The notes below the pieces were generated by a model that saw nothing but the letters and a program-made list of their open reading frames with translations, made no database searches and was not told the DNA's origin. A DNA stretch of 64,000 bases from Rhizodiscina lignyota (taxonomy: Eukaryota), in NCBI GenBank assembly GCA_010015805.1, contig ML978125.1, positions 2,294,001-2,358,000 of the forward strand, in the 5' to 3' direction. Positions 1 through 64,000 of this stretch are shown here, piece by piece. Position 1 is the stretch's first letter. Every line of letters starts with the position of its first letter. The position numbers and the translations under genes were made by a program.

Positions 1-162
1 CATCAGAATGGCAAGGCAATCTTACGATTGAGGATAGCCGTGGACAAGAATCAGAATCGGGTTGTCTGGAGAGACAGTCTCCAAGCCTCTTGAGTAGTAG
101 TTCACCGCGGACCCACATGATGTTGGGACGCTGCTCGATTTTTCAAAGAACTCGGACGTCAT
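1..162 (-). CDS. Alpha/beta-hydrolase (epoxide hydrolase / haloacetate dehalogenase-like), 5' part; runs off the window
   Basis: ATG at 162 gives MTSEFFEKSS...PILILVHGYPQS. HGYP is the oxyanion-hole motif of this family. A GTAAG donor follows at ~25. Confidence 0.7.
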
Positions 163-479
163 CGCAGTTGATTTAATCCTCACAAGAATATATAGGATTA
201 TCTTGGAACGAAAACGCTTCAGGTGGACTTGCTGTTGAACAGCATGAGGTTGGTGAGAGGGAACGACACTTTCCGGCAAGGCGGAGGGGTTGTCAGCGGC
301 TCGGTAGCGAACCGAGTCCATTGATAATTAGTTTCCAATTGAATTCGCCTGTTGGGGTATCAACTATTATCGGAATTGCTATATGACTGACTGCTCTCTT
401 CTACCGTAGTTATAAATATAAAACAGAACCGCAGAGCAAAGAAAAGGGCGTAATTGATATGCCGTTGGTATATTGATCC

Positions 480-2484
480 TTAAGTGCTAGTCATAACAGC
501 CTCATTGTGATTGATCCTCAATCGAACTTTCAACTCCTCTGCCTTCTTCGTCAACCCCTTCTCCGACATGCCGTGCTCAGCATTTATATTCTCTCTCGCT
601 TTAGCGTCAAAGCCCAAGAAAATAACCGGGAGAGGATTCAAGCCCCAAGCGAACAGGCCTGCCCTTTTTGTCTCGATGACGGTCCCAACAAGGAAAACAA
701 GGCCCAGTAACCAAATCAGCACCGGCAGACAAATCCAGACCCATGACACGACGACGTAGGTTACGGGAGCAAGGACATGGCCTTTGGCCATTACGGGCTT
801 CGCCGTGTCGAGATTCCAGCTGGAGTCTCTGATCGCCTTCGTCATGCCCAAAGCCAGATTTTGCATGGCACAAATGTTGCCGTTCTGCGGCGTTTCACAC
901 GTGCTGTAGTTGCCCAAAAATATGGCCTACGTTCCTGTTAGTATCTCATTAAAGGGAAGACAATATTGGTTCTTACCTGCATCAGGTCCGCAGTGAGATC
1001 GCCATTTTGAGTCTCTATCCCCGCCTCTTCCGACTGGTACTCGTAGTCATCGTCTCCTTCAGTACCAACGTTGCCGCTAAGAATCGATGCAAGATAGAAA
1101 CTGATCCCGTGGTTGATATTGTACGGGATGGTGTAGTTCTCGGAGTATATTCCCAGGGATGGCACGATTGACATTGGAACGATGGAATCTTGCGTATCCT
1201 CGTCAACGATATAGCCAGTGAAGGGAGAACTAATCGTTTGCTCATAATATTGAGCGCCAGATAATGCAGCTTGAGTTGACCTAGACGAGGACCCGATCGA
1301 AGTGTTGTAGATTCGTACGCAGGGCGTTAATGCACACTCCGAAGCAACGAGCTTTGTCGTTGAATTCACAAGATGGCTGCCGAAAGCAGAAATGGAATCC
1401 ACAATGGCCATGGGCCGGTTTAGGACCAGTTCCTGATATGCTTCCACAACAGGCTCCGTTGGTGACCCGATACGCATGACGTTCAAGTTATGCGGATTGT
1501 CTTGTCGTCGGAGGGTAAAGCCATTTGGCAGCCATGCATCGCACCAAGTTGACGCATTCACATTGTTAAAATCAGCACAGCTCCTTTTAAGCCTGTGCGT
1601 CAAATCAGTGCACTGTGCACAAACACCCAGACTTGAATACGCATCCCAGGTACAATTTCCGGTGGGACAACTGTATTTGGCGACCTTCCAATCGTCGTTG
1701 GCATTGAAGAGGGATGAGAGTATATTGGCTTTCATGCTCACATCCACAGTAGCATCCGCATGAACTGAGAATGTCTCCGGGTTGTACTTCGTTGTGTTTG
1801 CGACGTATGCATAGCCAGCATTTTGAGAGACTGGGTAGCGGAGGTCATATGCAACCAGATTTTGGATAAAGGGATCGAAGCCCAAAGAGAGAACCATGGC
1901 GATTGCACCGACGATTGCAAAGTGCTTCCCCTTGAGACTCCAGGCTAGCTTCAAACTGCCGGTAAGACCTCGTGCAGCGGAATCAAACTTGTCCAGATCG
2001 GCAAGACTCCGTTCGTCTTGGGTGAAATATATCCATTTGAGTTGGCCCAGGCCTGTGTGAACATGGTAAGCATACTCAGACTGCTTCTTTGGTGTGTATC
2101 TCATGACTGACTTCTCGATATGGGGATCAGGACACACAGCTTCCCAATCGTGCTCAACCATGCAATAACGGAGTTGACAGAAACGGTGACATGGCCACAA
2201 TAGTCCTTCCCTTTCACATTCCCGCAATATTGATGCGGCTGCGACCAAGTCGGTAACGGTTTGCCGTTGAGAGCTGCCAAAATACCAATGATACCAGCCA
2301 ACGCCGCGGCGGATCCAACGACTCCAACAATTTCCCACAGCCACAGATCGCGCCTCCTGGGGATATTATATGCTTGCTGCTCGTTGATCGGTGATTCAGA
2401 TGAGGCCTTTTCTGCCCACGAAGCATCGCGCGTGGACATCTCATAGGCATCCACATTGGGGCGTTTGTCGTCTATTCCGTTCAT
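480..2484 (-). CDS. DUF3176-type fungal membrane protein, 3 exons
   Basis: Motifs LWLWEI..., SVNSVIAWLST, LGQLKWIYF, DLDKFDSAARG..GSLKL, DPFIQ, CPTGNCTW and a C-terminal W.WI.LP TM segment. Introns at ~2053-2111 and ~927-977 join ORFs 2101-2484, 938-2344 and 480-917. Confidence 0.8.
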
Positions 2485-3581
2485 AGTGAAACTTCGAGTT
2501 GAACAGAAGCAGAAAAATACTGAGAAGACCAGCCACTTTGGCAGAATGAGAGTTCAACAAATACAGGCCGTCGACTTAGTCCAACATCCATGACCATTTA
2601 TTATAGCGTGTATTCCACTGGAGTCTAGGTGGAACGGCATCAAGCTAGGTGTAGGCGAGACCGGTGGCGCATGTTGTCAGTTCCATCTTAGCTGAACCGC
2701 CGAGTAGAAGAACGGTCTCGGAACACTGCAGATTATTATTGAACTCGGTCCAACTGTCTGTCAGTTGATCAAATCAATGATGAGAATTTCTATGAGGGTA
2801 GAAACAACCCTTGCGCCGCTGTTCATAGCATGTTGGAGACGTCCGCTGCTGCGGCTTCACCAGAAATCGCCATCGCATGATCGGATTCTCTGGAAATCGA
2901 TCCCAAATTGAGACGGCAAGTGGAGCGGCTGCAGGCGCAGAACGAGCAACGGGTTTCTGCACACGTGGCTGTGAGATGAGCTAGTGCGGAGAGCCTCAAT
3001 ATTCGATATCGCTCCCCCTTTTTAGCCCGAGCGCCAAGCCATTTAGGCAAGTCTCGACAACGCCTTGCGATAACCCCCGATCTGCTTCTACAAAAAGAGA
3101 AAGCGAATCGACGCTTTGGAACAGCTAGAGCCTAATTAGGCGTGATGATATCCTGGTCTAGTTTCGCACTTCCCGTGAAGTCGACTGAGCTGGACTTCTA
3201 GGCACTGCGCACGCGGCACGGCAGAGTCTTGCCGGTCTTCATGGGAGAATATGAGATGCTTCGAGTTTGCTTTGTGTCAGTGTCAAAATGTTTCGAGATA
3301 AATCCATACAGCTTGTGATAATCAAGGGTTGACCTCGGCGAACGAAGAATATCCTTGAGCTAAATGTACCTGTGACGGATTGGATATTCCCTCTTTCATT
3401 CTCCGCCTCGGACTAGAAGTTCCCTATTTCAGTCCAGTCGCTCCTGCGACAGTTCATCGATATCGAAATGGCGTACGATATTGTATCGTATTGATTCCTT
3501 CTACTTCTACAATTACCGGACTGCAGTAACCGATTTCTACGTAAGAAGTTCATGATTTAAGAGAATTGCGATTGCGGGAGA

Positions 3582-4790
3582 ATGGCTGAAAGCTTCAATG
3601 CCCAAATTGTCGTGATTGGGTAAGCTGTTTCTCTATATGACAGCTTCAGCGGGCGAGAATACTCACTTTGCAACGAATCAGGGCTGGAATAGTTGGACTC
3701 AACGTAGCATGGGAGCTGGCGAGGCGAGGTTACGGCAAGCACACTCTTGTAATTGCGGAATATCTTCCAGGCGATACGTCAATCAATTACACCTCTCCAT
3801 GGTAAGCTTCCCACTGCAGTTGTAATACACCCTGCTGAACATTTAAGGGCCGGTGCGGATTTCTCAGCAGTCTCAGGCTCTGACAAGAATGCTCTACGCT
3901 GGGACCGTCAAAGCTACCCCATTCTTCTGGCGATGGCTGATGATCCACAACAACCCTTCGTGCAAAGAGCGCCATCGTATGTTTACTGGGATGAGATGCC
4001 TTCGGAGAAGAAAATTGAATCAATGGCTGCGTATCTGGAAGATGTACGCAGATTCGATGGTTAGATTCGGGCCTTCTCACTGAACTCAGCGCAGTATCGA
4101 GTCCTCGAACGGTCCGAATGCCCAGAAGGTGCTGTTTTGGGCGTGTTCTTTACAACTGTAAAGATCAACCCTCCTGCACATTGCAGGCACTTAAAATCAA
4201 TGCTTGAGCAGCAGGGCATTAGATTTGTCCGCAAACGGCTCCCAGATCTTGCTTCTGCATTCCAGCAGTCAAAGGCAAAGGTCGTATTCAACTGCATTGG
4301 CGGCGCCGCTGAGAAGTTTTCGGGTGTTCAAGACACAAAGAGTTATCCAACACGCGGTGCAACATTAATCGCGCATGCACCAAAGATCACTGCATGCTAT
4401 TCCCATCGTACACGTGAACATGCGACATATATTATCCCGCGACCAAATTCCGGCGGCCAGGTTGTCCTCGGCGGATATCAACAGGCCCACATCAGAACCG
4501 GAGATACATTCGTCGAAGAATCGGACTCCATACGCGCGAGAACTGGTAAGCTCTTGCCAGCATTGATGGACGAGGATGTCCACATTATGGCTGCTGTGGC
4601 TGGGTTAAGGCCTTCGCATGAAGGTGGCGCAAGAGTTGAGAGAGAGGAAATTGCGCCTGGGAAGGTTGTCGTTCACAACTATGGTGCTGGTGGAACAGGA
4701 TACCAAGCTGGAATTGCCATGGCACGGGATGCGGTAGCTCTGGTGGCCGACCGTGAGCTCAAAGATTTAGAATACACGAGTGTTCTTTGA
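3582..4790 (+). CDS. D-amino acid oxidase (FAD-dependent), 4 exons
   Basis: Spliced reading MAESFNAQIVVIG|AGIVGLNVAW...YTSPW|AGADFS (GxGxxG). Later motifs TYIIPR, GLRP and VVHNYGAGGTGYQ are diagnostic of DAO. Confidence 0.9.
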
Positions 4791-4835
4791 GTGAATTCAT
4801 ATTCACGATTAGACATACATCTCTGGATATACACC

Positions 4836-6587
4836 TCATGTTACAATCCACTGCGATAACGTGACAATCGTAGTGTAGACCATGGCGACGATACCCAAGG
4901 TCATCATCGCAAGATCCCCAAACTTTTCCAACTTTGAGCTGGCGCAGCCTTTGTAATGAAGGAAGGCGGGATAGATGTACACGAGAGGCACGCACGCAAA
5001 GCTACCAATCAATGCGACGAATTTGTCCAAATCACTTGCTCCCAATAGCGATATTACGCCACACAAGACCGTTAGACCAGTCCGCAGAGCATTCTTCTTC
5101 CACTTGATTGTCGCACTCTTCTTGCCAGTCGCTTTCTCGCCGAATAAAGCAGTTTCAATGATACGCACAGCGGGGAAGAGCTGCACAGGATTGCCCACTA
5201 GGACTGCCATCGAGTAGAGAAATTGAACCGCGTTGACGAACTTGCTAGTTTGCGGAAAGTTGGAAATGATTTGGATTTTCGTGTCTTCGCCAAAGGTCGC
5301 GTAACAGAGCGCCCCGACCGACGTGAAAATCACGGTAATAATGAGCATGATCAAATACAACAGGTAGCTGAACTTCTCGGGCTGCTTCATTGATGATTGG
5401 ATTGGTAAAATCAAGCCGATGCCCTCAAACGTGAAGATTGCAGAGCCAATTGTGAGAGTAAAGTGAGCCGGGTTGAAGAGCGTGACGCTTGGAGCCATGC
5501 CACGTGTAGCTAGACTGAAAATGTCATAGTACCAGATGTAGACCAGGCCGATAAGGATGAAGACGTCAGCCAGTAGTGCTGCCGGGCCAAGTTTCGAGAT
5601 GTTCCGAATGAGCGAAAGAGGTATCAGTACGACAAGCTGAAGTGCTATCAATGCTTCAGGACCAAGAGGCATCCGCTGGTCGTGAGTGACTGCATCCAAG
5701 AAGGAGAATATGTTTTCTGCAGTGAAGATGATGCCTGTGCAGACGAAGCCGAGCTGCGACAGGGTGATGGATGCCAATATGAGAGATCTGAGACGAGGTC
5801 CAACGATTGCTTCACCGAGCTCTCCGTAGCCACTATGGCCAAACTTGGACCGACACTGGAGGAGTAATCGGAAACAGACACTCGTGAGTACCGAAACCGT
5901 CACAAGCGTTAGAGAAGAGAACAGAATGCCACCGTTCCGAAATGCCTTTGGTAAGAACATGATGCCTGTGCCGATAAAAGCTTTGAGCAGGGTGAAGAAA
6001 GTCTTCGTGGTGCCTGCATTGCCATCGCGCCTGTACCGTTTGGTGCTTTTGCGGCGTCCAAGAAGCGGCCGAGTTTCTGAAGGTCTATCGTCAGGCTCAG
6101 CAGTTCCACCTTCGATAGCTGATTCGTCGTCCTCATCTGTATCTGCGAGGTCCTCGCCGGCGAAACTACCATAAAGTTCCAGAAACGAAATAAAATTCCG
6201 CGTGATCGGTAGAGTGACGTCGCTGAATTTTCTCTTCAGCACCTGCCGCTGGATAAAGGCTCGTCGGAAGCCCCCAGGCTCGAGTTGTTCAGGGACGGTG
6301 GGCTGATGTGGCGAGAGCAAGCTCTCACCCTGGGCTGCAGAGAAAGTCGCAGCTCGTCTGGGTGCATTCGCTCTCGCTTTGATTTTGTAAATGTCTCTAT
6401 GGATATCGCCGCCTTGCAGTTTGAGGGAGGATTGTTCCGGCAGCTCGCCCAATGCTGTCTCGGATTGAGATGCATTCGATATTGAAGTGGTCAAAACGTC
6501 TGGCTCTGCCGAGTAGCCTTCTTGAAGGTGCTGATCAACGATGGCCGCTTCTCGGCGGCTGCTGCCGCTGCCAGGTGTGTCCGCCAT
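4836..6587 (-). CDS. Vacuolar amino acid transporter, Avt3/Avt4-like (AAAP family)
   Basis: Motifs LKLQGGDIHRDIY, PGGFRR, FLELYGSFAGEDL, LLKAFIGTGIMFLPKAF.NGG and FTFEGIGLILPI; about 11 TM segments. Likely start is MADTPG at 6587. Confidence 0.92.
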   Translation of the reverse strand: MADTPGSGSSRREAAIVDQHLQEGYSAEPDVLTTSISNASQSETALGELPEQSSLKLQGGDIHRDIYKIKARANAPRRAATFSAAQGESLLSPHQPTVPEQLEPGGFRRAFIQRQVLKRKFSDVTLPITRNFISFLELYGSFAGEDLADTDEDDESAIEGGTAEPDDRPSETRPLLGRRKSTKRYRRDGNAGTTKTFFTLLKAFIGTGIMFLPKAFRNGGILFSSLTLVTVSVLTSVCFRLLLQCRSKFGHSGYGELGEAIVGPRLRSLILASITLSQLGFVCTGIIFTAENIFSFLDAVTHDQRMPLGPEALIALQLVVLIPLSLIRNISKLGPAALLADVFILIGLVYIWYYDIFSLATRGMAPSVTLFNPAHFTLTIGSAIFTFEGIGLILPIQSSMKQPEKFSYLLYLIMLIITVIFTSVGALCYATFGEDTKIQIISNFPQTSKFVNAVQFLYSMAVLVGNPVQLFPAVRIIETALFGEKATGKKSATIKWKKNALRTGLTVLCGVISLLGASDLDKFVALIGSFACVPLVYIYPAFLHYKGCASSKLEKFGDLAMMTLGIVAMVYTTIVTLSQWIVT

Positions 6588-7132
6588 GGCTCGTCTAATG
6601 AATGGTCTACTGAGGGAGAGGAGGGATGGGAGTGAAATATGAGGAGCAGCAAGTCCTACGCATCGCAGGATGATGCTCCTCTCACGTGTTTGTTGATGTG
6701 TGGTGGGAAAGTTCCAGAAATGCGGAGGTGGAAAGCGAATCTTTGCATCATGAAAGCTCGGGCCACCTCTGAACGGCAACTCTTCCAAGGTTCAGCCATA
6801 CACGTGCGCCGTGCTCACCGTCTTCCGAGAAGCGGCAAAGCGTGACAGCATGGCAGGAAAATTTCAGATGAATAGCCTATCCGCGCCAAGTCCACATTGG
6901 ACGTGTCGGGGATATGTATGCAGCACAATAGAGCATGACAGCTGTGTGCTGGGGTTTACTCGCTACATCGAGCTTGTGCATATTGCCCGATTGGGTAAAT
7001 ATATCTCCTCCGACATAATAATTCCCTTCAGACTCGCGTCTGTTCTATATTCTCTTCATTTGTCTGCTTTGATTGGAACTGTGATCCTTTCTTTTGTCGT
7101 ACTACGCAGTCCATTATTTACAGCAGCACCAT

Positions 7133-8569
7133 TTACTTAGTCGCAAGCACATCCCAATAATCGAGTCCAGGTGCTTTGACTAATTTCCCACCTTTCCAAA
7201 TGCTCTTAATCTTCTGTGGATGCTGAAGTAACTCTATATTCTCCAACGGATTTTCGTCAAGTGCGATAAAGTCCGCATCGTATCCTTCCTTTACTTGCCC
7301 ACTCTTTGGGGCTTGCGGACCAAGTGTCATCGGCCCATTCGCAGTGGCCGCTTCAATAGCCTGCAAAGGCGTCATACCGGCCTTCACTGCGTACATGACT
7401 TCCTTTCCGTTCAATCCAGCGCCAAGGACGGTCCCTGAGCCGCCGAAGAGATCCGAGCCAGTGGCACATCTTACACCCGCTTTGATTGCTTTCGAGTAGG
7501 CTTCCTTGTGTATGTGGGCGAAGCGTAGGACTTTTTGGTACATTGCCGGGGGGTACGCGTCTCTATTATTCAGGATACTCTCGATTGGTGTCATCGTTGC
7601 CACAAGCGTTACGTCGTTCTTCTTCATTGCTTCGATCGCCTCATCATCCAAGTAAGAGCCATGCTCAATCACTTTGAATCCTGCACGAATGGCTGCCATG
7701 ATGCCTCGCTTCCCAATAGCATGCGCCGCACATACGAGTTCGAAGCGAGTGGCTTCGTCGACAATGGCAGCCAGCTCGGCATCTGTGAATTGCTGATGCA
7801 GCGGGTTGTCGGACAAGGATGTTGCTCCGCCGCTCGTGAAAGCTTTGATGACCTTAGCTCCACGGCGTAGATTGACGCGTACAGCTTTGCGAACCTCCTC
7901 TACGCCGTCAACAATCACGAAAGGCACCATGCCGACATCAGTTCCTGGCGAGTTGAGAGTGAGCTTCTGCCATACGCTCCCCAGAGGAATCTCAAAGACG
8001 TCGCCGTGGCCAGCTGTCTGACTGAGTGCTGCACCTGCTCCATAGAGATTCGGACCTAGGATGACACCTTCGTCCATAACAGTTTGAAATTCCGGGGCGT
8101 AGCCGCCAAGATCGATGCACGACGTATATCCAGCATAGAGCGTATCGCGGAGAGCTCTGACGGCACGAGCGCCAGCTGCTGCAGAGTTGCCCATTGACAT
8201 GTTTTCGGTGTTTATGGGTTTGAGCGGAGATGCACCGACAAAATGAGAATGACATTCCCAGAGACCGGGCATGAGAACCGGGACGGAGATAGTTGAGAGG
8301 TTTGAATACTGTGATGGAACATGACTCGGAGAGCCCACATAGACAATCTTTCCGTGCTCTGAAATAACAGCTTGATCTGTTAGCGGCTTTCCTATGCCTG
8401 GTATGAGAGTTGAAGCTCGAATATACGTCGCGTCGGAAGACGTATCGGACGCTACCGTGAGAGTTGTGGAAGAATGGCCAGGAGAAACGAGTTCCCACTC
8501 GTCCATATTTGCCATTGACGAGGTCTTCTGCTTGAGAAGACTTCTACTTGCGATCTGAGTAGGAAGCAT
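7133..8569 (-). CDS. Metal-dependent amidohydrolase (Xaa-Pro dipeptidase-like subgroup), intronless
   Basis: MPGLWECHSH (HxH), GGYA, SQTAGHGD, GAKVIK, AHA, IEHG, GSD, GYDADFIALD.NPL. The start could alternatively be the Met at ~8515. Confidence 0.9.
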   Translation of the reverse strand: MLPTQIASRSLLKQKTSSMANMDEWELVSPGHSSTTLTVASDTSSDATYIRASTLIPGIGKPLTDQAVISEHGKIVYVGSPSHVPSQYSNLSTISVPVLMPGLWECHSHFVGASPLKPINTENMSMGNSAAAGARAVRALRDTLYAGYTSCIDLGGYAPEFQTVMDEGVILGPNLYGAGAALSQTAGHGDVFEIPLGSVWQKLTLNSPGTDVGMVPFVIVDGVEEVRKAVRVNLRRGAKVIKAFTSGGATSLSDNPLHQQFTDAELAAIVDEATRFELVCAAHAIGKRGIMAAIRAGFKVIEHGSYLDDEAIEAMKKNDVTLVATMTPIESILNNRDAYPPAMYQKVLRFAHIHKEAYSKAIKAGVRCATGSDLFGGSGTVLGAGLNGKEVMYAVKAGMTPLQAIEAATANGPMTLGPQAPKSGQVKEGYDADFIALDENPLENIELLQHPQKIKSIWKGGKLVKAPGLDYWDVLATK

Positions 8570-10105
8570 CCCATATTATAAATTTATGTAAGAGGAAATG
8601 GCTCGTTTGTGATAACCAGATCTGCAGTCATCTTTGTTTGGGCCTCTAACCCGATATGATTGGCGCGCAATCTCAATGACGGAAAGTCGGCATGACAGGC
8701 GACGCAACTTCTACCATCGACATAATCTTCATACTGTTCTTGAGCGCAGGTCGGGCATATTATCTTAAAGTAGGGACGATTCCGTCGCCTCCAGCGGCAT
8801 GGAATAACTTCTTGCCCCGTTGCCGGACGAGGTCTTCAAGTGCACGCTGTTCGTGACCGGCCACCTTCCCAGACTTATTTATAAGGACTTGCGGCTCTGG
8901 ACAAGAATTGGTCCCCATGAGTGCATGGGGTTGCAAAATAACAGTTCCGTACAACTCCAAGCAGAGCGGTCAGTATAACGACAAGGCTCTACAGGACGAG
9001 TCAATGTGCTACACGCCCAGGTCTTGGAGATGCGTGCAGATCTAATCATTCGGCTTGAGAAGAATGACTTGAAGTAGAATCTCGAGTAGAGCCAGACCGA
9101 TTCATGCACAAGTTCTACACAGCTTTCGCCTACATAAGTGAGAGTTGCGTACAAGCTCCCGCAAGGTTCCTGTCTGCCGAATGGATGGTACCGATCAAGT
9201 ACGTAGCTAGATCAAGCATTATTGAGGCATAAACACATTGTGGTACTCCGATGGCTCACCACTTCTCATCATCTCACGTACGTCAACAATGAATTTGGAC
9301 GAAGCTGTGCGATTGCCTGACTTCGTTCGGCTGCATGTGTCGGTCGAAAGGAAAGCTGTACTGTTTTGATCATTTTGATTAACTAATCAAACCTTTTGGA
9401 AGCAGCTTTATTGAAGATATGCTGGCATTGAATCGTGCGCATCCACTCACAAAGCAGATGAATCTCGGCAGAGAAAAATCTGGCGGTAAGGAAAACCAAC
9501 TCTCCACCCAATCCAAAATGATCAGATTTAACATGATAACAAAAAACTCCAAAGCTCGAAACAGTGCCTATTGAAGCTGCAGGATCATTTGAAACGGTAG
9601 GGCAGAGATCTCCATTTTAGTCTACTGCATGATAGCCGAGCGAAATAGTCGACCCCGCTTGCATACAGACTTCAAAGTTAAGCCAAGTTCCAATCATTGG
9701 CCAAATTTGGATGGAAATTGGTTTCCGAGTATACTCTACTCCGCACGGAAGGTGGCCAACCGCAATCATGTTATCGTCTAGATCTCTGTTCCTGTTTGAT
9801 TTGCCGAACTGCGCCGGAGACCCCTTGAGCTTGAGGTCTCGGCCAGCGATTGATAAGTCGGTTATAGACGCGAGGTTGTTTCATCTGAGAGGAAGCCTCC
9901 AGATAAGGAAGAGCAAAGGTTCGTAGATTTGGTTACAGGCATATCGTGGCTTGCGGAGTACTGGAAGCTGATGATATAGGTGGCAGTTGACAGAAGATCT
10001 TGAGTACCTCGAACCGAAAACTCGGCGACCCAGCAACAGTATTTCTTGACTGCATCTCTGATAGAACGAAAGCCCACACAAGCTTTCATCTCCTTTAACC
10101 TCGAA

Positions 10106-11758
10106 ATGGTGGGGCCTTTGGAGACGTATGATGTTGTAGTTGTCGGCGGCGGTTTCTGTGGTTGCTACTCTCTGCACCAGCTCCGAGAGAACGGATTCTC
10201 CGCACATCTTTTTGAAGCTGGCACTGGCCTTGGAGGAATCTGGCACTGGAACTGTTATCCTGGAGCGCGGGTAGATACCGAAGTCCCATGCTACCAGCTC
10301 ACTTCACCAGAGACCTGGGAGACGTATCGATGGCGGCAGCGCTTTCCAGGTCGAGATGAATTGAAGGACTACTTTCGACACCTAGATCGTGTGTGGGACC
10401 TGTCCCGCGATATCAGTTACAGTTCTCGCGTGACAGCAATGGAATGGAATGACGCCGCCCATCAGTGGCACCTGCAAGTCAACAACGGCGAGAGTTATTG
10501 CACTGCTCGTCATGTACTCCTCTGTACTGGCTTTGCTTCCAAGCCATACTTCCCTCCGATAAAAAATGCCGATGTTTTCAAAGGCGAGACCTATCATACG
10601 TCGCTGTGGCCTCAAAATGGTGTCAAACTTGATGGCCGTCGGGTTGCAATCATTGGTACTGGGGCGAGTGGTGTGCAATGCATTCAAGAGGTCGGATACG
10701 TTGCTTCACAGATGACCGTCTTCCAGAGAACACCGAATACGGCCCTTCCAATGGAAAATCCAGACGTGACGGATAGCAGGAGAGAAGAACTTAGACAGCA
10801 GTGGCCGGAGATCAAGAAGCAAATGGACCTGACCTTCGCCGGGTTCGACTATGAGTTTGTGTCGAAGAAAGCAGCGGAGACGACAAAGGAAGAGCGAATG
10901 GCGATGTACGAAAAGCTCTTCCATACCGGGGGGCTTCATTTCTGGTTGGGCACTTACAAGGACGTCCTATTCGACCAAGATCTCAATGATGAGGCTTACG
11001 CATTCTGGCGAGCCAAAACTCTAAAGCGCATCAAGAACAAGCGTGCAGCAGAGATTCTGGCGCCTGAGATCCCACCTCATCCGTTCGGCACGAAGCGCAT
11101 CAGCCTCGAGCAAGGATTTTTTGAGCATTTCAATAAACCGAACGTCGACATCGTCAATCTCCGTGAGAATCCGATCTCAGAGTTGGTACCGCAGGGTATC
11201 AGGACGGCTGATGGCGTGATTCGCGAGTTCGATGTGATCATTTACGCAACGGGATTCGACTCCATCACTGGCGGTATTACGCAGATGAATATTCGTGGCG
11301 CAAGTGGTCAGTACGTTAAGGCCAAGTGGGACCACGGCGTTTATACCTATCTGGGTATGACAACCAGCGACTTCCCCAACCTCTATTTTACGTACGGCCC
11401 TCAGGCCCCAACTGCCTTTGCCACTGGACCTTCTTCCGCAGAAAACCAAGGAGGCTGGGTGATAGAGTGTTTGAAATACATGAGACAACAAGGATACACG
11501 AGAATTGAAGCGACGAGGCCCGCAGAGGAAAACTGGAGAGAGCATGTCAACGAGGTCGCGAATGACGGCCTCTTCCCAAAGGCGGAAAGCTGGTATTTCG
11601 GCGCGAATATTCCCGGCAAGCCACGGGAAGCTTTGAACTACATGAATGGATGGCCAGAGTACAGGAAGTGGATTTGGGATAACTGCGCGAAGAAGGGATA
11701 TAAAGGTTTCACCCTGTCAAAATTAAAAGATTCACAGCCGGTCACGGCGAGTCTGTGA
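10106..11758 (+). CDS. Type I Baeyer-Villiger monooxygenase (cyclohexanone/cyclopentanone monooxygenase family), intronless
   Basis: VVGGGFCG, GGIWHWNCYPGARVD, the BVMO fingerprint FKGETYHTSLWP (FxGxxxHxxxWP), a second Rossmann IGTGASG, ATGFD, SWYFGANIPGKPRE. Confidence 0.95.
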   Translation: MVGPLETYDVVVVGGGFCGCYSLHQLRENGFSAHLFEAGTGLGGIWHWNCYPGARVDTEVPCYQLTSPETWETYRWRQRFPGRDELKDYFRHLDRVWDLSRDISYSSRVTAMEWNDAAHQWHLQVNNGESYCTARHVLLCTGFASKPYFPPIKNADVFKGETYHTSLWPQNGVKLDGRRVAIIGTGASGVQCIQEVGYVASQMTVFQRTPNTALPMENPDVTDSRREELRQQWPEIKKQMDLTFAGFDYEFVSKKAAETTKEERMAMYEKLFHTGGLHFWLGTYKDVLFDQDLNDEAYAFWRAKTLKRIKNKRAAEILAPEIPPHPFGTKRISLEQGFFEHFNKPNVDIVNLRENPISELVPQGIRTADGVIREFDVIIYATGFDSITGGITQMNIRGASGQYVKAKWDHGVYTYLGMTTSDFPNLYFTYGPQAPTAFATGPSSAENQGGWVIECLKYMRQQGYTRIEATRPAEENWREHVNEVANDGLFPKAESWYFGANIPGKPREALNYMNGWPEYRKWIWDNCAKKGYKGFTLSKLKDSQPVTASL

Positions 11759-12159
11759 CGAACGTAATGAAATATGGAGAGAAACTTTCGTTGATGAATG
11801 TGATGGAGACCGACTCGGATATGAATTTTGAACTTGTAGATGTCAGATTAGAGGATGAGGACTGAAGGAAGTTATTTAAAGGGAGGAGGGGAATGGCCGT
11901 CAGCAGTAGTAAGCTTGCGGAGCAGAGCCATAGAGTTGTCCCGATTGGGCGAAAACCTTCCAGTATCACCAACTCCAAGCCTCACTTGACAAAACCTCGC
12001 ATTAAAAAAAATTCGTATCACCCATTTGATGGCATGGACACGGAAGCCAAATTGACAGCCCAGTCTTCAATGTAAAGCCTGGAAACCCTCTAAGTCGCTT
12101 CAACTTCTATAACATGTTTAAGAGACCCGACGGCATATGAAGCCTAGGCATCAACTACT

Positions 12160-12707
12160 TTACAAAGTTGGCCCACCCCGCGCAATTTTGAATTGGGTGA
12201 CCCCTTCATGCTTGCCTTGCCAAGGGTGCCGGTGATCCGCAAATGTCTCAAACTCAGGCGTTGGGATGCGTGGGAACATGCCCATCTTAATTACAAGCTT
12301 GCCCTGTCCATCGTACATTGGTGTTTCAGACCTGACCGGACTGTACCAAGTTAGCGAGAAAGGCCTCAGATCCACAGCTGGCTTCGTGCATACCTTCCAC
12401 AATTCGAACAGAACGCTCGTCTGACGACATTACCACTCATTGTCTCATAGTCTTCATAGACCTTCAAAGTCCTATTCTTGTCCTCGATTGTCACCTTGTC
12501 CTTCTCAATTGCCAGGTTCGGCGCAGCGAACGATCCGGAAACCTTCCTGCAATTCGCGCAGTGACAGATATGTCCATGGCGCCCATCGAAGAGAGTCGGA
12601 TCACGAATAGTTACAGTGATGGATCCACAGAGACAGTGGCCTGTGATGCTGTCCTTGAACTCGGATACATCATGCGACTTGGGATCGCCGGTGAGTGGAT
12701 TTGGCAT
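12160..12707 (-). CDS. GFA / CENP-V / Mss4-like zinc-binding protein, 2 exons
   Basis: GHCLCGSI, CHCANCRK.SGS and RAFCSNCG|SPV, with an intron at ~12343-12397. Confidence 0.9.
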
Positions 12708-13295
12708 ATTGAATGAACCGTCGACAATACTCGGGACAATGTTTCGCTATGATGATACGAGAGTACTTTCACTAGAGATAAGAAGATTCTGAAGGTTACG
12801 CACCCGGTTTGAATTTGGATTGAGAGATCTGAAGATATAAAAAAGATACATATGAAGAGAACTAACCCCGCTTATCGGGGTGTAGAAATGACGTCCGCCG
12901 GTTCAACTGCGGATCTGCAAAAGCGGAAGCTAACCATCCAGCTCTTGTGCTTTATGCCCACGAAATTTCCCATACTCATATTGCATCTAGCTCCTTGACG
13001 GAAGGACAATTGGTGTTGAGCTATACCTTAATTTCAGCCACCAGGGTGGAAGATCACCTCCGCCGCGGACGATGCACCTCTCCGCCCCCCTTCCCGCGTG
13101 CCGAGACTTCACTCTTCTAGATGACGAGTTGACTGTCGCGTGAATAACTGAATTCAAAATCTGTGTTCCAGGTCTCTTCAGTCCAGAGATTAAATTGTGA
13201 GACGGATCTCAATCTTCTAATTTGACCTGTTGCTCGATGGGGAGCCGAGGCTTGGCAGGTTTGCTCCACGATCAAACAGTGCAATGTCTTCTTGT

Positions 13296-13345
13296 ACAGC
13301 ATGTTTCAATCACGAAGGGGTACCTCCGTGATTGAAACATGCTGT
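13296..13345. repeat. Perfect 19-bp inverted repeat with a 12-nt spacer
   Basis: acagcatgtttcaatcacg (13296-13314) is the exact reverse complement of cgtgattgaaacatgctgt (13327-13345). Confidence 0.95.
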
Positions 13346-13768
13346 GGAAGTCGCTGAAGGGCTTGCAGCTGATCATTTCACAAGAGTCGACACCGGCAAA
13401 ATCTTAGCTCCATTCAGCTGACGTGTGGCTTGGTGGAGTTTGAAAACGAAAAGGAAAGAACTCGTACCTGAACAATCCCGCCAAGGACGACCCCTTTTCC
13501 AATCTGCAACAGGTCCGATGTGCAGTTGTCGTCAAGAGCTGAAATCGTAGCAGAGGACCCTCTGCGCTTTAACTCGCCGACATCTTTCCTTAGCCCGCAT
13601 GTCCACGCCTCAATAGAGCCATATCGGGCCCTGACACGTTCGCCGCGTAGCAGATCACTGTGATTCACGGCAAGGACCCGGGATTGCGCTGTCTTGGCAC
13701 AATGGAGTATCGTACTGCGGAGTTCGAAAGCATGCAGTATGACAGATTACCATGAATAGCCTACGTGG

Positions 13769-13870
13769 ATAGCCTTCCACTGATATGTCTTCTCGGCCAT
13801 AGGAGCGGAATCTCCCATGAATAGCCTTTCAGTGAAATGTTTTCTCGACCACAGGAGCGGAATCTCCCAT
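13769..13870. repeat. Two-copy tandem duplication, period 52 bp
   Basis: 13769-13818 and 13821-13870 differ at 6 of 50 positions. Both end in aggagcggaatctcccat. Confidence 0.9.
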
Positions 13871-14056
13871 CCCTAACATGGCCCGCCCGCCAAAGCTCAC
13901 TTATCTGGCTTCTCCCAGGCTCAAAATCCCCTCTTCTTTGACGTCTCAAACCATGCCTTTTGAGTTCTTTCTTTAGCATTTCTTTGCTCTTTGTCATTCC
14001 TTACCTGATGATTTTGCTTGTTCACTCTTTTATATCACTCAAAAATTTGTAAGACA

Positions 14057-15467
14057 ATGATTTTGGATGGTAGATGGACAACGACTGGTCTCCGCGTCCG
14101 ACGGGCGAGGATGACCAGTTACACCATTGCCACAGCCTGTCTGTTACTCATTACATATCTATTTTTCTTCTGGGATAGTCTGCCGTCACTTCCCGAGAGG
14201 CTTAGAAGCGAGCACCTAACGGAACAGTATGTACGAATGAATTTACCTGCGTCGATTGACATCGCTCTCTGCTCAACCGACAACTGATCTCTGACTACAA
14301 TAGATTTCACCTTCCAGCAGTACCTCCACCACTCACTGAACAATGCGTCGACCCCTATCGTCGTCCTGGCTACCTCTTTGTCGACACAGAAAATGGCGAC
14401 TATAATGAAACGCGCTACATTCCCTACCCCTCCGATTTTCTCGATGTGGCCGATCCACCATCGGCGAAATATCCTTATGACGCCAAAGCCAATGGCGAGA
14501 TCTGGTTTGATGAAGACTCGAGGCCCGAAGACTCCTTCCTCAATCATCCATTCACCCCTACGCAGTGGATGAATTTAGCAATCGAGGAATCCCGCAGTCG
14601 CACCAGTGGCTTCGCAAAGGATGATCGACTGAGTTGGCTTGAAGGCCGCGTGGTCCTCTTCCTCAGCGACAGCGTCGATCGCTACAACATTGAATGGTTC
14701 TGCGACGAATTCCGCAAACGAGCTAATGACACAAAGGCCAAGTTCGGTGAGGGCAAGAAATCACATTCCATTGCCCAATGTTCCGTGCCGAGCCTCAATG
14801 TGACAATGCTCCACTGGCATCGCGGGAATGACGACGTATATGCCAAAGTGGTGGTGGGATAGAAAAAATATAAAGTACGTTCCGTTCGAAGCGCGCTGGG
14901 ATCATGTGTGGAGCAAGACCTTTGATGATCTGATCTCTATTGACGGCAGCGGTCCTGACCTTGTCATCTGGCAAGCCCTCTGTATGGGACCGCAAGAATT
15001 GGCTTGGTGTAGCGAAAGAGCATTATGGAGTAAACTCGAGCATGGCAACATTCGCAAGGCAGCTTGTGTGGGACGAGATACGGTTCTACGCAGCGCGTGC
15101 TGAAAAGTTGATTCGATTCTTGCAAGAGAAGCTAGGGAAAGACGTGCCAATGATGTTGAGGACGATCACGCTGGACAGGGATAAAATGGCTAAAGACGTT
15201 CAGCCATATGATATGGATAAACTAAACAGGTTGATTGGAGAAAAGCATGGCATTGAGGTGTTTGAATGGGGAAAGATTATCGCCGGACATGCGGATCTGT
15301 ACAAAGATAACCTGCACCCTGGGCACGGTGCCGCAAGCTGGCTGTGGTCTAATATGGTGCTGGAGTATCTGGCACGGGCGGTCGGCGCAGGTACAGAAGG
15401 CGGGGCGAGGAGAGAAAGGGAACCGTATTTCGACGGCTGGCAAATGTGCCACAAACAAAACATGTGA
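14057..15467 (+). pseudogene. Type II membrane SGNH/GDSL-fold protein resembling the Cryptococcus CAP64/CAS3 family; two apparent frameshifts
   Basis: N-terminal TM, an intron at 14227-14303, then CVDPYRRPGYL, LSWLEGRVVLFLSDSVDR..IEWFC, PDLVIWQ..VWD and YKDNLHPG (DxxH). The coding frame shifts at ~14820 and ~14977 without splice signals. Confidence 0.65.
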
Positions 15468-15917
15468 ACTAGACAGCGTCTGTCGACATCTTTGAAGAGG
15501 GCTATGTGAAGGTTAAAAACGTATGGAGAATTCCGTTCGATATTGCCTGAAGCTTCTTCAACGGGCGCCAACTTCGAGAAAATCCTGAGTTGCATACCAC
15601 CTGGCCACTAATACAACAGCATACTCGGTCTACCAACATCGCGGACATCGCAAATACCGCATAAGAACAACTCATCAGACACGTCGTCCTATTCATGGCT
15701 GTCCATTATGGCTCGAAGAACCTCATGCTTCACGATTTTTGTTTCTCAGCAATGAAGAGAAGGACCTGATAACTACTGTGACTTATTCTTTATGTTACTG
15801 TAAGAATGAGCACTGAAGCAGCTTGGTGTTCGAATTGTGACTTGTATTGGTCATGCAATTGTAAGATACATTCAAACTGGATCATATCATCTTCCCATAG
15901 ACTTTATTTATACACCG

Positions 15918-16958
15918 CTAATGCAGCTTCGGAAAGACTTTCTTAAACGACTCTCTCTTGTTCATGTTAGCCCACCACTCCTTTGTCTTAGGGCCAATCT
16001 TGAAGTCTGGCACCGACACCTGAATCAATCTCTCTAACGGACCAAAGTCGTCAATGGCAGTTGCGCCCGATCCCCACATTGCATGCGACAACCATGGCAC
16101 GATGTGGAGATCCGCGAGCGTGACCTGATCTCCAGCTGCGTACGGAAGCACCAGCGTCGCCTCTAGCTCATTCATGCCGTCTGCAAACTCGCTGAACGCG
16201 TGGTCACTATGCATGAAGAACTCTTCATGCTCCGGTCCAATGTCCGAATTGTACAGTTTGTGGATGGTGCCATTATCACGGGCTTTGGGGCCGTAGAACG
16301 GGTGCTGAGGATTTGCAGCACCATGTTCTTCGAGCTTCTGCTGACGTGCATTTATGAAGTCCTTGAATGAGCTGTTCTGCTTAGCCTTCATTTCTTCAGC
16401 GTTGCGGGCCTGGAGAAGTATCAGGTTTGTATGGACTTTGTCCGAGTGCACGAGGTCGAGCAACTTTTGCATCACCGCACGGTCGCAGCTATCCACGACA
16501 AGGGGCGGACCCTCTGGTCTTGAATTATCGAGGAACTTGAGAATATCGGTACTGTCTGTGAGCGGCTGGCTAAGCTTCGGCGCAACGATGGACGGGATGG
16601 CTTTTCGCACAGCAATCATTAGCGCAATATCTCTAACGTGAAAGAAGGATGCGCAAATTTTGCAAACGTACTTCCGTTCGGGTTGATTTTCAGATACTTG
16701 GGGTCAAAGTTTTCTGCTGTAGCTGTATTGGATGTCAGTCTGTGATCTCTATGCAAGAGCTTGGGTGAATATACACAGAGAGAGGTCCTTGATTTCGTAA
16801 TCATCCGGGGCATAACCCTTCTCTACAAGGCCGAGAAGTGGGACATTCGCCCACTGGGACTCAGGGGAAGAGTAAACAATGAACTGGATTCAGGCATATC
16901 AGCATATGAGTTGCATCTGGAGAAATTCTGATCTCACTTTTCCAGCAGTGTCATGCAT
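15918..16958 (-). CDS. Glutathione S-transferase-like protein, 4 exons
   Basis: Spliced reading MHDTAGK|FIVYSSPESQWANVPLLGLVEKGY...|TAENFDPKYLKINPNG|TIPSIV...LTDSTDILKFLD...PYAAGDQVTLADLHIVPWL. Confidence 0.85.
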
Positions 16959-18168
16959 CTTGCGGGAATTGCTGTGGGTGGTAAAGTTTGAATGCGGAAA
17001 GAACTCACCACGTCCTCAAGCTCCCATATATCCAATATCTCGAACCATACACTGTCTTTGACACATCTTCACCGAGCAGTATGCTACGGAAGCAAATTGC
17101 TTGACTATGCCTGTTGTGCATATCGTATGCAGGATAGTCTTGTTACGACCAATTGGAACGCCAGCGGTTTGGTAGCTTTCCGAATATGACACGAAATCTT
17201 GAAAACGGCCGGCAAGATTCCTAAGCTTTTTGCATGTTATGTAATGGCGAGCTCTCACATGTATAGAGAAATAATAGGTATACATCGAAAGCCAGACAAA
17301 TAGAGAAATATCTAGTGCACTGAAAAAGAAAGAGTGGCACCCTGTCCGCAACGACATAAGCATGATAAATCTTCCTAATCAATTGAGCTACACCTGCTTC
17401 GTGAATGATGCAGGAATCATGCTACCGGAGGATTGAAATATTGTCAGGCGAGATGTAAAGCAAGACGGTGAAACACGGCGGAAGACTCACTCCCCGTAGG
17501 CAAGCCGAGATTCTTTTTGTGCACTACTCAAAAGTGGCAGAGTGATCTGAAGTCGAAGCAAAATCCAGTAGAGGTATGAAGATGGAATGTCCAGTCGGTG
17601 AAATCGATGCGAATAAAAGAGTTGAGGACTCACCTCACATGAGGATTGTGCTTTGCTATGGATAACGGCGTCACTGTGAACGTCGTCCCACGCGGAAGAA
17701 GGGTGCTTTGCCAGGCTTGGACTCTCTTTTGGTTTTACGATGCTAAATTTCAGCACAGTGCCAGTAACGAAGAGGATGTTTTCGATAAAGTATATTGCTA
17801 CCGAGCGCGATGTGCTAAAGTGCAGGTAGTCGTGTAAAACGCGGTCACTTTGCGAGATCGCGACTCGGGCATGTTGTCGGCGCAAGCCTCAAAACGAGCT
17901 CACTCAGACGCTATTGCTGGCTAAGCAGCGGTGCTCCTAGCGCACGCAGACGTTTATTCCTGAGCCACATTGTGGAAGAAAATTGAGAAAAGGCCGGAAT
18001 GTAATGTCGGCGATTGGTGGCCTCTCAACCAGAATGTGACGAATGAAAGGCTGCCGGACCACAATCGCCCGAAGATCGCAAGATCGACGACGCTCAACAG
18101 TTCCGATGAGAGATATGCATATAAAGAGAGTTTCTACTGACTAGATAACTCTGGGACTCCAAATCGAC

Positions 18169-19038
18169 ATGGCTGACCTTTCGGATCTAGAAGTGTCGAG
18201 TCTCTTCAATGTCAAGGGATGGGTAGCAGTCGTGAGTGGCGGCGGAACTGGACTCGGCCTCGTAACAGCGAACGCGCTCGCGGTGAACGGCGTCAAGGTT
18301 TACATCACCGGCAGACGGGTTGAGAAGTTGAAAGATGCGGAAATGCAGCATCCTAGTGGAGGCTCCATCACGGGCCTGCAGATGGATGTCACGTCGAAAG
18401 AGAGCATTCGCGAGGTTGTCAAGTTTATCGAGAGCAAGGAGAAGTTTATCAATTTGCTGATCAACAATGCGGGCGTTTCGTCAGTAAACTACGGAGCAAA
18501 GGGGATGCCGAAGGGAGATGTCAGAGCGATTAGCGAGGAAATGATGAACAATCAAGATTTCGAGGACTGGACGTGGATCTACAAAGTCAACGTTGCGTCG
18601 TACTATTTCACTTCAGTAGCCTTTCTGCCGCTGCTTTGTGCGGCACGCGACCACGGCTATCCTGAAGCGGGCAACATACTCAACATCTCATCCATATCCG
18701 GAATCACAAAGGATAGTCAGAACGGACAGTTCTCGTACAATGCGTCAAAGGCGGCCACCATTAGCTTGACGGAACAGCTGGCGCATGACTTGAAAAGACC
18801 GGATCTGTTAGTGCGGGTGAACACGCTCGCGCCTGGATACTTTCCTTCCGAAATGACGCCAATTGCGAACGACGAGGGTCAGAAGCCGGAGTTTTTCAGG
18901 GAGAGATGGGGCACTCCATTTGGGCGAGCCGGAGAGTCTCGAGACTATGCGCAAGCGCTTCTGAACTTTGCGGTTAACCAGTTTGTTACTGGGAGTACGT
19001 TGATGATCGATGGTGGATTCATGCTAGCGCATGCATGA
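18169..19038 (+). CDS. Short-chain dehydrogenase/reductase, intronless
   Basis: SGGGTGLG, LINNAG, ISSISG, YNASK (YxxxK), RVNTLAPGYFPS, VTGSTLMIDGG. Confidence 0.95.
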   Translation: MADLSDLEVSSLFNVKGWVAVVSGGGTGLGLVTANALAVNGVKVYITGRRVEKLKDAEMQHPSGGSITGLQMDVTSKESIREVVKFIESKEKFINLLINNAGVSSVNYGAKGMPKGDVRAISEEMMNNQDFEDWTWIYKVNVASYYFTSVAFLPLLCAARDHGYPEAGNILNISSISGITKDSQNGQFSYNASKAATISLTEQLAHDLKRPDLLVRVNTLAPGYFPSEMTPIANDEGQKPEFFRERWGTPFGRAGESRDYAQALLNFAVNQFVTGSTLMIDGGFMLAHA

Positions 19039-19270
19039 AATGTCGAGATAAACCGGGCCTCTTCACGGGTGCAGTTAAAGGCGTGGCAGTCGAGACAATC
19101 AATGTATCCTTGTGGGAGTTTGCGTTGGTCGATTCGTGCAAACCGTTCTGCATAACAGAAATGAGGAGTAGCTGTTTTCGACAAGAATCTGAATCGGTCA
19201 ACTCCACAACACTGCCGAGACACAATAAGCTGTGCTATAGTTTGTCAGTCAATGAATGTTTTCGATTGAT

Positions 19271-20451
19271 TCAAAGCTCGTCAAAAATCTTTAAACGCTC
19301 TGGACTCTCTTCTAGTCTCCTTCCCGGTTCGTCGTACGGTGTGCTTCCTGCGTGACTCTTGCTCTTCTCTTCCTTGACGCGCTCGAGAATCTCCCTCACT
19401 GGTGGAGGAATCGATACCTCTGAGAGATTGACCGTACGTGACACTCGTTCCGCCGTCCCACCCACTGTACGTGCCGGCGATTTCACATGATGCACAATCA
19501 TGATGGTGAATATGAGTGCAATGAATGTCCCCAGTGTGCTCCACAAGATCCTATAGAACCTGCTCGTCTTTTCAGCCTCTTCGGCGTCCAATCTTTCCAC
19601 CAGTGCCACCCGGTCACGGCACTTGCTCAGTCGTTCGCTCATCTTCTCCGCTCTTTCCCTCCCTTTCTGTATCCGCTGCTCGAGGTCATCCACTTTCTCC
19701 TTCTGTTGCTCAAAGTTGCCAAATGCTTCTATCTGGCCTTCGATATCCTCTTGGAGCTCGTTGGACTCATCAACAAAGTCTTTATGAAGTTCTCTGGTCA
19801 GTGTTGAAAGCTCCTGAAGCGAGGAGATGGTACTGCGTAAGGTTGTCACTTTCTCGAGGATGGAGTAGTATATATCGTCTAGGCGGCGAGTTGTGGAGAG
19901 AGAATGATCGGAGAGGGTATGAAGCGTATTCAATAGTTCTCTGAGAAGATAATGTCAGTCATAGCCTTGTTCCAAGGCAGTCTATAGTGAAGTTGGGGAT
20001 CGTACTCGTCTCGGGCTTTGGCCTTCCACTTCTCCTTCTCCACATCTGCAGCGGTCACCAGCATCTGCCTCAACGCGGCTTTCTCTCCTATATCCATCTC
20101 ACCCTTACTACCTTGACGACTCGCTTGGACAGTAGAGTCAGGCGTCGAATCACTCCCGTTCTTCGGGTGTCCCTGTCTCGCTAGGTCTTGGAAGCCCGGA
20201 GGGATTGTAGAACCTATGGCATCTTTGATATGGTGATGCTGTTTATGTGACCGCACATGCGGGCGACGGTGGTGATGGTAGCCGGGAGGCTCCTCGACTG
20301 AGTGACGGTGTCGATTGAGCTTCTTCGAGCCGTGGGAGAGGGAGGAACTTTCGCGTTTGGAGTCCAGAATACTGCTCTCGCCTGCGGTTCTGGATCTGCG
20401 GAAGGCAGATTCAGAGTATTGAGAGTTGTATGGAATGTACATGCTCGACAT
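19271..20451 (-). CDS. Uncharacterised fungal coiled-coil protein with a near-C-terminal TM helix, 2 exons
   Basis: His-rich N-terminus, an intron at ~19941-20004, a heptad region (TTRRLDDIYYSILEK), TM ILWSTLGTFIALIFTIMIV, and the ending LKIFDEL. Confidence 0.75.
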
Positions 20452-20985
20452 AGTGAGTTGTGGTGGTGGTGTTGTTCACCGCGAAGCTCCAATGATGTAG
20501 TTAGATCAGACGCGCGGACACGTGCTGGGCGGCCTCAGGTCCATTTTTCATGGAACTTAGAAGCTTAATTATTGCGGGCCACACTAGAGCTTAAATGAAG
20601 TTCTGATATCATTATATCACATAATTTATCTTTAATGGCGTAATCGGACTTGTGGTGCATGCAATGACTACCATACCATCTATCCATCCTTGCCACTGCT
20701 AAGGCCGGTTTGAGGCGTACTCGTCCAATCTCTCTTCACTGCTAAGCGCACGATGTATTGCGCTTCAGAAGTGTCCATTTACTGGCACGGCGCATTCCCT
20801 TTCATTCCCTTCCCCAGGCCCCTTTCTTGTGTGCCCTGATATCAGTCTAGAGTTTCCAGCTTCCCAGCCTGTGCCATGTCCACTAGATCGATGCGATCCT
20901 CAACTCTAGGCATTGGGATTGCAACAGGTACGTATCGTGAAGTCTGCCTCCACGTCATCTAGGAGTCCATATTCCATCATATCCC

Positions 20986-21458
20986 TCAAGACTTGAGTAG
21001 TTTGTTCCTCTTTTCCCTCCTCTTCAATCTCTCTACTCGCTTCCGATGCATCTTCTCCGCCATCTTGTCATATCGTTCCTTTTCCTCCTTTGCAGCCCGC
21101 TTATCCTTGATGCCCTGTATCCGCCTCTATGCATGAATTAGCATCAGATTATACTACCGGCGCCGTATTTGCGTGCGGCAAGCGCAGAAATTGCTAAGCT
21201 CGTACCTGGCGCACTGCTTCCTTCTCTTCTTTCATCTCTTTTTCTTTTGTTTTCATCTCTTGCTGGGCCAATCGTTCCCTTTGTCGCTTTTCATAGGATG
21301 TCAAGCCAGCTGTTGGTCTGAAAGCGGCTTTAGGTTGGTGCCACTGTTTGCCTGTCAACTGGTTAGCCGGCGGTGAACAGCTGGGGAAAAGATGACGCAC
21401 CATTTCTTCTCATGCCCTGATTAGGAGCAGGAGTTGATGCTACAGTAGTGGTAGACAT
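20986..21458 (-). CDS. CGR1: rRNA-processing protein Cgr1, 3 exons
   Basis: Spliced reading MSTTT...[28 protein letters not shown]...[57 protein letters not shown]. Confidence 0.92.
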
Positions 21459-21877
21459 GATTGGTAAAGTGCTTCGGCGTTGAGTCTTCGGGCATGCGCA
21501 AGAACTTTAATCTGTCAGTCGGTGAAGGAATACATGGAAAATCGCTCGCTTGCGGTTAGATCCGGCGCTAAGATAACATAAGATAAGTCGCCATGACATC
21601 GCGCCTTTCGCGTGGAAAAACTTGACCGCAAATTTGCATCGTCCCAACCGCTATCCCTCCACTTAAGGCGAACTTATTTGCAACTGCCGTATCGCTGGCT
21701 TTCCCAGTCTATGCAAGATGAGGCCTTTGTAACCCTTTCATGCGTCTGAACAGTCACCCCCTCCGTGCTGTTACATTCACCGCCCAAGCGCTCCAAGCCT
21801 CCGATTACGGACGAACAATGGGTTCACGATAACAATTGCTTCCGTGGAGTGGTCCACAACTCTTCATCTCATCCACG

Positions 21878-23000
21878 ATGTCTCTCGATCTCCGCGACAC
21901 GTCTGTTGTCGGGGCCCCTGGGGCCGTTACCCCTCTACAATCCGCGCACGAGCCATCAAAAACATCCACAGTCGAAGTAGTATCGGAGCAAGGTGTCGAC
22001 GCCCTCAAAGATATAACGTTTGGCTCGATTGCGGGGGTCGTGGGAAAGTTTATTGAGTATCCTTTCGACACAGTTAAGGTCCGGCTACAATCTCAACCGG
22101 ATCATCTACCTCTGCGATATGCGGGTCCGCTGGACTGTTTCCAACAGAGCCTAAGACAGGATGGAGTACTAGGTATATATCGCGGCATTAGCGCGCCGCT
22201 ATTTGGTGCAGCTGTAGAGACTAGCAGCTTGTTCTTCAGTGTAAATTCTCTGTTAATATCGAGTATAGGGATTCAATTTACTAAAGCGTCTCTAGTACCG
22301 ACTCGCTCAACACATCCTCCAATCGACCATCCTTCCTGCAGACGAACCTCTCACTCTCCCTGCGCTTGTCGCGTGTGGGGGAGCCTCCGGCGCCTTCACC
22401 TCTCTCCTCCTCACACCAATCGAGCTAATCAAATGCAAGATGCAAGTTCCACTCGAGACCCAGTCACAGCGCATCACAGCACCAAGTGCATGGATGATCA
22501 TGAAATCTGTATACAGACACCAAGGTCCAGCCGGGTTCTGGCACGGTCAGCTTGGAACTTTAATTCGCGAAACTGGTGGCTCAGCGGCGTGGTTTGGAAG
22601 TTATGAAGGTGTGAGCCTCCTCTTCCGGAACCTGCGGGCGTCTTCCAAAACCAAATCAGCCATGGAACCCACGTCTACAAACTCAACGACAACATCTGTC
22701 TCGCCAATAAATGATGGCCCCCTTCCGATCTACCAACAGATGCTCGCTGGTGCAGCAGCTGGCATGTCGTACAATTTCATATTCTACCCCGCTGACACAA
22801 TCAAGTCTCGCATGCAGACTGAGGACGTGTCCAAGATGACAGGGGGCAGGAAGTCTTTTTGGGCCGTTAGTCAGGCGCTTTGGCAGCAGCATGGTCTGAA
22901 AGGGCTATATAGAGGATGTGGGATCACGGTTGGAAGAGCGGCGCCCAGCAGTGCGCTCATATTCACCGTGTATGAGGCGCTGAGGACTCGGTTTGCTTGA
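21878..23000 (+). CDS. ORT1: Mitochondrial ornithine carrier (Ort1/Arg-13/AmcA-like), 2 exons
   Basis: Three carrier motifs ([33 protein letters not shown]), plus [15 protein letters not shown]. Intron at ~22241-22294. Confidence 0.9.
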
Positions 23001-23600
23001 ATCCATGGCGGTTCATAACAATTTCCAGGGCATTTCAAAGAGGATTGATTTGCATTGTGCGGCGTCGTATTTCACCTTGGGCAAATAGATCGCGTGCGCA
23101 GGCTCTCTTCAAGGAAGGCAAACGACAACTTGTAAATACAATCGATATGTCGGCATATTTTCAAAAACAGACACTTAGATGGGCATGGCGAACAGTGCTG
23201 TAGTGGAGGAGCCGTGTGAAGTTGAAGTTAAGGTTCTTTCGTCTGTTCAAGCGCACATTCACATGTCTGATCAGATGCGTGACATCAGCGGCTCGCGCTA
23301 ATTTCCTTTCGCGGCGAGGCCGTGATTGGCCGCGTGAGCTTCCCGCCAGCCGAGGCAAGGAAGACGCCCGCAGCTGGCCGGTAAGAGGAGCTTTGCAGCA
23401 ATCAGCATCCACTCCGCCTACGAGCTGATCGTCTTCTTCATGTGATCATCTTGAACTTCAGATGCTGTCAAGACGAGCTGCACAGTTACTCTTTCCACCA
23501 AGAGCATGAAGAAGAGCTGAAGATAATCGCATTCCTCTGAAGCTCACACGCTCACCATCACCACCTCCGATCCCGAAACTGTCTCCCAATACTCGTCACC

Positions 23601-24512
23601 ATGGAGGTCTTAAAGCCTCTAGAGGTAATAACCTGCAATTGGTAGAAGCAAAACAAAGCACAATGACTGACAGTGCTGGTCTCAGGATGCGCTCGAGAAA
23701 ATCATCCTCAACCCCAAGTACCATGACGTCCTCACTCTCGTCAAGGGCGTCCGAAATGGCATTGTCTACGGCACCAAAATCCGCTTTCCCCATGCGCTCG
23801 TCATGATATTTCTCTTCCGCTCTGGCACGTACGTGCAATGACCCTTAAAGCCCCTCTCCTCTTCTCTAGATACTCACAGATCGTTCTTCTTCCAGATTAC
23901 GGCAAAAGGTCTACCTCATCCTCAAAGCCACGCGCCAGCATGCGCGCAACCTCGGCATGTTCGCCCTCGTTTACAAAGGCACAATGCTGCTGCTCCGCTC
24001 CGCCAGACCCTCCCATAAAGAAGGTCACTACGACACCTTCGTCGCTGGCTTGCTAGGCGGTTACACCGTCTTTGGCCGCTCACATTCCTCCGTCTCACAA
24101 CAAATCGTCATATACATCTTCGCAAGAGTATGTTTAGCGTATGCAAAGCTTGCGGTCCTGCCACGGGCGAATGGCAGCCTGATGGTAAGGGGAGCGGATC
24201 CCTATGGTGAAATAATGGGCGGGGGCAAGGAGGGAGGAGGTGGATGGGGCTTGATTCCAGATGAGAGGACGAGGGAGTTGGTGATGCAGAAGGCGTGGCC
24301 GGTTTTTGCGAGCTTGAGCTGGGCGTTTGTCATGTATGTCTTCAGATGGCATCCAGAGACTGTGCAGCCGAGCTTGAGGAGCAGCATGCACTACATGTGA
24401 GTATTCTCTCTTTAGACTGGTGAATGGAGACAGCGGGTGCTAATAAATTCACAGATATGTTCAATCGGACGATTGGGATTCGTTAAGAAATTTCCTTTGG
24501 CATAACAAGTAG
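23601..24512 (+). CDS. PXMP4: Peroxisomal membrane protein 4 (PXMP4/Pmp24, Tim17 family), 4 exons
   Basis: LVKGVRNGIVYGTKIRFPHALVMIFLFRSG, ATRQHARNL, QQIVIYIFARV, WPVFASLSWA, LRSSM.Y|IY..SDDWDSLRNFLWHNK*. Confidence 0.9.
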
Positions 24513-24679
24513 GATACCGTTCGGGACGAGGCATGATTAGACGCATTCATATGTATGACTGGGAAACCACGGTGTCCGTCAATTGCATTTCATGGCGTCA
24601 CATTGACTGTGCTAGACAGATATATGTCAGCTTTTCGTTCGTCTCAGTGCTGTTGCTAAGATTTCTTTTTGTATCGTGA

Positions 24680-25780
24680 ACTTGATTCCAAGCCCCAAGA
24701 TCGCACAGTATCGGTTGCTGACGTCGAACGGCTATGAGCGGCATGTTGCTCCATGTTCGTAGTGCTTCTTCCACAAGAATTGAACGCATCTCCAGCATTC
24801 AATAAACGGGACATGATCCTTCTCCCGACCCTTCCGCTGTGTCGCACGAGCACAGGCCCGAGTTTGTGTTAAATGTTTTCAGCGGAAATCGTCAGAAGTT
24901 CCAGCTTCTCATATCATTGGAAAGATTGCTCTTCGCGCGCAGCGAGAGTGTTACACCAAGCTCCGCATAGCACCTCGTGGTAGCCAGTCAATGAGGGTGG
25001 CACATATCGCGAGGATCATATGCGACAAGTGGGATCGCTCTTAGAGCTGTGGCACACGACTCTGTGTGCACTTGTGCGTTTCGACTCCCACTGACTTCGA
25101 GGAAAATCGCGCGGAAACCCAGCTTCTCTTCCCACTCGCAAGATCGCTCTTCAGCCATATTGAGCTTACCGCGCGAGTCTCTAGTCCAGCTTTTGAGAGC
25201 CGCGTTCGAATTGTATCGTACGGATCTCGCACATTCTACTCGACCGAGCGGGATTTTCTTCGAAGAATTCCGTAGCAGTACCGCACGCGCTTTTATAGTT
25301 TTCCGCCCAACTACCTCAACGGAAGTCGCGCGAAAGTCCAGCTTCTCTTATGAACTGGGACGACCGTTTTCCAAAATCGTTCGCATATCGTGCGAGTATT
25401 CATACAGTTCTCGCACGAGCGCCTTCGATCGACTTCGCCCTGAGCGTCCATTTTCTGTTACCATCTGAAATTTCGCACTTCGAGCGAGTCCGCAGTATCG
25501 CTCGAGCACGTGTGCCTGCTTAGGCGAAGCGAATGCAACGATGTTCGGACGAGTATTCAGCTTCGCTAAACATATTCCAAGTTCCCCGTCCAGGCCGACC
25601 TCCACTCTCGCGCGAATGCCTATGCAACCTTTGCGGCGTGCGGGCTCGATGAAGTTCACAACGCCTATTTCGCCTCACGTAGCGAAGTGCTCTTCAATAC
25701 TCGCGCGACAGCAGGAGTGTTTTTACCGGTTCAAATCGAGCTCCTGCGTGAGGAAGCGGCCTCACTGTGCAATACTAGAA
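24680..25780 (-). repeat. Degenerate tandem repeat, period ~218-219 bp (73 codons), 4-5 copies; probable decayed repeat-protein gene
   Basis: ccagcttctc occurs at 24901, 25119 and 25338, and tcagcttcgc at 25557, with further matches at equal offsets (aagat[t/c]gctcttc; cg[c/t]gcga). The minus-strand frame reads EKLGFRA / EKLDFRA / AKLNTRP, with stops. Confidence 0.6.
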
Positions 25781-26001
25781 GAGTCTATCTTGCTAAGCGA
25801 GGGTACGCTGTACGTATCTCTACTCTCAGTTCTTCTATGGAAGCCAATGTCGCATTGTCCAGCGGAAGACGTTGAAAGTCTGGCATTTTGGTGTATTGAT
25901 AAGAAAAGAGAATTTACGAGATGCATATAATAAATTTCTTTGTTCAGAGTCACTGTATCATTTACGACATCCTTAATATTCTATGGTCAATTCCACAGAC
26001 T

Positions 26002-27521
26002 TCATATATACAGACTTTTGATATTGGCAGCCAAGAAGTCGTACACATCTCCTCTGAAGTCATCATTGATCATCGTTGACGTCAGGGGATACATATTGAG
26101 TAACTGCTTTGAACTTGCCCATGTCGGCCAATTCGCAAGGGCTGTATTCGTGCTGTTGTTCGGATTGAGCGAGTTCACGAACGATACATAGTAACCATGG
26201 AACGCAGAAGATGCATAATTCGGAAGGACGCCAAAGAAGACTTGTAGAATGTCACTCCCGTGGAATGTTCCGAGGACCGGAGTGCCAAAATCGTACGAGG
26301 ATAGGTATGACCAAGTCGGAACGTCTGCAGCAAATGAGTTGACCATAGTCAAAGTGGCCCGCCGAGTGATGGTAAAAGTGAGATCTCCGAGGATGGCTGC
26401 AAGGCGCTTGAACTGCGGATACCAATTGTTTAGGAGACCGGTGCGAAAAGGTGAGCCATCGGCTGAGATGTCGGAATAGAAGTCAATAAGCTGCTCGATC
26501 TGGCTTTGACTGGCGCTGTGGAAGTATTTGGAGAGTAAATAGTCTACGACCTCGTCGTCAGTGGTGATGTTTGATTGGAACAGTGCGAATAGTGTCCCTT
26601 CGTCTTCTTGATCGCCGATGATGAAAGGAACTTTCGCAAACTTTCCAGCAAGACCAAGTACATCCGGTGAGTCTGTGAGGAATGTCCCGTCTGGTCGTGG
26701 TAGGTAAGACAATGCTACAGAAGAGTAGCTGAGAATCCCGGAAGGTGAATTGGTTGCATTCAAGAATGTTTCGTAATCCAGAGCACGGAGACATGACAGA
26801 GTGTTGCCGGAGGAAGAGCAACCTGCGGCAGCAACAACGGTGTCATATATGTCTTGGGCCTTGGGACAGTCGACTGGATCAGCGGGAATAATGCTCCCTG
26901 AGTTCATTATGGCACCACGGAAGAGAGGTTGGCTCCTGTAAGTGTTGTCCCCATCGTACGCGATCATATGGTCGAAGACTGAGATTGAGCCAGCACTCTC
27001 CCCCCAGATTGTCACCTTGCTAGGGTCTCCTCCGAAAGCGGCAATATTATCGGCAGTCCATTGCAATCCAAGTCGCTGGTCGAGCAGGCCAAGATTCGAT
27101 GAGCCATCTGCGAGTATCTCTTTTCCGAAGTTGTCCCCTTGGGTCTATGTACGTTAACTACTAAGCAGTCCTCACCAACATCCAGTGCCTTTTGAAATAA
27201 TGGAGTATCCAAAAACAGGCCGATCTCAGATGTTGGAATGGCATCGTTCAGTGTCGTGCTGAAGAAGAATTGAGGGCAAGCTTTGCCATTCTCCTGGGCC
27301 AATATAGTCCCGAGGGGCTCTGTCAGTGGCTGTGGAGGCTTCAAGCGTAATGAGTCAACAGGAGGTTTGGCAAATGGAATCCCGGCAAACTGTTCTACTT
27401 CACCAGCAAGTCCAACAATTGTGGCCTCTGGAGAAGAGATTGTGACTGTTGGTGAAGCAGAAGCAGCGGGTAACGCGGAGCAGGACAGGAAACTGCAAAA
27501 CAGAACAAGAAGAGTGAACAT
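26002..27521 (-). pseudogene. Secreted type-B carboxylesterase/lipase (Candida rugosa lipase-like) with an internal frameshifting deletion
   Basis: Signal peptide, FAGIPFAKPP and EDCL, then a jump directly into a different frame at GKEILADGSSNLGLLDQR. GESAG, GDQEDEG and GTFHGSD are intact downstream. The LPVxxWIxGGGF...NYR segment is missing. Confidence 0.85.
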
Positions 27522-28299
27522 ATTTAGAACAACCGAGGGTCAATGACTTAATAGAAGCAAAATGCCTCGCACGAAAGTTCTCCTTTCAGATACTAGTTCT
27601 CCCATCGCGGCCGCAAGCACCAACAGTGCCATACTTATATGGCCACCTTCGTACTACCTACTGTCCCATATGAACATGGTGTTACCCTCACATGTCGATG
27701 CCACAGTCAATAGGCGAACATCCTCGGCCATCATTAGTTCTTAGACTTTGAGCATGTATCTCATGACTCTTGCCATAGCTGTGTCCAGTTACGGCATGCG
27801 AGTGATAGCTAGTGAGCGATAGGTTCAATCGGAAGCCGGAAATCTTTCTTCCTGAAGACATAGTTGGAAGGAGGTACAAGCCGAGCCATAATTGAGGTTG
27901 CGGGGTAAAACTTGAATATATTGAGGTGATTGTTCTCGTGGCCATGATAGCGTGAAGTTAATCGGTAGATGTGCCAAAAGGGAACCAAAAAGCCGTCACA
28001 CCTGCCTAGCGCGGCAAGCACAAGCGCCCACAACCTTCGGGGTTTCTCTATATAACGTTAGGGTAACCAGGATAATGCTATATTGAAACATTCGAAATTA
28101 ATAATTGACATGTGTAGATCACTAGGCACACCAATGAAGGTTGAGTGCTCTCTGTGCCGTCGAACGGTGCAGGTCTAAGCTCTGTTACACATGAAATGCG
28201 ATGGCTTCCAATGCCTTGGTATGCTCTCCAGATCATCAATCTCAGACTTAATAAAATTTACTATGTACAAATGCGTTTAATGTGAGACCGCCATGAAGC

Positions 28300-29816
28300 T
28301 TACCTGGTGCCATTCGAGTGCAAACTTGCAATGAGTCTCGGCAAAACCGAATCAGTGAACGCCCAGACATTTCCTGTGTAGTCCTCAGACCAAAGACCGC
28401 CCGTATACCACGTCGAGTGCTGACCTTGCAGAGCATAAACGTCTTGCACGATTCCGGCTCGAAGCTCTGATGCAGGTTGGCGCCAGAGGATCGAGTTGTG
28501 GTCCTGAAACGCGACAAAGTCGATAGTAGCATTTGTGGAGTTCGATGCGAACGTGCCGCTGATTGTGAGATTTTGGACAGCTGTCGTGATTATTCTCTTT
28601 GCATCCGCGTGGCTGAGGGAGTAATTGGCTGCGAAGAGGATTTCAAATAAATGCTCCTCTGGCGGTATTTTTGGTGCGGTCGTGATACTGAGCGTCCACG
28701 GCCAGTCGCGGATGCCGAGATAGTTGTCTAGCGTCGCATCAGGGGCATAGAAGTAAACAGAGTATCCGGCAGGTATAGCTGGGATCCGAGCTACGGCTGC
28801 AAAGCTCCAAGTGCCGGTAAAGGTGCTGAGCGCAGCAGTTTCGTTTCCAGTCAGTCCAAAAGGTTCCAGGTTGCGGACACTTGGAGGCGGCGTGAAGAGC
28901 ATGCGCTTAGCCTTGATCAATTTCTTACTGGTGCTGTTCTTGCTCTGGATAACGAGCTTGACGCCGTTTGCGCTTCGTTCGCCAATAGTGACTCGGCTTT
29001 GCAAGATCACGTCGTCTCGCAAGAGGTTGTATGCGCGGTCGTACAAGACGCTGTTGCTCAGATTTGCGGGCACGAATAAGGAACTGTTCAGAAACTCCTG
29101 CGTGACAGGTATTCCAAATGCGAACAAAACATACAAGGTCAGCACCTTCTCGATGCCGCCAATGCCTACATTAGAGACAACTGTAAAGATGGGTGCAGCG
29201 GCCTCAATGCCATGGCGCTGTGCGAACTCGCCGAATGGTAGCAATAATTCAGATGGAATGTTGGATCCAGCGGGGAAATTCCACAAACCAGGAAGCGTAA
29301 TGTTGGCGTATTTCTCTGTCAAGTTGAGCCATGTGGCGATTGCACCGATCTGAGCTTCTAATGAAGGCGCAGTGTACGATGTCAGGTTACTGCCACTAGT
29401 CGTGCTGACATAAACTGACGTCTGCGGTGACTGTGTGTAGGGCGTGATTGGAACATGGAAGCGGGTGAAGAAAGCGGCAGTGTCTCCGTAGCGGAGATAT
29501 GCTTCGACACCATAATCGATTGAGATATTGGAGATTGGGTCGACATAGGTGTTGACGTGACCACCCTTGCGATTGGTTAGAACATAGCAGAGCAAGAATG
29601 GGTTATACGCACCAGACGATCTTTCTCCTCTATAACGACGATATTGGTATTCAAATCCTCGCGCAATCGGACTGCAGCATAAGTGCCTGATGCCCCACCG
29701 CCAATGATGGCGACATCTTTGGTGATGATGTCTTCAGGAGCGAACTCTGCCTCATTGATTGATGCGATCGTACTGGTGACCGTGGCAGCGAGCGTTAGAA
29801 GGCATATCAAAACCAT
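28300..29816 (-). CDS. Secreted flavin-containing amine-oxidase-superfamily oxidoreductase, 2 exons
   Basis: Signal peptide, DVAIIGGGASGTYAAVRL...VVIEEKDRL|GGHVNTY, and C-terminal LQGQHSTWYTG; many N-glycosylation sequons. Confidence 0.88.
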
Positions 29817-31882
29817 CTTTGAATCGATGAAATTAAAGACTGAACGAAAAGACAAGGCCCATACTCTACATTCAACCTCGTCCCTTAACTATCGCGATCG
29901 AGGTATCCTTGTTGTGTCCCTGCATCTTTTCCGTGGAGGAGCTGCAGAGCACTTTAGGATCTGCATGGCAAAGGATCGTAAAATGTAACCGCCGTATTAA
30001 TGCCTGCACAACTTCCTGAATCGCTGAATTGATGATGTAATCAAGCATAATTGCAATATTTCCCGACGCAACAACGGCTCGGAGGTTATCTCTAATTACG
30101 GAGTCCGGCCGCAGAGGGTTGAAATCGAAAATATGAACCTAAGAGTTGTCGCCAGCATTTCTTCAACATCTCGAGGATCTGCTCGAAGTGGATTGCAAAT
30201 TCAGATTCAGCTACAACTTGAGGCTTGAGCTTCATCGGATTCCAGTGTCCAAAACGTTTGTGCAGATCGGAAAGACTCTTTCAGCTTGGTCAGGCTCCAT
30301 TACTGTGCTCTTGCATGGTTGAAGGACCACCCTGCCCAAAAGAGTGAAACCCAGTTTCTTGCCTCGGCCGGTGCCAAAAATGCATGTTCTCGGTTTCATA
30401 GTGGCTACAAAAATTGGAGAGCGTATTTCTGAATCATTTGGTTTGGATTTTTGACCCAAGAGAGCTCCATTGCTTGGTCCAGGTTAGTGCCGTAGATCAA
30501 GAAGAACACCTCCAATACGCCTTTGGATGTTGATCGTACCACCTTTCGGTATTATAGCGTTGAATGCTGCGCTGCGATCGCGGAAGCGGTGCAGCCCTTT
30601 AAGGTCCCTGGAGAAGAGTAGATGAGCGGATTTTTTGAAGATAGAGGGGCCAGAATCTGAGCGTGAACGCCTCGTAGATAGGCTCTGCTATCGTGTCAGC
30701 GTCTGGAACTGCAGTCCCCTAGTTATACCTGAAGACATCATATTCCTGCAAGGTTTTGGATCATGTTTAATCCAAAAGAGTCCTGGATGACATGTACAAT
30801 TGCGCTTTATAACTTTTCAGCGATATCTCTGTCGGAGCACGAATGATCAATGTGAGTTGATTAGGGAAGGAAGCTCTCAAGGAGAAGTGCTCACTTATAC
30901 ACAAGAGAGCGCTAAGGCGCACTGATCACCCCACAGCGCCCCTGACGGCCTCCCAACTTGACCATGAGAAGAAGTCTTGATTTACGGGGTCATGAATCTG
31001 TCAGGTACTCTACAGCTATACCTAAAAGGGATAGACCATGCCAGATATGGACGTAGTGGTGGTGGTCTATCTTGCCCCTTACCCGAAGGTTCGTTCCTAT
31101 GCCCTCTTTCGTTTCATGTAGCCTTTGCTTCTATGATTTCCTGTCATGCTTTCCAAGTTCCAACTGCTTCTCTGCTCGATAAGGGTATCTTGGTAAATGC
31201 ATGGGAGTGACTCCAACCAACCAGCATATGTATATCATCTCATATTTCCAAATTAGGTAAAAAGTGCGCGCTAAGTGCGAGCGCTACGTGTTACCGAATT
31301 CAGACGAGGCGCGGCTCCACATCATCCTTCCGCAGCACTAGGTTGTACCTTTGTGACGCGAACAAGCTCTAACATCATTGGACAGTATGCGTGGTACTGC
31401 TATACAGCCTCTGCTATTCACTCTGAATTGAGGCTCTCAGAGAGGCGAATCGGAGGGTTCAACATGCCGTGCAATAATAAGCAGACGCAAGCAACTCTGC
31501 TTGCTACAGGCTTCAAACAGGAAAAATCCACCGCTCATATAACCGGGCACCTGCACGATCTTCCATCTTATGAACTATACGAAGTGGCTGGTGACCGAGC
31601 TTCAGGCAAAGCTCGACGATGGCCGAGGGGCGGATGCGCTCAATTCAATCCTCCGTCAGCACCGAGACAATATGCGAAGGTCGGCTTACAGCCTCAAGAA
31701 TTAACCCGATGACTAGAATGCGAATTCAGGGCATGGTTTTGCAGCCATTAAGCGGTTCCGCGCCACCGCGTCACCAGATGGCTTCGTCTTCTAGTATTTA
31801 AGGGTACTGTAGTTGCAAACGGATATCTTTCATCAGTATCGATTTTCTCCTAATTCATCCTATAGACCATCGCTTCAGCAGG

Positions 31883-33480
31883 ATGTTCTTCTACAGTCTT
31901 ACAACAATAGCCACAGCAGCACTTCTCTTACCCTCTGTCTCTCTTGCACATCAATGCAGTAAATACTCTCTCCCCAGCCAAGACGAAATTCGAGCTGCGG
32001 AAAAGGTACCCACCGGAAATCCAGCTAAATGCCTTTCGGGCACCAAGTTCTTTCCTCAGCGAGTCGATCACTCCAGCAGCGATACATCTCCGAATTCAAC
32101 CTTTCTTCAGCAGTATGAAATCCACGACCAACACTTCACGCCGGGAGGGCCAATCATCTATTGGCAGAATCCGGAGCAAACATATGGTTGTCTCAACAAT
32201 ACATCAGGGCCAGCTTGGGCAGACGAGCTCGGCGGAATGGCCATCTCCCTAGAACAACGATATTATGGACTCAGCACGCCTCCTGGCCTGAACTACACGG
32301 AAAATACAAACTGGACAAACGCCGATATGAAGTACCTGACATTGGAGAACTCGTTGTTAGATGCTGTAACCTTCGTGGAATGGATCAGATGCAACTACCC
32401 AGGTGCCAAGGATAGTAAGGTTATTGTTTTCGGAGGTAAGTATGATTGTTTTTAGGCCAAGCAAAGTATCGCATTACACATTGAATCTAACAAGCTCATA
32501 GGCTCATATCCAGGATTCCTCACTATAAACTTCAGGGTCAAGTACCCAGATGTCTTCTACGGTGGTCTAGCTTCGAGCTCGGTCACACGCGGCCTTGATG
32601 TCAATATATTTTCGAAATACACATTCGCATGGGGAAACTGGGTGGGCTGGTCCATCGTCCGACACGTGAATGGTGGGCTAATGTGATACAGGCAAGCCAA
32701 GTAACAAGCGAGATCTCCGCGCTGGCAGCATCGAGGATAAAGCAAGCATTCGTCGACATCCGCGAAATGGTTAAAACTGGTAACGTCTCTGGACTTCAGG
32801 AAGCGCTTCACCTCTGCACCCCTGTCAAGTCTGCCGAACAAGCCTCCATAATCCCATTTGGGCTGTTCGGCCTGTTCACTGAGAACATCCAAAATAACCG
32901 GCCTTCATTCGGCAGTCCCGGCTCCCTAACAATTGAGACTGCGCTCAATTCAAGCGACTCTCTCGAAATTCTCGGCACAATAACCAAGGCCTTCATCTTA
33001 TGGAACGGCTACCCCTCTAACTGCTTTCCATACGAAGACCAGCCGCGCACTCTGTTTAGTTGGATCCAGTGCACGTACCTTCCGTACAGCTCACCATACT
33101 CCACGGAAGACTCTATCTTCGGCGCCTTTCTACCCGATTATTCGCACCCACTCAGTCTTGATCCGACATGTCTGTCGGGATGGAATATGACGTCTAACCC
33201 AGGTGGCCCAGACTATCAACGTCGCATACGCGTCGATCAGGAGACCATTGACACTACCGAGCGCCTCATTCTCAGCGAGAACACGTGGGACCCTGTCATG
33301 TCGATAGGACCAGACAACATTTTCCCGCCGTTTGGGACAAATGGCAGCCGGATGTATTTCATTTCGTACACGTCGCATATTGAAGACATCTTGGTCGACA
33401 TGCCCACAGACGGAGTGTGGCTGAGGAATGCAAGGAAGTTTTACCTGGAGACATTCAAGGAATGGTTGGGCAGAGTCTAA
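31883..33480 (+). CDS. Secreted serine peptidase, S28 family, 3 exons
   Basis: Signal peptide, QRVDH..TFLQQY, PGGPI, LEQRYYGLS, LTLENSLLD, nucleophile FGG|SYPG, KYPDVFYGGLASS, WDPV, SHIEDI. Introns at ~32437-32500 and ~32641-32691. Confidence 0.85.
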
Positions 33481-33899
33481 TTCGTTGCTTGAGAGTATAT
33501 GCCTGGGAATGGACGAGTGTAAGCATTTGAGTGATGATTAGAGTAATGCTGTCGAGTTAAGTAGTAATGTGCAAAGAACGTTCTGTTTGACTGGAATATC
33601 ATTTGTTCATAAGGTCGTCGAAGACAAAGATTTGGCCAGGTAAGGGCCCTCAGAGAAGATGCTTTCATTTCTTGTCTTTTGTTAATTCAGATAAGTAGAA
33701 AAATGGACCGCATGGCTATGAGAGAAAGAGTAGTTCCGCAGCAGTTTGTTTCATGAGCAAGTAAGTGTTGCAGAGTCAAGTTAACCCCCAAGATCCGATC
33801 GCCACTTCAGAAGTTCAGAGCCACCGTTACATCGCCGCGCTTATCACCGCTTTTGAATCACCTGCCAGAGGCACATCATTACAGTGGACAGTCTCAGCC

Positions 33900-34810
33900 T
33901 CAGTGCACAGGACGGCCCGACAGCGCGATCAAGGCCTGGAATCTGTCAGCGGCATATCTGTCTCTTCGCAAGGAGCAGTCGTTACGCACGTCGCAGATGG
34001 CCTGACTGGCATGGCCACAGACCTTTGTGTAGATGAGATTTGTTAGGAAGCTGGCTATTTCGCTCGGATTGATCTTCTCCACCTCGCGCTTCATCATTTC
34101 GACATTCTTATGTGCTTCTCTCTTTCTGGGGGAGACGATGACGCCGACTTCATCGCACACTGGGGGATTCTTGCTCTCCTGCGACGTATCAGCATGAATT
34201 GCACTCTCCTAACACAAACGTCTACTAACGTCGCATTCGACTGAGAATACTTGACGGGCTTCGATGTTATCTTCTTGCTCTTCCAGTTCGATTGCCGGGT
34301 CGATTTTTGGAAGGGGCGCCAGATCTCGCTGCTTGTGGATGCCAGTGATCCGAACCTTATTGCACACTGGAGGATCCTTGTTGTACTGCGCTGTATCAGA
34401 AATATATTCTATCGAGGGCTAGCCGTGAGTAACAGGCACTTACGTCGCAGATAATAGCAACATCATTTCGCTCCGCAAGCTTGACGGACGGAGTGATATG
34501 ATCACGCTTTTCCTCGGGGACGCCGATGACAGTGACCTCATCGTACCAGGGCTGTGGCGAATCGTACTGCACAGCGTCAGCAAAATACTCGTCTTCCCAA
34601 GCCGTATGCAGTCGACACTAACGTCGTAGATAATGGTGGCCAGCTGACGAGCTCCGACATTATCCTTCTTCGTTAGTACGCTCGCTGGACTAGATGCAGG
34701 AGGCGTTGGCCACATTAAGAAAGTGACGATGCTGAAGAAGGAGCGAATGTCGGCAAGACACGCAAGTTCAGAATTGCCGATAGAACAAAGTCAATGACTG
34801 CTCTGAACAT
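33900..34810 (-). CDS. Putative secreted repeat-core peptide precursor (Kex2-processed repeat protein-like); multi-exon, 5' end possibly damaged
   Basis: Phase-0 introns at 34567-34622, 34386-34443, 34179-34229 and 33936-33989 each follow a (C/Y)D codon pair. Spliced cores are IIYD|YDSPQPWYDEVTVIG, IICD|YNKDPPVCNKVRITG and VECD|ESKNPPVCDEVGVIV, flanked by GAR/AER/EAR and KR/QR. A hydrophobic leader starts at ATG 34810. Confidence 0.7.
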
Positions 34811-35768
34811 CCTCGGGCAGAATTAAAGTTTGAAGCTCGTTAAGCTTTCTCAACAGCGCTTAACGATGCCTATTGTCAATGTAGTTGTCTTCCACGGACA
34901 TAAGGATAAGGAGAGGCACGTTGAGATATGGTATGGGAATGTCAATCAGTGAGTATAAGACCAACATGCTCAACTGGATCCCCACGCTTCGTCAGACATG
35001 TAAACTTATTCATTTGGTTCATTTCACGTGTATTTATCGCTTTTGAGGGAGTAAGAGGACTGGCTTTTCGCACTGGTTGAACAAATACCATGGCACATTG
35101 GCTTCTTCTTCTACATCCTGCGCTTCAAAGTGCCGAGCAACTCTCGTGGGGACACGGAGAGTTTGCTAAATTTGAACTCTGGCGAGTGAGCGAGTATTGC
35201 GCGTGATGGCCTCAGGAGCCGTTAAAGGCGTTGAAGGGTGATTGGGAAAGCTCGGCTTCCCCAGCCGCAATCAGGAACCGGCATCTAGCTGGCGCGCTAA
35301 ACAGGGGCTTGATGGCTGGTACTGTACTAATCGGAGTATTCCGTCTGGGCGCCGCCCGCAAACCATCTGGTGCTCCGTCGTCACCACGAGCTGCTCCGCT
35401 GCACTCTTCCTCCTTCCTACTTGCTACTGACTCCCTTTCCCCCTTCACATCTTGTGTCATCTTGTGCGCATCTGGCTCAGCTCGAGAGCCACTTACAGCC
35501 ATAGCAGTAGGGACACTTTCGACAAGAGTTCGTTTTGTCGGCGCTGAACTGGTCGATCCTCCCTGCGCGTCGTAACTTTTCGCGACGCTCGGGTAGTGGA
35601 CCGCGCAACGACAGCACATAAAGCACCAAGAGCTTCTCAAGACCCATTAGCCTCTCATCGAGAGACTGTGATGTCCTCCTCGAGCTGACGCAAGGCATTC
35701 ACGACACCTCGCGGCCTTCGAACCCTTCAGCTGAAGCTTCAGTTGCTGATCGCAACGCCTCCGTCACC

Positions 35769-38700
35769 ATGAACCCTCTACATCGGGACCTGATGTATCC
35801 TGAACCTCGAAGGGCGCCGGAGAGCCCTTCAGACCCCCAGTCTCAGCCCTCGAGACCTTTGGGAGCTTTCGGGTATGTCTGTCCAGCGTTAGACCTCTGC
35901 AGCGGTTTAATGGCTCCTTGCGACGATTCCCTTGACTGATCACTTCACTTTACTCACAGAAACCCTTCCACACCACAACAGCAGTCTTCAGCACAGACTA
36001 GTCCACCAGTGCTACCACCGCCAGGTTTGTACCCGTATTTTGCCGCATGAGCTGGGCCCGTTTGCTGACAGCTCTGAATTTGCAGGATCCTTCCTCCAAG
36101 GACAAACATCAAGCTCAAGCCTTCCTCACATTGCGGGCCTGACTCAAGCTTCTCAGGCCTCCCCCCAACAAGCTTCCCAAGCTCTTCCAAGCATGCAAAC
36201 TACGCCGTCTGAGGTAGTGTCGAACTATGCGCCACAAGCCGCTCTGAGCCATGGCTTATCATCGCTCCAGAGCACCTCACAGCGCCATCCTCTCCAAGGC
36301 GACGAATCGGACCGTAACCAAACATTGATTGACCAGAAGGATAATGAACCGCAGCAGTCGGGAGACATTCACACACGAGACACAGACCAGCAGGAGAGGG
36401 AGATATCAGAGCGTCAGCACCTGGAATCGTCGCATGCACAAGCGCAACCACAACCTCATGAGAACCATGCTGGCTCTGTGCCGCTTCATCAGCCTGTTGC
36501 TGTTGCGCCTGTTCGCTCGATCCATGGTCCGAACGGTATTCTGGGAGGTGCATCTGCACCGGTCAACGGCCCGATGTCGCTGAACGCACAACTTGGAGCT
36601 CCTACTGGACCGGCAAATGTCTTCGGTGGTGGCCCATCTGCTCAGAACGAGCCACCGCCTCGTGCACAGCCAGCACAAGCGACTCCTCAAACTCTTCCTG
36701 CCGCATCCTTCGCGTCGTCGACGGCTGCTACCGTGCAGCAGTCTCAGGCCGCCATGGTTGGTCAGGGACAGCAACCGATTTTAAACGTATGGATCCCTAA
36801 TCACGAAGCAAAGCATATTCATGCCGTGAGCATTGAACGCTGACCATACTAGGATGCATTGAGCTACCTCGACCAAGTTAAGGTCCAATTTGCTGAACGA
36901 CCTGATGTGTACAACAAGTTTCTTGACATCATGAAAGACTTTAAGAGTGGCGCGTAAGTGTAGTGTTGTCTCTGCGTTCATGGACATACTAACTTTACTA
37001 GCATTGACACACCAGGAGTCATTGATCGAGTCTCGAACCTGTTTGCAGGAAATCCGAACCTAATCCAAGGTTTCAACACCTTCCTTCCTCCCGGCTACAA
37101 GATTGAGTGTGGAACGACAGACAATCCAAATGCCATTCGTGTGACTACTCCTATGGGCACTATAACCTCACAACTGCCCACTCGCCCGCAATCAAATCCT
37201 CGTCAAGTTGCGTTGGGCGCAAACGGTATGGCATCTGATGACAGGGCATATTATGAGGGCGGGTCGAGGAACACAAGCGGCGCTTGGCAATCCCAGGCAG
37301 CTCAAGGCGCGCAAGATTCGGCGTATGGAGCAGACAGGCGTGGTGCTTCCGGAGCCGGCTATGCTGGTAGTATTGCACAAAACACTTCCGCTCCATTGTC
37401 TCCGGAAGTTCAGCGTGCACAACAAATCGCTAATCAGGACGCGGCTATGATTCATCAGCAAGAGCAGCGAGGTGTTTCACAGCTGCAGAATGCTGCTTCA
37501 GTAGCAGGGTCGGGACAAGGTGTGTCTTCTATACCAGGTGTTTCTTTAACATCATTCTCCGAACAAGCAGTTAATGGCTTGGGAGGCATCCTACCGCAAG
37601 GAATGCAGGCTGGCGCGCTTGAAAAGCGAGGTCCTGTCGAATTCAATCACGCGATCAGTTATGTCAATAAGATCAAGGTGAGTTGTTGTGTGTTCTGTGA
37701 AGATATGACACGCTAACGTGGCTGCCATATTTTAGAACCGCTTCTCGGCACAACCTGACATCTATAAACAATTCCTGGAAATCTTGCAAACTTACCAGCG
37801 CGAGTCAAAACCGATCCAAGAAGTCTATGGTCAAGTCACACAGCTCTTTTCTTCGGCTCCAGATCTTTTGGAAGACTTCAAGCAATTCCTTCCTGAATCC
37901 GCAGCACACGCTAAGGCTATGGCTGCCAGTCGAGGTGAAGAAGCAATGCTGAGCAATATGCGCAATGATCCTGCATACGTTGCGGCCATGCCTCAACAGC
38001 TTCACACTCCTCGACAGGATCAGACGAGGATGCCACCGCTGGGGAATTTTGCGCCTACGCCAAACACTGGTAGAGAGACAAAGCGCAAGCGACAAGATAG
38101 GCAGGCACCAGGCCCCAGCTCGGCGGCAACAGCAATGCCTGTTGGGCCGGATGCTAGTGCGCAGGCCATGAGAGCTGGATACCCCGGAGGACATGTTGCA
38201 AAGGTCAGTAAAATTCTCAGTTCGTATCGAAATTAATGGTTCTATGGGCGTTTGAATTCATCCGAGCCTGAAACAACGATGAGAGTCTTGGCAAAGCTGC
38301 CTGGATGACGTCTCTCTCATTGTGAATGTCACGCCTCTATTATCTATTGTTTCTGGTTTTTCTTTCTTTCTGGAAGCATGTTACTGACATGTATTCCAAA
38401 CAGCGTCAGAAGCAGCCCCATGGCGTGAAGCCAGTCACCGCAACAGATCTTCCTCCTGTCTCTCCAACTTTGGTCCCTCCACAGCCCTCGCCGCTGCCAC
38501 CGAGTACCTCGAAAATGCCTACTCCGGACGAGCTTCAATTCTTCGAACGCGCCAAGAAGTTCATTTCGAATAAGAGCGGAACAAATGAGTTCTTGAAACT
38601 CTGTCAACTTTTCTCTGAGCAGCTCATCGACAAGTCCTCGCTTATGCGACGTGCGCACAACTACTTTGGTTCCAACCCAGAGTTGATGCAGTTTTTCAAG

Positions 38701-41144
38701 AAATTCATGGAGTACAAAGACGAGGATGAAGAGATTGAGAATAAGCCTCGTGCACGTGGTTCGCCTGGTCGTGTGGCTCTCATGAGCTGCCGATCCTATG
38801 GGCCGAGCTACCGACTACTCCCAAAGCGCGAGACTCAAGCTGTTTGCAGCGGTCGAGATGAGCTCTGTCGCTCTGTGCTCAATGACGAATGGGCTTCTCA
38901 TCCCACTTGGGCATCAGAAGACTCCGGATTTGTGGCACATCGCAAGAACATCCACGAGGAAGGTCTCCACCGCATCGAAGAGGAGCGTCATGACTACGAC
39001 TTTAACATCGAGGCGTGCAGCCGAACTGTACAGCTGCTTGAACCGATCGCTCAGCAGATGCTGATCGCTAGCCCAGAAGATCGGGCGGGTATGCAGCTTC
39101 CACCCGGCCTTGGCGGACAGAGCGAGACCATCTACAAGCGAGTCATCATGAAGATTTATGGCCGTGACCGTGGAAAGATTGTCATTGAGGAGATGTTCCG
39201 CCAGCCCTACAATGTCATCCCGACCGTCCTTAACCGCATCAAGCAGCGCCTCGAGGAGTGGAAGGGCGCCCAGCGAGAATGGGAGAAGGTCTGGCGCGAA
39301 CAAACGCAGAAGATATTCTGGCGCAGTCTTGACCACCAAAGCATCGGTGCGAAAATGGCAGACAAGCGACAGTTCCAAACCAAAACTCTCCAGAATGAGA
39401 TTCAAGTCAAGTTCCAAGAGCAGAAAGATAGGCGCGACCGTGGTGTCGGTACGAGGAAGTTCCAGTTCTCATGGGATATTGAGGATGTCGACGTCCTTTT
39501 CGATGCTGCGAGGCTCGTTCTCGTGTTCGCGCAGATGTCCCACCAGGGAGAGACAACCACCCTTGAGGAGTTCTTGAAAGACTTTGTCAGCACCTTTTTC
39601 GGCATCGATAGAGCCAAGATTGAGCAGTCGCTCGAGATGGCATGGCATGTCCCCTCCTCGTCCGACGAGATGGATATAGCAACGCCGGGTACGAATGAAT
39701 TCGCCTCACGTACGAGGATAAACGGACGCGGTGCGAACCTCCATCGCGCAGTCCTTGAGCGTGGTCGTGCTGGCAGAACTCTACAGCCAGACCTAGATGT
39801 CAGCGTTGCCTCCGGAAGCCGAGCGACTACACCTGGAGTTGCTTCTGCAGCGGAGGATGATGGAGCCGCCCCGATGGAAGGTGTTGAAGATATGCAGCCG
39901 ACTGAGCCTCATATGGAAAAGTGGATGGAATATCCCGCGGACGGCAACTTCGCCAATGGCCAACAGATCGCTATCAACGAGCCCTTCACGCGCACGCATT
40001 ACCACATGTTCTGCAACTTGCCGATTTACTGCTTTGTCCGCATGTTCCTCATTCTCTACGAGCGCCTCTACAACCTCAAGAAGGTCGAGGCGGATGTTCA
40101 CGACTTGATCAGGAAGGCCATGGCGCCGAAACCAGCGCGTGACCTCGGTATGATCGACAAGTACCCAAGCGACTTCTTCACCGACGTAAGCGAGAATGCG
40201 AACTTTTACCAGCAGATGATCGGCTTGTTCGAGGAGAACCTTCGCGGCGATATAGAGGTAGGCCATATTGAGGAGACGCTGCGTCGATACTATCTTGAGA
40301 ATGGTTGGCAGCTCTACTCGTTCGATAAGCTGCTTGCCTCTCTTGCACGCTTTGCCTTGGCAGTCCGTGCGGGCGACTCGAAAGACAAGACATGGGACAT
40401 TTGGCTGGCGTTTAAGAAGGATCGAGCCAAGTCTGAGACGACGCATGAAGAGGAGCTCGCAGTCCGCAGGACTGTGCAGAAGTACATCAAGGAAGGAGAT
40501 ATGTATAGGATCACTCTTGCCAATCCGGTAAGCACCAAGCTCCCTCTTTCTCCTCCTCACAACATTTCTTCCTCATCACAACATTCTTTTCTCCTCACAA
40601 CAATACTGATATGCACCTTCAGCAAATTCCATCTGAGACCACCCGTGTCTATATTCGTCTCTTTCCCACCGACGAGACGACCTTTGATCTCACCGAGTAC
40701 ACCGAAGAGCGCAACTGGCGCTTCTACGTGTCTGCCTGGCTCCACGTCGAACCCACCGAGGGTATACGCGACGACAAGGTGCAGGTGCCGTTCCTGAGGC
40801 GCCAGCATCTCGGCGAAGCGCTCGCAGCCAGCGACGAAATGATCGTCAGCAACGAGTCTCTCAAGGTGCGCGTCCCGCTGGAAAACTACAAGCCGAACTT
40901 CGAACCGGACTGCTGGGAGTACATTATCAACCCGCGGGCCCTGACACAGACCAAGGAGACTGAGGAGGAGATGGAGCAGAGGAATGAGCAGGCGGCGGAG
41001 ATTGCCGAGGAGAAGATCGTCTTGAACAGCCCATGGACGAAGGACATGGCCAAGGGCGCGGTGGATGCGAAGAACCAGGAATTCAGGCACGCTCTGGACG
41101 AGGCTCTGGACATGGACGGGGGCGCCGAAGAAGTGGAGGCGTGA
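35769..41144 (+). CDS. SIN3: Sin3 transcriptional co-repressor (PAH1-3, HID, Sin3 C-terminal), multi-exon
   Basis: [19 protein letters not shown] (PAH1), [16 protein letters not shown] (PAH2), [48 protein letters not shown]...RSLDHQ. Confidence 0.97.
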
Positions 41145-41672
41145 GTGGATTCTGACAAGTATGACGAATTGAAACGATCGGGTGCATTTGATTTCTTTTA
41201 TTCAAGGCATGGGAGTTTGCGATATTACAGCCTGCCGCTGGGTGGTCTCACGAACCCTAAGCGCTGACGGGTTGAAGACATTTGGGAGGTTGGGACGTCT
41301 TCATTCCGCCGCTCTCAGCGATGTATCATCGGACTTCGGTCGATTCGTGTTGTTTTGCGGTGAACAATGATCGGACTTTTCACTCTAGCACAATCAAAAC
41401 GATCTTAGAACATTCTGAGTGTGCTCAAAATTGAAAACTATTGCTTGATTTCTCGAAAGCCTAGCTTTATTAGTCCTATGCCATTGGGACGAGTTGACTC
41501 ATGGTGGAAGAAGTATGAATCTATCGTGACTACTGCCCACCGTCCACCAAAGCCTTTCCCCTCACAAGCATCGAGAGAAAGATGGCGGTAGATATTCAAC
41601 GAGTAGATAGAAGCATTTCCATTGCAGATACATCCTGGGTATATAGTACAAGGTCACCAAACTCCAAACAGA

Positions 41673-42444
41673 CTACCCTCTGAACATCCGGTTGAATAGA
41701 CTGCCTGCAATATTCTGTGCGAATCCACCCGTGTTCAAAGCACTAGATGCAAAGCTAGTCGCCTGGCTGAATTTGTCGCATCTCGAGAAAGCGAGTGTAT
41801 TCGTGATGGTAAGCACCAGCGCAATGACTGTTTTATATCAGCTTCTGCTCGCATCTCCACTGTGATGGATATAACTCACCAACTAATATCAAGCTCACAA
41901 ACTCCAGCTTAACGCACGCTACAACCGCCAGCGCCACCCACAGCGCCGGCTGCGCGTACATGGCGAGCCAGAAGAACCGCTTGTCCGTCGCGTTGATCGT
42001 TCGGGTCTCAGGGTCGGCGGATTCGAATACCCAGCGCGAGTCGCCGCCGGCGTTATTGTCAACTTCATTCCACCATCGGAGACCAACGAGGCGCCGTCCG
42101 GCTATGTTCTTGGTGTAGTAGAAGTCGGCTGCGAGGAGGAGGACAACGACTATGAAGACGAAGACGCTGTGTATGGCGAGTCAGCACCGTTGATTTAGTG
42201 GCATTATGACCGGAAGAAATAGAATGACAGAGGATTCGAGGACGAAAACAAATATACTGACAAACTTGTGAAGACGAGGAGGCCGAGAAGATAGAATACC
42301 AGGCTTGCTGTCAAGAACTAGTCAGCTCCTAGGGCGCAAACTTGGGAGAACGAGCGTACCAATCCTGAAAGAAAGGAAGGTGATAAGCGTAATAGGATGT
42401 GCGCTTAAGCGCCAGTTCAGTTCACCAGTTCGAGCCTCTTCCAT
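41673..42444 (-). CDS. TVP23: Golgi membrane protein Tvp23 (DUF846), 4 exons
   Basis: [70 protein letters not shown]. Confidence 0.93.
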
Positions 42445-42674
42445 GTCGGAGAAATTGCAAGTCGAAGCTACGCATGTGCAGTGAGGCTCAATTGAAGGCC
42501 GCAGCTTAAAGTGAAAGTTGTATGGATCGGACGAAGCCAACGTTTTACCGACGATGCCCCGACGGCCCGCATCCTGACGACTTCGATTTCGTACACCACT
42601 TAAAGGGCAAGCATCTCCACTCTGCATCAAAAGTCGACCTGAATCGAGGCGGCGGAAGCTTCACCGCGCCGACA

Positions 42675-44176
42675 ATGCCCGTCTCAGCAGCACGATTCGC
42701 GAGCCACGCCGCGAAGCGGCTCTGTACGAGCTCGAGGATACCTCCCCTACGACACCACGCACGTTGTTTCGCCGCAGCCACACGCCGCTACGCCGAACCC
42801 TACCAAGGCACTCGACTGATACCCGTCGACGCGAACTTCGAGCAGACAGTCGAGGGAAGCACAGGTGTTGAGCCCGAGCCGACAGAAGACCCGAACAAGA
42901 GGAAGATCCGACACTACACTGTCAACTTTGGCCCTCAGCATCCCGCTGCGCACGGTGTGCTGCGACTGATTCTCGAAATCAATGGCGAGCAGATTGTGCG
43001 CGCGGATCCGCATGTCGGACTGCTGCACCGTGGCACGGAGAAGTTGATTGAATACCGGACATATCTTCAGGCTCTGCCGTACTTTGATCGTTTGGACTAC
43101 GTCTCCATGATGACGAACGAGCAGTGCTATTCGTTGGCCGTGGAGAAACTTCTGAACATTGAGATTCCAGATCGCGCAAAGTGGATCCGGACATTGTTTG
43201 GAGAGATTACGAGGGTATTGAATCATCTGATGTCCGTTCTATCGCACGCTATGGACGTTGGTGCGCTCACGCCATTCTTGTGGGGCTTCGAGGAGCGAGA
43301 GAAATTGATGGTATGAAACGTTCTATCTGGAACACAGTCAATTGCTAATAGCCGACCAGGAGTTCTACGAACGTGTCTCGGGCGCTCGATTGCACGCCGC
43401 ATATGTCCGACCTGGGGGTGTCTCTCAAGATCTTCCTGTCGGACTTCTCGACGACATCTACCAATGGGCAACACAATTCGGCGACCGCATTGACGAGACG
43501 GAAGAGCTTCTGACGGACAACCGCATCTGGAAGGCGCGGACAGAGAATATCGGCGTCGTATCCGCAGCCGATGCGATCAACTACAGTTTCTCTGGCGTCA
43601 TGCTGCGCGGTTCTGGCATCCCATGGGACATTCGCAAGTCGCAACCATATGACGCTTACGACCAAGTAGAATTCGACGTGCCAGTCGGCGTGAACGGAGA
43701 CTGCTATGACCGCTACCTATGCCGGATGGAGGAGTTCCGCCAGTCATTGCGAATCATCCACCAATGCTTGAACAAGATGCCAGCCGGTCCTGTCAAGGTC
43801 GAAGACTACAAGATTGCACCGCCTCCACGTGCGGCGATGAAGGAAAACATGGAAGCGCTCATTCACCATTTTTTGCTATTTAGCAAGGGATACACGGTCC
43901 CACCTGGCGAAACATACAGCGCGATCGAGGCGCCCAAGGGGGAGATGGGTGTCTTTTTGGTCAGTGATGGCAGCGAGCGACCTTACAGGTGCAAGATTCG
44001 TGCGCCCGGTTTCGCGCACTTGAGCTGCATGGATCAGATTTCGAGAGGGCACTTGCTTGCGGATGCTGTGGCCATTATTGGAACTATGGACCTTGTGTTT
44101 GGAGGTACGCCCACTTCTCTTACCCATTTGATTTTAAAGAATGACAGCTAATATCTGTGCAGAGGTCGATAGGTAA
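42675..44176 (+). CDS. NDUFS2: NADH:ubiquinone oxidoreductase 49-kDa subunit (nuo-49/NDUFS2), 3 exons
   Basis: Mitochondrial presequence, [63 protein letters not shown]. It is divergent from TVP23 across ~230 bp. Confidence 0.98.
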
Positions 44177-45404
44177 CTGCCTAAGGCGGCTCCGCCTGGG
44201 TACAAGTCTTCCTTGCGGAACTCCACTTCCTGCGTCCGTGTTCCTTTTGTAAATATAGGGATAGCAGCAGAAGAGGCATATAGGCGCAAGCACGATGTTT
44301 CATTTGCCCGTTCTAGTCTCAGCTGAACCTTCTCCATACTCCATGCTGACAGTGAATCGCGCGTGCCGAGCTTCCGCGATACCGAGCTCGTATAGTTAAA
44401 ACTTAAGTACTAAGTATACACAGTCAAGCACTCAAGCACATAATTTTGCAGCCAGCTGCAAATACCAATCCCATCGAGACGCAGAGATCAGCCATCACGA
44501 CATTAGAATATTGAAACTTAGACGTGGAAACACTGTTCCTGGCCCAGTAGCAACGCCTCCTTCATGAAATACAACGTCGTCTCTCGGACCACTTCAACTA
44601 TGTAGCCCAGTGCTCTTACCATTCGAAGAAACCTATGTAAATTGCGTTGATGCACTTCTGCTGACTTTCTTCTCATTACAATCTCAATGCATAAACCTGT
44701 GTGCATATTTAACAACACTCGAACGTGGCTATCCCCGAATCAAGTCAATACCTGCGCACCGTTCTCCCGGGACGTGAAGATAGGTTTGTCCCTAAACATT
44801 TCGAAGCCTCTGCGCTGATGGTGCCTTGCCTGAACAGCATTCTTTCAGGCAGGAAACAAGCTTGCGTCTAGTGTTACGCTGGTTGAATACAATCACCTCT
44901 CAATTGAACCGAGGCTCGCACGTCATTCAAGGGAAAAGTGAATACGGCTACTTGTCTGATTGATTGATGCTGGCGCGACTCTCTTGCCAGAGCTGAATGA
45001 GCTTCTGTCAATGCGGGCTTAACCATCACTGACAAACTGCCAGAATACGAGCTCTACCATATCGATGCTACGCTCGCGGATAGGTGGCACAATCCTTGAT
45101 TGCAGTATTTCGCCTGAATTATTTGGTTTCCGTACCGAGGGTGTAACACATAGGCTCACTCCACTGACATGTAAACCGTATTTCCGAACACAGTGCAACC
45201 TTCGCAGAAGATTACTGTGCACGCGTCAAAACGTGCAGAGACGAGGATCTTGCAATTCTCATAGCGAATCGAGATTGACATTACGTTTGTACAATGACTA
45301 CCGTACAAAACACAACGCCCGCGCTGGCAAGACTGAGGCATACTCTCATGATAATAATACCCAACCACAGAACGCCTCCATTATGCAAATCATAACAAGT
45401 CATC

Positions 45405-48400
45405 TCACCGAGCGCCAAGCGCACTCTTCCGCAGACCCTGCCTCCTCATGCCTTCTAACTTGCGCATCAAGCTCTCGTGCAGCTTGCGATTTGCCGCCCA
45501 CTCTTGCTGCCTCCGTTTTATGCGAAGGCACGCAATGACGGTTAGGCCGACGGTTTTAAGTCGTGGTCGACGATCGTGGAACGACGAATCTGGCGTTATG
45601 CCCATTTCCTGTATGAGCCTAAGATGCTCTTTGTTGCTATCAAGTCATCAGCAAATATTGCTTTGTTAATACGAATGGCGATTGAGCTTACCAAGCGCCA
45701 AACATCCCAATCTGCATCATAAGCCATCTCTTCTCGTAGCACAGGGCCTCTCTGAAGCCTTCATCCCTCGCACCCTTCGCACGGAGCCATTGGATTTGTC
45801 GCGCAAGGCCCTTGAGCTCTCCTGCATGCTTCCTGTCGCCGTTGATGATTTCGTCGCGGAGGTGAATCAACTCAGTGTCCTTCGTTTGCAGGTCTGCAAG
45901 TTGGAATTGCAATGTCTGTGTCTCTTGTGCCTGCTTTCTGGTAGTAGCTCTGCTGGTCTCCTGGGCTTGTTGCATGGCACGGAGCTTGCGGTCTTTCTCC
46001 TTGAGGAGCGATGCTGTTTCCGCATTCATGGCTTCGATATGAGCCTCTTTTTCTGAAAGCCGGGCGTGTGATGTCTCGAGTTCACGCGTGGTAGTCTTCA
46101 ACAGTGCTTGCAGCCCCTTGAGCTCTTTCGCCTGTCGTTCGAGTCTGCCTGGGGACTGCTTGCCAGCCGCTTGCTGCAAGTCTTGAACCTGCTGCGTCAA
46201 CGACTTGATATTAGATTGCAATGACATTCGTTCTTTGTCCGCAATGTCTAGGTCTCTCTCCAAGCCCTTGAGCTCATCCTTCAAGCTCGCTTTTTCTCTT
46301 TGAATTGTCCGAAAGTCTTTCTCAAGAGGCTCGATCTTGTTGTGCAGGTCGTACGAGCCCTTGATCTCTTTCTCCAACTTCTCAACCTTGGCTTGCAAGT
46401 TATTCCTGGCTCGTTCCGCATCATCGAGACCGCTCTCAAGGACCTGGATTTCATCTTCTAGCATCTGCTTCTCAGCTGCCATCTCGTCTTTGGCCCTTTC
46501 GAGAGCGACAAGCCGTTCATCAGCAAGCTTCTGCGCCTCTTCAAGCTTTCCGTGCGTGGCATTGGCGGTTTCGCGTAGAGCCTCTAAGTGGTGGTCGCGT
46601 TCTCGGACAATGTTTTGCACTGCCTCGAGCTGTGAATCCGGCTCGTTCTCAGTCTGGCGCAGGACCTCAAGCTCCGCAGAACGCTCCCTCAGCGTCGTCT
46701 TGAGTGTCTCAAGTTGTCTTTCCTGATCTGATATTGTTGACCTCGCTGTTTTTAACTCCTCAAGAGCTAACTTTTGTGCATCGGAGGCTTTTTGCAGAGC
46801 TGAAATCTCACGCTCTCGTTCGCTTAGGCTCTCCCGAAGGTGCTCCAGCTCTCGGAGAGCAATATCACGTTCTCCAAGCGTGTCTCGTAGTGAATTTGCT
46901 TCTCTATCCACTGACACCAACTGATCCTTCAACCTTTGCAATTCATCTTGTTGAGATTCAGTGGTGAGGCGAAGACGTGCCGCTTCCTCGGATGATCTCT
47001 GCGCCTGCTTCCTTGAGTCGTCTACTTGGCTTTGGACGTCATTGACTAGGGAAAGTCGAGCTTGAAGGTCACTGATCTCGGCGTCTTTCTCTCTTGTAGT
47101 TCGTCTGAGCTGTTCCCGTGCATCATGGGCGTCTTGTTGTGCGAGCTGAGCCTGATTATCGCTGTTTGACTCAGCCAAACGTAGTCGTGCCTCAAGAGAT
47201 TCGATCTCAGCATCCCTCTCTTGTTGCAGGGACTGGAGTTGCTGGCGCAGTCTGCTTAATTCTGCATCGCGCTCTGAATCATCTGATGTCGCCCGAGTTT
47301 CGGCATCCTGTCTTGCTCGCTCTGAGGCATCAAGTCTTTCCTGGAGTACATTGATAGCCTCGTTGTTCTCCTGGACTGCGGCATCCAGACGGTCCTCAAG
47401 CGCATCGAGCTCGGCATCTTTTTCTTCTGTTATTCTTCTCAGTTCGTCGCGTAAATCTTCAAGCTTATCCGCTTGCTCTTGTATTATCCTGTCTCTCTCT
47501 GCCAGCTCCTCGGCCTCAGCATCGCCGGAATCTTTGTTTGCCTGCAAATCTTGTATTTCTTCCTCTTTCTGCTCAAGCAAATCATCTTTGTCTCGAAGCT
47601 CCATCTCCGCATCCTCTAACTCGCCTCTCAACCTCTTAACTTCTTCCTCAGCATCTGCGGCTTGATCGAGCTTCTCTTGCAACGCCCGCAATTGAGCCTC
47701 GCGCTCTTCCGCCCCACGTCGCAACTCTTCCATCTCTTCCTGCATCGTCTCGCTAACATGCCTGCGTTTGACCTTATCCGCATAGTCCAGCAACTGTTGC
47801 CTGTACTGCTCCACCTCTTGATCAGCGCTTTTGAGGCTCTTCTGACACTTCTTGAGCTCTCTCTCGAGCAGCATCTTGTTCGATTTGAGCTCGCTGTTCT
47901 CGCGTATGGCGATTTGGCTGGCTTCTGGTCCGGTCTTCTGGAGATTCTCCTCGAGGAAATGGATTTTGAGCTTCAGGCCGAAATTTTCCTTGTCGATTTG
48001 TTCTAGCCTCTGCAAATAAGTTAGACAGATGACATGTAAAGTCCACCTATATTACTCACCAACTCCTGTTCCTTCAATGTGAGAACGTTCCCACTCTCAA
48101 GGACACCGCCCTCGCCAAGCTTCGGCAACGCCAGCGGCGTAGATAAATCAACGCTGCTGCTCGCGACTGGTGCAATCGGGGTCCCTTCACCGTCTACCAC
48201 AGAACTGCTAGAAAGTTCGCTCGGCTCAGGTAGTGGCGTTCCGTCAAGCTTGAACCCAGGCTTGAGCGCCGCAGGTGTCCGTAATCCATTCTCCTTAGCG
48301 TCATTGTTGTCTACAGCCTGTTTCCAACGATTGTGCGTCGCGCTCTTAAGAAGAGGGGTGAATTCGGTCTTGCCAGATGGGTTCTTTCGCTCGCCGAGCG

Positions 48401-48599
48401 GATGTCGCACGCGTGGTGTCGCTAATATTTGCGCCGTTCCGGCGCCATTGAGCGCTCTCATATGCCGGAGAAGATCATCTTGGCCTTTTATCGGGGACAT
48501 GAAAGATGGTATCTGTGAGAGTGAGACATTGAAGTTTGTCTTCTCGACTTGAGAGTAGTCTGCCTCGGTCTGCGGCGATGAGAGAAAAGGTGCCGGCAT
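45405..48599 (-). CDS. PCP1: Spindle pole body protein, Pcp1/Spc110/pericentrin-like (CM1 + coiled coil + PACT), 3 exons
   Basis: CM1 motif LTLKEQEL|RLEQIDKENFGLKLKIHFLEE, a long coiled coil, and a PACT-like region KHAGELKGL..QIQWLRAK..R.EGFR..L.YEK...|...LKTVGLTVIACLRIKR...W. Confidence 0.9.
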
Positions 48600-48714
48600 C
48601 GTGACGCGAAACAAATATACAATGTCAAGTCATGTACATGAGAAAGAATGTGTGAATTCTTTCGAGGTTGCAGAGGTCGCAATTTGTCGAAAGGTCCAAG
48701 GTGCAGTTGCTTGG

Positions 48715-48748
48715 TCGCGTATGAGGTTTGTTTACGGTTGATGTTTAC
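48715..48748 (-). promoter_or_regulatory. Candidate forkhead (GTAAACAAA, GTAAACAT) and MCB-like (ACGCGA) sites upstream of PCP1
   Basis: tcgcgt at 48715-48720, tttgtttac at 48727-48735 and atgtttac at 48741-48748, 120-150 bp upstream of the ATG. Confidence 0.5.
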
Positions 48749-49205
48749 GGTGGTCAAAGCTCCTGCATGCCAAGTCTCCGGGGCTCCACCCTGGAGGTGA
48801 CGAAATAGTTGACGTTGACGGATGCTGAAAAGTTTCTGAACGACCGAGTTTAGCTCTTCAGCTTACGCGAGAGCAGCCTTGAAAGCTTAAAGCTATATGA
48901 CTTGGCTAGGTTTTATCACATTTGTACATCTTTAATAAACTTAGTTTATCTTTACTTAAGTCGTTGAACACTTCAATATCTCGGTGTATTTTAGCTATGC
49001 ACCGACTTTTTTGTCATGATCGAGCCACTCAACCCTTGCAAAAGGATTCTGGCTATTTTAGGAAGTGGTGACGCCTGTTCTGTTTCTTCTTCGTGGTGTT
49101 CAATCGGGGCGAAATTCAACTTCTAGCAAAACGCATTGGCTGCATTACCGGGACGTTGTTTAGACATCCCCCTCAGCCTTGGCCACTTTATATAGCATCT
49201 CGGCC

Positions 49206-49919
49206 ATGTTCGTAGGTTACTTTGGAGAACGAACGAGGCAAGGCCTGAATGTGCTCTTCAATGGCTTGATCGGCGCAAACCACGTTCTCTATTATCGTGG
49301 TGTTATTGAGCTATGGCCATATCTCTAGATGGGAGTGTAGTTGATTCATCTTTAAAACTAGGCTGGTCTAATCGATATACCCACTCCGAGGTTAATAAAC
49401 GCTCCCCCGTTGTGAATTGCGTTGTTCACAGTCATTCGGCGGACGTACTTCCTTACACTGTAGCGGAAGTCCACTACGTCTAACGATCCACATGGCTGGA
49501 TTCCTGGGTGAGTAGAATAAGTTTTAAATTGGTTCCTGGCTTAACTGCATAGGTTGGTTCGTTCCCGTCTGGATGCCGCGCTATTCCGTTGGGGAACAGC
49601 AGGATCTCCTTGTTCGAACGGCAGCACTGGGGGAGTCATTTTCCCTTGAGTTCTCGAACAGTGCACGAAAGTCCATTCAGTTGTCCTCATGCGTCATCAT
49701 GGGTTTGCTGTGGCGGATAGGGGCATGGAAGAAGCCGTATATCAAGCGATATACACACAGGACGCGGCAAAAGCCCAAACGAATGCTCTATCCCTCAGTA
49801 GCAATGGACATGAACCACAGAAGATCACTGCACTTCATGAACCATACTACAGCTGTAAAGGACACATAGGATACATACTATTCGGCATAGCATGCAGCGG
49901 CCGTGGCGACTATGAGTAA
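49206..49919 (+). pseudogene. Class II aldolase/adducin-family relic
   Basis: Collinear fragments in shifting frames: GLIGANHVLYYRGVIE / YGHIS, RYTHSEVNKR..VNCVVHSHSADVLPY, HMAGFLG, QDLLVRTAALGESF, MRHHGFAV..MEEAVYQAIYT..AKAQTNAL. Confidence 0.8.
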
Positions 49920-51146
49920 GAGAAGTCGAGCAGAGCAATTTATATGACAATGAATTTAGGGCATAAATTTGATATGTACGAGTGTGATAGTTTTTGCCTA
50001 AACTTGTGTTAGGGTCGACAAAAAGTTGGCCGCAGCTTTCAATGCACCAAATAGCTATATTATTGCTGTGAACACTCACTCCGTAGAAGGTTAAAAGAAG
50101 CTTGCAGAGATAGGCTCACTTACCTTGAAGTGTTAGAGCCGCTTACCTTTAGGCTTTCCAGCTCGCCTGACAGCTAACATTTTTGTCCTCTGAGCTTATG
50201 TATAAGGTATAGACGAAAATTAAAGCAAAAAGTATGTCGGAGCATGATTTGGCTCCGGCTGAGGAAACTCTGTGCCTTCCGCTCATCTCCCACCGAGTTC
50301 CAAATGATAACTTGAATGAAGATGATCCCCCCTCCCATGGCGTCCATTCTCTTGAGCTAATCGAGCCAGTCTAGGAGATAATTGGGAGCCAAATGGATGT
50401 GTCGGCAGCTGCTTTGAAGACGATTTAAGGCCGACATCCCAGCTTGAAATTGTGGATCTCGCCAGCATTTTCACCAACAACACCGCTCCTGTAACACACC
50501 ACCTTGCCTCTGAATCCTATTTCCCCGCTTGATTTTGATTTCATCAACTTTATCCGGCAATGCTTCGCAATAGCTTCGATAGTTGGCTTCCAAGCGATGC
50601 AAAGAAACCGAGGAACTCCAACATACGCGATGTTCAAGTGCACTGCCGCCCTCCCTCTCAGCGCTTCCCCGCCTGTTCGTGCGATCCTTCAAGGCCGGCG
50701 ACTGTATCCGTTGACCTGCTTAATTAGATCATACAACCCCGAAGCACGGAAAGTAGCGTATGGCGGCGTGGCCCTGCCCATCCTACCTGCGTACTTGACG
50801 GCAGCTAACAAGATCGACTAAGGACGCGGGAAATCGTCATTGCATCGGCATGATGCGAAGGAATCTTTAGACATCGCTCTGGCGGGAACGCGTCCCTGCC
50901 TCTGAAACCCCCGCACCATGCAGCCAAGGCTGGATATATTATTAACATGGTGTATAGTGTTCTTCGCAGTGCAAATGACGGATGATGGTGCGTGTTCGTG
51001 CACAGTGGTGGAGGTCCCGGATCCACAGCGCGCTGTTCGAGGCGGAGGTGAGTATACGAACGAGAAGTGGTATATATCCCGAATCCACCCTCTTATCTCT
51101 TATTTTGAGTGAGTATACCAGTCTCGTATGCTGTTTTGAATCCAAA

Positions 51147-52940
51147 ATGATGTTTATGATTTGTTCTTTTCTGCTCTTAACCGTGTTCTGCAACCATATC
51201 GGTGCTTCGCCTGCGAAGTCTGGTTTACCAATTGTTGATCTTGGCTACGAGCTACACCAAGCAAATTCTTATAATGTAAAGTCAAGAGGAGTGAACGTTG
51301 TCTCGTACCTGTCTTATTTGCATTAGGTGTCCGGGAGCTTTTACAACTTCTCAAACATCCGATATGCGGCTCCGCCACTTGGTCCATTAAGATTCGCTGC
51401 TCCCCAGCCTCCTCCCATAGATCGGTCACAGATACAGACTGGAAGTACTGGGAGAATATGTCCTCAAGCCGGGCCCTCATGGGAAGCGATCCAGGGCTCT
51501 TTTGTCTCGGCATACTTGACTGGTAGACCGTTCAATGCCTCTGCAGTGTCTTCCAGCAACACAGGAGGCTCTTCGATGCCATCTCTAGATCCTCGTACGA
51601 CTGAAGACTGCCTATTTCTTGACATATTAGTCCCGAAAAAGATCCTCGATGGCGTCAGACGTCAACATTATGGCCGCCCAACACTTGCACCAGTCATGGT
51701 TTGGATCTACGGCGGGGGCTACACCGCTGGTGAAAAGTCAACTTACGACGGCGCTCCATTCCTCCGCACGAGCGATAATGGGGTCATCTACGTGGCAATA
51801 AACTACCGGTTAGGTGCCTTCGGATGGTCATCTGGACCTACCTTCCAGTCTGAAGGTGGGACGGCAAATGCGGGGCTTCGTGATCAGAGGTTTGCCCTTG
51901 AATGGGTTCAAAGGTATATCCACCTGTTTGGGGGCGACAGGGACAGGGTCATGATCTTCGGTGAGTCGGCCGGAGGTGGCTCTGTCATGCATCAGGTCAC
52001 TGTATGTCTCCCAACATTTCTCATCCTTGAATGTTGCAGATGAGTGTGTGTGCTGACGATGAATTAGGCATACGGAGGAGAAAGGGGTCCAGTGCCCTTT
52101 CAAGCTGCTCTTCCGCAGTCTCCTGGCTTTCTTCCAGTCGTCTCAGCTGCAAAGCAGGAGCGTACCTACAAGGGCTACCTTGAACTGCTGAAGGTGAATA
52201 CGATTGAGGAGGCTCGGCAGTTGCCCTCGAGCGCACTCATTACTGCAAATCTAATCCAGGTTGCGAGCTCGCCCTACGGTCAATTCACCTACGGACCCGT
52301 CGTCGATGGAGTTTTCGTGCCCGCTCTTCCTGGTCAGCTCTTGTCGTATGGAGCGTTTGACTCTCGCGTTCGAATCATGACTGGCCATAATGCTGACGAA
52401 GGACTCGATTTCACTCCTTATTATATTCAGAATGACACAGCAGCCCGTGATAATCTTGAAATTTCACTTCCTGATATCTCGAAAGAATCGCTGGATTTTG
52501 TGCTGGATACTCTCTACCCTCCTGTGTACGATGGCAGTCTGGGATACCACGATCAAATAGCACGAGTGGCATTGCAAACATCTGAATTATCATTCACATG
52601 TAACGACAATTATTTGGCTCGAGCGTTCAAGAACCGGACGTACGCTTACAAGTTCTCAATGCCGCCCGCTCTTCACGGCCAAGACGTTCCGTACACTTTC
52701 GACAATGGTGGGGGTACGAGCAGCGGCGTCCAGAGTGTGACAGTTGCACATATCATGCAGGAATTCATCACCAGCTTTGCAATCACCGGACATCCAAGTA
52801 GCCCGACATGGGGCCAGCAGTTCCCAGAGTATGGTTCCGAGGCGAACATTGTCAACTTGAATGTGACGAGCATCACGGTAGAGAAGGACGATACGGCAAA
52901 TCCGAGATGCTACTGGTGGCAGAAGGGCTTATTTTATTAG
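51147..52940 (+). CDS. Secreted type-B carboxylesterase, 3 exons
   Basis: Signal peptide, LPIVDLGY, FSNIRYAAPP, TEDCLFLD, PVMVWIYGGGY, NYRLGAFG, GESAGGGS, HNADEG, ALHGQD. Introns at ~51276-51327 and ~52002-52067. Confidence 0.93.
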
Positions 52941-55218
52941 CCAGATCGCAAACCAATATGATTATATTGCTCAGAATCAGCAGAGGTTCGACGCTGGCCG
53001 TCGTTATCGTTAAGTCGTTGAAGTCACAGCCCCGCCCTAACCGCCAGGTTAATGTCCACGTTTGGGCGGCAAGGACCGAACCGAAAGGTTGCCACAGTAA
53101 GTTGAGGCTTAAAACTAACCGAGCGGCTTCTGGAGCACCGAAGAAATGATTCGAGCGAGTGTGATAAGCTTCGCGAATTTTCACGGTGCTGTTCCAAGTC
53201 GTCCCCGAAAACCAACGTGAACCTAGGCGCTGAGCAGGCGTACTTCAACCGGGCAAATTCCAGCGCCGCAAAAAACCCAAGGAGAAGGTAACAACCACTT
53301 TGCAGCTGGAAATTGCCCATTAAGGCCAGAGTAAGAGGAGGACTGCGATGAGGTGCCTCTTAACTGCCAGCACTGAAGGCGGGACGTTACGAGTCAGTCA
53401 CTTATTGTGGATCGCTAGCCCAAATGGGAATAGTGCCTGAGCACCAAGGGTACCCGAACTCTCTCTCTTTTTACCTCTCACCTTCCAGATTTTGTATTGC
53501 ATGGCATGTTTACATGGGCTAGAGCTCGCCAAACCTGATGAAATAATGATTTCTATATAAAATTGTCCCAGTGAGCTTTCAGAGTTTAATTTCATTCAAG
53601 CGTGAGTTCATTCGTACACATAGATCCCATGATCGTGAACTCATGCGCCTCATTCATGGATCATTTTCACCCTACAGCTCTTTTCTCCATACGTCTGCTC
53701 ATTTTTGTCTTCCGTAGACGAATAGGATATGCCTTGCAGGCGCCAATGCCATTACGAGAGACCTATGTCGCTTGTTCCGGCCTTCTGGAACACGACGGGA
53801 GCGCTGCGGATCGATGTATGATAGGCCATGCGCATTCGTACGGCACAGCCATCTCAACATTGGGCGCTCACGATGACCTCGGAGTTGTTCTTGACTTCAT
53901 CTCACGCACGATCATCGAAAAACTGTCATGTCAATCCAGAATCTTAATGCGCTGGACTGTGCCTTCTTCAGCAAGAGACAATTTGATACAACGCTTGAAA
54001 AAGTTCCCGCGAGTCTAGCTCAGGCGCTGCTGTCGAAGCGACTTGTCGCTTTGATAGGATGATGCCGATTAAATCACCTTTAGGTCCCCAAATTTGAACA
54101 TTCTTGGCCATACATGCGACGGCTGACGCAGTCCTGCATATCACTCAGCGCTCATACCGGCCGAGCAACCTAATGGAGATTTGCAGATACTGGAAGTTCC
54201 CCCCACCAACTTCTCGAGCAGGTCTTGCGATGCACTCTCTCCATCATGGGGGACCCACTGCTTCGTCTCATTCGTAGCCTGATTGCGAACCGTTAGCAGG
54301 GGTGGATGAAGAAACATCTGACTCGCGGGAAGAGCTGCCCTCCACACTCAGCTGCACTGTGAAGGATGCTTAATGATCCTGGCTTCAATGCCACCTGCTT
54401 CATTCTCTTCCGGCAAGTGCAATTGAGGAACAATGGGGTTGAGGTCGAAGCTAGCTTGCGCAAAGCCGCAGCGCTCAATATCAAGATTGAGGAAGAGTCC
54501 AGTGATTCCCATCCAGCTGTCCAGCAACCACGCACATCTCATCCATCCGGCGATTGGCAAGAACAGTCTTCAATTTCAAATCATCTCGCTCTGGAGGCTG
54601 ATGCCAGTGTACGGAGTTTGCCAGGCTTCAAACTCCCGTTGATGAGGCTCAACCACTGATAAATGCGCGGCCTTTTATCCCGGAGGCTTGCATATCACTT
54701 GGGGGCGATGCACCGGCTGCAACGGCGCCTTAACAGTAAATTCACGAACATGGAGCACGATCTGCTGATGGAACTGCCCAAAGGTGGCGTGTTCTATGCC
54801 CTCTGAATGGATATCATGCTTGTTTTCCTTTGAGCGGGACAACGTGTTCCCCTCATGACTGCTACCTTTATCAGGACCTAAGCTTACCATTGGATGAACT
54901 GTCATCCAAAGCCGCCAGCATCCTATCCTCTGCATTCTCTTCATTTCCTCTATAAAAAGAGTCGAGCATTCCCACTTCCTCAAGCGTCGTCAGTTCAGAC
55001 CATCTTCATCATCTTATCTACAAGTCTTGCGCTCGAATAGCTTTTACGAACCCTTGGCCGACTCCACATTGTCCGCATTACGAGTGAGCCAGTGAAAGAA
55101 AGAAAAGTCCCTCCGAGACTATCCTGTGCGCGAATCTATCCCACTCAACTAAGGTATCATGCTAACGTCCATCTATGTTTAGTACTCGAACCTACCACTT
55201 GTGCCTTAGTCCAGAACT

Positions 55219-55413
55219 ATGGCTTATTCTGCCTTCATAGCTCCAGGCAATGAGTCTAACCAGAATCGTGGAACTGGGGCCACGGTCGTTCCAGATTTTG
55301 ACTGGCAATGTGGCGTTTGCAAAGAACGAAATCCAGCCTACGAAACGGTTTGCAAAGGGACAGGTTGCGGCCATGTTTTCTGCAAGGTAAATTGCAAGAG
55401 ATACTACGACTAG
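55219..55413 (+). CDS. Small (64 aa) Cys/His zinc-ribbon protein (RanBP2-like / double zinc ribbon)
   Basis: WQCGVCKERNPAYETVCKGTGCGHVFCKVNC. TATAAAA at 54951 and a canonical 5'-UTR intron 55084-55182 (GTGAGC..GCTAAC..TAG) lie upstream. Confidence 0.65.
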   Translation: MAYSAFIAPGNESNQNRGTGATVVPDFDWQCGVCKERNPAYETVCKGTGCGHVFCKVNCKRYYD

Positions 55414-56633
55414 ATAAGAGTCTCGTGGTCGGACTCGACGTCACTTCGTTCGACAGTGCCGTTTCGGATACAGAGGAGAGTGAACACGGAATAAGCACAA
55501 TGGCGGTATTTTGAGAGCACAGCGGGGCGGGTGTCTGATTGATCTCAATGATCCACTCATTAAGGCTCTTGAGTCTTTTGTTGGGTTCTACCAGTGGAAG
55601 GCTCTCTCGTTCATGGGCCCTCTATCACATCACAATCCTTTTAGCAACTACTAAATTCACAATCACAATCATTTATCCACCGCCATGTTCCAACATCTTT
55701 TGCTTTGTTCAAGGCCTGTTCGATGGAGTTCCGCAGCCTCATGCCTCATGCCTCAAATCTCAAGATATCGCTCAATTGACAGAACTAGTAGGACACGCAC
55801 ATCAAGGCAAAGGACTGTGCCACTGACAACGCCACAGCGGTTCACGGAGACAGTGTCTCAGACCTGACCCATTATGCAACCTACGAACGCCTTCTAATCC
55901 CTTTGTCAATGGTTCGCAGCCATCACATATCGCTCATGCGACCAGATCAAAGACCTCTTTCACCGCGCCGGCCTTTGCCGTCAGAGAGCCGTCCATATCA
56001 CATCGTCATCGCTTGCACTCTCGCTGTGCCTCCCATTTCACAATTCATGGCCGAGCTCAAGCGCTCGGAAGTCTTTCCTCAACTGTAGACACATTACACA
56101 ATCGTGGTGGGGAACATTGCTTGATTGAGACACAAACTGCTAGCCTCCATCACGCCATTGTGAATGGCTCTGACTATGTCAATGTCTTGGAGCCGTGGGA
56201 ATTATCTATGTCCGTGTATCTCCAACGACAGCTGTAGTCTCCGGCTTTATAGGTGTCTGATAGGGCGCGGTGCTTTGACAGCGCCAACCACAAGTGCATG
56301 AACTTTCACATCAAATGAATATCGTCACCTCTGGCACCTCCACTGCTCTGCTGGTTGTGGCTGTAACTTTCTCCTTTCGCCGTGCAGACTCAGGGACTGA
56401 TCCAATCTTCTCACCTAAGGCACAGCTATGCACCGTGCCACAGCCCTCGCTAGAATCACAACCCCCTCACAGCAGAGCTTGGTTTAGACAGATACTCAAC
56501 AACCTACGGGCGTCGCCATCGTGCTTTCAGAATCATAAATTTTCGAGTCTGATCGCTGATAAAGTCTCGCATTCTCTTTGTTAACAAATTACACCTCGTT
56601 TGCAAAACGGTCGATTGGTCTTCACACTAGCAT

Positions 56634-57905
56634 TCAGAGTGCTCGCTGCACTGGCGATCGTTCCAGCCCAGAGGCTGCTGCGAGCATCTTATGCTCGACG
56701 ATGATCTTTGACAACGCCTGCTGACAGTCCCAGCCAGCAGTTGGGTGCTCGAGCTGCTCTTGCGCTTGCCTCAACCACTCATTCCACACTGGCGTGTTCG
56801 GACAGCTGTCGCTCCGCAACACCCACTCTGTCGTGCCAGAGAACTGAATCGCTCTGAATAGAGCGCGCGTAAAGGTCGGCATCGTCTCATACGTCCTACT
56901 TCTTGTAGCTGTGTCCTGATCTTGCCTAGTCCGTCCCGCAGCGTTTCCAGTGTCAACGCCTGTACCGTCGCCGTGGTCCTTCCCTCGAGAACTGGCCTCG
57001 GTGCCGGCACCCTTCTCTTCATCAGCAGCAGGGGCGTCATATGTCCGCTCTTCCATCTCTACAGCGCTGAGGTCCCAGCTAAACTTCGGCGGCAGCACAG
57101 CGACACCCCAGTAGAGTGCGTTCAGCACCGCGTACGTCACCGAGAGCGCAACCTGCATTGTCCACGTCGAGTTGCCGAACATCACAATCGCCGTAGTGAG
57201 CGTCAATCCACCTACAATGCCGCCTAAGAAGCGGCTGATCGTCGGGTTGGGGAGGAGATACTCGATCTCTTCTGGGCCGAAATAGATCAGCCTCGCGACG
57301 CTCTCATCACACTTCACCACGGTGAAGCAGCCTTTCGTGTGCCTGAGCACCACATCTCCAGGCGGCGTATTCGTTCCAATACGTGGAGTCAGCCTTGGTT
57401 TCAAACGCCAATTGCTCGCAAGACACAGGACCGCTGTCGTAAACGCCATGATGATAATCCCGACCACCGCGACGCCATCCTTGATCAACGCCGCCCAGAT
57501 CAGCAGGCCCACCGTCACAACCGAACTCCCCACCGCCAGCGCATTCAGCGGCGCCAGCCATCGCAGTCGAAATTCTGCCTTATCCCTCTTCAACTTCAGA
57601 CGGATCTCGCGAACCGAGAAGTCCGGCAGCTCCTGGCCCGTGCCGTGCAGCAGCTGGCCGAAGTAGCTCAGCGACTCGCGCACATTGCCTGAGAAGACGC
57701 CGCAGATCTTGACGGGCTCGGTGGGCAGGCGGTCCAGCCTGTCAGCGTAGAGGCCTTGGGGCGCGGGCAGCAGCCTGGGCAGCAAGCACGTCTTGCTCGA
57801 CAGGATGAGGTGCGAGTTGAGGCCGATGTTTTTCTCGCCGAGGATCGCGAGGATGGAGACGGCGTCGAGCTTCCATTGCGTGCGCGGGGACGGGAAGGTC
57901 AACAT
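56634..57905 (-). CDS. Uncharacterised fungal multi-pass membrane protein, intronless
   Basis: 423-aa ORF with a strong coding-like GC3 bias. It contains LDAVSILAILGE..LPRLLPAPQ, four hydrophobic segments, PPGDVVLR and YAVLNALYW, a pattern I recall from a hypothetical fungal family. Confidence 0.75.
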   Translation of the reverse strand: MLTFPSPRTQWKLDAVSILAILGEKNIGLNSHLILSSKTCLLPRLLPAPQGLYADRLDRLPTEPVKICGVFSGNVRESLSYFGQLLHGTGQELPDFSVREIRLKLKRDKAEFRLRWLAPLNALAVGSSVVTVGLLIWAALIKDGVAVVGIIIMAFTTAVLCLASNWRLKPRLTPRIGTNTPPGDVVLRHTKGCFTVVKCDESVARLIYFGPEEIEYLLPNPTISRFLGGIVGGLTLTTAIVMFGNSTWTMQVALSVTYAVLNALYWGVAVLPPKFSWDLSAVEMEERTYDAPAADEEKGAGTEASSRGKDHGDGTGVDTGNAAGRTRQDQDTATRSRTYETMPTFTRALFRAIQFSGTTEWVLRSDSCPNTPVWNEWLRQAQEQLEHPTAGWDCQQALSKIIVEHKMLAAASGLERSPVQRAL

Positions 57906-58970
57906 GTGTGCGTGTGCATCTGGGTTGTTTGGAACCTTCGGTGGGTTTTTAATTGGCTTTATCCTCTATCCTCTTTTCCCTTGCTCTTTCTACGGAGTAT
58001 TCCCCGTGCGAATGGGGAAAATGGAACGACTGATTTTATGGCATTGGGCAAAAGAGATGCGGAGGCGCGTGTGTATAAAAGCCTCACCTGCCAGGCTGTC
58101 ATCTGTGCTTTCAAAGTTTCAGCCGCATGTCCCTGAGTCGTGCCTCTCGGGGGCGGGCGTCATCCTTTTTATCGCCTGGCGCACCGATGATCTAGAATTT
58201 GGTACATTTGAAGGGGCCAGAAACTGAGATTTACTCTATGTCATACGATGGAGCTGGAACCGAAGTTCTAAATTCGATCTTGTTTGCGGGTGAAAGCGGC
58301 CGCCAGAACGGAGGCAGGCAGGGGCTTTCAAGTCGAAAGCCGGCGCTACGGACGTGTTTGCGGGTCAGAACTTTATCACCACTCCGAAATTCACTGTCAT
58401 GATTCGCTATTGCGAATATGATTCGAGAGTGATGGAAAACATGACCCACAGCTAATGTATGGAGCTGTCAAATGCAGAGCCACTCCGGTCAAGACAAACC
58501 GTGCTTGTCGAAGCTGTATTTCTTACTCTCATAAACACTGAACTCTCAACGTCGCTTTTCTCTAGGCTGGTAACTATGCTCACGTTTGCTGCATGATTTC
58601 GATGTCCATGCATCGGACGGGTAGCTATTTCGTCACGCTCATGCCTGGGAAGCCTTTTCAACAATTCAAGAGCTCTCTGCGAAATTCAAGAATATTACAA
58701 GAAAACTATCCATCATCTGAAGTAAAATGGAGAGAGACGTCATCAGTTATCATTTGCGCCGAAACGCATTATCCCAGTTTTGAAAACCCGTTCCCTTGAA
58801 CCAGCAGAACGCAGCCAGATTATGCCCAGGACCAAGAAGAGAATACCCTCTATATACAAATATTATTCCCTTCTTAATACATAGCCTCCCCTAGCCTCAG
58901 CCGCGGTCCATACGGCATGCTCCCGAACCCAAGCCTCAATTTCATATCCAGATGCTCGACCAAAGAAGCA

Positions 58971-60776
58971 TTACATGACGTATAAGATGTTCACATCTAC
59001 ATTATCGTTAGCATCACAGGTAATAGTCACGATACGAGCTGAACACGGGTCGTCTTACTGAGTGGATGACTGCAGCTCAGCTGCGGCTTCTGGCTATACT
59101 TGCCCTCCAGCTCTTCACGAATGCTGTTAAGGAGCTGCACATAGCTCTGCTGCGGGTTCTTCTTGAGCGATGTAATGAACGCCCACGACATGGCGCCAGT
59201 GGCTTGGCCGCCAATCTGAGCATCGGATCTGTAGAGGTACTGTTAGCATATGACCCGGAGCCCGGACTGACGTAGAGATGCTGGTGTGATGCGGATGAAC
59301 CAACGCAACCCGTCGTCCCTCCGCAAGCATCGGGCCGCAATTGGCTTCAATGCTTGTGAAGGGACACAAAATATTAAGTATACATTAATCATGAGACTCA
59401 AGGAGATCGAATGACGGTCTGTAGCGCCAGCGCCACTCAATGAAAGGAAAAGAAGTGCAGATCAGAGAGAATAAACCATCCTCTGCAGTATTGGATCATG
59501 CATTTGAGGTGGCAGTGCCCCTCCGCCATCAAAAGGGAAACCAGCAGCGCCAATAGACGTAGGAAAATTTACGTACGATGTCTGCTCGTCCTTGCTGCCC
59601 GACCACATGATGACATCTGCCGGGCTCGTCTTCGTCCTGAGATTCCTCTTGTACGTGTCGTCGCCTCCTGCAACCTTCTTGAAGAGACCCATTGCAGTCG
59701 AAGCCACGCTACCCATGTCGCCACGTGCATAAGATGAGACAATACCAAGCAAGCCCTGGCCAGCCTCTTTGGCAAGGTTGGGCTCTTTGAGAACGCCTTG
59801 TGTGCTGTAGATGTACGGAAGGTCGAGAGCAGATCCGGAGTGGCAAGAGTCGAAGATGGCAGTAAGTCGTACACCAGGTTGGAGAGGTTGGACCCTGACG
59901 TTGCGTTAGCACGGATTCATTGATATATCAAGTAGCTCAGAATTGAAGCCTACATGATTCGATGCATTTCGTCATCAACAATGTGGCCGGCAGATCTGAA
60001 GTCAACCGGGTAGATGACCTCATCATATCCATCCTCCTCATCACCGTCAAGGTCTTTGGTCTGTCCTCCGTGGCCTACCGCGTGTTAGTAGCCGGCCTTC
60101 TCCATCGAAGATGCTTGACCTTACCAGAATAGTGGAAGAAGAGCGAGTCATTCGGCCTCGCCTCCTTCACCAGCCAGTGCATTGCTCGTAGAATATTTGC
60201 CTTCGTCGGGTGGCTCATCGGGTTCTGCTGGTCGTCTGTCAAGATGACCATATCCTCCCGCTTGTATCCAAAATGGTTGTTCAGGTAGGTAGACATATTC
60301 TTGACGTCGTTGATGCACCCACGCAGCTGTCCTCGTTGTCCAAAGTAGTTGATGCCAATCAGCAGCGCTTTCCTCCGACCTGTACAGTTCGAGTACTGGA
60401 ATGTGTAGTTACCTGGCGCTCCATGCCCAAATGCCTGTGCCTGTGCGGGAGGTGGCGGTGGAGCACTGTGATTGCCTTGGCTGTAGGCATTCTGATTGAC
60501 TGTCGGGAGCGGCGGGCCAGCGGAATAACCTCCTGGAGGCCCTGAAGGTGCTCCTCCGCTTGGAGGCCCATAGTAAGGCTGCGGTGGAGGCTGGTTGTAG
60601 CCATACTGCTGCTGAGGTGGAGGAGTTCCGTATCCGTATGGTGGTTGCGGCGATGGAGCTTGGTTGGGGTACCATTGCTGAGGCGGAGGTTGATTGTAGC
60701 CCCCGCCGCCATACTGAGGCGCGGGAGGAGGAGCGTATCCACCGCCGTTGTACTGCTGGCCAGGATAGTATGACAT
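58971..60776 (-). CDS. MCA1: Type I metacaspase (Mca1/CasA), 5 exons
   Basis: P/Q/Y/G-rich prodomain, [27 protein letters not shown] (catalytic His), [11 protein letters not shown] (catalytic Cys), [33 protein letters not shown]. Confidence 0.97.
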
Positions 60777-62829
60777 TCCGAGTTTGTGGATGTCAGAGCG
60801 CGGGGAGTTATCGAGAGGTTCGATGAAAGAAGAGGGTGGTAGTCTTGAGCGCGGTACTCGAAGGGTGAGTCGAGCGCCTTATAAAGAGATCAAACAGCGC
60901 AGGCAAGGTGTCGATGAGAGGAAAATGCGGTGTTGTAGCGAGGAGCTTCGGTAGGTAGATGACGATGGTGGGTAGGTGGAGCAGTCCTTGAGGCGATCAA
61001 ATGTTAGCGGGGCTGACCGAGCGGAGGAGGGTTCAGCCTGCTCCCGGCGCGCTGCTGGCACTGCACTCACTGTGACCTCGCAAACTGCGCCCTCTGGGCG
61101 ACGCGTGACACAAGACGGAGCGACGCTGGTGAAGGACGCGCAGAACAGCGGTTGAGAAGGAGTGAAGGTTGATGCCAGAGGAGAAGAGCGCGGTGAGGGT
61201 GGAAATTGCGACTGGCGGACTCGCTTGCTCGCCGACGTGGCCGGTCGCGCGCTTGTCCGCGCACTTGGGCCGCAGTATTGGACAGCACTGGCTCTCCAGC
61301 CTCTGCAAATCCTATCCAAAATCATCCAATTCAATTGTTGTCGAACAGTCGAGCTTCAAGCCATCCTTCTGCGCATCTGGTCTAGACAGGTGCGGAAGCT
61401 ACCTCGCTATAAGTATTTGCTCCATCTCTGTCATACACGCGCCTGTTCTTGCGATTGCAACGCGTATCCACCATGCATAGCCTTACCCGGCGCAAAACAA
61501 AGCATCGCGATCATAGGAGAGAACATACGTTCAAGCCACACTTCCCTTCTCAATCAGAGTCAGGCTTCACGCCAACTCGACGCCAAAACGGACATCCCGT
61601 GGCTGAAATGGCCATATTGGGCTCGCTTGGCTCCACAAGGATGTCAAGCCGCATGCGAGAGCGCGGAGAAGCAAAATTTTCACTCGCTGCTTTCCGTCAC
61701 TCTGCGGCGTTGCCCGTCTCCACCGTGCCACCATTGGGCCAGCAAGCGATATCGAGAGATGGTGTGCGTTCGGCCAGCGCAGCAGGGTGTGGCTGAGGCT
61801 GTGCAACTCTGAAACCTTTCAGCGTCTCCGTGGGAGAGATCTCACTATCGACATCTTGCATCATCTGAATTTTGCTCTCCACCATTGATTATCGCGACCA
61901 CCTTCCGCTTTTCGACAATTGTATAGACCTCCCACGTCTCACTCGGCCGTGGCAGTGTGCTTCCCCATATCTCTTACGAGAAACCCCTTTTCACGGCCAA
62001 TAGCCTGCACGCTGACCTTCCCCTCTTCAGCACGACCAGGGTCTTCATCCAGCTGTAGCACTTCGTGTCCTGTATAGGGCTGCTGAATCGATGCAACGCC
62101 CGTCCCAAAGAGTCAAGTACAGCCCGAGGCCATGTCTCCGGAGCTTCCTCGACACGTGCAGCTATACAATTTCCACCAATGTGCTCATCCATATTTTCGA
62201 ACGGGCCTCCATGCTGTCCTGCTGCTCAATGAACAACCACGACACGGACAACTGCCGCCCTTTCAGCAGGGCTTCAAACATCGCTTTTCATGTTATCTCT
62301 CGTTTACTGATGCTTAGAGAGCTTTGAAAGACGCCGAAATATGGAATTTCGCGCAAAATGTCAGCCCATATGCTCTCTGCAAAAATTTTCCCATCGCCTG
62401 ATGAGGAGATTCAGCCTCCTTTCGACTCTGCATAGACGAATCCACAACCACGCATTCACACCAATAGGAAATATTCACCCTCTACGGTCTCAGCAGAAGC
62501 GTTAAGAGCAGGGACTTTTGCATGGAGAAAAGGAATTTGAAGCTACAGCTCGATACTGCTGCGGACCATTGGCGCCAACGAGTAAACGAGCATCAGCCAG
62601 GTTTACGGTGGATAAGCCCCAAGTCCATTGCTACACCTGCATAGCACCACTTAAAAAAGCAAGCCTTGCCGGCTTTTGAATATGGATATTGGAAGGCACT
62701 GCATTTTCTATGTGGTCGTTATTGCTTGCAAGTTTTACTATTTCTGGAAACACCTGAGCTTGCAGCAGCACTCTCAGTACCGAAACCGAACGTCCGTATC
62801 CCAAAAGGATTGTCTGCAGCAGAAGCTCT

Positions 62830-63954
62830 TCAAGGCGTGATCACCGCTCGTTCACCGCTTGCCTGCCCTTCAGCAGCAGAGTCAAAGGCCTTCTCCCATT
62901 CTTCGAGTTTGAACTTTCCTGACACTCTACCCCCGCTTCCTCCAGTCAACTTCAGCACTCCAATTTCAGCCATGCCGATCAGCGTCTTGATATCGTCCCG
63001 CGTGTACATGAACATCCCATGCAACTTAATGCTCCTATGCATGATGGCACCAATTGGTATCGCTACGTCCTCCTGCTGACCCCCCATTAACGAAACATAG
63101 CCACCTGGACGGAGCGCTAGAATACAGCTCTTCAAGTGTGTGGACCTGGACGCTTGTGGCGGTGAGATGTCGAAGAAGGCATCAATTTTGCCGAACTTCT
63201 GAAGCTCTTCGAGGTCAGTCTGCATGTCTCCAGTCATTTGAACGACCTCCGTTCGCTCGTTGCCGGCAGCAATGCGCTGTAGAGCGTTCTTGTTACGCCC
63301 CATGGCAATGACGCGGGCGCCCATAGCGACAGCCATGCGGACGGCCGCGCCGCCGAAGTTGCCAGTGGCAGGCGCAACGATGATGGTTTGTCCAGCCTTC
63401 AACCTAATGTCACTTAGGCCGCCAAATGGAACAGCAAGTGTTGAGATATAAGACAGGTCTTCTAGAGTATACCCCAATCCACCGTCCGCTGGACTTCCAA
63501 GGAATCGCTGCTCATTGAAGGGATGAAGTTGCTCCAAAGGACACTTCGCGTACTCGGCATACGTAGAATTTCTCCATTCGCCGCGCATGAGAGTACGGCT
63601 CGCCTCTGTCATGCCTTCGTGCAGCCCGGACAAGATGGAGGCGGACGGCTCATCGCGCGCCTGGATGAACGAGTCCACGAGAACAAGCTGTCCGGGCTTG
63701 AGGGAAGTCGTATCTGGCCCGATAGCAGCAATCCTTCCAACCGCGCTTGACCCAATAGTCAAGGGCTTTTGGAGGGGATATGGGCGCTGGCCGCTGAAGA
63801 CTTCTTTAGCGTATGAAAGGACATTTGCGGCGAGAATTCGGACGATCGCGCTGCCTGGGCCTGGCTTTGGTGTTGGCTGCTTGTCAACTTTCGGTGGATA
63901 GATGTCGAGGACGAGCGCTTTGTGCCATGCCGGGAGCTCAGATGTAGACGCCAT
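62830..63954 (-). CDS. Medium-chain dehydrogenase/reductase (GroES-like + Rossmann; alcohol dehydrogenase-like), intronless
   Basis: PGPGSAIVRILAA, IGSSAVGRIAAIGPD..LKPGQLV, TIIVAPATGNFGGAAV, VIAMGRN, VSLMGG. Confidence 0.9.
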   Translation of the reverse strand: MASTSELPAWHKALVLDIYPPKVDKQPTPKPGPGSAIVRILAANVLSYAKEVFSGQRPYPLQKPLTIGSSAVGRIAAIGPDTTSLKPGQLVLVDSFIQARDEPSASILSGLHEGMTEASRTLMRGEWRNSTYAEYAKCPLEQLHPFNEQRFLGSPADGGLGYTLEDLSYISTLAVPFGGLSDIRLKAGQTIIVAPATGNFGGAAVRMAVAMGARVIAMGRNKNALQRIAAGNERTEVVQMTGDMQTDLEELQKFGKIDAFFDISPPQASRSTHLKSCILALRPGGYVSLMGGQQEDVAIPIGAIMHRSIKLHGMFMYTRDDIKTLIGMAEIGVLKLTGGSGGRVSGKFKLEEWEKAFDSAAEGQASGERAVITP

Positions 63955-64000
63955 TATTGATCAACTACAATAGTGCGAATGAAATTGAATATTGGTTTCG

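Follow-up and report, generated by a model that had tools for sequence, protein, structure and literature searches.

A five-exon orphan gene of Rhizodiscina lignyota that appears to have grown by duplication of an exon-plus-intron unit

Exon duplication and exon shuffling with exons of symmetrical phase are textbook concepts, and the classic exon-shuffling cases concern extracellular modules of animals, mostly of phase 1-1. A different class of repeat-containing genes is formed by the Kex2-processed repeat precursors (KEPs), among them the precursors of ustiloxin-type RiPPs and of alpha-type pheromones. According to the excerpted text of two KEP surveys (PMC7329392, PMC6339444), the class needs an ER signal peptide together with highly or nearly identical repeats, the repeats are separated by KR, RR or KK, and one survey asks for at least three of them; the word “intron” has no occurrence in these excerpts. 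Alpha-type pheromone precursors of ascomycetes are marked by a signal peptide, by STE13 dipeptides behind KR and by a short conserved core. In the same excerpt of PMC6339444 the alpha-pheromone core of non-Pleosporales Dothideomycetes is described as having two Cys residues and being of the type R-F-C-H-L-P-G-Q-G-C-S-K.

Here we analyze a five-exon gene (coding span 33900..34715) on the minus strand of the window, by which we mean the whole 64,000-nucleotide stretch of fungal DNA from Rhizodiscina lignyota that was analyzed. Like exon-duplication proteins, the gene has internal exons that are all of phase 0-0 and hold one repeat period each, and the intron position, donor context, branch motif and branch-acceptor spacing appear to have been copied along with the unit. 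Unlike in the classic cases, what is repeated here is a stretch of 41-63 aa from an orphan fungal protein, with the boundary between repeats inside a structural unit. With KEPs the product shares its small size, its fungal origin, its tandem units and a K-R or Q-R at an aligned position after each, and with some alpha-pheromones (PMC6339444, as excerpted) a Cys pair, here present in two units. It differs from KEPs, as the excerpted surveys describe them, in that each unit is split by an intron. We consider the locus best explained, at a probability of roughly 0.55, as an already annotated Dothideomycete gene for an intact small orphan protein that is made from the annotated start.

Exon structure, public gene model and locus

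The gene had been put forward in an initial annotation as a “hidden” gene with four minus-strand introns, one after a T[G/A]C-GAC codon pair in every repeat. Its features, in the order of transcription, are the following.

34623..34715, minus strand: coding part of exon 1, 31 codons, from the ATG at 34715-34713 to a final TAC-GAC; first half of unit 1
34567..34622, minus strand: intron 1, 56 nt; donor GTTAGT at 34622, branch CTGAC at 34580, CAG acceptor
34444..34566, minus strand: exon 2, 123 nt, 41 codons, phase 0-0
34386..34443, minus strand: intron 2, 58 nt; donor GTAAGT at 34443, branch CTGAT at 34399, CAG acceptor
34230..34385, minus strand: exon 3, 156 nt, 52 codons, phase 0-0
34179..34229, minus strand: intron 3, 51 nt; donor GTTAGT at 34229, branch CTGAT at 34192, CAG acceptor
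33990..34178, minus strand: exon 4, 189 nt, 63 codons, phase 0-0
33936..33989, minus strand: intron 4, 54 nt; donor GTGCGT at 33989, branch CTGAC at 33949, CAG acceptor
33900..33935, minus strand: exon 5, 11 codons and the TGA stop (33902-33900)

All four introns were found at the places claimed for them, with the donors, CTGAC or CTGAT branches and CAG acceptors that had been named, and TACGAC or TGCGAC directly precedes each of the four donors, confirming the phase-0 position after this codon pair for 4/4 donors. Exons 2, 3 and 4 (B, C and D) have lengths that are all multiples of 3 and are open in the frame that splicing requires. Exon 2 opens with the second half of unit 1 and continues through a K-R site and an H-I-x-P-S segment into the first half of unit 2. 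Exon 3 completes unit 2 with a second half that includes P-P-V-C, goes on to a Q-R site and a K-I-x-P-A segment, and begins unit 3 with its first half. Exon 4 completes unit 3 and then has R-K-R and M-K-R sites, followed by a K-I-x-P-S segment and a predicted helical region ending in ..ICD. With the annotated acceptors the distance from the branch A to the acceptor G is 10 nt in all four introns. In intron 2 the frame-breaking alternative CAG at 34391-34393, to which the initial annotation had drawn attention, lies 5 nt from the branch A versus 10 nt for the annotated acceptor, and the public model splices to the 58-nt form instead. A 47-nt form of intron 4 was rejected, its AG being 3 nt from the branch A and the resulting tail having a null-like codon score of -0.169. 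Intron 4 is itself in frame and stop-free, and a transcript retaining it would give the full-length protein with 18 additional residues.

The spliced CDS (597 nt) corresponds letter for letter to P0001 (198 aa), which carries the source name [quoted passage not shown] and the splice 34715-34623, 34566-34444, 34385-34230, 34178-33990, 33935-33900. The gene is thus not hidden, since P0001 is already in the public annotation with the same four introns, including the 58-nt intron 2 and the 54-nt intron 4, and with its start at the sole in-frame ATG (34715); the frame of exon 1 is open upstream as far as 34790 and contains no further in-frame ATG. When an alignment of the three internal exons was used as query against a collection of 5.8 billion proteins in a search for longer proteins, one match was obtained in 128 candidates, and this was P0001 at 100% identity. 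A second, independently assembled contig that covers this DNA at a word depth of 153 has 0 differences and 0 gaps across 33700-35100, which argues that the reading frames are not assembly errors or frameshift artefacts, as far as a contig that may derive from the window's own reads can tell.

The gene is flanked by a serine carboxypeptidase S28 gene on one side (31802-33480, plus strand) and by a gene for a Sin3 co-repressor on the other (about 35911-40797, plus strand), and the farther neighbours are by Pfam a carboxylesterase, a mitochondrial carrier, Tim17 and the 49-kDa NADH dehydrogenase subunit. The Pfam scan covered 17 ORFs, namely 14 long ORFs at 19-48 kb of the window and three ORFs of the gene itself. 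Two long open frames are without a Pfam match, one at 28300-29733 (minus strand, 477 aa) and one at 35911-36843 (plus strand, 310 aa), the latter probably being the low-complexity N-terminus of the Sin3 gene.

Coding signal and growth by duplication

On its minus strand the 64-kb window holds ten intron-like configurations, five of them within these 700 nt, and in 50 mononucleotide shuffles the largest count of such configurations per 700 nt was 3 (mean 1.44). Donors following TRCGAC are found in the window at this gene only (4/4), with 0 on the plus strand. The 15-mer ATCTRCGACGTDNGT has three exact matches in the window, all of them in this gene; a shuffle control for it in which two mismatches were allowed was non-discriminating, 26 of 100 shuffles reaching 3.

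From base composition, the chance of the 187 codons of exons 1 to 4 (A to D) staying open is about 1.3e-4. Codon usage was quantified as a log-odds score trained on the 14 long ORFs of the window, and the null consisted of 260 stop-free wrong-frame ORFs of at least 40 codons. Exons 1, 2, 3 and 4 scored 0.116, 0.253, 0.173 and 0.142 bits per codon, placing them in the top 1.5%, 0.4%, 0.8% and 1.2% of the null, respectively, and the joint score of 0.171 lies in the top 0.8%; exon 5 was too short for codon scoring. The median of 122 true-frame chunks lies close to the exon scores, and in each of the four exons the proposed frame outscores the other five. Conservation between the units is best or joint-best at codon position 2 in three of three pairs, by small margins. 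Judged by these properties, the gene looks like real coding sequence.

The donor-to-donor spacing is 179, 214 and 240 nt. When the internal exons are aligned, the units show 29-35% protein identity and the similarity spans the whole exon, taking in the “cores”, the [K/H]-I-x-P-[S/A] linker and the basic site, which stands at an aligned column; the linker motifs are conserved as well as the “cores”. Tandem Repeats Finder (minimum score 30) reported no tandem repeat at the DNA level, because the units are too diverged. Among the intron copies, the donor hexamer and the last 15 nt are 71% identical, as against 33% for the interiors, and such preservation of the splice signals next to decayed interiors suggests that splicing has been under selection since the duplications. 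The exon-duplicated origin proposed in the initial annotation is supported by the symmetrical exons, by the alignment across the whole exon and by the copied splice signals, and the gene is, as far as its sequence tells, one that arose by duplicating an exon-plus-intron unit.

The duplication would have been a tandem one of a unit of about 180-240 nt, made up of one phase 0-0 exon and its short intron. Each exon would then carry hydrophobic segment 2 of one unit, the K/Q-R site with the [K/H]-I-x-P-[S/A] linker and segment 1 of the next unit. Since the duplicated unit would comprise exon and intron together, an intron is expected after the identical ..[C/Y]-D codon pair in every unit, and since the repeat boundary would fall inside the structural unit, each “core” is split by an intron.

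These results also bear on the view that the gene is decaying or non-functional, either because a leader was lost by a frame change or because an unexpressed ab-initio model was laid over an open frame. This view, which we regard as unlikely, gains from the immediately preceding signal-like ORF, which is in another frame and ends on the annotated ATG, from the poor start context of that ATG, from the fact that relatives were not found and from the very low structure confidence, all described below. It has to contend with five exons that are all open (about 1.3e-4 by composition for exons A to D), with gene-like codon usage in every one of exons A to D, and with splice signals and a 10-nt branch spacing that are kept in 4/4 copies around randomised intron interiors. 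That all four copies keep their splice signals points to selection on splicing long after the duplications, which argues against decay.

Search for relatives and predicted structure

A phmmer search with P0001 against 1.84 billion representative proteins returned four proteins at E ≤ 1e-3, namely P0001 itself and P0002, P0003 and P0004. The protein matched 0 Pfam families at E ≤ 0.01, no short protein or ORF fragment shared three 5-residue words with it, and among solved structures there was no match below E 0.3, two B-box chains coming out at E 0.34 and 0.54. In the metagenome scan 64 stretches had a word match and one of them (L001) passed tblastn; it was rejected as chance, lying inside a 598-aa high-GC bacterial aminopeptidase-like ORF and sharing a sole 8-residue word. 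Homologues that conserve the cores, on whose existence the initial annotation had made its proposal partly depend, were thus found in none of the protein, short-ORF and metagenome searches, and the gene is without credible relatives in the proteins, ORF fragments, metagenome contigs and Pfam families searched. As stated in the excerpted genome paper, the family of the species was erected in 2020 and has few sequenced relatives (PMC7082219), so the orphan status may in part be a sampling effect. The excerpts of that paper make no mention of transcript support, and one of its supplements none of a transcriptome or RNA.

The remaining phmmer matches, P0002-P0004, are Ig-repeat proteins with E values of 2.5e-5 to 1.6e-4 and five to six matched stretches each, and they raise the idea that the repeat unit is distant kin of immunoglobulin-type domains. 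The best argument for it is a gapless alignment of 38 residues (P0001 residues 42-79) with at most 14/38 identities, in which P0001 resembles the strand-linker-strand region of animal CD22/Siglec-like Ig C2-type repeats in having a hydrophobic strand, a Cys, four residues and [N/D]-P-P-V, with I-[S/T]-P-S before. The match spans half a domain at most, though, and the repeats inflate its score: segment 42-79 matches near-identical copies in the targets, so that the summed score repeats one weak match, the lone alignment reaching 29 bits and a pairwise E of 1e-4. P0001 is also without a Pfam Ig match (Ig_2, Ig_3 or I-set), whereas P0002-P0004 match Ig_2 at 1e-105 to 1e-252. Furthermore, the 41-63-aa unit would correspond to the G-strand, linker and A-B part of an Ig domain only and is too short for the fold, and the targets are animal-type receptors (Ig_CD22, V-set) of non-fungal origin. 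The resemblance of residues 42-79 was consequently judged to be a chance one with a score inflated by repeats, and kinship with Ig domains appears scarcely credible.

The units consist of two hydrophobic segments around a Pro-rich loop. Of the three C-x8-C cores previously described, those of units 2 and 3 are present, while unit 1 has Tyr at both positions. The description of the cores as hairpins holds for the two hydrophobic segments and the Pro-rich loop, and for unit 2 it also agrees with strands at 67-72 and 79-84 in an AlphaFold2 model, at low confidence; it does not hold for the C-x8-C closure of unit 1. The AlphaFold2 model, made from the single sequence of P0001, has a mean pLDDT of 43, and the Atlas's own model has 0.45. 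Structure matches from the Atlas, all with TM ≤ 0.32 on that pLDDT 0.45 model, were dismissed. AlphaFold2 also predicts three helices of pLDDT around 70 (143-158, 162-176 and 183-192), of which the third spans the final splice junction. Taken together, the models lend weak support to hairpin-like units followed by a helical tail, and they suggest that the C-terminal quarter is not a “core”. The “fourth partial core” of the initial annotation comes down to the ..ICD end that the exons share, with a tail of 11 residues behind it.

Translation start, secretion and fate of the product

The annotated ATG (34715) has a T at -3, and the upstream ATGs at 34810 and 34967 have an A; because of this difference the true start may be elsewhere than at the annotated ATG. 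One upstream frame needs to be listed here.

34715..34810, minus strand: upstream hydrophobic ORF of 31 codons in another frame, starting at ATG 34810

The TAA stop of this ORF overlaps the annotated ATG by one base (TAATG), and its codon score is null-like (-0.068). The ORF may be a regulatory uORF, or it may be what is left of a lost leader or signal peptide. The best 10-residue Kyte-Doolittle window is 2.5 in this out-of-frame ORF versus 1.15 in the annotated N-terminus, and the first 40 residues of the annotated model contain no signal-peptide-like hydrophobic core by this measure. When 5' models were enumerated (90 ATG/GT..AG combinations and one direct ATG), a consensus donor (G at +5, T at +6) with a short intron was found in 0 of the 90 joins. 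The best 5' model starts at ATG 34967 and uses donor GTCCGT at 34899 and a pyrimidine-rich strong acceptor at 34732, giving a 168-nt intron and fusing a hydrophobic N-terminus in frame to exon 1, so a secretory leader may lie on an unannotated 5' exon.

Two further signals were observed in this region. A perfect branch heptamer, TACTAAC, lies within exon 1 at 34670-34676 (minus strand). AGs follow it at 5 and 8 nt, and use of the second would give a phase-0 exon start like those of the other introns; no acceptable donor was found upstream. A TATA-like GATAAATA is present at 35034-35043 (minus strand). It stands some 320 nt before the annotated ATG, within the divergent region of roughly 1.2 kb that this gene has in common with Sin3, and a start there would leave the ATGs 34999, 34967, 34901 and 34810 in the leader.

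The initial annotation had read the protein as a Kex2-processed repeat precursor, and the corresponding alternative is a secreted multi-core precursor whose units are freed as disulfide-closed hairpin peptides and whose signal peptide, encoded 5' of the annotated model, has been missed. Several features speak for such a precursor. KR follows units 1 and 3 at aligned positions, and P0001 has three KR sites (1.2 expected from composition) and one KK; Arg then Gln stands at the start of two of the three units; the paired Cys, both absent together in unit 1, would fit a disulfide. In addition, the two upstream hydrophobic ORFs have a good start context, and the ATG 34967 model would put a hydrophobic N-terminus in frame with exon 1. 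By features, the Atlas cluster closest to the protein bears the automatic name “Pheromone 1” (Ascomycota), although its value of 0.76 is below the tool's chance bar.

Against this, the annotated model is without a signal peptide, all joins from upstream ATGs need a weak donor or an atypical intron, and the upstream ORF has the codon score of non-coding sequence. There are three units only, and their 29-35% identity is far from the “highly repeated” or “nearly identical” units of KEPs in the excerpted surveys. Cutting at KR/RR in silico gives unequal pieces of 52, 92, 11 and 43 aa, with KR sites that are not in register with every unit and with units 2 and 3 staying together, Q-R alone being present between them. 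Unlike in KEPs, the linker motifs are conserved like the “cores”, and inspection of P0001 by eye revealed neither an alpha-type pheromone core nor runs of X-A/X-P (STE13) dipeptides after KR. The A-R and E-R that had been proposed as N-terminal release boundaries are single-Arg sites, which to our knowledge are not canonical Kex2 sites. No DUF3328/UstYa gene, by which ust-RiPS would be marked, and no tyrosinase or other tailoring gene was found among the 17 ORFs scanned with Pfam, a scan of neighbour ORFs of at least 150 aa that a short multi-exon gene could escape; the neighbours encode the S28 peptidase, Sin3, the carboxylesterase and mitochondrial proteins. The absence of homologues conserving the cores from the searches above also counts against a precursor. 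By each KEP feature tested on the annotated model, the Kex2-precursor reading is not supported, and a secreted precursor with a missed signal peptide appears distinctly unlikely.

An intact protein made from the annotated ATG is therefore the reading that we prefer. The product would be a single small protein without a signal peptide that is not cut into secreted peptides, built of three hairpin-like units, each with a Cys-Cys or (unit 1) Tyr-Tyr closure, and a helical tail of about 55 residues behind them. We infer the hairpin form of the units, the intracellular and uncleaved fate of the protein and the expression of the gene. What speaks against a cytosolic product is the presence of six Cys in three local pairs, both of them lost together in unit 1, since such pairing would be more in keeping with a secreted, oxidised protein.

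We think it very unlikely that the gene is the first member to be seen of a class of multi-unit peptide precursors of fungi whose cores are all split by a phase-0 intron and are added by exon-plus-intron duplication instead of by repeat expansion within an exon. If this were true, the gene would be a split-core precursor of hairpin peptides some 27 aa long, with a disulfide or Tyr-Tyr closure and cut at basic sites, and it would require an unannotated signal-peptide exon (e.g. with ATG 34967) or unconventional export. A secreted and cut product would add an intron-split, exon-duplicating architecture to the kinds of fungal peptide precursors, and genome mining for near-identical repeats with KR sites alone would miss such genes. 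On the reading preferred here, as an intact orphan protein, the locus would be a fungal gene grown by exon-plus-intron duplication, which leaves the field unchanged and has its use in teaching and in checking gene models.
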